Assembly (NCBI GenBank): GCA_012026655.1
Contig: JAAILG010000025.1
Coordinates: 62,001 to 126,000 of the forward strand
DNA length: 64,000 nt
From: Hydrolagus affinis
Taxonomy: Eukaryota
Direction of reading: 5' to 3'
Shown in pieces: positions 1 to 64,000 of the stretch; within the stretch, counting starts at the first letter, position 1, and every line of letters starts with the position of its first letter. The notes under the pieces were generated by a model that was not told the DNA's origin, made no database searches, and saw nothing but the letters and a program-made list of their open reading frames with translations. The position numbers and the translations under genes were made by a program.

Positions 1-1569
1 TTTTGTTTGTGCAAGCGTTTGAGACATATGAAAGTCTCTGTAACACAATATCTGTTGTAGGGGTAAAGAAAACAAAATAATTATTTGGTTAACTTGCGTT
101 CCTCTTAAGAGACTTGTGATAGTGTCTCAATTTCCTCAATACAACTTCCTTATTGCTGTTTGTAGTGTTATTGAGTAGCTATGCAAACTCACTAGACTTT
201 GGTATATTAACTTGTGTAATTCCCTGCACTGGGTGGATTGTGCTCTGCAGTCTCAAAGCCTTCACTTGGGAGGGAGAGAATTAAGAAAACACTTTGAGGA
301 AATGTCAATCAAAGAAACTGAAACCCGTTCTAAATGTTAACTCGAAAAACGCTAATTCCTCAGATACTGTTGCTAAATCATTCCTCAGGGTGTGTAGAAG
401 TGGCTGTCTGCTTTCTAGGCATTGAAGGAGGGAAAGAGCTAATGTTATGTGTTGCTCATAACCTTTATGTGGTTGAATTTTATGACACCGTTTCAAGCTT
501 GGTTTTAATTATAACTGTTTCAGCATTGATGGTGTCAGTGAGGGCTGGTGTTAAGAAAAGGGAGAAACTATGAGGAATGGTTGTGCCAATGAGACTGAGA
601 TAATAGCTCAGGTGAATGGGATAGATAGCAGCTAAGGTGAAAGGGAGAGAGGTGGAGAAAGATGTGACAACCACAGCTGGATAATGGAACATCCTTGAAT
701 GATTTAGCACTGATAGCGAGAGATGGTGCCATGACATGAACGCTTCTTTTTAAAAAAAAAAATATTATACAAACGCTGGAATTTCTTTTTCTACTTTGAA
801 TATCCGAGTCCCAGAATAATTTTCTGAAATTGTAAAGGTTGGTACTCATTTGTGCCAACAGCAAGAAAGCAGCTAAGCCTTGGTGGCTGTGTGACAGGCT
901 CAGGTACAGATATTATTTGTCAGTACAAAGTTGCACTGCCATTGACTTTTCTCGCACAGCCTCATTACCACAAAACCAATTAAACGTAGCAACATGGTGC
1001 ACAATTCCTGTGAATTGGAGGGGGAAAAAAAACGCTTTTGACTAAATTAATGTTTACTTCACATTTGCAATTATAAGCCACAAAAACACAAAATTATTAT
1101 GTACTTGGAAGTATTACCACAGAAATGAACTTCTCCTGTGTTGTGACCCGGTTCTCGAACTCCCCAGTATTTTGTTTGTCGTAACAAGTACGTGCGTTAG
1201 AGTGAACACCTCGAGTGTAATGTGGGAATGTTGGAACGAAGGAATGATAGCCTATCCAAACAAGTAATGCTTTTAAAGTAATTCAATCATTATCGTGTAC
1301 TTTGCAAACATACACAAAATGCAATTTTTCCCCCTAATTGATTCAACTTTATAGTCAAGGGACGTATCCATTTTGCTGCTGGGTAGCAAAGTAAACTGAC
1401 CAGAAGCAAATGTCAAAGTATTTATCACAGTGTCAATGGGTCAAAAAGCTGAGTACCATTTATTAGGTGTTTATGTCATTTGAAACTTGTGTAGGTCCAT
1501 TTCATGCATTAGCTGAAGACTTACTATCACTAAGTACTTGGCAATCGAACCTGATATTTTATTTCATGA

Positions 1570-1890
1570 AAACAACTACAACAACGTGCATTTATGTAGC
1601 GCCCTCCACTCCAGATGTTGCCTCAGAGCGCTTCACAAAAGCGGTTGGAGTATTTTAGGGACAGGTCGGGTAGGTGTAGGTGGAGGAGGTGAGAGCTGCG
1701 GGACTGAAGAAGTCAATGAGAGCCAGAGTATGGCTTCCGTCTTGTCAATGTTTAGCCACCGGAAGTTTGCGCTCATCCAGCTCTTGATGTCTGACCGACA
1801 AGCTGACAGAACATCAGGGACTGGGGGGATCGCAATTTGAGGTGGAAAAGTAGATTTAAGTGTCACCTGCATGCATACATGTGGAAATTT
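1570..1890 (-). mobile_element. Rearranged L2 fragment (end of RT joined to 3' tail)
   Basis: LSACRSDIKSWMSANFRWLNIDKTEAIL (end of RT domain) lies only ~90 bp from an L2-type tail with (AAC)n at 1570-1636. Confidence 0.75.
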
Positions 1891-2233
1891 AATAAGAAAG
1901 AGAAATGATGATAATCAATGAAGGTGTTACTGTAGGACTTTCTGAGGTTCTGCAGAACAGGGGGTGTGGGCACTATTTATGTTGCCACTGTACTCACTGG
2001 AATTAACGATGGCCCTGGGGATATTACAGATAATATGAGCATCTATTTCTTGTCACACCCTTGGACCCAGTCCTGGGGTAGTAATTGGCAGAGATTTGTT
2101 GGCTCACACCTGTCTCTTGATGCCTTTGAGGTAATAAGTTGAATACTCCTAGGAATCAAGGCTGAAGCAAAACAAGGTTTACCCTCGATTTTTAATCATC
2201 AGCCTCATGGTTAAACCTTCACATTTGTTAACA

Positions 2234-2365
2234 TGCCAGCGGATCAAATTCCAGATCCTTGACCTCACGTCCCAATCACCCTCACAATCCTCACCCCCAA
2301 CCTACCTCCTCGACCTCCTATATCCCCACCTCTGCTCAGTGAATACTGGCCTGCTTCATTCCCCT
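2234..2365 (+). mobile_element. L2 LINE fragment
   Basis: QRIKFQILDLT...PTYLLDLL...TGLLH. Confidence 0.65.
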
Positions 2366-3996
2366 TATCTTCCCTACACCCCACCCCACCACCCACCCCA
2401 TCTTTAAAACTTGTCTTAAGAGCGTTGGTTAACAAAATGACTCTCTTGACTGTTGGTGTGGGTTGGTGCATGACCTGAAAAGCAAGTTCACACACATTCT
2501 GCAAAGACTTGTGGGAGAGAGTGTTGCTGTTGATTTCCGCTTTTCAAAACAAATGGAACCAGTTTTTCTTTCCCCTTTGAAATAGGATGAGCTTTAAAAT
2601 ACATGGTGCAGATAACTTCGGATCACCATTGCTGGACTGTTTTAAGAAACAGATGGGTAAGGCCAATACATTTAAAAAGAAATTTATTGGGCAATTGATG
2701 TAATTTTAAAAAAATGTTCTTTAATGAGTTGTGACAAATGTTATGGTCGGAGTATTGCTTCACTGTGTTTGTCATTTGAGTAAGTGCAATTTTACACTGT
2801 TTCTAGGATTTGCATGAGCAGGAAAAATACATTCCATTAGGTCTTTCAACACAATTTGTCTGAGATCAAATTGGAAGTTTCTAAAACATTTATAAGGTTT
2901 TCATTGCTTGATATTTTTGCTGTCAGTTTTGTAAAAGTTAATTTTTTTTAGTAGAATTATGATAATAAGTGGCTCGATGAACAGCATCCATTTAATTATT
3001 TACACTGTACGACTGAAATATCAAGCAAAAATACTCTAGTCGCGTTTGAATTTTTTATTGGCTCAATGGATTTTAGTGCAATGTAATGCTATTCTGAAAC
3101 AGTGTTTTCCACAAAGCCTGCGTCCGCATTGGTGAACATTTAACACCGTAATCACAGTATAATCTCTGATTTGTCTGCACAACGATTGGCCAAAGAGATC
3201 AAACAAAGTAGTCAAGTGGCTCTGTGTTACTTCCAAACAACAGCCGAATTGATATAATCCAAAATCCAGTGTACGTAAGCCATGACATCCATTGAAAACT
3301 TCTCTTCAAAGTCAATTTTCCCAGTGTGGCATTGTTCGTTGTGCCTCACTTGACTACCTAGCATAATGAGGACATTCCCCACATGTTCACAGATGATGCC
3401 GCTGTGTTGGTTTAAATAATTGGATTTTGTAGGGAAGCTGATCCGCAGTGGTGAGCTAATATTTTTAATTACATCCTCATGTATTTTGCTAATTCAATTG
3501 CTAACAATGCTTCTCAGTCTCTTACTTCATCCAGTCAGCACTCTCTGCACTTATTTATTTAGGCCATTGAGTTACTATAACTTTTTTTTTTGGAAACAAA
3601 ACCTTGCTGTAAGCCAGAGCCGGATAAAAAAAAATTCTCTGAAATCCCTGACCTAGTTTATTAATGAAAATACTTGCGGTTGAGTTCAGTTTTGTCTGCT
3701 TCCTTGCACCTCGTTCTCTCCAGCTTGTTTCTTTTTTAGTTTTCTGATTTCACTTATCTGATTTGATGTCCCACCAACAACAATTTGCATTTATATAGTG
3801 GGCATCATGCACAATGGTGTCTTGGAGCAAACAACAATTAATAACAAATTCATCCATTCCTACCAATTTGAATGAAAGAGTAATTTTGACCAGGACATTG
3901 GAAGATATGTCTCATCCTCTTCGAAAGGATGACATTGGATTCTTGAACTATTTTACCAACTGAATACCAGAACAGACAGACAACACCTTGGTTTAT

Positions 3997-4096
3997 TAAT
4001 AATAATAATAATCTTGGCATCTGATATAACGCCTTATCACGTTTTTCAGACGTCTCAAAGAGCTTCACAGAATATACTGCAAAGTTAATTGACTGT
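3997..4096 (-). mobile_element. SINE 3' fragment
   Basis: (AAT)n...GACGTCTCAAAGAGCTTCACAGAATATACTG. Confidence 0.8.
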
Positions 4097-5003
4097 TTAA
4101 CATCCTATCCGATGGGCGGTTGGTGCGTGAATGCACGACCTTCTGCTTATTCAGCCTATGAACTGGGTGGGGAGGGGTGGCGGGGTGGCACAGGGAATTT
4201 GAGGTGAGAATCTGGGTTTTTATTTATTTTTTAAAAAAGGCACAAATGTATATTTTAAAGATCGATCATAAAAGAATATTTTGAGAATGTGAACAACCAT
4301 CGAGCAAAGACGGCATGAAACAATGCAGAACGTACGCAATCACAGCTGAGCTCTGAAGCAGCAGACGCGTGTTGTACAGATGGTTTGATTGTGCAATTGC
4401 ATGAATCCCACAGGATTAACGGGGATGGTTAAGGGAGACAGTTTTGCCTCCAGCCAAATGGGCATGTGGTTTCCACCAGCAAAATAGGTGCTAAAACAGA
4501 TGGAAAATAGGTGGACCAATGGTGTTCTTTTAATACTAAACGCTTGTATCAAAGCACATCTGAAGCCTTTAGCTGGGAAAATGCATGCTAGGAGCTGAGC
4601 AAGAGAGAATATTTGAGTCTGACCTACATAGACTGTATTAGAATTATATCATAACACAACAGCATGAGGTACTGATTTAAAATGTTTTGAATTTTATTGC
4701 AGTTATATCGAGCTTTGAATGTTAACAACCACAACTTGCATTTCTGTAGCGCGCTTCACGTGGGGTAGAGTCTCGGACGGCTGTAAACATGTGTCTTAAA
4801 ATTAAATCTTCCAATCTGAATCTCGTTTTGGTAACACTTTCTGAACTTTATGGACCAAAGAAGCTAATAGGGTTTGGTGGGAGATGCTTTATTCTTCCAA
4901 ATTACTGCTTAATAGTACAAATTGTTTGAGATTATTTGCATGTTCCCTCAATGTTATACAGTAATGGGAGCTGATTGCTTACTGGTTCAGTTGTTTCTTT
5001 TTA

Positions 5004-5337
5004 CTGTGCCCGCCCCCTCCGCCCGGCAGGCTCCGGTCTACTCCATGTCCCCTGACTCACCCGCCCTACCATTGGCGGGCGAGCCTTGAGCCACTCTGCC
5101 CCCAACCTCTGGAACGCCATCCCACATTCCTTCCACCTCTCCCCCCCCCCCACCTCCCAGGCCTCCTTTAAGTCCCACCTCAAGATCCTCCTCTTCGACA
5201 ATCCCATCGGTCACCCCAAATCCCCCTCCCCTTCCCTCCCCCCATGTCCCCAGCTCGGGTCTTAAACAGTGACTGTCCAGCGCCGTGGGACGTCCTCCTG
5301 ATGTGAAAGGCGCTGTACAAGTGTCATTTTGTTGTTG
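5004..5337 (+). mobile_element. L2 LINE 3' end
   Basis: GGRALSHSAPNLWNAIP-type coding end, pyrimidine-rich 3' UTR, GGGACGTCCTCCTGATGTGAAAGGCGCTG and (GTT)n tail. Confidence 0.85.
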
Positions 5338-6334
5338 GGTTCAACCGCTGTGCCAGACCTTGTCATTTGATATTTAGTTTTATCCACTGATAACAACAAC
5401 AAATTACATTTATAGAGCGCCTTTCACGTCGGGAGGACGATTGTACGAACGTGAATTCTTCATTTCATAATGAGACGATGGTTTTGAAAATACATTGTTC
5501 TTTGCATAGGTTTTTTCCAATGGCATTTCTTTTTGAGCAAGTTATATGAAAGCTACACTGTACAGATCTGCTGCTTGATCATTAGCTGCAATGTACTGAC
5601 CCCTGCAGGCACTCCTTTCTCATTGCACCTCCACAAAGCTTGCCTTTGACATTGATAGTCTCAAATGAGGCAATATTCCAATTAAAGAGCTAATTTTCAG
5701 CTTGATTGTACAAACAGCGGTAACACTGCCAATACGATAAGTAATCCGCTGGTAGTCTGCAAAGTGGCAAAAGGCCCATTTTTGCCCTGAGTTGATGCTT
5801 CCAACATTGAAAAATAACAATAAAAATTGGAAGGAAATGAACGGCTTCGATTAGAAAATTTGTAGACAGGAGGAATCAATCTTGGCTTTTTTTTTTGTCA
5901 GTGTTTTCACAAGAGCTGATGTGGTGATAAATGCGACTTTGTTTTGGGGGCATTGGTGGATTTTTATCGACCTTGGCCCATGCGAGGGACACTGGGTTTG
6001 GGACTCGTTTGTGAAACAGCGTGTGGCTTGTCACCTCTGAGCCCTTGAGATTGCTTCCTGGAGATAGAGAAATTCAAGAGCAAAGCTTTCTGTTTGGCTC
6101 CATCCGTTGGCACAAACACGGTGTGCTGGCAGAAGAAGTAGCATTGACTCTACAGTCTGAGCATTCATTCCACTGTGACGAGAGGAAACTCAAAATCAAT
6201 AATATCATGCAGATTTTGCAGTTCATCTCTGTGTTCAGTTCTAAGGCATTTCTCATGGGCTGAACTTCAAGCAATACAATTCACTATCATGCGTCACTTG
6301 AGAAAATTCTTCTATTTAGTGTGGAAAACCATTG

Positions 6335-6530
6335 AGGCTCGGACCAGGAGCAATTTCAGAGGGAGTGGGGAGGGGGGACGGGGGGAGGGAAAGATGACGA
6401 AAGTAGGGTCAAAGAGGTGTCCTCTGAGACGGAGAGAGGGAGGGAGCCGGAGGGATTCTTGAATGGAGTTCCAAAGAGTGGGGGCAGAATGGCTGCAAGT
6501 CCCCCCAGCCAGTGGTGGGGTGGGTAAGGT
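6335..6530 (-). mobile_element. L2 LINE 3' fragment
   Basis: GGTCSHSAPTLWNSIQESLRLPPSL...HLFD. Confidence 0.75.
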
Positions 6531-7967
6531 GCTGGACAACTGCTGAGTGAATGGAGAACTTATTAGTCTAATCTTTCATAATAGCTTTTTAAATCTTTCG
6601 TATCCAAACTCCATTTTAAGTTTGGGTTGCCGATGTACAGTATTCGAGTGTATTTTTGTGTGCAGTTGTTTTTCTGAGTAGTGTTCTGATGTTGCTTTGG
6701 TTTTACACTGTCCAATCAACTTGATGTAAACACTTCTTTTCATGAAAGCTGTTTTTAGCTTGAAAGCTTGTCTCTGAATCGCTTTGGAAAAGTGGTCGCA
6801 TTCTTCCCATAGTATTTATAATACCACGCACAAAGTATCCAAACGCTTGGCCAAAAAAACAGCCTGAAAAGGGTTCGAAGTGCAGCAAACTATTTATAAT
6901 AATTGGCAATCCTGAGAGCTTGTATTCACTGTCTTCTCAGTTGAGTGCTTCTACCGAGCGAGTGTCAAGGCTACGCAAATAAATCATTTTAAAAACGGTT
7001 TGCGTGAATAATTTTCATTTAAAAAATATATATTGGTTTGAAAATGCCATCAGCCCTTCCTCACAGACCTGCGGCTCTGACCATTGAGATCTAACAGCAG
7101 GTTTATTACTGGGATTCCATTTGCTCAAGTATTTCTGAACGTTTTCTGGATTCTAGGAGAGTCTATGATTGGAATTTTCCATTTCTTTCAGAGGATCATA
7201 TTGTAGAGCATTTTGTACAGTGGATATGAACCGATGATGTTCAAAATTGCTGACTGTTAACAAGGAAGAAATAAGCTAGCTGGGGAAAAAAATGTGATGC
7301 CTGGATGAAATTCTAAGTGTCCTTAAATAGCTGTCTAATGCCTCTTTAGAGGCTGTGGAGTTTAGCGATCTGTCACACACACGATTATACAAAGTACATC
7401 AATCCTTTTAACTATTAAAGAGCTATTATACGTGGGATGTAACAATTTGGTTCAGGAAACGCTTGGAGACTAAGTCTTCCGCTACATTGAATTACATTTG
7501 GCGCTCTGCTTAACATCTTGGGTTAAGAGGCCACTGGCTAGTCGCGAGCAAGTTCTTTGCTTGCCTTTTGAGAATTTATGCCCTGAAGGGTATTGCTCAT
7601 TGGCGAAAACTTAATGTACAGTGTATCGCAAGATGGTTGGGAAAAGAAGCCCTCAAGGAGTCGGATAATTTGAAGAACTCAAACAAGATTTGCCAAGATT
7701 TGGTTTGCCGTGCCACGGACAGTTAGAGCGCTGCTCACACAGCGGATGCTGGTGCTTTTTTCCCCCCTTATTAAATAATAATAAAAAAGCACGTTTTGAC
7801 AGACCAGTAGATTGATTTTCATTTTGCTGAAATTCATTGCAGAATGTATAAACACCAACTTCTGGTCAACATTGGGTTAGTATTGACTGCTCTGTGCGGC
7901 ATCACCTGGTTATACGGACTGTAACTGCTACACATTGTAACAGGCCCTTTTGAAAATTTGTATCAGA

Positions 7968-8030
7968 TACAACAACAACAACTATGATTTCTATAGCATC
8001 CTCCACGCCGGATGGCGTCTCAGCGCTTCA
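7968..8030 (-). mobile_element. Isolated L2-type 3' tail
   Basis: (CAA)n...CTCCACGCCGGATGGCGTCTCAGCGCTT. Confidence 0.7.
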
Positions 8031-8284
8031 AATTCATTCAAAATCCAATTCATTTGATTCTATGTTAAGTTATATATAGTTATTCTATAATTTACATCGC
8101 AAGTGATTGAGCGATAATAAAGCCACTTATGGAGCACACAACACTGTGTGTAGGTGGGTGAGAAGGAATATTTTTCTGCACCAAGGAAAACTTCTTTCTC
8201 TTTGCACTGTTCTCCCTTCCACTCTGCCGGAACACGTGAGACTTGTGTTTTGCTTGTGTAGGGATATAGTTGCCCAGGTGCCAA

Positions 8285-8390
8285 CAATAATACTAATAAT
8301 GATAATAATAATCCCTGCATTTGATATACTGTAAAGTGAATTGACTGTATGTTTGTGGGTGAAACGCGGCAGCCAATTGCGCACAGCAGT
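8285..8390 (-). mobile_element. SINE 3' fragment with internal deletion
   Basis: (AAT)n CCCTGCATTTGATATACTGTAAAGTGAATTGACTG...GCAGCCAATTGCGCACAGC. Confidence 0.8.
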
Positions 8391-8684
8391 CACCCTGAAA
8401 TACCTTGTCCAACTGATCATTATTCATGTGTCAGCTTTTAGCGTTGGCGGTTTATAGGGACTATCAGGAAATTCAGTGGTTGTTATGGGTTGCCTTTTTA
8501 ATGAAACTCAACAGATCTGAGAGAAATGAATATCATTTTCAAAGGGAAGGGGGTGGATTCTGGTATTTCTAATACATATGCCTGCATATTAATTCTCGTG
8601 TAATTGTCTTGTCTTAACATGTTGTTGTAATACCTCTAAGCACTTCACAGGAATTGTACTGTGAAGTCAAGTGACTACTTTTTT

Positions 8685-8800
8685 TGTAGGTGAAAACAGC
8701 AGCCAATTTGCACACAGCAATGTCACACAAACAGAAATGAAGAGCTTGACCAATTTGATGCACCCTTCTCTTCTTGAATAGTGCCATGGCATCTTTGGCC
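8685..8800 (-). mobile_element. Deu-domain SINE relic (short)
   Basis: GCAGCCAATTTGCACACAGCAA...CTTCTTGAATAGTGCCATGGCATCTTT, similar to 52835-53050. Confidence 0.6.
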
Positions 8801-8869
8801 GTCAACAATACAGCACTCCTCCCTCCCACCACTCACGACACACATACACACTTAGATTATAGATTATAG

Positions 8870-8980
8870 TTTCTCCCACAAAATATACAGTCAATTCACT
8901 TTACAGTATATTCTGTGAAGCGCTCTGAGACATCTCGAGGACGTGATAAGGTGCGATATCAAATGCAAGGATTATTATTA
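8870..8980 (+). mobile_element. SINE 3' fragment
   Basis: CCCACAAAATATACAGTCAATTCACTTTACAG...CAAATGCAAGG(ATT)n. Confidence 0.85.
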
Positions 8981-10303
8981 TAACTTCCAGAATGTCAGAA
9001 AAATATCAAGGCATTTGTACTCAAAGTGAATGAAATAGTACGATTCCCTATATGTACATTGCTGCAGCAAAAAAATATTCAAAGAAAACATTCAGTATGA
9101 CTTTTTTGTTAGATATCTCCAAAAGTAATATTATTAAATAGAATCCTGTTTTTTTTCCAACTGTTTCCAGCACTGTAGAAAATTAAGATTTTCAAAAAAA
9201 CTATTATCCAACTATAATAAGCTTTTGTCTCCCAACAAACTCTTAATGCTTTTACTAAAATTGAAACCAAAACAGTAGCTGAGTTCAAAAGGTGACTGCT
9301 CGGAATCCGTTAGACCGCAAAATGTTTATTTTGTCACAAAATAAAAACGTTAGGCCAGCGATGTAAGCAAAAGGATTGCACAGTTTGAATTCGGAGATTA
9401 CTTGGCACTCTCTGAAATGTCTCTTACTGTATTTGCCAACTCCTGCTGCTCACCAGTACTGGGACTTTTGGACACAGTTTATTTTTCTTTCCATGTACTG
9501 CTGGCGTTTGAACAACATCAAGGTGACCGAAACCCCCCCGAATTTAAATGGTACACCATATGCTTACACTGTAACAGATACAGTGTGTTCCAAGCTTACA
9601 TCCAAATTGGGAACGATTGGTACAGTTTTGGTATGTATTTTTTCATTAAAAAATCCAGTGGGAATGCTATCATTAAAATTATTTAATTTACATCAATTTT
9701 AATGAGTATTTTAAAATTGCGTGCCCATTCACGACTCGGGAGTTAACGTTTTACTCACCTATGGTATTGTGAGTGTTCTGAGTTGCTATTTTTATTGATG
9801 CAGATATACATCCATGTCAATATTTTTTTAAATTACAATTGAATTGAAACCAATTTTATCATAGAATCAATTGTGCCACTATGTGATGTCCTGTAAGAAA
9901 TCCGCTTAAATCTGAGCCAAATGTTTTGAATGGTGCCATGTTTGGATGTCTTGTGGTGAAAATTACTAATTATTTTTTTGCACAGAGAAGTTAACTCACA
10001 CGGACTGACTTGTACCGAGCTTTCCATTGAGGTTGTTAAAAATGAAAGGAATTGTAATCGTAACAGTTCCGTTTGATTGATTGTTTCAGTTAAAATCTCA
10101 ACCAGGTTCAACCCCAGATTCAAGGTTCAACTTTCATTCTAATGCATTGTGTTAACAATGGCCCTCGATGGTGAGCATTTGTACTTGTATTGACTACCAA
10201 TGAATGTCAGAAAACATTACAATCATTCACCTGTAGCCAGAATCTTGTTCTGAGAACAGAATACAGGGCTGAGTATTGATTGCACAGGGCAGTGTATATA
10301 CCT

Positions 10304-10506
10304 AAAACAACAACAGAAATCCTTGGGAACACTCAGCAGGTCAGGCAGCGTCTATGGAGAAAGGAAAGTGAGTCTGTGAAGTGTTCACAGGAGTGTTCTG
10401 AAGTAGGGTCGTGGACCCAAAACGTTGACGCACTTTCCTTTTCCCAGCAAAAGCGATCTGTTTTTGTTTCAGACTTCCAGCATCCCCAGCACAGTATTTT
10501 GTGTTC
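10304..10506. mobile_element. Degenerate second copy of the palindromic Penelope-like element
   Basis: ACTCAGCAGGTCAGGCAGCGTCTATGGAGAAAGGAAA ... GTTCTGAAGTAGGGTCGTGGACCCAAAACGTTGAC ... TCTGTTTTTGTTTCAGACTTCCAGCATC matches 37385-37615. Confidence 0.75.
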
Positions 10507-10910
10507 GGTGTATACACCTATTTAGCCCTTTGAGAGAAATTATTGTGAGTCTTCAGTACATAAAAGTACAGATCACTGCTGTTTCTACGAGGAATTGATT
10601 CATCTTTTCTAATGAATACTTCATTGCAGTATTAGTAATTCTCTCTCAGTTTTTTTTTAATGCAATTCTCTTTACAAACAGCAGAAGGAGCCAGAATAAC
10701 ATTCCGTGCTGCATTAAGGCACTTTATGAAGGGAAACAGTTCATCCAACCGAACAGAATTGTTTGTTACACGTAGCAGTAAACTGCATTAAAAATTCAAC
10801 ACATCTTTCAATACCTTTAAAATGCAGAACAGGATCACCAGAGACGTCTCGATGAAGCAGGCGCTGGGGCCCATTCAATCTCACCTTTCTGGAATACCTG
10901 ACGGGATATC

Positions 10911-10993
10911 CATGCAGTTCACATGCTCAATTAACACATAAAATGTAACCTACTGTTACATTTTATGTGTTAATTGAGCATTTGAGCTGCATG
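10911..10993. repeat. Inverted repeat / hairpin
   Basis: Perfect 27-bp arms 10923-10949 / 10955-10981 with a 5-nt loop, extending to 39 bp with 2 mismatches. Confidence 0.9.
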
Positions 10994-12559
10994 AAAAACC
11001 GTGAGTTTTTTCCTTGGGGGAGGAGAGTTGAAAAAAATGAAAACTGAAATATTATTTTGACCTCTTGTAAAATTAAGCATTCAGAGCGTTTCCTCAGAAA
11101 ACCTACAGACCTACAGATAAAGAATTGCATTGCCCAGAAAAGTGTTCAATCTCTTCCCTAGTTTGGGCAGCAAATAATTATTGCAGATAAGCGGCCTTGG
11201 AGTATTGAGAGAGAAGGTAGTGTTGAATTTGCGCTCACTTGTCCTGTGTGTCTGTCTGTGTGTGTGGGGGAGAGCAGATGACGCTGCAGTATATGGTTAT
11301 TGCTAACCTTGCTGACAGGCTGAGATTGATATTGGCAGGCGTTGGGGACAGGCTGGAACTGCTTGATAAGGCAGGAAGTGAACCCAATGTCAAATTAATC
11401 CCATCTCAAGTGGAGGAATGTGACTTATGCCAGAAATTAGCTTGGCAACGCTCAACTGAAGCCAAGAGAGGGGGGAAAAAAAAGTATATCCTTTGTCATG
11501 TTCAACTAAACAAATAAACTTGTACTGCATTAGCCTTCTAAGAGCCATAGCATCACATTTTTCCAGTAAATTTTTCCCGAACCCAATTGCCTTTCCCCCC
11601 TACCCCCCCAAAGTCTGCCAAATGGTTACTAAATGTTACGACCGTGCCATCAAAATAATGCAATTCAGTGAATTAGTTTACTGTTTAGCAACACTGTCAT
11701 GCTCCTGGCTCCATATTAAGGAGCCTCTGAGATAGATTCCGTTCCTTGAACATCCAAGAATAGTTTGCTTCAAAGTTTCACCTCGAGTCGTTTTCCCCCC
11801 ATTTGTGCGAGTGAAACCACACATACATATATTTAATGGGAGGAGTGGGGATTCTTGATACTAAAAGCAGCTGGTCAACAAGGAGTACAGACATCTAATG
11901 GATTTCAAACTGATTCTCAAGGTTATAGAGTCTGCATTTTTGCTAGAAATGTTGCTTCAAAATTCACTGCGGTTAATTTCTTTTGAAAGAAGAAATGATA
12001 CAAAGTCAAAATGTTGCTGGATGTATTTTATAGGGTTATTCACTTGTGAAATGCAACAATCATTGCAAACCCCAGATACACAGATCAAATAAATCATCTA
12101 CTATAGAACCACACACATTAAATAGATAAAATAAGCTTTTTATTTGTTAAATATTTGTGAAGCTATGACACAGGGAGAAGGAATTGGAATATAAACGGAA
12201 ATTGTTGATAAGCTTTTATCAACAAGCTATTATTGAGTTTTTCCTTGGATTACCTCTAGGATTCAGAGAGAAGTTGTACGATACTTTTCGTCAGAGGATG
12301 AAGTTTGGATTGAAGCATCGGACTGAATAGGTTTTCTGTGTTGCAGAGGGAATGGACTTGTTGGGGTTGTATCAGTTATTCCATATGTTATGTTCTGAAG
12401 TTGCTTGTGGTTGACTAAGTATTGTTACGTTATGATCTGTGTGGAACATAGTTTCCCATAAACCCTTCTGGCTAGTTTCTCTGGCAAAACTATGTGAGTG
12501 AGACCAGATTGAGTGAACATGGGACTCCAGATTCAGACCGGGTGCCACACAATCTTCTT

Positions 12560-12874
12560 GTCCTGCAGCTGAGTGGTTAGAGCCCTAGCCTTACAAGCAT
12601 GAGACCTGTGTTCGAATCCAGGCAGATCAGGGCGAAACCTTGGGCAAGTTTCCTCACTCCACATGCCTAATATAATCCCTCCGAAAAAAAAACCACAATA
12701 ATAAAATTGGTCATTTCAATCCTCGACTGTTTGTGGGACTCTGCTATGCGCACTTGGCTGCCGCGTTTCGCCCACAAATATACAGTCAATTCACTTACAG
12801 TATATTCTGCGAAGCGCTTTGAGGCGTCTCAAAGACATCATAAGGCTGTATATCCAATGCAATGATTATTATTA
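12560..12874 (+). mobile_element. Near full-length copy of the tRNA-SINE
   Basis: Colinear with 34751-35080: tRNA head, GTTCGAATCC, body, (ATT)n tail. Confidence 0.9.
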
Positions 12875-15569
12875 AGCGTGCAACGCTGAACGAAGAGAGG
12901 TACTGTTGACTGCTTCTGTTGAGATGAGTGTTGGTTCAAATAATATTTTTTTTTAAATGACAAATCTTTTACCCATCGTGAAAAAACATAGTTTATCACC
13001 TCCATCTTCAGTTTCCATGGTCTTGAGCTGTTCCATTTTGCTTTCTTTTGCTCCATGTAGTCAGGGACCTGATTTGCTTGCCTTTCCTGTTGGAATCCAT
13101 AGGTAGTGTTTTATGTGGCGTTTACGGTTACACATTCTGGAACTCTGACCAAACCCAAACATATTTTGCTTAACAATGCTTGACGGTAGTGGTTGGTGTC
13201 TCCTTTCCCCTCATCGCCTCATTCCTGCGGCCAGCACGGAGTCTTGTTGGAGTCACTTTCCACATCTGTGTTGCTAGCAGCTTTGTGGTGAGAGTCATTG
13301 TCTTGTGGTTCTTGAAACCCATCAAGCACAAGTGATTATTTTTTCTGCAGTTTTACAAAAACTATTGATTTTAATTTGATATATAGCGTTCGATCGCTTG
13401 AATCTCTCAGACTCTTATGTTCTACTCATACTGTATTAGTGCAGAATAGTCACGAGTCAATAGTCTTACTATTCATTGCAGCAAAAGTTTGATGTTGTCA
13501 GATATTGCCTACATTACAATTTATTTTATTAAAGCACGTTTCACGTTGGGAGGACGTCTAAAAGCATTTCGAACAGATTCTTTTATTTGTGGAAAAAAGT
13601 GGCAAATGTTATCACAAAGCCTGTTCATAATAATCCTGTGTACTGATGTCCTTCACTTGATGGAGGATGGAAAATGCTATAAAGAACAATGAATAGATTC
13701 ATGTGCACAAGTGTCTTCAAACACTGTGTTGGAATTCTTTTCTTGTATTTTTTCTGATTCCAAATCACAATGGAGTGCCAAAAATACATCAGTCAGTTAA
13801 ACACATTAGTTTCTTCAATTCCAGTAAGTGGTATGTTTTTATGTGTTGCATAGTTTGATTTTTAAAGGAAAGTTCATACTCAAAGAATAACGGGACCACA
13901 GTGTTTAAACGTTTATTATAAATATTGTATCTTCAATTCTGTCATTGCCAGTGGGATGGTGAACTATTTTCCAAGGAAAAGAGATGTAAATCTGCCCAAC
14001 CGCTGGGTTAACAATTCTCCTAGAGATGACAGCCTTTGGTATATAAATGGTAAAACTATGTATGCTTATAAAAAGCACTGAAGCATATTTTATAACTGGC
14101 ATAAATTGGAATGCTTGCGAAATTATTCGTCAGACGCACTCAAAAATATTCTTGTGTCGTAGTGTGGACTGAAATAACTCTTTCTGCAGCGATAATTGCC
14201 GGATCTGTTAAGGAACAATTCATTTCAATGAACCACCCTTTATAATTACAGCATGCATGTGAGTGTGTGTGTGTGTGGGGAGAAGGTGGTGGGGGTTGGG
14301 GGAGAGTTCACTGGCGATAATGGTTGACTGAAATACGTGCTATTTATCTTAAAAACGTCATTGCTGGGAATCTGCTGTGTCTGGAAGAGGGTGAGCTGAG
14401 CTGACATGCGTAACAGGTGTCTCAGAAAGCGGGCTGTGATGTGTTTGTGATTGAAGACTCTCCGTGGTCTTGGGTTCAAATCCCGAATCATAGAAGCAGA
14501 TATGAATGTCTGACTGACGATAGACTTATGTCTTAATGTCACTTAAAAAATTTACCACCCAGTCACAATGCAAGGGTGTGGGTGGGAGAATGTTTATACA
14601 ATAACAGCTAAAGTTCTTCCATCTGCAGGTGGCTAAGATGCTATTTTAATGTACTGCACAAAATGATATAGATTAGCTATAATTGTGATTTTACCATTGC
14701 CCACATACAACACTGATGCAGGGTAAAAGCTTTCAACAATAATACTTGTAGTCGCCTTGGGAACATGTGATGAGTTTGTTGGTTTTGTCTGAGTGATAGA
14801 TGCTATATAAATGCAAATCTTTGGAGTTGGTATTGCTGTTTGTAGAAGAGTTATCTTATTTCCTTATCAAATCCTGTTTGTAGTCCCATTCCTTCCTTGT
14901 ACCTATTTGTGGTCTTAAGAAAAATTCTGTACCGCTGTTTCACTTTCATCTCAAAGCTTAATCATATTTGCTGGCCATGAAATATATCCTTGGACCCCCT
15001 GTCTGTCAGTTGTCTATTTTTCTCCCTGGGATGTGTTAGCCACTGCTCATAAAATCTTTCCTCAGCGTGTGTGTAAAATTTAATGATTGCGTTTTTTTTT
15101 GACATTTAACAATTGTTGGTATTGACATTTATAGAGAACAAAGCTCCTCTTGTCATTTTTCTATGCGCAACTATGACTCCCATCTTGACACTAACCTTTT
15201 AAGTTTCCATCCTGCCTGCAGACACTCGACGATGCAGGTTGTCAATGTCTCTGACATTTATAAATTAGTTTTTTTTTAAAAAAAGGAAATTAAGCATCGG
15301 TCACGTACCGTGCATTTTTTCTGAAAATAACACTGCAAAAAAAAGAAAACGCCTGCTAAGAGGAGCATTTCAGAAAAGGAGAATCTGGAACCTCTTGTCT
15401 GAAATTATTTTTTCCAGTGCAGTACAGGAAAAAATGTAGCAAAGTTAGCGTAGTATTGAATTACATGTCGGGGTTGCGCTACATCAGTATTCTCAATCTT
15501 CAGATGTATTTTATCCACACCTCAGGGACTTGTGGTTATGGTTCTTCCAGTTTGGGCTGTCTTCAATTG

Positions 15570-15676
15570 TTCCAGGCCCTGGTGCTTTGGAGCTAGGAAG
15601 GGGGAAAAAATCAGCTAAGATTCCCTCTCGTGATCTCTGTTCCGTGATTCTCACTAGAAAGTATTTGTGCGTGGAT
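15570..15676 (+). mobile_element. Ancient SINE body relic (same tentative family)
   Basis: GCTAGGAAGGGGGAAAAAATCAGCTAAGATTCC...CTAGAAAGT...GTGCGTGGA. Confidence 0.45.
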
Positions 15677-16150
15677 AACAACAACAATAACACGAACAAA
15701 ATTACACTTGAATAGATGTCAGGAGGATGTCACAAGGCGCTGGACAGTCAATGTTTCAGACTTGAGCTGGGGACAGGGAGGGTGGAGGGAAAGGGAGGGA
15801 TTTGGAGTGGCCAATGGGACCGTCGAAGGGTAGGGTCTTGAGGCGGGACGGAATTCCAGAGGTTGAGGGCAGAGTGCCGAATGGGTCAGGGGACATGAAG
15901 CAGGCCGGACCCTGCTGAGTGGAGGGGGCGGGCAGGTTGGTAAAGAGTTAGGAGGTCATGAATGTAGGGTAGGGTGAGGCCATGGAAGGCTTTGAATGTG
16001 AGGACCAGGATCTGGATCCTGGATCCTCTGGATGATGCAGGGTAAAAGCTTTCAACAGCTTTTACCCTGCATCCTCTGGATGATGGGGAGCCAATGGAGT
16101 TGGGCGAGGGTGGGAGAGACGGACTCACGAAGCTTGGAGTGGTGGATAAT
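15677..16150 (-). mobile_element. L2 LINE 3' fragment carrying a small insertion
   Basis: LAQLHWLPIIQR...IQILVLTFKAFHGLTLPYIHDLL...[10 protein letters not shown]; 3' UTR matches the 5004-5337 copy; (AAC)n tail at left. Confidence 0.85.
16023..16085. repeat. 17-bp hairpin flanked by a 15-bp direct repeat
   Basis: GATGCAGGGTAAAAGCT-TTCAAC-AGCTTTTACCCTGCATC (16034-16073); ATCCTCTGGATGATG at 16023-16037 and 16071-16085. Confidence 0.9.
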
Positions 16151-18476
16151 GGATAATGGATGAGAACAGAATCCCTGTTTGGGGCGAGGTTGAAGAGGCA
16201 GTTGGTACTGATGTCCTGCCGTGTAGTGGCTGGTGGGTTTTAAGCATGTAAAACCCTCCCTATCTTTACACAATATTAACTTGGGTCTCTGAGGTGTAGC
16301 CAGAGTGTTTCAATATCTTCTGCCCAGTCAACCCATTTATAGTTAAAGCAACTTTCTGCAAAAAAAAAGCCAGGTTGTGTAATTGAGCATATCATTTTAT
16401 AGCTTTCGATATGTACTGTGGTAGAGTTCCTCTTTGGACACGAGTGAATTAGCCTTAAAAAGCCATCGCGGGGCACCCTGAGAGCTGGTTTTATTTCTCT
16501 GCTCCTTGGAGTAGTTCCACACTTGTACCTTTCTTGCCTGGCTTTTTAACAGCTCAGCAGAACTGTCTCGTTTGTTGGTGCACTTCTTCGAGGAGAAGAA
16601 TTGCTATATATGGAAATGTACAGCTTTTGTTTTTCTTTTTTTAAAAAAAGAAGAAAAGTAAATCCATCACCCAGCTACACTCTCCGAAAATATTGACAGT
16701 TAATGGGCCACTCTTTCAACACTTGTGTTTAAATTTCGACATCGTAGTTTACATCTACCATTTTATTGCCGCAGTTTCTCCTTTGCAAAGTGCTACTCGC
16801 TTAAATCATGCGATGAGTTCAACAGAGGTTGGAAGAAACATGGCAAAGTATCAACAGACTATATACTGTGCAGTGGGAGCCCCAACTCCACAAAGACTGC
16901 AAGTGGTTTAAAGGGAAGGTGATTTGCTTCATGGTTGAAGAGCCGGTTCATTTTGATGTTGGGCTCATTTGTGAAGATTGGTCACTTGGTCAGATTGTGG
17001 ACCTCTGCAATTAGCCCAATTTTGTTTTCAGCGGTGATCATTATTGTACTGTAGCGAGCGTTTTGCCCTACGAACTACTCAGGGCAAATGCCAGTGTAGC
17101 CTAATAGTCCTGAGACAAAGTAAACAAAATTACCAACGAGGAACCGTGGGAGCAACATTGATTTGTAATTGAATGTGAAATCTCATTATTCATTTTAATA
17201 AGAGGAACACCATTAGAATTTTACTTGTTTCTTTTGTATTATTTATGGAATGATTTAAAAAAAACTTGGCCAAACGTTTATGTTTGTGCGATTAAAATAC
17301 ATTTGGTTGAAGAAAATACAGGAGTCAAATTATGTCAAGCTGACTATCCACCCCCCACTCCCCCCACCCCTCCACTCCACTCCAACTGCAAAGCCTTGAA
17401 TCTTCAAGAATGAAGTGATTCTTAAGAAGAGCAACATGTTTGCTTTCATTTGATTGTGGAGGATCCCAACAGAGCACTTAATTTGTGTGCACATCACGAC
17501 ATTTCCTTCTGGATGTTTTGATGGTGCTTTTCCTGCAAGGCATAGTTAAACAGTCTCGCTTGACTTGTTCGACCAAACACCGGGACCCTCAGGCTCAATT
17601 CAGATTTTGATTGAATGCTGCCAAAGTGGCCACTAGTCTGGAGACACCGTCGGAGAGCTTTAGTCTACACTGGGGGGGAAATACCGCCCCATCTCAAATT
17701 ATCCCAACGGGGCTGGAGTTTCGCAACTTAGCAGAGCCTTCAGGGAAGTCGGTACGCAGAGCTTGAAAGGTTCCCAGGAGGGAATAGAAATCTGAGGGCA
17801 ATTAAACCAAGGCTGTTCTCACACGCTTCACTTGCAGCTAGATCAAGAGCTCTTTACCAGGAGCCTGGGAAACCCAGGTTACCTGCTTGACCTGATAATC
17901 GGAGCAAAGGCATCGGGTGAGGTGAAACAAAATTAAAGGGGGTGGTGGGGAGGGGGGTGGTGGAAAGGTTACAACTCCGGCTTCTGGGTGGTCGAGGCAA
18001 GAATGGTTTCAATAACCTTGTTTAGTCCGATCTTCTTTTAAGACGGTTGGCTTGTAAATTTCTCTGCATTTGAATCAGACTTTCAAAATCCTTTCTTTGT
18101 TTATGTAACTTCTGCCATCCAATGTGGCTCTGGCAACCGATCCACATACTTCTGGCTGACTGGCCTCTCTAAAGAGGGACTCCTGGCAGAGTGTTAGTTC
18201 TGGGATTTGCACGGTTTTTCCATTCCTACTAAAATGCCTGAGATACTTCAGTATACATAGAAAATTAAAAGGAACAAAATTGTTCAACTATCAAGCGAGG
18301 AGCGAAAGCACTTGTTTCGGCTGTGATTGTAAAGATCCGACCGAGACAAGGAAGAAATATTCTCACAGTATATTGTGCAAGGAAACTTCTTGACGCCCGT
18401 AGTCTCTACAATAATCACCTGTGAAGCTCTTTGAGACATTTCAACAATAACAATAAATGGACATTTATACATTTAT

Positions 18477-18670
18477 ATAATAATAATCCTTGAATTTGAT
18501 ATAGCGCCTTATTAGGTCGTCGAGATGTCTCAAAGCGTTTCACAGGATAAACTGTAAAGTGAAATGACTGTATTTTGTGAGTGAAATGCTGCAGCTAGTA
18601 GCACATAGCAATGTCCCACAAAACAACCGTGGAGTGAGTGACCAATTTTATTTGGGGGATTGTTGGCCAG
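18477..18670 (-). mobile_element. SINE 3' fragment
   Basis: AATAATCCTTGAATTTGATATAGCGCC...GTCCCACAAAAC...GACCAATTTTA. Confidence 0.8.
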
Positions 18671-19104
18671 GACCTCGATTGTAAGGTTTTAACAATAATC
18701 TTACAGGTGTATGTATTGCTCCATTCACACTGGGAGGATATCTCAAGGCCCAATTTCAACATAATAGCTAGTTGATCAAACACAAGGATCATGATCATAA
18801 TAATTATTATGCGTGCAGTAGGAGGCTTTAGATGTAAAAATGCACGTTTATTTTAATGGGAAGATTACTGCTGACATAAAGATGTGCATAGAATGTACTG
18901 ATACCTTGCATTGTTCTCCCAGATGCTGTGTTAGCAAAAATCAAGCGGCTGCAGCAATCTGTAAACCAAGAGTAATTTGTGTCAGCAAAGTACAGCATTT
19001 CAATTGTTGTTGAAATCACAGCTCTTTACACTCGTGCAAAACCATTACATTTTGACCATCCCGAAGACTCGGTGTGTCATGTCACTGCGTTGTACTACAA
19101 CAAG

Positions 19105-19325
19105 CAGGTTAGTGATGGACTTGCTGATCTCCTTCAGATTGGCAGTAGAGTTGCTCGTGAGATGGGGGAATAAGCCAGGTCCCCAACTCTGTGGGGAAAA
19201 ATGCCTGCCTACGGGGATCGGTTAACGACAGGATCAGGCTTGGCTTTGTTACTTTCCATGTTTAATAGACTGACGACTCAGTGATTTAGACTCACACAAG
19301 AAGATTGGTCACTGGGGGACAAGGG
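19105..19325 (+). mobile_element. Ancient SINE body relic (same tentative family)
   Basis: GCTGATCTC...GGGGGAATAAGCCAGG...GACAGGATCAGGCTTGGCT...AGACTCACACAAGAAGATTGGTCAC; cross-matches the relics at ~54.1 kb and ~60.4 kb. Confidence 0.45.
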
Positions 19326-21552
19326 CATTTGACATACATGGAACTAACTGCTCGAACTCTACATTCACAACATCCCATGTGTCTGCTCTGAGGGGAGATG
19401 TTGGTGGAGTTTGAAATGCTCAGCTCAGTTGTCCACATCTAGGAGCCATTTCTGTTCAGAGTTGTACAGTGCTGAATGTTAATTAAAATCGCTGGGATGT
19501 CCAAATGTGGCTTTTTTTTTTGTTTCTTTAACGAAAGCGGATCTTATTAAAACTGGCCAAGATCATCAGTTGCATCTTAGACTATAAAGAATCCCCAGTG
19601 TTGTCAGTCCCTTCTGGAAAAAGTTTAAGCTTATTGAATTTGTCTTTCATTAAAAATTAGCTTCTAATTTGCCAATCCAAGATGATTGTCTGCCCGAAAT
19701 TATTAGCTCAAACGACGTCTGGAGAATCCCTGTAAATAGGAGCTGCTCAATCGCCTGTTAGTGAGCTAAAATTAGAAATATAGTCACTATCTAATAGGCA
19801 GAAGCCCACTGGCTCAAAAGTAATCAATGGTTGACATACAATCAATGAAGAAACCTGTTCGGAGGCTTTGAGACAGTTCTTGAAATGAAGCAGCCGTTGT
19901 GTGTGGGTTGTTAAATCTGCCAAGTGGATATTTTTCTTTCTCCCCTGGGTGGCAGGAGAGAATGGGCAGCTGTGGGTAGTGGCTGCCAACAACCAAACAA
20001 ATCATTTCTGGGAATCTATGAAATAAAGGCACGGTGGCATATAAGGAAATTTCCATGCGAGGCTCGGTTCATGGAACAACCCACTGGGATCACATTGCTC
20101 TACAGACACTGTTGCTCATTAGTGAGATTTTGTCTTGTTGTAATTGCCCCATTTGCTTCGGCTTGAACTTGTTCAGTGCAGTCTTTTAAGCGTTTTTTTT
20201 TCACCTCTTCGGGGAAAAATAAATCAACTCATCAATTGCACCAGCATTCTCTGTGTTCAACGATGGCACAGTATGTTGGGAGACACTGAGGCTATTCAAT
20301 GCTTTAAAATTGACTGACTGCTTGCAATATGGTTTCGATGACCCATTGAAAATAACCATTTGGAACTCAAAAGGAGCACTGCAGTCACTTTACCTTGTTG
20401 GCCATTCGAGAAATGGACTCTTGAATGTCTCGCAGACGCTCTCTTTGTAACGCAAGAACGTCTCCCTCCATTCCAATCAAACCAAGTCCGAGGGGTTCAA
20501 TGTCTACTCTTGACTGCCTTACGCTCAAAGTGAAATGATGATCTCGATCCACTTTGCAGCAAGAAGTAGTGCAATATTACACCAATGTTAATATTTTTGC
20601 CCCCAAATCACTTCAGCCCCCCCCCCCCAGTGTTCTTCCATTTACGAGTTCCATTTTCTCCCTGAAATGGAGGCAGTAGACATACTGATCTGCAGGTTTC
20701 TCCCACTTTGGGAGACATCTCCGCATCTGCTGTCAGGCCAGCCCGGCGTTGGCCAACAGGAGGCATATTTGTCTGTTAATGAAAACAAAGTGTTGTAATA
20801 CAAAGAACGTTGACCAGGTCTTCAAGGGTATAATCATATAATCGTAACTTAGATGTGTCTGAGTCATGTGGGAATCTGCTGGCATTTAATTTCTGATTCT
20901 CATCAATCTCTTTGGAAATATCGTCCTAAAATAAACCCCTTTTTGAATAAATAATGAAATCGGTTATTGACCCTGCATGAAACTTGTGGATTTTAGCAGC
21001 CATATTTTATTAAAACCAAGCTCTGCGATGTGGTCCGAGATATCGTTTCTCGGTGATTCAAAGCAGGATTCTGTTCTTCCTCTCTGGATTAAGTTGATGA
21101 ATTATTAACAGGAGCTCTCTGTACTGTACTTATCTTTAAATTAATATGCAGTAAATGGTGTTTAGCAAGCACTTGTACAAGGAACATTTGATAGATCTAT
21201 TGTAAAGAACACATCATATTCACGCAATGCCTTTAATTGTCTGTTGGAACAGTTGACAAATCAGAGATATCACATGGATAATTGATCCTTAAAGGTGCTG
21301 AAGAAGTTGGGTAAACTATGCAACAACGAAGGCAGTTTCCATAGTGACAGTATCTAAGTGCACACACAGCCTCAGAGAACTTGACAGGTTTTTTTTCTGG
21401 AAGGTGTGACGTCAGCGTTCAGTGGAGGCAATTAAGAAATCTGCTTTTCTCCAACTGCCCTTACTGAATTAATAAATTGCCGGTGAATATATTGCTTCAG
21501 GCAATTGCTTCCGTTAACCTGAAGTTTTGAAAGAATATCATATACAGTACTA

Positions 21553-21637
21553 CTAATAATAATCCTTGCATTTGATTTACAGTAGCGCTCAGTAGCGCTA
21601 GGCGAGTGCTCTAATCACTGAACTACAGGAGCTCCAC
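21553..21637 (-). mobile_element. Internally deleted tRNA-SINE (tail fused to head)
   Basis: AATAATAATCCTTGCATTTGAT, then filler, then GGCGAGTGCTCTAATCACTGAACTACAGGA. Confidence 0.8.
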
Positions 21638-23627
21638 AGTGGTTGGTAAGCTTCACTGATGGAGCTCCTTTTACAACAGCATCAACAAATTGCATTTATA
21701 CAATGTCAGGAGCATGTCCCAAGGTGCTGGACAGCCAAGGATTTACTAAGTCCATTTTGTCACATCAAAATATATTTGTTCTGCTCTGTTGGGTTACAAA
21801 TGTGTCAACATTATCGTAGTTTCCTAGTTTCTAATCCTTTATCAAAGGTATCCTCTCTCACTTTATCACCAATAGACTTTATTGTGTTAAACTGTTCCTG
21901 TTTTGTGAAGTAAATCAAGTGTTAAACTCTCAGCTGGGAAACGCAAATTGGAATATGAATTGATAATCTCAATTAGGTTTCCAACCTCTTTTTAAAGTTT
22001 TAAAAAATCTCTAGTATGTCTTATCATGGTCAATTTCCTGGCACTTGTTTTAATCTAAGTGCCTTCTAAACATTTATAGACAAACTATTTATAGACAAAC
22101 TGCAGCAGATGAATGCAAATTGTTTTCGGTGTTGCTGCCGTTTTCTTTCCTTTAATCCTAACAGTATCAAGTATTTTAAAACCTTCTTATATTTATAATA
22201 AGCAGATCACTAAATCTCAAACCTAAGGCTGCTTATTTTTTTTAGGACAACAAGTAGATCCTTTCATTGAAACCCAATGTTTGGATGTTCACTCGCTTAA
22301 ATTATGCCCCCGGTTTCCTGACTTCACATGCGCTGTTGCTCGAGCTGATAACATGAGCCGAATAGATAATATGCGGGAACATGGTTTACATATCACTCCA
22401 CCATCCCTTTAAGAACACATTTGGAGACATTCATGCAGGATTATCAAATCCATTTGAACATTTTGGTTTAATAAAACAAATCCATTACTTGTCAGAATAT
22501 GAGAAGTTGAGGATTTGCTTCATGATGTGCTGCTCTGACGACTGCAGCCATCAGGATTATAAAGATTATGTTCGAATAAGTAGTTGGAGATTAAAGTGTG
22601 AACTTGATTTAAACATAGAAACTCAGAGATGGAACCTGGGTGCTCTCGTGCAGCTCTTCGATATAGTCGTGTTGTTTGGTTTCCTCATTTCTTAATGTTT
22701 CTCCATCTTTAGCGTGTCTCCTGATGCCATTCTCTCCAGCTTGCATATTTTTAACAATGAAAATTGTTTTGGGTTGCTTAAAAATATTAATAATATTAAT
22801 TCATAAGTTTATTTTGCTCCTTCTCCCCCACCTCCTCCCCCACCCCACCCCACCCCAAAAAAGCTACTTTTTACAGAATATTTTGTGATGGGACTGGAGA
22901 GTTTTGATGGATGACTGTTCACATTTAAATAAGCTCAAATAAACCATTTTATTTTTGATCTCTTCATAAATATTTTATCGGCTTTTGAGATTCAGATATA
23001 AGAAGAATTTCATAGGGGCCCCCTTAATATACTGTATCTTGAATTGATGAAGTGCTTCTTGCTCAGAAGTCTCCCTATCTATATGCCACGGAGCTGTTAT
23101 GTGAGATAGATGATGCTGCACCGATGAGAATGTTGTGTAAGGGAAATTTTAGGCATTGATTTCTGCCATTTGTCTTGATCGTTGAGTTATCTGAGGTCTG
23201 AAAGTATTATTTATTGTGAAGGCCTGATGCTACAAAGGCAGTTACTGGAATAGCTTATCGTGTTCCCTTCTTGTATGTTTGCTTCTCTTGGTCTGTTTCG
23301 AACAGTTTTCATACTCCCCTGACTGTGCAGTTCAACCGATCAATTTCACACATCATCTTTCCGTTGACTCCCACCCACATGTCTTTTGTGCAGTCATGGG
23401 GGGAATAAAGTGGCTCCTTTCTTCTTGACGAGCAACTGTGCATATCCAGAAATTAACATTGATAATTCTGAAATGTTGACACCTTGCAGAGATGCACGGT
23501 GGTTAGACTTTGATGTTCATCGTATAATTTGCACAACCTGCTCATATTCAATTTCTTCTTTCTGTGTACAATGCGGATAATGTTTTTTTTAAAAGTTGCA
23601 TTGAATCACTGGAAACGTCATCTTTTA

Positions 23628-23918
23628 GTAATAATAATCCTTGCATTTGATATAGAGGTTTCACGTCTTCCAGACGTCTGAAAGCGCTTCACAGAATATA
23701 CTGTAAAGTGAATTGACTGTATATTTGTGGCCGATTGCACACAGCTGTGTGACACAGACAGTCTTGAAATGACCAATTCATTATTGTTTTTTTTTCTTGA
23801 GGGATTATTATCAAGCCTGTGGAGTAAGGAAACTCGCCCAAGATTTCTCCCTGCCTGGAGTCAAACCCAGGCCTCTCTCTTGCAGGCAAGTGCTCTAACC
23901 ACTGAGCCACAGGACACC
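23628..23918 (-). mobile_element. Full-length tRNA-SINE copy (variant head)
   Basis: AATAATCCTTGCATTTGATAT ... GTGCTCTAACCACTGAGCCACAGGAC. Confidence 0.88.
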
Positions 23919-26485
23919 ACACAGAACTCTTATCACATTCTGAAGTTTATTTTTCTTCTTCTTCTTTGAAACCACAAATCCTCCCAACAGAGAAAACACC
24001 CGCTGTCTTCCTGTTGCTCCCAGCCAACATTATTACCCTTATGTTTGATCAGGTATTATTATCCTTTATCACGTTGTTGAGAATCTCAAAACACTCACAG
24101 GATATACTGCAAAGTGGATTGGCTGTATTTTGCAGGCGAATATGTTGAGAATTGTTGGCAGGTGATGGCATGATGATTGCATGATGTATTGCTTCATCCT
24201 GCTGCTGATTCACTTTTGCATGCAGATAAGAATCCTGACTATATATTTCGGATGGAACACACACACACTTGGTAGATGGACTATTACATTCTGTGCATAT
24301 TGCATTGCTTCACACCATACAGATCAACAGGGAAATTGGTATAGTGCGTGGTATGGGAATGAAAACCCATGTCTTAAAGTAATTAGTGTTACCATACTAT
24401 TCACAAGGAGGCACCTTAGGTGTATGATACCTAGGATGATTTTGACCGATAAGCTATCAAGTATACTTACTTGGCAACTCTTTTCCTTTTCAGGCAAAAA
24501 GATGGAGATACTTTTATTGTGAGTTCTTGCCTGCTTTGATGTACGTTTGTCCTATTAACAAATTTATGATACAGTAAACTGAAGCTGATAATAGCCAAGC
24601 TATTATTGTGGAATATATCTTGCGTTTTAATTCAACAGTGAATATGAAATAGCTTCACTACTCTTGTAACCATTTCTTAATGCCCCATAAATCAATCACA
24701 GGACTGTAACTGACTCCAGACTATCGAAGCCTAAGGCAACGTGAGAAACACTGCAGATCAGCTTGGAATATCAAACACTAATTGATTAAACTGAGGAATG
24801 TCAGAACGTATCACAAGCCTGTACATTCAAGAGGGTTCAAAAGCGTTGGGATGTGAATAGTTATGAATGTTTTATAGCTGTATAAAAATAGAATAGAAGC
24901 TAAATGGGGGTAATTGTGTTGCAAATTCTCGAGATGAATTAGATGAAGACAAATGAGCATGCGTTTTTGTTGTTTTTCTGTTTCTTGTTGATCAGTGGTA
25001 CCATTGTTAAACAGTGGTGAATTACAACTTTTGAATGCCACTGCTCACGAGTAAAATGATACAAAATGAATGTTCATCACGCATAACGTCTGCGGGATTG
25101 CGCCTACATTATCACGGTTGCAATTATTTTGCATTATTGTAACAGTAAAAATCATGTTTCATTATCGTAACAATTCCGTCAGACAGTTGTATTCGCGGAG
25201 TGTAAATACCGGCATATAGGCCAAGTTGGGACAAATTGCATGTTTCCACGCAGTGACATTCTACATGATCCTTTGTAGTACAAGAATGGTATGAATGTGC
25301 ATTGTAGGCACTTCCAAGGGCGCTTTTCAAATTGCTGAGTTTGTGGCGATAACTTGGCCGAGCTGAATTTGAAAGCTTACGATGAAAATAGGATGAAAAT
25401 GGTTTCAGGGAATGCACAAAAGATTAATGGCCAGTGGGCAGTGTAGCCGTAGATGTGGCAAAGGCAGCTGTCTTCCCATAACTGTTGAACGTCTCTGTAT
25501 TTTTCAGCTAATGTAAGTCATAGCTAAAATTGAGTGTGCAGCAGCCACTTAAGGGTTTGGACTTGAGTACTTTAGGAGTGGATAATTGTTCAGTATTTCC
25601 ATTGTTGCCTATGATAGAGTAGAGCCTTGTTAAATCCCTTTAGAAAGTGAAAGAATTGTTCTTCAAGAGCTGTGTCCTTTTTTTATAATATATATATACC
25701 GTACCAAAACTTTTTATGCAAAAGTTACGACTGGAATACTCCGCATCAGCATATTTCTAGCAGAAGAGTCAATTTGTGCAATATCTTTGGCCAACCGTGG
25801 TGTTTTAGATGGAAATCTAGACTAAGGCGGTGCCTCTCAATCGATATTACAGCTGCAAAGTAAAAAAAAAAGTGACTCTGGCAACATTAGTGAAAGGTTA
25901 ATGTCTATAAGACTGTGTGGGTCTGGATTTTTACCATTTTGCAATTGCTATCTCGCATTATCCACTTCAACAGCTCAGTGTTTTGCCTTTGCTCATCCAT
26001 CATGGAGGCTTCAGTGCCACAATTTGCTCGCATTTAGGTTATATTTAATGTCCTCAAATTCTGCTTTGCGCTTTATCAAATCCATTATTGTGGGAGAATG
26101 AAATGTCCATTAGGGCATTGCAAAAATAACTGGGCCCACCTGTCTCACTGCTGCAGCGGGTAATGATGTATCCACGCTTTTAAAATCGTGCCCAAGGCAA
26201 AACCCAGAAAGGTGTGCTGCAATAGAAGGAGAAAAACAATGTTCTTCTGAGGTACTGTACTTGATGGAGAATATTTAACAGCAGAGGTTCATTACATACT
26301 ATAAATATTAAACATGAGACGTGATGGCGTGAATTACACAAGCAGAAGTTGAATATTTACTATTATTCAATTTATTTTCCTCAGCGTGGATAAATACCCT
26401 ACAGACTACCAGCACATGTATTTGCTTACCATGTTGATGGTATGAGCAAATGGTGGTTTATTATGTGCCTTCATTATATTTATTA

Positions 26486-26558
26486 TGCGCAGGGCCTTAG
26501 GATGTCCTCCCGACGTGTGAAAGGCGCTATCCAAATGTCATTTTGCTTTTGCCGTTGT
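26486..26558 (+). mobile_element. Isolated L2-type 3' tail
   Basis: GGATGTCCTCCCGACGTGTGAAAGGCGCTATCCAAATGTCATTTTG; related tails at ~5390 (-), 13530 (-) and 60745 (+). Confidence 0.7.
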
Positions 26559-27567
26559 CTCCCAAGTAAACTGCGTCACATTCAAGTTAATGATATACCA
26601 ACGGTATTAGAGATTATAATCATACCAATGAATATTGGTATGTTTGACTTGTAGAATGATGATTATTATGACAATGCATTCAATTGGAACTTTCTTGATA
26701 AAAGGATTGAGGTCTGCATCTATCCTAATGACTTACTTTAGCTCCTACTGGTCCATTAGATGAACCAGTCTCGAGTGCCAGACTGCTCCATCATTGCAGT
26801 ATAAATTGTTTCCATCATTGCAATTCTGTTGTTTGCGCTTGTTGTTTTCATGCCATATTGCTTTTCTGCTCATAATAATAATATTGATTGTCTCAGCATT
26901 TGATATAAAGCCTTAAAACACAATTGAAACATCTTGAAGCACTTCGCGGGATTCAATGTACAGTGACTGCATTTGTAGGCAACCGCAAATGAGTATTGTG
27001 CAGAGAAAAATGACACAAATATACACTGTTATGTTCCTTACAAATATGGAATTGTATTTCAGTTGTCATTTCAAAATGCCTTGTAATGTATGACCTGAAG
27101 GAATATCTTTGAAGTGCAAGAATCTTCATGACCCTGCAAGTATATACATATCATGGCAGAACATGATTGATGGAAGATAACCTTTTGAATTATTTCATGA
27201 TTCTGAAGAAGCAAAGGCAATGTGTGATCTAAATGCGAGTAAGTATTTCTGTTGTTCACTTGAAGGAAATATCTGTGTTGAACATAAAATGGAGCAAAAG
27301 TCTGTTCCACGGGGAATTCATTGATCCATGGTATCTTCTTCTCTCGATAGTCACAAGATCCTGTTCCAAAGCTATCTAAGAGCTTTGTTAGTGAGTTATA
27401 GCAAGCTCTTCAAACCAAAGGCATTGTGACTAAACCAAATGCTAGCCGTGCACATACACTTTCAAGGGTTCACAGTATAGTGAACTGAATGTGAACTATA
27501 ACTGATTTTTCCACTACTTTGCTGAGGGCTAAAAGCAATTACAGTATAATGCCACTGCTTAAATGAG

Positions 27568-27667
27568 AACTCGGGTGAGCCGGGCATTGAACCCGGGATT
27601 TTCTGCTTCTTCATAGTTTAGTTGCATAGTTGGCAGTGGCTGTACCTACTGAACCAACGAGGGAGCT
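27568..27667 (-). mobile_element. tRNA-like head of an ancient SINE (AmnSINE2-like, tentative name)
   Basis: Reverse strand GCTCCCTCGTTGGTTCAGTAGGTA...CCCGGGTTCAATGCCCGG contains A- and B-box-like motifs. Confidence 0.5.
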
Positions 27668-29334
27668 TTTTTTTGTTAGTTTTTAAATGCAATGTGATGT
27701 GCAGTACGTTCTAATTGTTGGATGGTAAGTTATTCACACTTGTCTTTGCCACTAGTTTATTTTGATTCTTTTTCTTAAGAGCTGGAAAAGCAAAACCAAA
27801 CCTATTCCTTCCGTACAACATTTTGAAAATCTGTGAGAACAGACTGGAATTGCGTGATATTATATTATATCCAAAGTGTTTTGTTTCTATGGTAATTTTT
27901 TTGTGGTAATTAATCATTGTAAGAACAGTTTATGATTCACGAAGGGGAGAAAAATATTCCATCACTTGTTTCTATGTTCAGGGGACTGACTTACGATTGA
28001 CTGAAAAATTGTAAATGCATTAGGATCTTGTTGTTTGTTATTTATTCTGTATCTATGGTATAGAGCTTTTCAATCTACGGTATTTCACACCCAAACGTTC
28101 CCACTGAAACATCTCCTGGCTGAGTGGAGCCTTACTGCTAGAGATTATTGTTGTCTATTTTCCAAAATATACAAAACCCCATCCTCCACGAGCTGAATAT
28201 GTCATTTGTGATCAGTAATTTAGGGGGGGAAAAATATACATTGGCTTCTCCTGTCTATCGTTCTAATTTTACCTTTATGCTTGCCCCAAATTCCTCGGGC
28301 ACTTTCTACGAACAAGCGAGAGAACATTGAGAATGCTACAGATGCATTGCAGTTGTGAAGAGTTCTTTCTAATAACAATTGTAGCATTTCTTTTCTCTTG
28401 ATGCCTCCTTGGAGGTCTCGGATATTGTACAGCCAAGTGGGCAAGCTGCCAACCTGTTTGCAGTGCTTCTCTGCATGAAATGTGTGAGTGGCGGCAGCCG
28501 TGGTATCCTTGGCTTTTGTATCTGAAACAAAATCTAATATAACGTGAATTTATATCTTTTCATTAAACCTGCCAGCTCTCCATTTCACTGTGACAATTTG
28601 GAGATAGTATTGACATTTCATTCACTCATTCGCTTACCAATTCTTTCTGGTTCCCCCACCACCCACCCCCACCCCACTGTCCATCCCCACTTTCCCTCTG
28701 CCAGTGAAGAACTCATAAACTGGCTTCATCTTTCAGATGGAAAGATGCGGATAGAGAGATTGGGGATTTATAGGAAAAGTAATTAACTCTTAGCTTAGAC
28801 TATAAGATTTTCATGTGGTGAAATGAATTCTCAGTGGACTTAAGGTTAATGCAACATTTAAAATGTCATGTTGGACACACAATTCGGAGTTGATCTGTCA
28901 TATTCTTTGAAAATATCACCTATTTTTTAACATTTTACTAAGTATTACATGGAAGCACAACATGTGGGCTGTAACATACAGAATAGGAATTCAAATTTAG
29001 AAAAAAAAATCTACAGTTGTTCATATAACTAAATAAATAAATTTATATTGATTATATTTTACATAATTTATAAATAAATCTCACAACTCTGATTTAATGC
29101 ACACATCAGGGGTAATGCAGAAGATAACTCATCAAATTGATGTAGGCATTAGATTATACAGGATCATAAGATTAGAAAAAAGTATGGACGAACAAGATTT
29201 TATCTCATTCATAGAATTGTTTAAAATTATAACAGGATTTGGTTAACACAGAATAGGCTATTTTTTGTTTTTTATTCCATCGCAGGGGTGAGTTTTCGGT
29301 GACTTGTTTGAAATGACCTCCAAGTGACATGTCA

Positions 29335-29605
29335 TAATAATATAATAATATTAATAACCCTTGCATTTTGATTTAGCACCTTTCAAGTCTTCTAGAGATC
29401 TCAAAGCTCTTCACAAAATATACTGTAAAGTGAATTGATTATATTTGTGGGCGAAACACGGCAGCCAATTGCGCGTAGCAGTGTTCCACAAACAGCCGTG
29501 GGTTGAACTAATCATTTGGATTGTTTTTTTTAGGGATTATTATTAGGCTTTTTGGAGTGTGGAGTAAGGAGACTTGCCCAAGGTTTTGCCCTGATCTTAC
29601 TGGAT
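29335..29605 (-). mobile_element. tRNA-SINE copy lacking the head
   Basis: (AAT)n CCTTGCATTT ... GTGGGCGAAACACGGCAGCCAATTGCGC ... CTTGCCCAAGGTTTTGCCCTGATC. Confidence 0.88.
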
Positions 29606-32600
29606 AGACATACATTTACTGTTTGTCAATGCACATGTGTAGATGACACTAGATATTGATTAAGGAAAAAAAACAATCTCTGTGAGAAGTTTTCCCCTTC
29701 CTTAGACTTTGAACATGGGTTCATTATGTGCCAGTCGCTAACTACAGCAAAGCTTTAGCCACTTGACAATAATAGGCTGGGAAACCCATTCTAAATAAGT
29801 TAACATATTTGCTGAGCCAACAGGGAACAGTGATGAATGCATTTGCGAAAAGTATTTTGATGATAGGTCAAATGCCCTGAGGTGCCATTTTGAATGGATA
29901 CACAGATTGTATAAAACTGTTTACAGAGCTGAAAGCTGCTTTTGAATGAGTTTTCTGGCCCGTTGCTGGTAACACCGTTATGTAGTTTATTTTTTGGAAC
30001 AAAGAGACCAGATTCCAGGTTGTGAACTTTTGAACAGTTTATAGTTGATCTGAATGACTTCTGAATGGGTGCACAAGCCGGATACTCTAGATAATTGCTG
30101 TGTCATTACAGAAACAGCCGTTGAAAGTATTAAATAGAAAAATAAAAGAAATTCTGGTAGAAGTCCTCATGAGAGGAACTAAAGACGTGTAGAGACTCAA
30201 AAGCCTCAGGACCATATTCTCAGATGTACTCATGCACTTCTTGGAATCTGATGAGGGGCTGGTCTTCTCGTTAGATTACTGCAACCTCACTCTCGATGTG
30301 CAACTTGAAGCTATTTCAAACAAAAATCTCCCGTGGACTTTTCTATTAGTAGGATTGCATCTATTCATCAGGTAATGCCTGCATTCCGAGTTGACAACAG
30401 CATTAACCCTCTCGGAGACATCAGTTGGAGAAGATGGCCAACAGATATCTTTAAATATGGCTTATTTCAGAGAATAAAATGACTCCTAAATTCATCGTTA
30501 GCCTGGTGAGCTGCAGATCACTTTGTCTGTAATGGTAGTTTAACGACGCTCAAAGTCTGGTTTGAATGCACCTATTTGCGTTGCTGCCCTTCGTTCCTCT
30601 CCCCTCCACTGACGGATCGCAATAAACAAGATGATTCTGTTTTTCTGCTCCAGTGATGATCACGAAAATAATACAACCATTTGTGTTAAGCTTGCTCTCT
30701 TTATTGTTTTCACAGATCCCATAATTGTCTTGTTGGCAGAATGTACAGATGTTAATGGCGAGTGTTGCCATGGTTATGCCAGATTCTAAACACATCTCCC
30801 CACTTTAATTACAAAGCGAGGTCATAATTATATTTATCAGGAAACACATCTGCAATAGTGTCTCAGTCACAGAGGGAGGAATTGTTCTCTACCCCTCCCC
30901 TCACTTCTAAGTCAACAGGAAAAAAAATAACCTCCAGAGTGCCTTAACCTTCCAATTAATATTCAGAATTCTTGTGAATTGAGTAGGAGCATTTGAGCAT
31001 TTGATTTGGTTAGAGGAGTGGGGGTGTTGTGAAAATTTCTGATTCTGGAAAGATTCGTCTTTCGGGACAGCGGAACAGGCAGTTTTATTCATCTCATTAG
31101 CTGTGAAATGATGCACCAATTTCCGCATTCTAATCTCGGTAATTGAATTGCGTCAAATCCGTTTGAGTCTCCGTCTTGTGGTGCTGCCAAGTATTCGACT
31201 GCATTAATATCTCAGAGTACAGGGCTGCAGCATGCGGCATTAAAATCTCAGGCATACTATTGTATTACTGTACTTTGCTGGGCAGCACATTTTGCGTGTG
31301 CTACTTAAGCCAGCAATAGATTGTTCGTGCACAGGAATATTGTCAGGATGAAAACATTTTTTTTTCAGGATGGAAAAAAAAAGCACTCTAGTGTTTGTCT
31401 TTGGGAACGTGAATAGCATATGAGAGATTTGCAAGCCTGGAGACTTTACTTCTGGATGTGCAAATTTGATCAGCTGGCCGCCTGAAGATAAAAAAAAAGT
31501 GGAGCCATCAACAAAAATAAGGACAATCATAAGATGCATTTGCTTCAGGTCTAATTTCGGTTGTGAATCCGCATTATTTTGTATCTGGTATGACTATACG
31601 CTGGATGCCAGCGTTGCTGGGTTTTCTAATCTGAATCGCTCGACCTGGAAGGGAACTTCTGATTTATCTGTTTTTTCCAATTGTTCCTGGATGAAGTACA
31701 GCCAATTGACAGGGAATGGTTGTGTTGGAAGGGATTGCATGGGTTGGAATATTGTCCTTTCATTTCATATAATTCAGTGTCAATCAGCAAGAGATAGCAC
31801 TTAGGCAAAATTGTCCGACTGGCTTTGAAGAGATATCCAAATCCAAGGTAGAGTTGGAGGTATACACATTCTCTCAACCTCGTCAGCAAAATCCCTAATG
31901 GGTGGGGTGATATGATCAGGTTAAAAACTATCCGTACTATTAGTCATTATTTAATTGTAAAATACTGATATAGATGTAGAATTAAATTGGAATAGAACCA
32001 TATTTTTAAGGTGTATTTCCGAGGAATGGACTGAATAGACTATGTCATGCCTATCATAAACTGTTGCATACCAAAAACACACCAACTAAGGAAGGAGGGA
32101 GAGGACAGAGATGCTGGAATACAGATACTGCTGATATGTATGAGCTGATGATGAAAATTACATTAAATATTTGGATATTATCCCAAAGGGAGAAACTGGC
32201 AAAATATTGAGCAAAATTCTTTGCGCGTTTGCAATTATTCTGACGATGACATTAATTAATGATGTTCACTGTATTGTTTTGTTGGTTTAACAATAATTTG
32301 ACGATGGTTGGAAACTGTGCAGCGAAGCTGTAAACTGCACGCGTTGGAAGTAAATGTGGTCCGGATGCAATGTGGCAATATTGGGCATTTGGCGTCTTGG
32401 CACAGGGCAGTTATTTGTGAGAGAATCAATTGCATTGATCTTTTCTTCAAGTGAGAAAGTTTTCCTTTAAGCCGCAATCCAGTTAAGGCGGCTTATTAGT
32501 GTTATTGATGCCTAGTGTGTACTGCCTTTGTTGCATTGATCTGAGTATAAGAATTTTGCTGATTCAACATGAAAACCTTATTGTATAAATTTGGCCGCAA

Positions 32601-34375
32601 ATGTGTGAACAAGAAGCGATTTTGCTGAAGCACAGGAGATGTTGGTACCTCATTGGGGAGGAAAATTTTACCAGGATATTAATTTGCATAAATTTGAAGC
32701 ATAATATGAATCAATTTAGCCTCTGCTCAAAATTGAACTTTAAAGTTCACGAAAGGCCCAGTGTAACATCCCAAACCTCTTGAAGAACCGTTTTCATTTT
32801 CTAATTACATTTATTTTCTTTCACTCCAAAGGGTGCTGTTTCTCTTACTGAGCAATGGTTCTGAAGGCAACAACTCCCCTCCTTGTAATGAAGACGTGTT
32901 TGCAATATTCAACTCTGAAATTCACTTCTTTGTCATTCCCAAGTTGCATATTCAAATATGAAACCAGACAGTGAGTGTTGTCAAGTTGTCTTTAACAATT
33001 GGAGGTATCGCTCTGTAGCCTGATTTGAGTCCTCGTCTGAAATCAGCATGACCACTTGCATGTAATGCATGTGCAGCACTCTCCTCTGTTGCTTTTGAGA
33101 ATGATTGGGGAAGACATTTAGAAATCTAAGCTCCCTTCTCTAAATTGCTCCCTCAATGAGCGTTGCTTCCAGCAGTGTAAACTTAGCATACCAAATATTG
33201 CAACCTGCCTCAATGACATTTTGGAAGCACGTAAGAAGCCTAACCTTTCTTTGCAAGGAACCTAACAATATTAGCGACATCCATAATCTCATGAACCGTT
33301 TTAAGGTTTTTTTGCTTACCCAAATTAAATCGAAGTCAAGTACCCCTGCCCAGTGGTACTTGCTTTCCATTGTAATATACAATAAGGCAACAGGCACGTA
33401 TAACAAAACCTTTGCAAATCTATAGTTAAGTAAAACTCAGTCACCTCCAGGACTAAGTGGTAGACAATGATTGCACACAACAGCTCTCGGATACCAGACT
33501 ATTATTTCTCTCTATGTAGGGCATTGTTGGATTTTGGCTGCTTCAGGTCACTGAATCTTTCTTGCTTTTGGGCACAATTATCATAGCTGTCTTGAAATGA
33601 AGCAAATGTATCAAAAATTAGGTGAAAGCTCTATCTGATTTGACATGTCCCTGGCTTTCAGGGAAATATCGTAGAGACTTAATACTCCTGAGTGGTAATA
33701 GGAGGAGAACATCTGTACCGTGTAGCATTGTAATTATTTATATTACATTTATAACAATTCCATTTAATGTTTTATTAAAACGTACTCTTTAAGTGGGGGC
33801 AAAGATCTGACTGTGCTTCAACCTACTTTCCACGAAGCATCCTGAACATGATCAGACCATTAAATATTTGGTTGATTAAATACATAGTGACAGTGTGTTT
33901 TACATTAGCTAAATTGCAACGACAACATTGAAATGCTGTTACAAATGTTTTTTTTTGTGATCTCAGCAGTAAATTTGCTGTCTTGCGTTTTCCCAATCAT
34001 TGTTCCAACTCTACACATGATTTGTACATGTTATAATATAGTCAATTGTTTTAATGGGTCAAAAAAAAAATCCACTTCTGGTAACTAACTTCATTATTCA
34101 TCCAGCAGTTTTCAATCATATTATTCCTGGCTGCTCTGAGAATCACAGGCGGTATCTTGAATGAATGCACGCACTAGTTTAATAGTTAAAGGTTACTCAG
34201 CATGTAATGTATTCCAGGTTCAATACAATGGAGGGAATTAGAGAGTGAGATATTTTGCGCTGAGCTTGGGTTCAGATGTACTTGGAATAAATCTACTTGT
34301 TCCCACCATTTTGTTTGAGATGCATGACATTGTTAAGATTTAAAACAAATTCAGTAAACCACATAACATAAAATC

Positions 34376-34480
34376 ATAATCCTTGCATTTGACATAGCGC
34401 CTTATCACGTCTTTGAGACTTCTCAAAGCGCTTCATAGAATAAACTGTAAAGTTAAATGACTGTATATTTTGCGGGCGAA
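34376..34480 (-). mobile_element. SINE 3' fragment
   Basis: ATAATCCTTGCATTTGACATAGCGCC...GCGGGCGAA. Confidence 0.8.
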
Positions 34481-34750
34481 TAATGACCGTGTCTCCTGTA
34501 TAACATTGTACTTTATTACAGTGCGATTGGAAAGTCAAATGGGTAGATGAGTAAATTGCCCCAAGCTTCATAATTTCCATGTTTTACCCCACTTTTTCTA
34601 GATGACATAAGATTTGGAAATAAAGAGCCTTCTTTTGGGGTCATATCATTCCACTATTTATGAAAAATTACACTGAATGTGGGATCATATGTGAGATTTT
34701 ACTTCCAATGGTAAAATATTGAATGGGTGCTCAAACCTTGCACATAAAGT

Positions 34751-35080
34751 GGAGTCCTGTAGCTCAGTGGTCAGACCACTTGCCTTACAAGCGTGAGACC
34801 TGTGTTCGAATCCAGGCAGGTCAAGGCGAAAGCTTGGGCAAGTTTCCTGACTCCACATGCCTAATAATAATCCATCCAAAAACGAAACAGTAATAAAATT
34901 GGTCATTTCAATCCACGACTGTTTTGTGGGACACTGCTGTGCACAATTAGCTGCCGTGTTTCGCCCACAAAATATACAGTCAATTCACTTTACAGTACAT
35001 TCTGTGAAGTGCTTTGAGACGTCTAGAGGACGTGAAAAGCACTATATCAAATGCAAGGAATATTATCATTATTATTATTA
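34751..35080 (+). mobile_element. Full-length tRNA-derived SINE with L2-type tail (chimaera SINE2-type family)
   Basis: A box TAGCTCAGTGG, B box GTTCGAATC, body ...TTGGGCAAGTTTCC...GCTGCCGTGTTTCGCCCACAAAATATACAGTCAATTCACTTTACAG, tail GTGAAAAGCACTATATCAAATGCAAGG(ATT)n. Many related copies in the window. Confidence 0.92.
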
Positions 35081-35982
35081 TAAATGGACCTAAGCATTTT
35101 CAGATACCCATGTTTTGAAAAAAAATTCCTTCCATCTTTTGAGACATGTTTCCTTATTGTGGGCCAACACAAGACTTGTTTGCAAAGCGTGGTGTCACTG
35201 ATCCTGTGTGTTTTCCTTCCGGTCACTGTATTTCCAGGAGATTTTCGAATGATTAAGATGAACGTAGCTAATCTTAAATCCTGGAAGCAGTACCTTTCCG
35301 TCACCACAACCTCCTGTTTTTTTTTCCCCTCCAACAAAGAGGACAATCTATTCTAATCATTTTGAATTAACACAGACTGACTGGGGGATTGGAATTTATG
35401 TCGTTTTATCTCTCTGAAATGCCACAGTGACTGCCACTGTTGTTGGCCTGCCAACATGGCATTGTGTGGTATTCAAGCAGTGAATGAGCCCAGTGTTTAA
35501 TGTGCCCGAGAGCCACAAAAACAGCAGTTGACATATCTGCAACCTTGTGGCCCGTTCCAAAGATTAAGCACGCAAGACAATTGTACATTTTACATATGAA
35601 CTTCTTTTAACTGAACAGGGCGATGCTTCACTTTCTTTGTATTAATGACGCTCCAGCGTTTTAAAAAGAAATCTTTGTTTCAGTCGGCAGATACCCCATT
35701 GTGAAGTGCGTTCGAAGCAATCAACACCCGCTTGATAACAAGTGAGAACGTCATGGCAGGACATTTCCAATTCAGAGAGAGTTGTTAATCCACCATCAAT
35801 AATGGGCAGTTTATTATCTCGTTGAAGTTTGGAGTTTATAATGGGTGAAATGTTAATCAGAGATTCCCCTGTGGAGGTGGATGTTCAACATCTATCCTCA
35901 TGACGCTATTTGAGAAGAGAAGGAAGTTTCTCCTGTGTCCTGAGACTGGACGGCGCAAATTGGCTGCTGAGTTTACCGACAC

Positions 35983-36308
35983 ATAATAATAATAATAAAA
36001 ATAATAATCCTTGCATTTGAGATAGTGCTTTTCACGTCTTCTAGACGTCTCAAAGCACTTCACAGAATACACTGTAAAGTGAATTGACTGTATATTTGTG
36101 GGCGAAATGCGGCAACCAATTGCGTACAACAGTGTGCCATAAACAATCATGGATTGAAATGTTCCAATTTTATTCTTTTTTTTGAGGGATTGTTATTAGG
36201 CGTGTGGAGTAAGGAAACTTGCCCAAGGTTTCACCCTGACCTGCCTGCATTCGAACACGGGTCTCATATTTGTATGGCGAGTGCTCTAACCACTGAGCTA
36301 TAGGACTT
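35983..36308 (-). mobile_element. Full-length copy of the tRNA-SINE
   Basis: Reverse complement is colinear with 34751-35080; (AAT)n at the left end, CACTGAGCTATAGGAC at the right end. Confidence 0.9.
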
Positions 36309-37372
36309 GACAGCAGTTACCTGTGAAGCACATTGAGATGGTTCAATGTGATATATATATTTTTTAAAAAGTCATTTCTTTCTGATATTTTTTAACATTT
36401 TACATTGCACGCCTTAGTAATCCCCAATTAATTCTTGCTTATTTTCTGGCACAAAATTGCATTAAAAGATTTCTACATTCCCTATTGGAAAACTGGGTAA
36501 AAATACAACAGGAATCTGCCAACAGTAGTATTTTGAACAGAACAAGAAGGTGCTCGTGTTTCTGAACGTGCTGAATGAGTACTGCTGAGGAGGATTTAGT
36601 GTTTTTTATAAGTACGTGGTGTGACTTTCAATGATCCATAATCAAAGACCTCCGAATACCCAGAGAGCTGTGGCAAGAGACGGCACGAGTAAAAACTGCC
36701 TCCTCCTGAATGTATATAAGCTTCAAGAGCTTCATTACTTTAATGCATTTGCCCTGCTAGAGATGATGTATTCGTCAGAAATGAAGGGCTATGTAATGAA
36801 GGGCTGGGTTTTTCTTCATACAGCGAATACCTCACTGATTGTGACTCAGCTGGCACAGTTCTGACTGGGTTGATGTTGAATCGAATCATTGAATATGTCA
36901 CTCTGCTGCAGAATAACGCCAATTTCTTTGTCTCTTAAGATCGAATGTAGCAGATGACTATTCAGGTGTTTTTTTGTGTGTAAAGGTAAATGGAACGTTG
37001 ATGTGTGCGTGTGCATGTGTGTATGTGTGTGGGTTAACAAGATTATCCAGATGAATAACTGGATACCATTCATCCTTTTGCCTCATATAGGTGTGTGTAT
37101 CTGTTTGTCAGGTTTTTTTTTCGCCTTGCTGGTCCTCAAAGAAAAAGTTGAGAAAATAAAGCAGGCCCCACATACGTTTTTCTCTTCCCAACTGCAAACG
37201 TTTGCACGAATGTCTCCTTAATATTTTTGCCGGCAGGAGATGAATACAGAAGCTTGAGGTTTGGCTCAATGACTAAATCTCCAGAGTCATGTTCATTGCA
37301 GATGTTTGCTGGTTTGGCCACTGCAGTATTGCGATGTGGGTGACTTAAAACAAGCGCAATTCTCCTTTGCAA

Positions 37373-37615
37373 ACAACAAACAACAGAACGCAAAATACTA
37401 CAGATGCTGGGAATCTGAAACAAAAACAGAAGTTGCTGGGGAAACTCAGCAGGTCAGGCAGCATCCATGGAGAAAGGAAAAGGAGTCAACGTTTTGGGTC
37501 TACCACCCTTCAGTTCTGACGAAGGGTTGTAGACCCGAAACGTTGACTCCTTTTCCTTTCTCCATGGATGCTGCCTGACCTCCTGAGTTTCCCCAGCAAC
37601 TTCTGTTTTTGTTTC
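37373..37615. mobile_element. Palindromic non-autonomous Penelope-like insert with 13-bp target-site duplication
   Basis: 95-bp inverted arms (37417-37511 / 37521-37615, 3 mismatches) around a 9-nt loop; TTCTCCTTTGCAA repeated at 37360-37372 and 37613-37625. Penelope assignment rests on the hammerhead core and remembered shark repeats. Confidence 0.75.
37512..37548 (+). ncRNA. Minimal type I hammerhead ribozyme motif (Penelope-type)
   Basis: AGUU-CUGACGA-A-GGGUU(GUA)GACCC-GAAA-CG-UU-GACU: both conserved core boxes, 5-bp helix II, 4-bp helix I (AGUU/GACU), self-complementary AACGUU at helix III. Confidence 0.6.
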
Positions 37616-38699
37616 TCCTTTGCAAGCGCTCGTTCGCTTGAGGTTTTTCAAAGCTGCAAATAATGATATCAACTCCGCCATTTTTCCATCTGCAAGAAAC
37701 TGCAAAAGACGTGTCCATCTGCTGCTACCAACCAATTCTGTTTAGCGATGTTGGAAGGTACTGAAATAAATGGACCCAGTGCCAATAAACCCTTCGCAGG
37801 TTTTACTTGATTATTCCTTCAATATACAGTAATCTGTAACGCCACTCTGGCTTAACTTGTCACCACCACGTAAGTCATTGTGCTGCTAATTTCCCTTCTG
37901 CAATTATTTATGTATTCATAATATGTGTCGAAACCGACTGTTTTTCACTTCCACACGGTTGGATACGGTAATATTACTGATTCCGTTTTACAACCGATGT
38001 ACAACAGAGAAACCGGCCACTTGATCCAACTAGTCTGTGCCTGTGTTTATATTCTAGGACTCAGATATATTCTTGCTTAACCCAAATCCAAGCAAGATAG
38101 TGGTGCACTGTGCTGTTTTACAACCATTATTCAGAAGTCCGCAGGGATAGGGAGAAAGAGAGAGAGATGGTATAAATAAGTATTTTTATGCTGTGCCTTC
38201 ATTAAAGGGGAAATGCGTTTAGGGATGCCGAAATTTCGACCTTGAACCCCTGCAGAAAAGAAAATTTTTGTTACCCATGACATTTGATGGTTGACTGGAA
38301 GGGCAGCTACTGAAGGAACAGCAGATTTAACGGCAGAGCTTTAAATCAACCCCACACAAAAGTGCGGCATGGAGAGTGCACAAATGGTGCATTTCTGCAA
38401 TCTGGAGCTTCAATTGCGCGCACGTTAGCTGTGAATAATTGGTGACTCGGGTTCGATCAGGTGGTGAAATTCTTCAGTTGATAGCGTTTAATGAAACTCT
38501 GGAACATGATGACTGGAATCAGTTCTCGGCCCAATTTATGCAATTACTAGATGCTCACAAATCTCAGGTAGATAAACTTCCATACGAGAATCTCCGTCAA
38601 AATGTAGAAAGGGTGCAGAGTTCCCACTGGTCAAAGTGATTTTCTTCCAGTTTTTGAGAATAGCCCCCTTTCAAGTAGTTTGGGATCTTTATAACGATT

Positions 38700-39005
38700 A
38701 AATGGGACGAGGCGGGGTTGACAGGTGGGATGGTGGCTGAATGCATGGTTGAAGAGGATCTTGAGATTGGTCTTGAAGGAGGCAAGGGAGGGAGCAAGGC
38801 AAAGGAGTTGTGTGATGGAGTTCCAAAGCGTAGGGGCAGACAGATTGAATGCCCTGGCCACCAATAGTAAGGCGGGTTTGGCGGGAGATATGGAGTGGGC
38901 TGGATCCTGCTGAATGGAAGAAGCGGACAGGTTGATAGGGTGTCAGCAGGTCAGAGAGGTAGGAGGGGCAAGGCCTTGGAGGGCCTTGAAAGTGAGGAGG
39001 ATATT
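38700..39005 (-). mobile_element. L2 LINE 3' fragment
   Basis: NILLTFKALQGLAP... and ARAFNLSAPTLWNSITQLLCLAPSLASFKTNLKILF. Confidence 0.85.
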
Positions 39006-39885
39006 TAATTCAAATAAATAGTGATATGATTGCCTGTAGGTGGGAATCTGTTTTTGATGTTTGTTTATCATCTGAATTTCATGCCATTCAGTAAATGTAT
39101 TAAAATTCCCAGATATTGACTCGAAACTTCTGATTTGTTGAAATTGCTTTGACACAGATAGATGACAGTTTTTAATTCCATTGTCTATTTTATCTGTTTT
39201 CATTAGTGCTGCCTTTTGACAACCTGGTAGATTCTTATTTTTGGCCCTTATCTTATTGTCAATATATTGAGCTCTGTCTGTGCGATTTTTCTCTTTATCT
39301 GATGAGTACCGGTAGCTAATTCTAGTCTGGCAAGTGTGCATGTTCCAATTTAATCTCTGCAGAGGAGGAAAGACAGTCTGTTGCAAGTGCAGATCCTTGT
39401 TAAATAATAGTATACTAAAGGACAATTGTCCAAATTGTATTGTGAATCCAAATTAAATAACTTGCTTTCACCCTACATTGAGCATCAACATTTTCAAGAA
39501 GCGCTCGAGTAATATTGGTCGAAAAGGGGCTGTTTAAATTTGCAATCCTGTTCTTACGCAAGTAAATGGCATTTCAAAAAATGCTTTCAAACATTTAAAC
39601 AAAAATCACCAAAGTTACGCTCACCTGTTCGCTATTCTGGAAGCATTTTTGCTTTTTTTTGAATACTGGGAGAACATTTGTGGATCTTGGCTTCTTTTCT
39701 ACCATAGAATACATTCTGTTTGGTGCCCTTCTTTTCATAATTGAGCTCCAGCTCTCAAAAGCGTTCTGCTCAAACATCTCAGATGTTTCTCTATTCAATA
39801 TTATCCAAAATGCACTAAACATTACAATCATAGCCTCGGAAATGATCTGCACCCCGACTGCCATGATCGTTCGCTGAGGGTCACA

Positions 39886-40168
39886 ATAATAATAGTAATA
39901 ATCCTTGCATTTCATATAGCATCTTATCACCTATTGATAGACGTCTCAAGGCGCTTCACAGAATAACTAGAAAAGTGAATTGACTGTATATTTGTGGGCG
40001 AAACGTGGCAACCAATTGCGCATAGCAGCGTCCCATAATAGTTGTGGATTGAAATGACCAATTTAATGTAGGTTTTTTGGGGGATGGATTATTATTAGGC
40101 ATGTAGAGTAAGGAAACTTGCCCAAGGTTTCATCCTGACCTGCCTGGATTTGAAACACGCATGTCTCA
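39886..40168 (-). mobile_element. tRNA-SINE copy, 5' truncated
   Basis: Tail, body and B-box region colinear with the other copies. Confidence 0.88.
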
Positions 40169-43100
40169 TCCCTGTTGTACCTTGCTTTACAGGAGATCTC
40201 AGGCCCAGTGAAAGATGGTAAGGTTTGGGACTGAACTTTCACCTGTAATTTGTCCATTGAACTCCAGACGATACTGTAAATGTGAACAGGTAGACACAGA
40301 AGTTTCAATCAAATGGCTGAATTTTAAAAGGATCTACTCTTTTTCATGGGAGCAGAATAGCCCGGCCTACCCAAGCATTCCCTTTCCTCCTTTTGCTGAA
40401 TTACAGCTTTGGCAAAATCCCACAGCTTGGCAGGCAATGAATGGAGACTGTGGAGGAGGTCCCTGGAACAGCACATCTGTCGAGAGCCACAGGTGTGGTA
40501 AACATGGATCTCATCCAATTCCTTCCCAAATTCCATACAGCAAATACTGACTGATTCCTGTGAAGTACATCACAACACTTGATGGTCTATTCAATTATAG
40601 ATTCAGAATGATGGAATACTAAATGGACTACGCACTTCACATGTGCTTGGCCAATAATTATACCCAATGCCTTTTCATTACGCGACTTTCCTAACGGACA
40701 TACATTTCGATGTTTCTTGATCTCTGTTAACGGAGTTAACAGCTCTGCAGTCAGCAAGTTTCTCTCTGTGGCAGATTCAGCAGAAGTGAATTAAAATGAG
40801 GCAGAACAAGAATCGTTAATTGCTTTCTTTATCGTGAGATCTGTCTCATTACTTTGCAATTCCCTTTCAAACAACTCAGCCAAAACCAGTCCTAAACCAT
40901 CCAGGCAGACTGCCTCTCTGAAGAATTTCGATCTTTCTATTGAATTGTTTCTGTAAAATAGTCGGGCAGATAAATAATAATATGGATTTGAAATATTGAA
41001 TTGAAATTGGGAGGTATTGTTGTAGGGTAGCCAAATGTAGTATAAAAAGGAAAGGGGAGGGGGAAAAAAAAGGAATTTGTTTTTCGTCCAGAAATCTGTC
41101 CTGCTGCTATCTCCTGGTAAAAGAAAAGAAAAGGCATATGGCAGATATTCTTTCAGGGCTTACAGGGAAGGGAATCTGTTAAGCACATTCGATAAATACA
41201 GATCACATTAACGTTTCAGAAAGTGTTAAAAATAGAAAAGTCCTGCTGGTATGACACTGAGGGAATATTTTTCAATCTGAGAGAATTGTTACACAAAAGG
41301 TTTGAATGCGATAACTCTAATGATGCTTCAAATTGTTCTTTCTTTGAAGCAGCAACTTCAAAAGAGCGTCCTTGTTTAATCTGCCCATTTTTATTGATTT
41401 GACACAAAAATAATAGTGAATGCGCGATGGCGATACGATGCAGGTTGTCTGAGATATTTCTTCATGCTGCACAGTAAAGATTTATTCGATTGTCACCCAC
41501 AGTAAATTGGAGCGATTTTCATTCAAAAGGTGTTGTGTGTGTGTGTGTGTGTACATATTTATATATCATACACTGTATATAGTATGCAACATATGTGAAA
41601 CGGAGATTGTTTTATTTATTTTTTTAACAAAAATTGCACACAATACTGTTGGCGTGTTATTTTTGTTGGCTGGTAGTTTATTTTCGGAGTTGACAACCAC
41701 AAGGTAGTTAGTGTGATTGACACTTTGGCATCAGTTGTCTGACTTAACCCTGAAGCCATGTTTGAAGGTCCTGGTTGATATCTGCGGGTTCCTACCAGCA
41801 GCATGTGAACTTCAAGGGTTACCAACAGTGCTCGAGCAGTGGATGTCAGTTCTGTGATAATGGTGTCCCAGCAGGTTGGGCTGAGCTGCCAGTCATGAAC
41901 ATTCCCCTTTCCAGTCTATTGAAATTCATTCCCCCTTTCTCCTATAGGACAACCTGTAGGGCTTAGGTTCCAGTGGAGGCATCTCTGTGTTTTTGTTTGG
42001 ATGAATGCTTTATAATAACTGTGTGCAATGTAAGAGAAGCCGATTGGGATGGTTCAACAAGATTTGATTTGAAAGCGCCTGTGGTTGACTTGGGGTGGAG
42101 TTGGCATGACTGTCAACACTGGTTTATCAGTCTGTCTGCAGAATATACGAGTCCGGGAATGGAAAATGGACGGAAATATTCCTGGTCTTGCGTGTGGCCT
42201 TTTCTTACGAAAGGCAAATTTGTGCTTGCGGCTACCAATGTTTCTAAGTGTTTTCCACTGTAAAAATTGAGCAAAAAAAAAAGACTGAAGCACGGAAGGT
42301 ATTGCACTACTATTGATGTTATGAAACATTGTTTGAAAACCATTATTGTTCATGTGTTTAACACACAGCACCTTGTATGGATATGATTCCATTATTATTA
42401 CACTTCATATTTATTGAGATATAACAGTCTAGATTTCTGAAAGAAGGTTAAAGAAAATGCATTTATGTCAGTCACACAGGCAAATGTCAAAATGCTAAAT
42501 ATTCGAAGACTGCAATTTTTTAAAAGAAATATTTGTCCTATTTTATAAGTCCTATTTTAAAATTCCTTGTTCTAATGGAATACATAATTGTGAACACTCT
42601 GCAACATGCTTCTTTGAAAGTTGTTCAGGAAAGTTGTAAATTTATTTTCTCATCTTCCAATCGGGCTATAAAAACACCCGGAATATTTCAGGACAGAATT
42701 CAATTCTAATTAACCAGTGAGATATCTCGACATAGGTCACGGTCGATCAGTGAATAAGAATCTCATTTTGCAGTTGTAACAATCCACAGCTTGTCCATAT
42801 TTATGGCGCGTTGGGAGATTTGATGATGTACTCCAGGTAATTGATGGGCAGTGTGATTTACGATTAATGTAGCTGCACAAGAAGTAAATAGTGTTCTGCA
42901 TCATGGCCAGTAAATTCACTTACTGACTGAATATATATATAGAAAGTTCTCTGTTAATGATCTTGTAAATTGGATGTGTAGGGTGACCCTTTTGATATAT
43001 GTTCATCTTGAGGTAGTGCAAAGGACCAACAAGGGTGCTGTTATTCAGTGAGCCACGGAGCAGTTATGCATGGGTTTTCTCCTCTCTCATACTGATCCCA

Positions 43101-43229
43101 ATGGGGTTGTTAAGCTTGGAACATGTGGATTTCATGTGGGGATTTCATGTAGAGGAACTAATGAATTGTTCTTCAGAACATGGGCTTCCTATTTCTAATC
43201 TTAAGAAAAAAATGTTGTTTCAAATGGGA

Positions 43230-43570
43230 CTGAAAGTGTAAAGCTGGAATAATTCAGAAGCACCAAGACAGGAAGATACAATCGCAGGGTGGTTTTGAGT
43301 AGTGAAAGGCAATTTCAGGACAGACACCAGGAAGTATTTCTTTACCCAGATGGTGATTAACAACACTAACAATTTGCATTTATATAGCACTCTCCATGTC
43401 GAGCGGCATCTCAGAGTGCTTAACAATGGCGGAGTCCGAGGCCGTGTCAGGGTGAGGGGGAAGGTGACCGTAAACACCGTCAAAGAGAAAGGTCTAATTA
43501 ATGACTTGAACAGGTTATCAGGAAGGGTGGTGGAGGCCAGGCTACAGGACTAAAACAAGAATTGATTCTG
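43230..43570 (+). mobile_element. CR1-type LINE 3' relic interrupted by an antisense L2 tail (~43360-43495)
   Basis: KGNFRTDTRKYFFTQMVIN ... NDLNRLSGRVVEA, resembling the CR1 ORF2 end, split by AACAATTTGCATTTATATAGCACTCTCC... Confidence 0.65.
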
Positions 43571-44179
43571 TGATGTTAAGGATACGATCAAATGGGCTTG
43601 AGTCTTTTTCATCAGAACCAATCTTCCAATCTTGTGCCATTAGAATTATTATGCAATGCAATTAGTATGCAATTATTATTGAGATATAAATATTGTACAT
43701 TGCAGCTTCACAATGGCACAAGCCTTGGGCATATTTTGTGTGTTCTGTGCACAATGTGTTCTGTGGTCATTGTCTCATAACAGAATAAATTGCATATTAC
43801 AATAAAGCTTTAGAAGTTTTGTCTTGACGAATTAACATTTTCGTTAATGAATGCTTATTAAGAAGACATTAATTTTAATGTCAATTTAATTGAAATTTCA
43901 ATCTATCATTAATGTTGCAGGCAGCATGTGTTGGAATGAACTGATTGTAACACGAGCCCAATCCTCCACAAATAACATGGAATATTGATGTACCAGTGTT
44001 GATATCGATCAATTGAAAACATAACGCAGCCTTCAATTTATAGTAGATACAGTTAATGGTTTGATACACTTATGGGGTGTTTTACTATGTAATACAATCA
44101 TTAAATAGAAGGCTATTTCATTGTCTTGGTAAGTCTATCTTTCCACTTGTGTGTCATGGGACTTTTTGGAGGCCATATC

Positions 44180-44325
44180 AGGTGCCAAATGGAGAAAGTA
44201 AATGCAGAAAAGTTCAAGGACACTAGTTCAAGGTACTCAAGGTAGTTTGAGGATACACATCAAGAGGTCTTTCTTTGCACAGAGGGAAACTGGCTTTTGG
44301 AATGGATTACCAGAATGGGTAACAA
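44180..44325 (+). mobile_element. CR1-type LINE 3' relic
   Basis: RIHIKRSFFAQRETGFWNGLPEWV resembles the CR1 FF.QRV...WN.LP motif. Confidence 0.55.
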
Positions 44326-44387
44326 TGAAAGATAGAAAAAACGTGTTGCATCTGAGATGTTCTATGAAGGATGTTGGTGAAATTAGT

Positions 44388-44688
44388 TTTAGAGCTCTCG
44401 CCTTACAAGCGTGAGACCTGTGTTCGAATCCAGCCTAGTCAGGGTGAAACCTTGGGCAAGTTTCCTTATTCCACATGCTTAATAATAATCCCTCCAAAAA
44501 AAAACAATAATAAAATTGGTCATTTCAATCCATGACAGTGTGGGACAGTGCTGTGCGCAATTGGCTGCTGCGTTTCGCCCACAAATGTACAGTCAATTCA
44601 CTTTACAGTATATTCTGTGAAGCATTTTGAGACATTGAGAAGATGTAAAAAGCGCTATATCAAATTCAAGGATTATTATTATTATATT
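44388..44688 (+). mobile_element. tRNA-SINE copy, slightly 5' truncated
   Basis: AGAGCTCTCGCCTTACAAGCGTGAGACCTGTGTTCGAATCC through CAAGG(ATT)n. Confidence 0.9.
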
Positions 44689-45388
44689 AGTTTCAGATTC
44701 TGCCTCTTATTTTAAGTTACTGTGATTATACTATTTTACAGAATAAGAAATTAAAAGGGACGTTAAAAGGATTGGAAACCTGGGGTGATACTCAGCGGTT
44801 TCCAACGCTGACAACAGAACAATTTACTTGTACATGTGTTATATCCTAGTACGACCATATGTTTCTCCATTGCCATTTCACTGACATCAATACATCACAA
44901 GATGGGTTGCAACTTCAATGGTGGAACGTGGGTACTTTTGTGAGACAAAATGCTTTGTTTACCTCTTTGCTGCAATTCAAGAAGGAATATTTATTTATGC
45001 ACAGAATTAATTATGTTTCTGCTCACTTGCTACCGTGTTTGTGTATTAATACAAACAATTCAAGGAGCGAATGTGTCTTGTTTGAGTAAACATGCTATTT
45101 TTTCAATTGTGGTTCCACCATTAGAGACAAGCAGCTGTGAACATGCTTGAGTTGTACTTCCAATGAAAGTTTGTTTCTTCTGGTAGTGAAAAATTACAGA
45201 GCTGAAGGTACAACTCGCATTATACTCAATTTATGCTGAGTTTGTTTTTCTATTCACTGGTATAAATCGAGACAATAAGAATTGAAGCAAATTTCCCTGG
45301 AGCCTGGCTGCTGAAACCACTTTGAGTTTGTGATTTGCGCGATATATAATAATAATAATCCTTGCATTTGATATAGTGCTTTTCACGC

Positions 45389-45830
45389 TGGAAGGGAATT
45401 CCAGAACCTCGGGGCGTAGTGGCTGAAGGCACGGCCGCCGAGGGTGGAGCGGAGGATTCGGGGGGACATGGAGGAGCCCAGACCCAGAGGAGCGAAGGCA
45501 GCGGGTGCTGGTTTGGGGGGAGAGGAGGTCAGAGAGATAGGGGGGTGCAGAGAAGTGGAGGGATTTGAAAACAAGGGTGAGGATCTTGAAGTCGATCCTC
45601 TCTGGGATAGGGAGCCAGTGAAGTCTGGCAAGGACTGGGGTAATGGGGGAGCGAAGCTCAGAGCGGGTGAGTATGCGGGCGGCAGAGTTTTGGATGAGCT
45701 GGATTTTGTGGATTGTGGTGGAGGGGAGACCGGAGAGGAGGGCATTGCAATAGTCCAGCCGAGAGGTGACAAAGGCCTGGACCAGGGTTTCAGCGGCTTT
45801 TTGGGGGGTGAGGTATTGCCCATTATATTG
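45389..45830 (-). mobile_element. L2-clade LINE ORF2 C-terminal fragment
   Basis: Minus-strand frame, not the one in the ORF track, reads [45 protein letters not shown]...[22 protein letters not shown], a typical post-RT L2 motif set. Confidence 0.92.
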
Positions 45831-47212
45831 AAAGCATGGGCGTTTGATCCTGAAGTTCTACCAACTTTGGCGTTTGTTCTGTTTCCTTCTGTGAGCCCCA
45901 AGCCCTCTCCCCCCCCTACCCCCCCACCCACCTTGATATTAATGTTGAACTGCTGCTAAATAGCACTATTGTCCAGAACGTTAACACTATTCAACAATCC
46001 TGTGACTGCCCACGATTGAGGGGGCGGGGTGGGGGGGGGAGTGGGGGGGAGGTCACTGACCTTATTAACGAGCAACATGGCTAATGGTATTGTGATGATC
46101 TTCTGGCTTCACTCTGAGCTTGTCGCCCCCTCACCCGCGAACGGCGAGGGTCGTCGCAGCAAAAAGGCTTGCCGGAATAAGAGCGGGTGGGTGGGGTCGA
46201 AAACATTCAATAACTCCGTAAATCTGTAGAGACCCAAACACACAAGAGAGAGGAAAATGAAAATGTCAGATGAGCTGATTTTTGTTAAGTGCAAATCCAA
46301 CGCCGTCTGGAGTTGCCGCGCACACAGTGTTTTGTCATTTAACTTGCGCAGTGCGATCATCTGTCTGTGTCACGTCGAATAAATGAACGGTACAAACGGT
46401 GCGGCTGCTGATAGTTTGGGTTTGGGCCTTCCCGCGATGCCATTAACTGCTCCGATTTGATTTCAATGGATATTTTTTTAAAAAAACACCCTCCCACCCC
46501 CCTCCACCCCCAGCGTTTTCACTGAGAAGGGAGAAATGGACGTGAGCTGTGCTCTGATCTGAAGGCATCGAGACTTTGCATCCGGCATCTCCCCGCTGGC
46601 TCATTTCTACACATTGCTACTTGTGTGTCCTTGCGATGTACTTGTTACTGCACCATTTATTCTCGGCCTGGCTCTGTCTCTCCCCTCTGGGGATTGAGCT
46701 GCAGAACTCCACTCTCGCCAGTGTTCACTTCGCAGTGGAAGCTAATGGTTTTAATAAAAGGAATTGTGCTTCCCAACTGCAGTGTGTGCGTGTATGTGTT
46801 TGCATGTGTGTATATTTGACAGTAGCTTCAAAAATTCCCCCCCAAACCACAGTTCACTCACGTCTTATGAACTGAAATTAAAAATAAAAATAAAAACGCG
46901 CCGACCTCGGCCGAGATAGCAGATGCGATGAAATACTTGGGTGTCAGGACTGTAAAGGTGAGGAATAGGACAGTTAATTCGGGTTCCCACTCTCACTGCC
47001 AGGATCCTGAACCAACCCCCCACACCCCCACCCCTCCGCCTCTTCTCTTCCATTGGAAGCTTTGATTTGTGGACGTCGGACGAGGAATCAGGGCTGCAGT
47101 GAGCCTCGCTGATAATCACAGTTCGAAACTCACGGGGGTAGAACTGAGGTTCCCTGGAAACCCTCAGGAAAGCTCCTTCTCTCTCCTCTCTCTCTTGAAA
47201 TGGGCCCGAAGC

Positions 47213-47258
47213 CCTCTCTCTCTCTCTCTGTCTCTCCCTGCCTCTCTCTCTCTCTCTC
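47213..47258. repeat. (CT)n microsatellite
   Basis: Interrupted CT dinucleotide run. Confidence 0.9.
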
Positions 47259-48376
47259 AGAAGATACACTTGGGAGAAAAATTTGACAGCAAGGAAAAAA
47301 AAAATCGCTTTAAAACATAAAACATCATCCTTCGAGTAGCTGAGCTGACGATACTCATGTCTCACTGCAAACCCTGCGAGCTTGTGCGAAGCAAGAAGAG
47401 CAAACGAAACATAAATCTGACAAGGACTGATACCTTGACACAGACTTTCCTTTCTTTATGGTGTCATTGTTCGCGGTCCTCTCTTATTTATTTGGGCAGA
47501 GAGAGATTCTCTGTGGGTTCGGATTTGTTTTACTAACAGTGCAAGTTGCCCGCAGAAAATCACTGCGACTGGTAGACTCCAGATTCACTCACGGCATCCG
47601 TTTCTGGGGCTTTGATGGCGTGCTCTGAAGTCTGGAGCTAGTCTCCGATCAGGTCTCGTACGTGTGTTCTCTCTCCATTGAGCTGCGCACACATTCCCGC
47701 TATCCGGCTGAAGACGCCAAGGCTTGAATGGCACATTTCCGAAACTCGACAGTCACTCGAGCGATTTGGATTTGTTTTCAGTCTGATCGGATACGAGAGA
47801 CCGACAGTGAGAAGCAGAGACCACGCTTTTGGTTGTGGTTTCACAGGCGTCCGTCCTTCCGTCCCTGCGTTTCGATTATCCGCGCCTTATCGTGTGTGAG
47901 GCATCCCGCAACGCGCTTCAGATATTCCTGATCCGTGTGAAAATTTCCCATTCCAGAAGGGTCACTTTCGGCAAAGCTTCGTCACTGCGGCACAGATTAG
48001 AAACTTACTGTGTTAATATTTTGATTAATGAAAGGTACATTTGCAGGGAGGAGCAGATCAAACTCATTAACCTTTGGACCGAATATCTCTTGCTTTTCTA
48101 GAGTTATCTATGGGGAAATCAGGAGTTCCATAGAGTTTGTGCAACAGATACTACTCAGGGTGCTCCACTTAGAAAGCATCTGGGCTGTATACGATTACTC
48201 TTCATGGATATTTGGTTAACATGCCTTTGATGTCTTCAAAGTGACTAATTTTCAACTCAAAAAGTCAACATGGAGGGTTTATGCCGATGTAAGATGTTGA
48301 AACTATTCATTCTATTCTTTATCCCGAAAGATTAAAAGAATTGCAGGTGAAAGCACATTCTCTACGTGGCGCGATT

Positions 48377-48452
48377 CAACAACGACGACAACAACAACAA
48401 CTTCGATTTATACAGCGCCCTCCACGCCGGACGGCGTCTCAGAGCGCTTTAA
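48377..48452 (-). mobile_element. Isolated L2-type 3' tail
   Basis: (CAA)n...TTTATACAGCGCCCTCCACGCCGGACGGCGTCTCAGAGCGCTTTA; related tails at ~1570, 7970 and 43362. Confidence 0.75.
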
Positions 48453-49095
48453 ATCAATTTTCATGGATTCCTCCGGGAAAATTGAATGAAACAACTCAAA
48501 TGCTGGCTCTTGGCAACCCGAGCCAAGGAAACTTTATGAAGGAGAAATCCTGGCCTGAAAGGGGTGTCTTTTTGTAAAAAAAAAAATCCCCAAGTGATTT
48601 CACATTGGGCCAAAGGGAATCATCCAAATCAATCAGTTTGTCAGATGATGCATTAATACCGATTAAAACGTATTGGAAATCGATTGGTGTGGGAGCAAAT
48701 TTCGCTTCACAAAGACTTTCCCCAAGAACCAACATCCCAATTCTCTTGGCACAGGGATCAATGGACATCTTTTGCCACATTGAACAGTAGCTTCGATGTT
48801 ACTTTATCGTGTTGAATCCCGTGCACAGAAATGCGGTGAGACTTTGGAGTCGGTTTTACAATGAACCCCCGCGTTAAAACCACTTCAGCGGGTGCGCACA
48901 TCAATAAATAAATACATAAATGACTTGACTGACTGACTGACCTGTTGGCGGCAGGTGTCTTAAATGTTGAATGTCAGGGTTAAAACGAGAGCAAAGCTAC
49001 ACCCAGAACAACCAGCCGGGCTGCTGGTGTCCCGGGCTGCGCCTAAATCATGACCGACACGAAGTTTGGAGCTGGAATCGTTCCCTCTTTCTGTC

Positions 49096-49181
49096 TGTGT
49101 GTGTGTGTGTGTGTGACCCACTGCCCCAGCTAGAGTTCAATGGCTTGTGGCAGTTCATTTTTATCTCTCTCTCTCTCTCTC
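49096..49181. repeat. (GT)n and (CT)n microsatellites
   Basis: GT run at ~49096-49115 and CT run at ~49164-49181. Confidence 0.9.
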
Positions 49182-50676
49182 ACTCGTGTGTCTCCCCACA
49201 GAAGCTGCAAACCCGTCTTTGTGTCGCGGTGATAATCACGGCATATTTACTCAGCTCGGCAGCTCAGCAGCTCAGCTCTCTCCCAGTGTTTGATGCCGCT
49301 CCCCCTTTTCCAGAGGAATTTTTTTTAATATTAAAAATAATTTTAAGAAATTCTGATTTGAGAGGAGGTCTGTCCAATCAGGCGCCCGCACTGTAATAAC
49401 ACTGTCAGCTCGCACCCTTTGCCTTCTGATCTCCTTTAGCGCAGTCACAAGAATCCGCTGATAGAAATTGATGAACCATCACTACTTTTTTGGGTTTCTT
49501 TATTTCGTAACGGCTTCTTTTTTTGTTAACTCGCCCCCCCCCTCCCCCCCACTCCCCTCTCCTATAAACTGCATGTGCCGTGATTCAGGAGCAAAGAGGG
49601 AATAAAAAAAGGCACTTGTCTGCTCTAGGCTGACTGACTGTCTGCTTTTTGATTTCATTTTTCCTGGACACGCCACACGTATGGAGAAGTTCTGCGTTTT
49701 TATTTTAGATTATCGTTGCCCGCGTCAGGAAACCGAGACGCCTGTGATTCGGTGGAAGGAAGGAATGAATGAATGAACGGACGGTTTGCTTTTCCTGCGG
49801 TGTTTTCTGTCTCGGGTGGGACCGAGGGCTGGTCAGACTCAGCAAATATTCTCTCCCCTAAGGCAGGAAACGCTACATTGATCTATTCACCTATTTTAAA
49901 GCTGTCCACCCGCCTCTGGACGGAGACGTTGAGGAGACTAAACGTTGCAAGCTGGGAGTCCTGCCCGCACAGATTTGTACTTTACACCTATATATATATA
50001 TATATATATCATCCTCACGGCGAGCGGCGAATCGTTTTTCTCACAGGAACCGGCTTCATTTAAAAGACGGAATGATGCGCGTAACGAACTGACATTCTCT
50101 CTCCTGTTCTTCTGCCGTGATTTTTTTTTCTGCGGGAGGAGGATTTAATGCGCTCGGCGGGTTCCGTGCTACCCACCGGCCGCTAAAGAAACAGGCTCTC
50201 TCCGCTCTCCCCCCCCCTCTCCCCCCTTCTCCCCCCCACTCTCCCCCCTCCCGGGCAAAAGGGAGGAAATCACAGCTACGTCTGATTTTAAATTAACACC
50301 CATTTACAGCAGCAGAAAATGTAGTTTAGAGAAAAAAACAAATAATTCGTTCTGAAAAAGGGGAGGAAAAGATTTGAAAAGCTTGACAAACCAAGGTCTC
50401 CGCGACCATGGCCGTGCGGCACGAAGGGAGGCCGTCAGCTGCGTGTGTGACTGCCCGTCACTGAGCCCCAGGGTTCGAGACTCCTTATCTCAACTGCGTG
50501 GGCAGGCACACGGCGGAACGGATTGGAAAGCACGTATTAGTTTGCTGTCACTGAGAGCCGTACTGCGCACGTTACTGACTGACTGGCTGGCTGGCTGCTG
50601 GCTGATTCCTGAGACCGAGTTAGAAGCCGCCGTGACCGGGGTGGGTGGGGAGGGGGGGGGGTGTGGAGAACAGAAG

Positions 50677-50946
50677 ATGCCAGCTATTCTCGTGGCCTCG
50701 AAAATGAAGTCGGGGCTGCCCAAGCCAGTGCACAGCGCCGCGCCCATCCTTCACGTGGCGTCGCGGGTGCCGCGGCAGCCCGGCTACCTGAGGCTCGGAG
50801 GCGAGGCGGAGGTGAGCGGCAAGCCGACCTACTCCAGCCAGATCCCGCTCAAGTCCCCGCACGGACCGCTCGGCGAAGGTGAACTTGGCAGGGGGGAGGA
50901 GGAGGGGAGGAAGCCCGCCCTGGCCGAGAATGGATTTGACACTCAG
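50677..50946 (+). CDS. NAV2: Neuron navigator 2, first coding exon (90 codons, phase-0 donor); the gene continues beyond the window
   Basis: Translation MPAILVASKMKSGLPKPVHSAAPILHVASRVPRQPGYLRLGGEAEVSGKPTYSSQIPLKS...ENGFDTQ matches the remembered N-terminus of vertebrate NAV2 (MPAILVASKMKSGLPKPVHSAAPILHV...ENGFDTQ|IYTDWAN). Similarity stops exactly at CAG|GTTAGA. GC-rich codons within a CpG island. Confidence 0.95.
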
Positions 50947-51175
50947 GTTAGAGAACGTGATTCAGACGAGTTTAAACACTCTTTTTTTATATATATATAT
51001 ATATTTATACGTGTTTGAGAGATCCGCCTTGTTCTTTTGCAGATTTAATTCATGTTAAATTTTTTTTAAAAAAATCTTGCTTTTTTTTGGTAATAAATAT
51101 ATATATATATAAACATATATAAATGTCTCGAAACACTTCTCGGGAATGTAGTGACTGTGTATTTGCTTTTTGAGG

Positions 51176-51275
51176 NNNNNNNNNNNNNNNNNNNNNNNNN
51201 NNNNNNNNNNNNNNNNNNNNNNNNNNNNNNNNNNNNNNNNNNNNNNNNNNNNNNNNNNNNNNNNNNNNNNNNNNN
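51176..51275. other. Assembly gap (100 N)
   Basis: Run of 100 N followed by a C-run; the true gap length is unknown. Confidence 0.99.
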
Positions 51276-51856
51276 CCACCCCCCCCCACCCCTCCCTTGA
51301 GAGTCGTGCTGTAGCTCTGCGCAGGCTCCCGCTGTCCTCGAAAGACGCTAAATTAGGTAATGTTTCATTCGCTACTCGGAACAGTCTCCAGCTAATGGTT
51401 AAAATTGCTCCGAGCTCACATTAGTTGAACTGGATCATTGCCCATCTTGGACAAATAAACCTGCCGAGTGCCGTCAGAAATGAACAGAAATCCTTTTCGC
51501 CCTCGCTCGTGTCTGTTAATCAGTCCAATGATATTTTGTCCCCAAGAATCTGAAAAACAAAAGTAAATGCTTTTGTGGGTTTTATTTTTAACGTGTGAGT
51601 GTGTGAATCCTCAGCCGTTCATGTGAAACCCCAGTGTTTTTTTTTGGGGTGGGGGAGACGTCGGGTTCGAATTAGACGCACTAATCAGACATCCAAAGTT
51701 TTTCCCTTTGGCGAAATGGTACTTGACAGGGCAATCAAACAGTGGTCGAGTGTGCAAGAGGCAGGTGTGAAATGGAGATGAGAAGTCGGGTAGAGATGGA
51801 GCCGGGAGGCTGTGGTTTTAACACTCGATTTTCATGTTCACTCAGCCAGCCTGCAA

Positions 51857-51897
51857 TACACACACACACACACACATCTTTATATATATATATATAT
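51857..51897. repeat. (CA)n-(TA)n compound microsatellite
   Basis: Directly visible. Further (TA)n runs at ~49989, 50987 and 51097, and (GT)n at ~41534. Confidence 0.9.
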
Positions 51898-52834
51898 TTT
51901 ACACAAACGTTTGTCTATCGGCAGCGTGTGAATGCAAAAGTTAGCAATGAACAATGAGACGAGAGATGAGACAAAATACGTTTACTCACTCCTCCACCGA
52001 GAATTACTGGTCAAGGTGACATGTGTTGGTAATATAATACACTGGACTGATAGGACTTACACCCCAAGTCGGAATAATTGGAGTGAGACTGACTGCTTCT
52101 AGGATCTTTCTACAAATTATGAAATCAGGTTAGAATTGATATTGTAAGTTAAGATCTGCGGCTGTCGCTTTGGAAAAGGGAGCCAGTGGGATTGAGATAA
52201 ATCTCTTGGTCTGTCTAAGCCCTGGAGTGAAGCCCTGGGATCTTCAAGGAGGAAATGAAATGTTGCTCTCTAGTACTTCCAGCATCTTTGCACTCTCGTT
52301 TATCTTGCTCTCTTTCTAGATCCCTAGCCTTTAATGACAAACTGTGTTCTCTTTATTGCCTGATGTCCTCACATTGTACGTGCAATCCATCATAACACAG
52401 AGAAATTTGAGATACTGAGTGTGTGTCCCCCCCCCCCCACCCCCCCCAACTAATGTGATACCAGGCTTCTAAAACATTATTCCAGCATTGTTACTAAAAG
52501 ACAACCAGTCAGGTTAGGACGAGTCTGTTCTCATTTTATTTTCCTCTCCCCCTCCCCGTCCCAAATCATTTTTATAATCAATATAGTTGATAGTTGTTTC
52601 AAGGTACACACCACTTAATAAAAGTTTCCATGAGAATGATCAGGTTTATATCATTTTAAAAACCATTGCTTTATTGTTCTGGCCTACATTTGATGCACAT
52701 TACTGCTCCCAGTCCCGACTCTTGTCCTTGTGTCACAATTATTGATGCATTATAATAAAGTGAGAGTATTCCTTCCATTTGGCTTTGATGCTGCGATGAT
52801 ATCTCTGAACCTTTACAGTATTCGCCGTAAATGT

Positions 52835-53050
52835 ACTTGGTAGACGAACGCGGCAGCCAATTTGCGCACAGTAAGCAAAGTCCCACAGATAGCTGTGAAG
52901 TGAATTTTTATCTGCGGGATTGTTGGCCAGGACACACTGGAAGAAACTCCTTTCTCTTTTAGAATAGTGCCATAGAATTGGATCTTCCAGATTTGCCTGA
53001 AAAGGCACAGATGGGATCTCTGTTTAACATCTCACCTGAAGGACAGCCCT
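52835..53050 (-). mobile_element. Deu-domain SINE relic
   Basis: Reverse strand reads CAGGTGAGATGTTAAACAGAG...ATGGCACTATTCT...GTGTCCTGGCCAA...TGCGCAAATTGGCTGCCGCGTT; matches the 62742 copy. Confidence 0.7.
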
Positions 53051-53111
53051 GTCTGTGTTAGACCATTGCAAAGCATTACCATCACTTTCAGGTCCCTGTT
53101 TGGTAGTTATT

Positions 53112-53227
53112 GTTTCGCGCACAAATATACAGTCAATTTACTTTACAGTATATTCTGTGAAGCGCTTTGAGACGTCTGTCTGGAAGACGTGAAAAGCGCA
53201 ATATCAAATGCAAGGATTATTATTATT
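53112..53227 (+). mobile_element. SINE 3' fragment
   Basis: GTTTCGCGCACAAATATACAGTC...CAAATGCAAGG(ATT)n. Confidence 0.85.
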
Positions 53228-54084
53228 GTTGTCTGTACATAAATTCCGCACTGATGAACAAGGAGATTCTGTATGCCAAATAAACTAACAAGCACTGCTC
53301 ATTTTCTAACTTGCTCTTCATTTGAGCGTTATATGGTTGGAATAATCATCCTCGAAACAAAGCCACTGGAGATGGTCAGTATTACCTAGCTGCTCTGTTG
53401 GCTGGTGGGCCAAGTAATTAGAGTTTGGTTAAGTGGAGACCATAGACAAGGGGACTGGTTCAAATCCCAGTTTGTGCCAATCAGCTGCTCTTAGCTGGGA
53501 CAATTGCCATTGTGTTAAGGAGAGAGACAATCAGTATCTTAGAAAGATTGTATCTTATCTCCTTTTTTTTAAAAAAAGACTTTTTCAGTATATTTGTATT
53601 TTGGGTAAATGATAATGATGCAAGTATGGTTACAGAGACACAACCCCTTATCTACGTTCAACTATGTGGGTTGAAAATGTTCTGCAGTTAGGTAGAATGC
53701 ATATTGTTGAGAAATCAGTCATTCCTATCCTATCATGTTCAGTTTGGACAATATATTGTGTCTCCCGTGTTGTCTGGTCCTGCTATGTGCAAAATCTAGA
53801 CTGCAAAAAGCAAGTATTTCACAAGCTATCTCAGAATTGCATGCCTTAGTTTTCTTTTACTCTTGTATTATTGGAGGGTTTTTTGGGGAAAAAAAAGATG
53901 ATCAAAACTTATTTTTTCAATACAATTAGCGAGTATTTTGAGCTTTCGATCCTTGTACCACCAAGACGTTCAGATGGATCATCTCAGTGGTGTTTGGCTC
54001 TTCCTTCTTTCCACCAATTTTCTGCTTTTCTTGTGCTAAAAGTGTTGTCCGTGTTCACTGGCGAAAGTAAACCACTGGTACCCG

Positions 54085-54195
54085 CTTACCTAAATGACCA
54101 TTTCTTCCCGAGGCAGCCTAGAAAGTGAGCAGTAACAGTTGATTTGTCTGCGAGATGTAATCAGAGCTAAGCCTGACCCTCTCTCTCCTCAACCA
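54085..54195 (-). mobile_element. Ancient SINE relic (same tentative family)
   Basis: Reverse strand AGGGTCAGGCTTAGCTCTGA...CTCACTTTCTAGGCT...GAAGAAATGGTCA resembles 19228-19312. Confidence 0.4.
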
Positions 54196-55723
54196 GCAAT
54201 TTACACCCACCATGACACTTGGATGATGGTCAGAAGCTGGAATTTTAGCCCATCCAGACCGTACTGAAGTTGATACTTGTTCTTTTCATCTGCATCATTA
54301 AAATAATTAAGAGTCATGTAATTTCCCCCAGTGCAGTGTGTTAACATGTGGTTTAAACGAATCGCATGATAGTTCCTGAAGCTCGTACTTAATAAAAACA
54401 AGAAAGCTGAAATTGCTTGCTTTCCTTCATGCTTTAAATGTGGAAGCCAGTGGTATTTGCCCGTGGTTGGTGGTTCTGAATGTGATTAGACATTTTACAA
54501 CAAGATTAGCAGTTTCTTGAGGGATTCTGGTGGTACATGTGAAATAAACAGTACCAGGAGTCAATTACCAGTCATTGTTGGTCTTTGGGTCATACAGCTG
54601 TATCCTAGTGGAACGATAGAAAGTGAGTTTGCAGTGGATATTATTGTCAAAAGCAAATGCATGTGAAAACAGCTGATTGAAGCCCAAACAGTGAAGATTA
54701 TAAATAATACTTCCATGACCTGCTGAGGGTCATGTGGGATACCCAAAAGGGCAAAGGACTACGTACTGTCTACAGGCTAATAAGTTCATTGATTCATGAA
54801 ATGGATATAGGTCAGTCCATATGCCATTGGCTTCTGGTAAGCCTCTGATCCAAGTTTGCCCTGGTTGCTGACAGTGTGATGTCATGGTGCCTGCAGTCTG
54901 TCTGCAAACATTAATAGGATCTGCTCCAGAACACTAAACCAAGAGCTTTTTCTGTTTACTGAGACGTTGCTAAATACAGCCATCTGTGACTTGGATGAGG
55001 TGGATGGCCTCTGAATAACCCTGAATTACAACCCTTTCATTGTTGGTTGTAATATTACCAATGCAGGCCTTTTACCATGATGTAGGGACTCTATTTTAGC
55101 ATAAGCTTAAGCAATCCGCTCCAACAGATCCTCAGAGATTGCCATCAATTATTAAATGTTGGCCCAACTCACAGTGTGATTCTGATAATATAACCATGGC
55201 TATGACTTCTATTTTATCTCTTGCTGGGAGGCAAACATCTCCCACATGAAAGTAAAAGAGTCCTGGCAGTGTGAGACTTTGAACGCCCATCGTACATATC
55301 ATTTCTGATCCGATATAGCGAAGACCATTCCCTTAGCGCATGAGTCATGTACATATTGATCATACAATGGATAATTATGTACGCGTTCAAAGGAAATTGT
55401 GGTGTTAGTACTAGTTTTGACCTGTGTGTTTGTAAACCCCATAAGTTATCAAAGGAAGACATCAAATAGGCTTGAAAGGATCAGAAGATTTCTTGTACAG
55501 TACTTCATATATGACTTTGATTCAACCAACTTGATTGTGCAACTCTTTCTGGTACTAATAAACTAGAATTCATAGCCTTTTTAACCCAGACAAAATATGA
55601 GGGAACTCGAAAACAAAGAGATGTGCACGTCTGACTTTCTGCGGTGTTTTTATTCGGTCTTTCAGACTAACAGTGGCTAAATTATTTGAAATGTATTTGT
55701 TCATTTCCATTTTTGAGATCTCA

Positions 55724-55866
55724 ATGCTGTGCACATTTGGCTGCTGCGTTTCGCCCACAAAATATACCGTACAGTCAATTAACTTTGCAGCACATTCCGT
55801 GAAGCGCTTCTGAGACGTCTCAAAGACGTGAAAAGCGCGATATCAAATACGAGGATGATCATTATT
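55724..55866 (+). mobile_element. SINE 3' fragment
   Basis: TGCTGTGCACATTTGGCTGCTGCGTTTCGCCCAC...GACGTGAAAAGCGCGATATCAAAT. Confidence 0.85.
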
Positions 55867-56221
55867 GGTATTGTTATCTTTATTTTGTATTCTTAAACTC
55901 TGAAACAGAAAGCTAAAGAATGAATGGATTTTTTATTGAAGCAATAAATGTGCTTTGGGAAATGTGATAGCTTGCTTCGTAAGATGAAGCAATTGTGGGC
56001 TGGTGCTTGCCATCTGGAGCTTTCTCTTAAATACCATCTGTATATAGAAGATGATCTCTAAGTGAGCAGATTGGTGTAATTATATTAAACCACCATCAAA
56101 CACCAGTTACACTTTCTCATAATTCCGTTAATTTGTACCAAAACCCCAAATTTCTAGCACGCCGAATAGAGGAAATCCAGCTCTTCCTCAAAATGCTACT
56201 GTTCAAATCAATTACATGTGT

Positions 56222-56536
56222 GAAGTCCTGTAGCTCAGTGGTTAGAGCACTCACCTCGCAAGCGAGAGACTTGGGTTTGATTCCAGGCAGAGCGAAACCT
56301 TGGGCAAGTTTCTTTACTCCACACGCCTGATAATAATCCCTCGAGAAGGAAAAAAACAATAATATATTGGTCACTTCAATCCACGACTGTTTGTGGGGCA
56401 TTGTTGTGTGCAATTGCCTGCCGTTTTTCGCCTGCAAATATACAGTCAATTCACTTTACAGTATATTCTGTGAAGTGCTTTGAGACGTCTAGAAGATATG
56501 AAAAGCGCTATTTCAAATGCAAAGATTATTATTATT
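56222..56536 (+). mobile_element. Full-length tRNA-SINE copy (variant head)
   Basis: GTCCTGTAGCTCAGTGGTTAGAGCACTC...GGTTTGATTCC, body and (ATT)n tail. Confidence 0.9.
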
Positions 56537-56810
56537 ACACCATCTCTGCATGTTTTCTATTATATTGCAATGTTTTAATGAACAAGGGTATTACACGAGT
56601 GACTTAGTGAGATTATGCAGTTAATTAACTGAGGTGTCAGGGTGAATGATTGTTTTTATGAATAAACCATACATTTTAAGAAAGGATGTCAGGGCATTTA
56701 AGACAGAGGTCATGATGACCCTACTGAGCTAGAGGTATTGAACAAAGACTTGCAATGGATTTAGTTTATACATTCATAAAATATGATTTAATATTCAGGT
56801 TTATTCATGT

Positions 56811-56921
56811 ATGCTGTGCGCAAAACAGTCACTTTACCGTATATTCTGTGATGCACCTTGAGACGTTTAGAAGACGTGAAAAGCGCTACATCAAATACAA
56901 GGATTATTATTATCATTATTA
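56811..56921 (+). mobile_element. SINE 3' fragment
   Basis: GTATATTCTGTGA...GACGTGAAAAGCGCTACATCAAATACAAGG(ATT)n. Confidence 0.8.
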
Positions 56922-59499
56922 TACTGCATATCAATGTGGTTTTCTTCTGCTTTGCTGTGCATTTCTGCATATGTTTGTTTCCCTTATTTTTCTCTATCCT
57001 TTTCTTCTCCACGCTCTTCTTTCTGTATCTTATGGTGGGCAGTTGAGCAGTTCTTTGAGCCACCAGAACCAACAGGCACAGACTGGATCTTGGTTAAACC
57101 TTTTCATGTATTTAAATATAACTGTGTGTTTGAAAGGTTCCTGTAAATATTAAACGAGTCTGAAATTTAACTCCAAATACTATCAACTCCAAATACTGTA
57201 GTATTGGACCTGTAGGGCAACCACACATGATTGAACAGCATTTATTTACCTAAAGCCAATGGCTAAATTGAGATGTTTGTTCCAATTTTCCAATAATTGA
57301 AAATATGCCTGACATAGTGACAGCTAATGGCCAAAGAAAGGACCAACAGACTTAAGCACATTGGTAACATCACAACATTAATTGAGCTATACATCCAGTG
57401 ATGTGTTTACCGCCCGACTGAAGAATATTCGCAGCATCCAAAACCTTCCAAGTGGCTGAGAGCAATATACTGTATTGGTTTTATTTCACGGCTGGACTCT
57501 GGTGGACCCGTGTGACTTTAACAAGTGTTGATACAGATCCCAGTGGGCGCAGAACTGGAGCACAAACCTGCTTATCATTCATCAGTCGTCAGATTGCAGA
57601 AGTCTCCATGAACCATTGGAAATTAAAGCAAAATCACATAGCAGGTGCTCCTATGAGGCTTGATGTTGAGACATGCTGTTGAGGGTTCACTCCTGAACCT
57701 GCCCTGTGGTTTACCTGATCTGGGAGTGATTTGCTGCTGATATCTCCCGCAACTGATGCACCATCTGGATGAGCACCAAAGACATTATCCCCAAATATGT
57801 GGATCAGTGGTTAATCCTCCCAGCTAATCACCTCTGGTGAATTAAGCTCTTGGTTGCTAACCAGAGTCGTTGGCTTGGCTGGGGTTCTTGGAGGTGATAT
57901 GGGGGAGGGAGGTTTTAGGATGAAAACTGATGCTGTTTCCTGCCCTTAGCATTTGGAGGGGAAGGGAAAGAATTAGTGCTCTACCTGCTCCGCACCAACA
58001 CAACAACAGTAATCTTTATTTTATCCTAACTGGAATGGTATTAAAGTATAAAATGCAACTCTGGCGTGTACTCCCTGAGAATGAAGCTGTGTAGTAAGCA
58101 GCTTAAAAGCAATGAAATCTGTCTGATGAACAATAAATCATAAATCCTAGAGCACTGCACGACAATGTAGTACATTGTTTTAAAGCTAGTAAAAGCTGAG
58201 CCAGCCCTAATTCACTGAAAATGAATGATGTCACCTGAATAACCTAAAGTTGTGGCCGCTCAATAATTCATGTTCGTAATATCAAGTCATTTATTTTTGG
58301 GGGATAACGTTTTAGCATCGAAACCCATGTAGGAATATGAAAACGTAAATATATTGGATGCAAAAGCTATTATTTTGTTTGGCAGAGAAGCAGATTGAAA
58401 CAGCAGGATTTTGCATTATAAGTGTCAGATACTGTAATACTGTATGTCACACCAAAGACAGTGGGCAGTGTCATTATTGCTGAAGTGAGGGCTTTTTTAT
58501 TTTGGTTGTTTCAGTGTGATACAGCTGCATGGCTAACAAATAGTCATTTGTAGCTGAGGTGTTGGGAAAATCATCAGGGGATATAACCTGTTCTATATTG
58601 TATCGAATGAAGTGATGGATGTTTTCTGCAGTGTGGCGCTTGAACAGGCAATGGGATTCAAATCTGCCTTGAGTGAGCTTAGAGATTTCCGAAACTGATT
58701 GCTGTATTTTTTTGAGGGGGTAGAAAAGAAACGACGAGGGAGGGAAAATGATCTGCAAAACACCAAATTACTGGTTAGATACTGTGAAATAAAAACAAAA
58801 TAAACCTCTGGTACTGTACATTGTTAGTCTCATCCCCCTGAATGACACTGAACATGAGAGATATAATGAATATATTTCCTTTGAACCTGATGTACATAGT
58901 CATACCATTCAGGGCTCTGGGTACCAATCCACCACCACACGCAGCTTTTTCCAAATGTAATACTAAGCAAGATATTACTGCAGCTGCCTGACAGGCTGCA
59001 CAATTGGGTACCTTCGTAGGTTTGAACATTGGAGTATTAACTGATAATTTATTTAACGCAGGAATTTGTGGACCGCGTGTTGGAATCACTGATGCTTGAC
59101 GGTGCATTATAATGAAGCCGAAAACAGAACGAGACTCGATTTTATTTTATAGGTTTTATTTTTCCCCCTGAATCCTCCTGAAGCTCCGAGAGTACATGGA
59201 GCTTGATCAGCTTGAACAGAAGAGTTGCCGCAACACAATTGACAACTGTTCAGCAGTCTCCAGACACTGCTCTAGAGGATGGTCTGATCATGCCAGCACT
59301 TCATAGGTTGTCAGCAGTCACCTGAGCAAGTAGCTTTCCGGAGCTCTTAAAGCAATGTCAGAACTAACGTCTGAAAGCATAGCTCGACATGGAAGTAAAT
59401 ATACAGCATTCTTCACTAGGTATCTGCTTATACAGTCAACCTACCAACTGAGTTGATTTGAAGTTGATTCTGCAGATCAACAAAGGATACAACATTTAT

Positions 59500-59550
59500 C
59501 TATATATATATATATACTGTATAACTATATATATATATATACTGTATATA
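59500..59550. repeat. Tandemly duplicated (TA)n-CTGTATA unit
   Basis: C(TA)nCTGTATA occurs twice in tandem. Confidence 0.85.
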
Positions 59551-60359
59551 CCTCAAGAGCATCTTGAGCATGAGGGAATTATCAAGTCCGTCTTGCAAAT
59601 GAAATAAAACAAGTTGCAGATTAAAAATGATGCAGTATTCTAGTTATTCCATTTGCCCATCAGGAGCCCTAACAAAACCTATTTGACTTTCGGAGTACCT
59701 GAGTCACTCTGCAGAGCGTGGTATGTATCTAGGGATCTCTTACCATTTCCCCTACCATTTTCCTATTCAAGGCCTAAATAATGTTGTACACGAATACAGA
59801 AATCATAGTCATCTCACTCTTCCTTGACTGCACAGAATTGAGACTTTGTTCAGTGTCGATTCTCTGTGAGCGTTTCTTCCTTGTTTACTGCCCTTGAGCC
59901 TTGTGTCTCTTATTTTGACAAGTACATGTTCTTTCCTCTACCCCCGCTTGCTTCTGTAACACAGGCAAAAAAAATGTTCAGAGCTTGCATGCACTGTTTG
60001 GGGGAGAGAGAGAGAGTTCCTCAAGTTGTACAGTATGAGAGAAGCTTCTCCTCTGGCATTCTGCCCAGGCTTTATAGATTGTTGAAGTGCTGCTACAGTG
60101 GCTGGTTTGTTACGCAGTTAAAGATGCTGACCTGGCTTTTTTTTGTGGTGCTATGCACCAATGTCGAACAGCCTTGTCACATCCCTCGAGAGTTTCGAGG
60201 ACATACTCTTGTTACGGATCAGACAAATCCTTGTCTACTTCACTGGCTTCCCATTGTAGAGTCTTGTCTCCTTGTTTCTGTTAGTTAATCTAATTAGTTA
60301 ACAGATAACGGCTTTGCAGAACAACGAGCGCAAAGGGAGACCCATTCCTCTTCAATCCT

Positions 60360-60500
60360 TTGGGCATCGCAGTCACGTTTGATGTCTGTCCTCACTCCAC
60401 ACTTGCCCCGGCTGAGGCTCAGCTCACGTCCCGCCATTCAGAGGTTGAACACGGGACCGTTCTGGAAGTCGCGCCATCATCAATCACTCAGGAAAGCTTA
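60360..60500 (-). mobile_element. Ancient SINE relic (same tentative family)
   Basis: Reverse strand CCAGAACGGTCCCGTGTTCAACC (B-box-like) ... GTGAGGACAG...GCGATGCC. Confidence 0.4.
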
Positions 60501-62741
60501 TTATTAAAAAGCTGCTTTGCAGCCTCTGGAGTGGCATTGCATGACCTGTCACCTTGGAGATTTGTGAGTGGTGAAATCTCCCTGCTGATAGTTTTTAACC
60601 ATTCCCCCTTTCTCTCCGGGAAAGCACCTGGTGGACCGGCCACCCGGTTGAAATTGCTGCCTCACAAAGTTTGGGAATAGTAGGCAGCAAGCCCGTGTTC
60701 TTTGACCGCACTCCCACCCCCAACTTCGCAAAGCCATTATTGTTAGGCACCTTGGGACGTCCTCCCGACGTGAAAGGCATAAGATAAAGTACATAAATAC
60801 AAATTTGTATTGTATTGTCCTATTCCATGCTATGAGCTCGTTGCACTTTCAATTCATTAAAACTATAAAGTACTGTACAGCGTTTAGGATCTGTGTACCG
60901 AGATCCTTGGAGCAGAAATTGGCCCTCATTTATTCCCGTTCCAAATGAAAAGGAGATGCTACTGTTGAGATATCAATTTGCGTTTCCTATTTTAGGATCT
61001 GATTCTTTCTGTGGGGTAGCGAGTGTCATTCCTCACTTTCAAGCGTTTATTATTGTTGTTGCACGAGTTTACTCACGCCGACCGTGTGGTGTGGCGATTA
61101 TCTGTGGAAACAAACTGGATTCTGTTTGCAAAAGTTACTTCCCGAGTCTTCCCACAGTGAAGCTTGGGAATTGCAGATGGATTTGTTTAAGACTTGGTGG
61201 TGCTAGTTCTCCCTCCATCGGAATCACTGTGGGCTGCAGTGTTTGCCTGCCAGGCAGATGTGTGAGGAGCAGTCACAGCTCAGGCTGATTGTCAAGGAAA
61301 TGCAGGATTATCTGACCACCAACAGAGGTTCAGGCCTCTGTCGAACCAACAGTTTAACGTTAGGAAAAGAGACTTCCCTTCCTGATCATGACTGGTGCAG
61401 TCTGATGATACAATTTCCTCCATGGTTTGGATCAGTCTGCAGTACTGTTTGGTCTTATCTCCTGGCTGGGTAGTTATTGCGATGGAGGTAAGAGGCTAAG
61501 ACAAAAAATGCGCTTTTGCTAAGTTTCTTTTGTTTCCCACAGCATCCAGTGTTACCTGTGCATCTAACTCGTGTGACGTTAATTCCTCGCGGTGAAGCAT
61601 AGTTTTATTCTGGTTTTACATGTGTGATTTGTATCTTGTTCCTGTGTCGTTGATTGACTGGATTTCAGCTGGACATTTGTTTCCTAGTCTTGTCTTTAAA
61701 AATCATAAGATAGAACTTAGTTTGAATTTCATTGCTGTGTCATTTTGGCAGCCGAGCTCTTGTGTGATTGTTCTGAGTGTTAGTACCAGAAGCTTGCGTT
61801 TTCAACGTTGTGTCTGAAAGTGCTACCTAACACATTCCCATCCTGCTCACAGCCAACAATAAGTACATCCCCTATTATTAAGATACCTCTTATATGATGA
61901 GATATTGGAAAATATTAAGAATTGTCCTCGCATTTGATGCAGTGCCTGCCTTTCATGGTAGAAGGATGTCTCAAAATGCATCACAAGATATACTGTCGTG
62001 CGGTGAATGTATTTTGTAGGCGGAAATACTCTTAAATGACCCATAACCAGAAGTATTTGCATTTTGCGCAGGTTAAAACTGCTTACAAAAGATTTTGATG
62101 TATTATAATAACTGTAGACATTGAAAGGGAGCTGTTATGAGGAGGCTATTTCAGACCAGATGTCAGTTTGTACACTGAGTTTATTTTCACAGGATTAATA
62201 CTGATCTGATTTTGTGGTTAGAAACATGTAATCTTTTCTTCAGTGTTTGTTTGTGTGGTTATTAGTGTTTTGTCTGTTCGGCAAAATTTTCTGACAATGT
62301 GTGTTAAAGTTGAGTAATTTTAGGGTTTCATGGGATTAAAATTAGTGCAATCTTCAAGGTCATAAATTCTGTGTTGCTGTGGCAACGGTTCTGATAAGTG
62401 TGCTGCATTTTTCTATTGATTTTTAAAAAATAAATTTGAAACAGAAAATTGGGGCTAGATAGTGAAGACAAATGAAAAAATAGATGTCCTATATTTACGA
62501 AACACAAATATTATCAAAGATTTTATTAAAGATGCGATTTATTCAATTGCAGACTGCTGTTGGTCATGAAAGGGTTAGATTGGCAATTATAGAAGCCAAA
62601 ATAACCCATTATTTTAACAAACAGATACAAAGGAATTCCACCTGGGTCTAGATTTATTCGTATTTATGCAGCATTGTGGAGCGTTAGTGACATATTGCTG
62701 AATTGTGTCTAAATTTATTTTCAAAGCAACTGGAATCTGTA

Positions 62742-63025
62742 TGTCAGCCTGGTTCAGTGGTAGCTGTCTTGCCTCTGAGTCAGGTTGTGGGTTGAAGCCC
62801 TGTGTTGGGACTTGGAGTCACATAGTCTCAGATGACATTCCAATGCAATGTTGCATTGTCTGAGGTTCCGTCCTGCAGATGAGACGTTAAACCGAGCTCC
62901 CGTCTTGCCTTTTCTGGCTGGTGGCTGTTAAAGGAAGGGAGTTTCTCCCAGAGTGCAGGCCAAATAAGATTGGTCACTCACTCCATCGCTGCTTGTGGGG
63001 ACAATGCTGGGTGTAATTGGCTGGG
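62742..63025 (+). mobile_element. Older Deu-domain SINE (DeuSINE superfamily, SacSINE1-like)
   Basis: tRNA-like head (GGTTCAGTGGTAGC...GGGTTGAAGCCC) followed by CAGATGAGACGTTAAACCGAG, a core I recall from the Deu domain, and a 3' part TTGTGGG...AATTGGCTG shared with the younger SINE. Family name from memory. Confidence 0.7.
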
Positions 63026-64000
63026 AGTTGGTGTCCTGGCATGGGAAAGTCTGAAAAGAATGGAAGAAAAGAAAATCAATTCAGTTTCGGAATCAGGTGA
63101 CAACATAACTGAAGATGCAGTAGGTTTCAGATAACTGGCTCCACCTAGTGCTCTGTGAAATAAATTCAACTAAAACAACTCCCACAGCATTGTGTTAGTT
63201 AACATCTTAAGAGGATAAATAAAAATAAATCTCAAACTCAGTTGCAATTTTTGCTCATCCAATATTAAAGCTTTTCAGTCACCCAGAGGAATACAGTATT
63301 CAGCGTAAAAAGTGCAGGCGTTCATCATTGGATGCATTTATTTTATAACCGATAGCCTGTGAGGCAACTTAGCAACAAAAAAATGGCTTATTATCCAAAA
63401 ATGTACTTGATTTGTTAAACGGAAGAGGATGGTGGCAGTGATTCAATGTGTTGCATCTTGGATTAGTTGGAGATGGATTTGTTCCAGTGGGTTTCTCATT
63501 AAATAGTCTCCGTAAACTCATCCACCTGTGGCGTCAGCGAGCGGCACCAAACGGGGACTGAACACTTTCCCAACAGAAGGTCGTAAAGAGCTGCTGATGA
63601 AAATGACTCAATGCCATCTTTATTGTTTGGCTGAAGAGAAACATTGGTGTGACCGTATAATGGGGTCCTGTCTGCTCACTGAGCCAGCGAGTCATACGAG
63701 AGCTGATCAATTTAGTCTGTTCCAAAAAAAATGTTACGTCATCTATATTTCTGATTCGAGACGCAAGGGTTAAGGTTCATTCGTGTCTTTGTGATTTGAG
63801 TTCGGAGCATGAGGAAAGCTGAGTCGCACAGCTGTGTAGGCTGGATTCACTATTGCTCGGAGTGCTTTGTGAACAAAGCTGATATGAAGAACCATTTCAA
63901 ACAACTGTTAACGTTTTGGCTTTGGAAACAATGGAAACATGTGCAACGCAGAACATTTCCACCCTGACAGAGCACCAGGACTTCAGTGATGCAGTAAGTG

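Follow-up and report, generated by a model that had tools for sequence, protein, structure and literature searches.

A hammerhead-bearing palindrome upstream of NAV2 is the pLTR end of a Penelope-like retrotransposon and was probably assembled where it landed

In the window, which is the whole 64-kb stretch of DNA analysed here, a mirror-image insert of 243 bases with a hammerhead motif at its apex precedes the NAV2 start-codon exon (50677..50949, + strand) by 13 kb. The locus raises the question of whether such a palindrome moved as one piece, with a ribozyme switched by its own hairpin, as a sequence-only reading had proposed, or was put together at its landing site. The geometry given in that reading is accurate: the inverted arms (37417-37511 and 37521-37615) are 95 nt each, are separated by 9 nt, differ by three mismatches (37450/37582, 37495/37537, and 37504/37528), and are enclosed by two direct repeats of 13 nt (37360-72 on the left, 37613-25 on the right). 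The 9 nt described as a loop are present; they open the + arm and are missing from the - arm. The whole hairpin has a predicted folding energy of -189 kcal/mol (z = -24.9), matched by 0/200 shuffled sequences. The insert has no ORF, and the unit is not tandemly repeated within 36500-38500.

In the family numbering used here, position 0 is window A37512, where hammerhead helix I begins. The left TSD (37360..37372, unstranded) is 10-13 bp long, because the first 3 nt of the right one (37613..37625, unstranded) double as the end of the element; relatives of the insert have TSDs of their own. A 9-nt AAC-type repeat (37373..37381, - strand), absent from the family, separates the TSD from the tail and is likely to be priming stutter or filler. 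The adjoining 35-nt PLE 'tail' (37382..37416, - strand, family +104..+138), a term that we take from the available text of PMC11167929, is the interval separating two RT start sites, seen as bimodal 3' ends in the family. The tailed pLTR arm as a whole (37382..37511, - strand, family +9..+138) lacks the CUGA box and carries the changes G25A, a CpG decay, and T16G. The short pLTR arm (37511..37615, + strand, family -1..+103) begins at a hot spot of 5' stops, has a single private change, at 37582, and contains the minimal type I hammerhead motif (37512..37548, + strand), which was located by our own descriptor following the definition in PMC4209133. The sequence-only reading was thus right about the arms, the repeat, and the hammerhead, and left the one-sided 35-nt extension and the AAC-type repeat unnamed. 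Family positions +90..+106 (window 37602-37615) form a pyrimidine run ending in CAG, which resembles a splice acceptor and is followed by the first RT start site. PLEs often carry an intron in the pLTR; RNA reads aligned to a parent copy gave no splicing at this run. To the left of the insert, positions 36771-36805 contain an 18-nt match to the apex, in reverse complement, beside an 11-nt direct repeat, which may be a remnant or may be due to chance.

The family to which the insert belongs is large. A DNA search of the genome returned 2479 candidates; the best 40 scored were all near full length (90-100%), with palindromes of about 220-245 bp and their own TSDs in 40/40. Exact patterns matched 447 (hammerhead 30-mer), 2158 (downstream 31-mer), and 2520 (degenerate core) times, and the reversed-pattern controls for all three gave 0 matches. 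Sample 1 consisted of the first 90 of the 447 hammerhead 30-mer matches; an adjacent inverted arm was present in 31/90 of these loci, and the rest were solo arms or continued upstream into a common 290-bp pyrimidine-rich UTR. Sample 2 was unbiased, being drawn with a pattern outside the hammerhead, and comprised 89 loci among the first 100 matches. Removal of 4 overlapping loci left 85 mapped, minus one duplicated contig copy, and the count of pairs additionally leaves out the focal copy. An inverted partner was found in 45 of the 83 insertions counted in this way, and the solo arms were divided into 19 long-ended and 19 short-ended. Three samples were pooled into a set of 95 non-redundant palindromes, 30 of which came from a similarity search favouring the palindrome shape. 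The genome-wide copy count proposed by the sequence-only reading returned thousands of pattern matches, with TSDs of their own in 77/95 palindromes. Two copies on contig C283 of genome G000 (L257 and L258) are identical, flanks included, and lie ~8 kb apart in opposite orientation, as a result of local duplication or an assembly artefact. For several other copies (L006, L007, L023, L026, L034, and others) the insertion site is one and the same AT-rich segment of a different abundant repeat, pointing to target preference.

The focal insert is the pLTR end of an abundant RT and GIY-YIG Penelope-like retrotransposon, so the Penelope-like origin that had been proposed is upheld. The parent was reached by walking upstream from hammerhead matches. 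The UTR is preceded by an ORF whose end encodes a CX4CxxC linker (CQRRRCNTC) and a GIY-YIG domain; the parent frame upstream is an RT with a YIDD motif (RVT_1, E 1.5e-6) that continues into GIY-YIG (E 2.7e-4), with both the RVT_1 and GIY-YIG scores ~1 bit below the Pfam curated cut-off. The search with the parent protein yielded 4298 candidates, the best 150 of which were scored and 30 loci examined. The same arm, 84-96% identical, was located downstream of EN in 24 of the 25 loci with enough flank, a set that includes the query's own locus. Homologues of the parent carry PF00078, and several also PF01541; bamboo shark, whale shark, and rays supply the closest named ones (58-64%), which makes a cartilaginous-fish host likely, and others come from marine invertebrates. 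Reading frames were broken in the parent copies examined. The near full-length copy L201 (G000:C11589, 1074-4220, - strand) spans ~3.1 kb in the order pLTR piece (+61..+139), tail, ORF with frameshifts and stops, UTR, and full pLTR, and the pLTR is thus present on both sides of the parent ORF. From the linker motif, the parent may be assigned to the Neptune/Nematis type, which is defined by a CX2-5CxxC linker before GIY-YIG in the accessible text of PMC8557442; the homologues retrieved include no reference labelled with a PLE clade. Of 24 genome matches to the Pfam GIY-YIG profile, the 20 loci inspected were rejected as parent candidates: these loci, many of them short contigs, belong to other sequence families and have neither the arm nor a hammerhead recognised by the descriptor. 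These other GIY-YIG families (L061-L080), unlinked to the focal pLTR, include L077 with a 323-aa PLE-like frame.

The ends of the arms record how the palindromes were formed. In sample 2, arm 3' ends are bimodal, at about +93..+112 and +135..+140, giving two end points 35 nt apart. A long end is combined with a short end in 44/45 unbiased pairs, where ~48% would be expected (p 1e-12), and in 88/95 palindromes of all sets, and the tail-bearing arm can be either of the two. TSDs of 10-17 bp with a mode of 14, microhomology counted in and one mismatch allowed, flank 77/95 palindromes, compared with 2/95 of swapped-flank controls. These variable lengths bear out the earlier proposal of retrotransposition as opposed to MITE movement; the fixed short TSDs typical of MITEs, which that proposal had named as evidence against itself, were not found. 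The two arms of a palindrome share alleles: symmetric non-CpG variants number 68, against 17.9 in permutations (maximum 28 in 500), and at the polymorphic site +38 the arms agree in 61/70 cases (46% expected), with the C allele in both arms of the focal copy. Arm-to-arm gene conversion could yield symmetric variants, yet the arms differ by a median of 5.3% and identical pairs number 0/72. Alleles are also common to palindromic and UTR-linked copies.

Among the 95 palindromes, 87 junctions are distinct and some recur 2-4 times each; filler is present in 48/88. A new junction almost every time argues against a palindromic donor moving whole, which would transmit its junction. The untailed arm extends further 5' in 39/88 palindromes (18/37 of the unbiased ones) and the tailed arm in 26, and the untailed arm is therefore not a fold-back copy of the tailed one, although post-insertion deletions at the hairpin apex could vary the junctions and undo nesting. 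It is probable that two cDNAs from RNA of the same source, primed at both target nicks, assembled the palindrome at its landing site. The mechanism is deduced throughout from dead copies, among which no intermediate was seen. The anole PLE behaves similarly in vitro: both strands are cut and extended, two RT starts bound the tail, the template is uncut RNA, and the protein is a predicted dimer, as far as the available text of PMC11167929 describes.

The 5' ends of the arms are concentrated at the edge of the hammerhead. Of 84 arms, 42 have this end at -3..+10 (uniform distribution rejected, p 1e-23), while -60..-4 accounts for 7 and +11..+59 for 16; several copies of a sister subfamily have the same 5' edge. 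The predicted cut site at +31..+35 holds the 5' ends of 0/84 arms and 0/45 partner arms, and 76/84 arms cross it. A sharp left wall with a rightward tail is the pattern that would be expected of run-off at an RNA 5' end. Stops at the hammerhead 5' edge, with none at the cut site, make it likely that the template was uncut RNA starting there. A template that was cut and circularised would cross the cut site too, but provides no reason for a stop at 0. The sequence CCAGTT at the stop site is Inr-like. An internal Inr-type promoter is present in the pLTR of Drosophila Penelope (PMC2377424, available text), and transcription starts of PLEs have been located in the pLTR (PMC6765202, available text). 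An additional cap-type G before position 0 is weakly enriched (11/26, p 0.03, rows non-independent), and a T that is frequent at -2 belongs in most cases to the end of the TSD or to the partner arm. A look-up of RNA data sets matching the focal stretch listed none. Two RNA runs aligned to the parent copy, both polyA single-cell data from one sample of organism B of which ~30% was read, gave pLTR reads on both strands and ORF reads mostly in one orientation; these runs are uninformative on the focal locus. That polyA sample had no pile-up of RNA starts or ends on the parent copy.

Two other causes of the stop were considered and rejected. Splicing to the AG at positions 0-1 as a 3' splice site does not fit, as the copies have no common upstream exon and include A0, and a block of RT by the folded hammerhead is at odds with the stops, which we infer to be located beyond the helix, on its 5' side. 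We consider the chances evenly balanced that the short inserts are the Penelope counterpart of retroviral strong-stop DNA, in which uncut RNA from the first base of the hammerhead is copied by a dimer priming at both nicks and about half of the cDNAs run off.

The hammerhead on the + strand consists of CUGACGA (37516-22), an unpaired A, helix II (37524-28/37532-36), GAAA (37537-40), CG, and UU, with helix I AGUU:GACU, a palindromic helix III (37539-44), and a predicted cut after 37544. Its core boxes, the additional base ahead of helix II, the G10.1-C11.1 pair, the palindrome of helix III, and helix I all conform to a minimal type I hammerhead, the class to which the motif had been assigned. 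The descriptor gave this single match in the 64-kb window with both strands scanned. The hammerhead families of Rfam had no match up to E 10; Rfam miRNA and snoRNA matches were dismissed as hairpin artefacts under their gathering scores. A palindrome-mediated self-duplex of the motif is predicted at -5.7 kcal/mol. Imposing helices I and II on the complete + strand RNA would cost 42.3 kcal/mol, compared with 33 kcal/mol in the nascent chain just past helix I and 3.7 kcal/mol in the arm alone. A read-through RNA would not switch, because its left arm is transcribed first, and its 95-bp stem is predicted to prevent folding of the hammerhead; an RNA beginning at position 0 would be free of the left arm. 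The proposed switch between hairpin and ribozyme is thus disfavoured by these models. According to the accessible part of PMC4209133, the minimal hammerhead of Schistosoma has no cleavage as a monomer and low cleavage as a dimer in vitro, and cleavage by the PAc hammerhead needed protein (PMC11167929, available text).

Conservation of the core was measured on arms chosen without regard to the motif. Non-CpG changes amount to 22/843 in the core (2.6%), 349/8271 outside it (4.2%), and 42/2064 in the stretch +41..+58 (2.0%), and CpG-site decay is 16.7% in core and non-core alike. These counts give no sign of selection on the hammerhead core among the copies; its bases decay about like the neighbouring ones. 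A core kept no better than its flanks was listed in the sequence-only reading as counting against its proposal, and this is roughly what the copies contain. The - arm of the focal copy indeed has AAAA instead of GAAA and no CUGANGA, as had been reported. The AAAA arose by the loss of G25, a CpG site. The asymmetry between strands is specific to this copy, and a design with only one catalytic-looking strand is not supported: the asymmetry results from a CpG G-to-A change, of a kind found in 17% of arms, and a cDNA that ended 9 nt early, and both cores are retained in 9/95 palindromes of all sets. Among 39 unbiased palindromes, the core is intact in neither arm of 27, in one arm of 11, and in both arms of 1.

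The surroundings of the insert contain other repeats. A second, older palindromic insertion (10292..10520, unstranded), from a sister subfamily, has a 13-bp TSD with 1 mismatch, has lost an internal segment, and contains filler at its apex. Copies of the sister subfamily were retrieved with a pattern that fixed the core; the subfamily differs from the focal family at 14/139 sites, and in helix II a C-G replaces the U-G of the focal family with pairing kept. Translation of 45231-45955 and 38597-39009 indicates putative degenerate LINE-like RT fragments. The ribozyme and NAV2 are both on the + strand, as had been stated, and more NAV2 exons follow downstream on that strand (G000:C25, 146-187 kb). 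Five homologues, all starting at the same exon, revealed no upstream NAV2 exon in C25:2001-62000; one may still exist. Contigs of two organisms, A and B, whose flanks are ~1.5% diverged, enter the element from both sides, and the insertion is therefore older than their split. The search for an empty orthologous site that had been suggested found none in 4 DNA runs, taken from at least 15 matching data sets, two of which did not bridge the element ends, and none of the 15 listed joints, out of 203, skips the element.

A rival view, built on the sequence-only reading, makes the insert a palindromic mini-retroelement without autonomy, or a unit resembling a MITE, mobile as a whole and with a hairpin that turns its ribozyme on and off. 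The many near full-length palindromes with their own TSDs would suit such a unit, as would the few junctions seen 2-4 times, but the 40 scored copies were chosen by palindrome shape, and in sets drawn by pattern palindromes make up 31/90 and 45/83, beside solo and ORF-linked arms that are equally common. Junctions that vary between copies, a tail found on either arm, alleles shared with UTR-linked copies, variable TSD lengths, and a ribozyme fold that is far more costly in the full RNA than in the arm alone all contradict it. Movement as one piece is largely refuted, and we regard the proposal as very improbable. Fold-back self-priming is a somewhat better candidate, though still unlikely. Here, a cDNA or antisense template would fold onto itself at a short palindrome close to the hammerhead and be copied into the mirror arm, with apex deletions blurring the junctions, as was proposed for Adineta Penelopes in the accessible text of PMC3846280. 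It accounts for the same alleles in both arms and for recurrent junctions on short self-complementary words near -1..+4 (~12/88). A fold-back copy must, however, nest within the first strand, and the untailed arm reaches up to ~100 nt further 5' in the 39/88 palindromes noted above; filler is frequent, and the end of the second arm at the other RT start is left unexplained; solo arms use both starts equally.

The least probable of the explanations, to which we give hardly any weight, is that NAV2 has recruited the focal copy for its regulation, as a ribozyme or as a hairpin. The shared strand, the intact core on +, and an orthologous insertion in two related organisms are compatible with co-option. 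Sharing needs no selection, since the flanks of these organisms differ so little, and the insert is far upstream of the start-codon exon with no transcript seen to cross it. Its arms have diverged at 3/95 positions (3.2%), near the lower quartile of the family (quartiles 3.5-6.7%), which fits ordinary decay; at least one intact core is common, being found in 12/39 unbiased palindromes, and minimal hammerheads of this kind lack activity in vitro as monomers in the available account of PMC4209133.

Assembly at the landing site from two cDNAs may have proceeded as follows. The parent transcript would begin at about position 0, at the Inr-like CCAGTT, and would not yet be cut by the hammerhead. 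The RT-GIY-YIG protein, likely a dimer, would nick both target strands about 10-16 bp apart, and RNA of a single source element would be primed at ~+104 by one 3'-OH and at ~+139 by the other. Both cDNAs would extend towards the RNA 5' end, reaching -1/0 and +9 in the focal copy, and their 3' ends would be joined via microhomology or filler into a head-to-head palindrome with a TSD. Extension of a single nick would leave a solo arm, and priming at the downstream pLTR would give copies carrying the 3' UTR and ORF. The focal copy would later have decayed as its siblings did.

Inverted pLTRs, a one-sided tail, and a TSD are textbook features of PLEs (PMC3846280, PMC8557442, PMC8969392, available text). 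The insert architecture is already published, and the focal locus is ordinary in kind. Inserts of EN+ PLEs (Pen2a_Av of Adineta, PMC3846280; PMC8557442, Fig. 2; D. virilis Penelope, PMC2377424), in the portions of these papers available, also have head-to-head pLTRs, a hammerhead in the pLTR, a parent with RT and C-terminal GIY-YIG, and a tail at one end, of 30-40 nt there and 35 nt here; TSDs of 8-10 bp are reported there, compared with 10-17 here. Unlike those inserts, the focal one consists of two pLTR ends and no ORF, and both arms tend to stop at the hammerhead 5' edge. PAc (Poseidon_Ac of the green anole, PMC11167929, available text), studied in vitro, is similar in its RT starts ~100 and 135-140 nt past the hammerhead, which bound the tail, and in cutting and extending both strands with use of uncut RNA, which are deduced here from copies alone. 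PAc belongs to the Penelope/Poseidon clade and its ORF begins in the hammerhead, whereas the focal parent has a CX4CxxC linker and its long frame starts further downstream.

The motif resembles the minimal hammerheads of metazoan PLEs (PMC4209133, accessible text) in CUGANGA/GAAA, the extra base, G10.1-C11.1, palindromic 15.2-16.2, and a 4-bp helix I. Helix II is 5 bp here, in a motif known from sequence alone, and 7-8 bp in the Schistosoma families; pairs of minimal hammerheads on opposite strands 100-700 bp apart were noted in the same 2014 work. Non-LTR retrozymes (bioRxiv 10.64898/2026.07.22.740005, available part) are likewise short, non-coding, hammerhead-bearing, and derived from PLE pLTRs, but they are head-to-tail tandem arrays, whereas the focal insert is dispersed, pairs its arms head to head, and has a TSD. 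Classification as a non-LTR retrozyme was rejected because of this head-to-head pairing and the lack of tandem units in 36500-38500, and that as a MITE or DNA transposon because of the one-sided tail, variable TSD, variable junction, and solo arms. In L1 twin priming, both target nicks prime cDNA on the element RNA, which leads to an inversion with a TSD, and the two segments do not overlap. The focal arms, in contrast, both copy the same 95 nt. A search of the main texts of openly accessible papers found neither a description of this PLE family from cartilaginous fish nor a tally of PLE 5' stops.

The focal locus itself matters little, as it is one decaying copy among thousands. The counts bear on an open question about PLEs, namely the origin of the inverted pLTR and tail and the role of the hammerhead. 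The rule of one tail per pair, the non-nested arms, and the stop at the 5' edge agree with the behaviour of PAc in vitro. If the short inserts are strong-stop DNA, the genome records the start of transcription, and the ribozyme is silent during integration. Arms that keep the Inr could then be transcribed outward without the mirror arm, seeding copies. The counts are modestly informative on the mechanism of PLEs, and they give sharp predictions for an integration assay.
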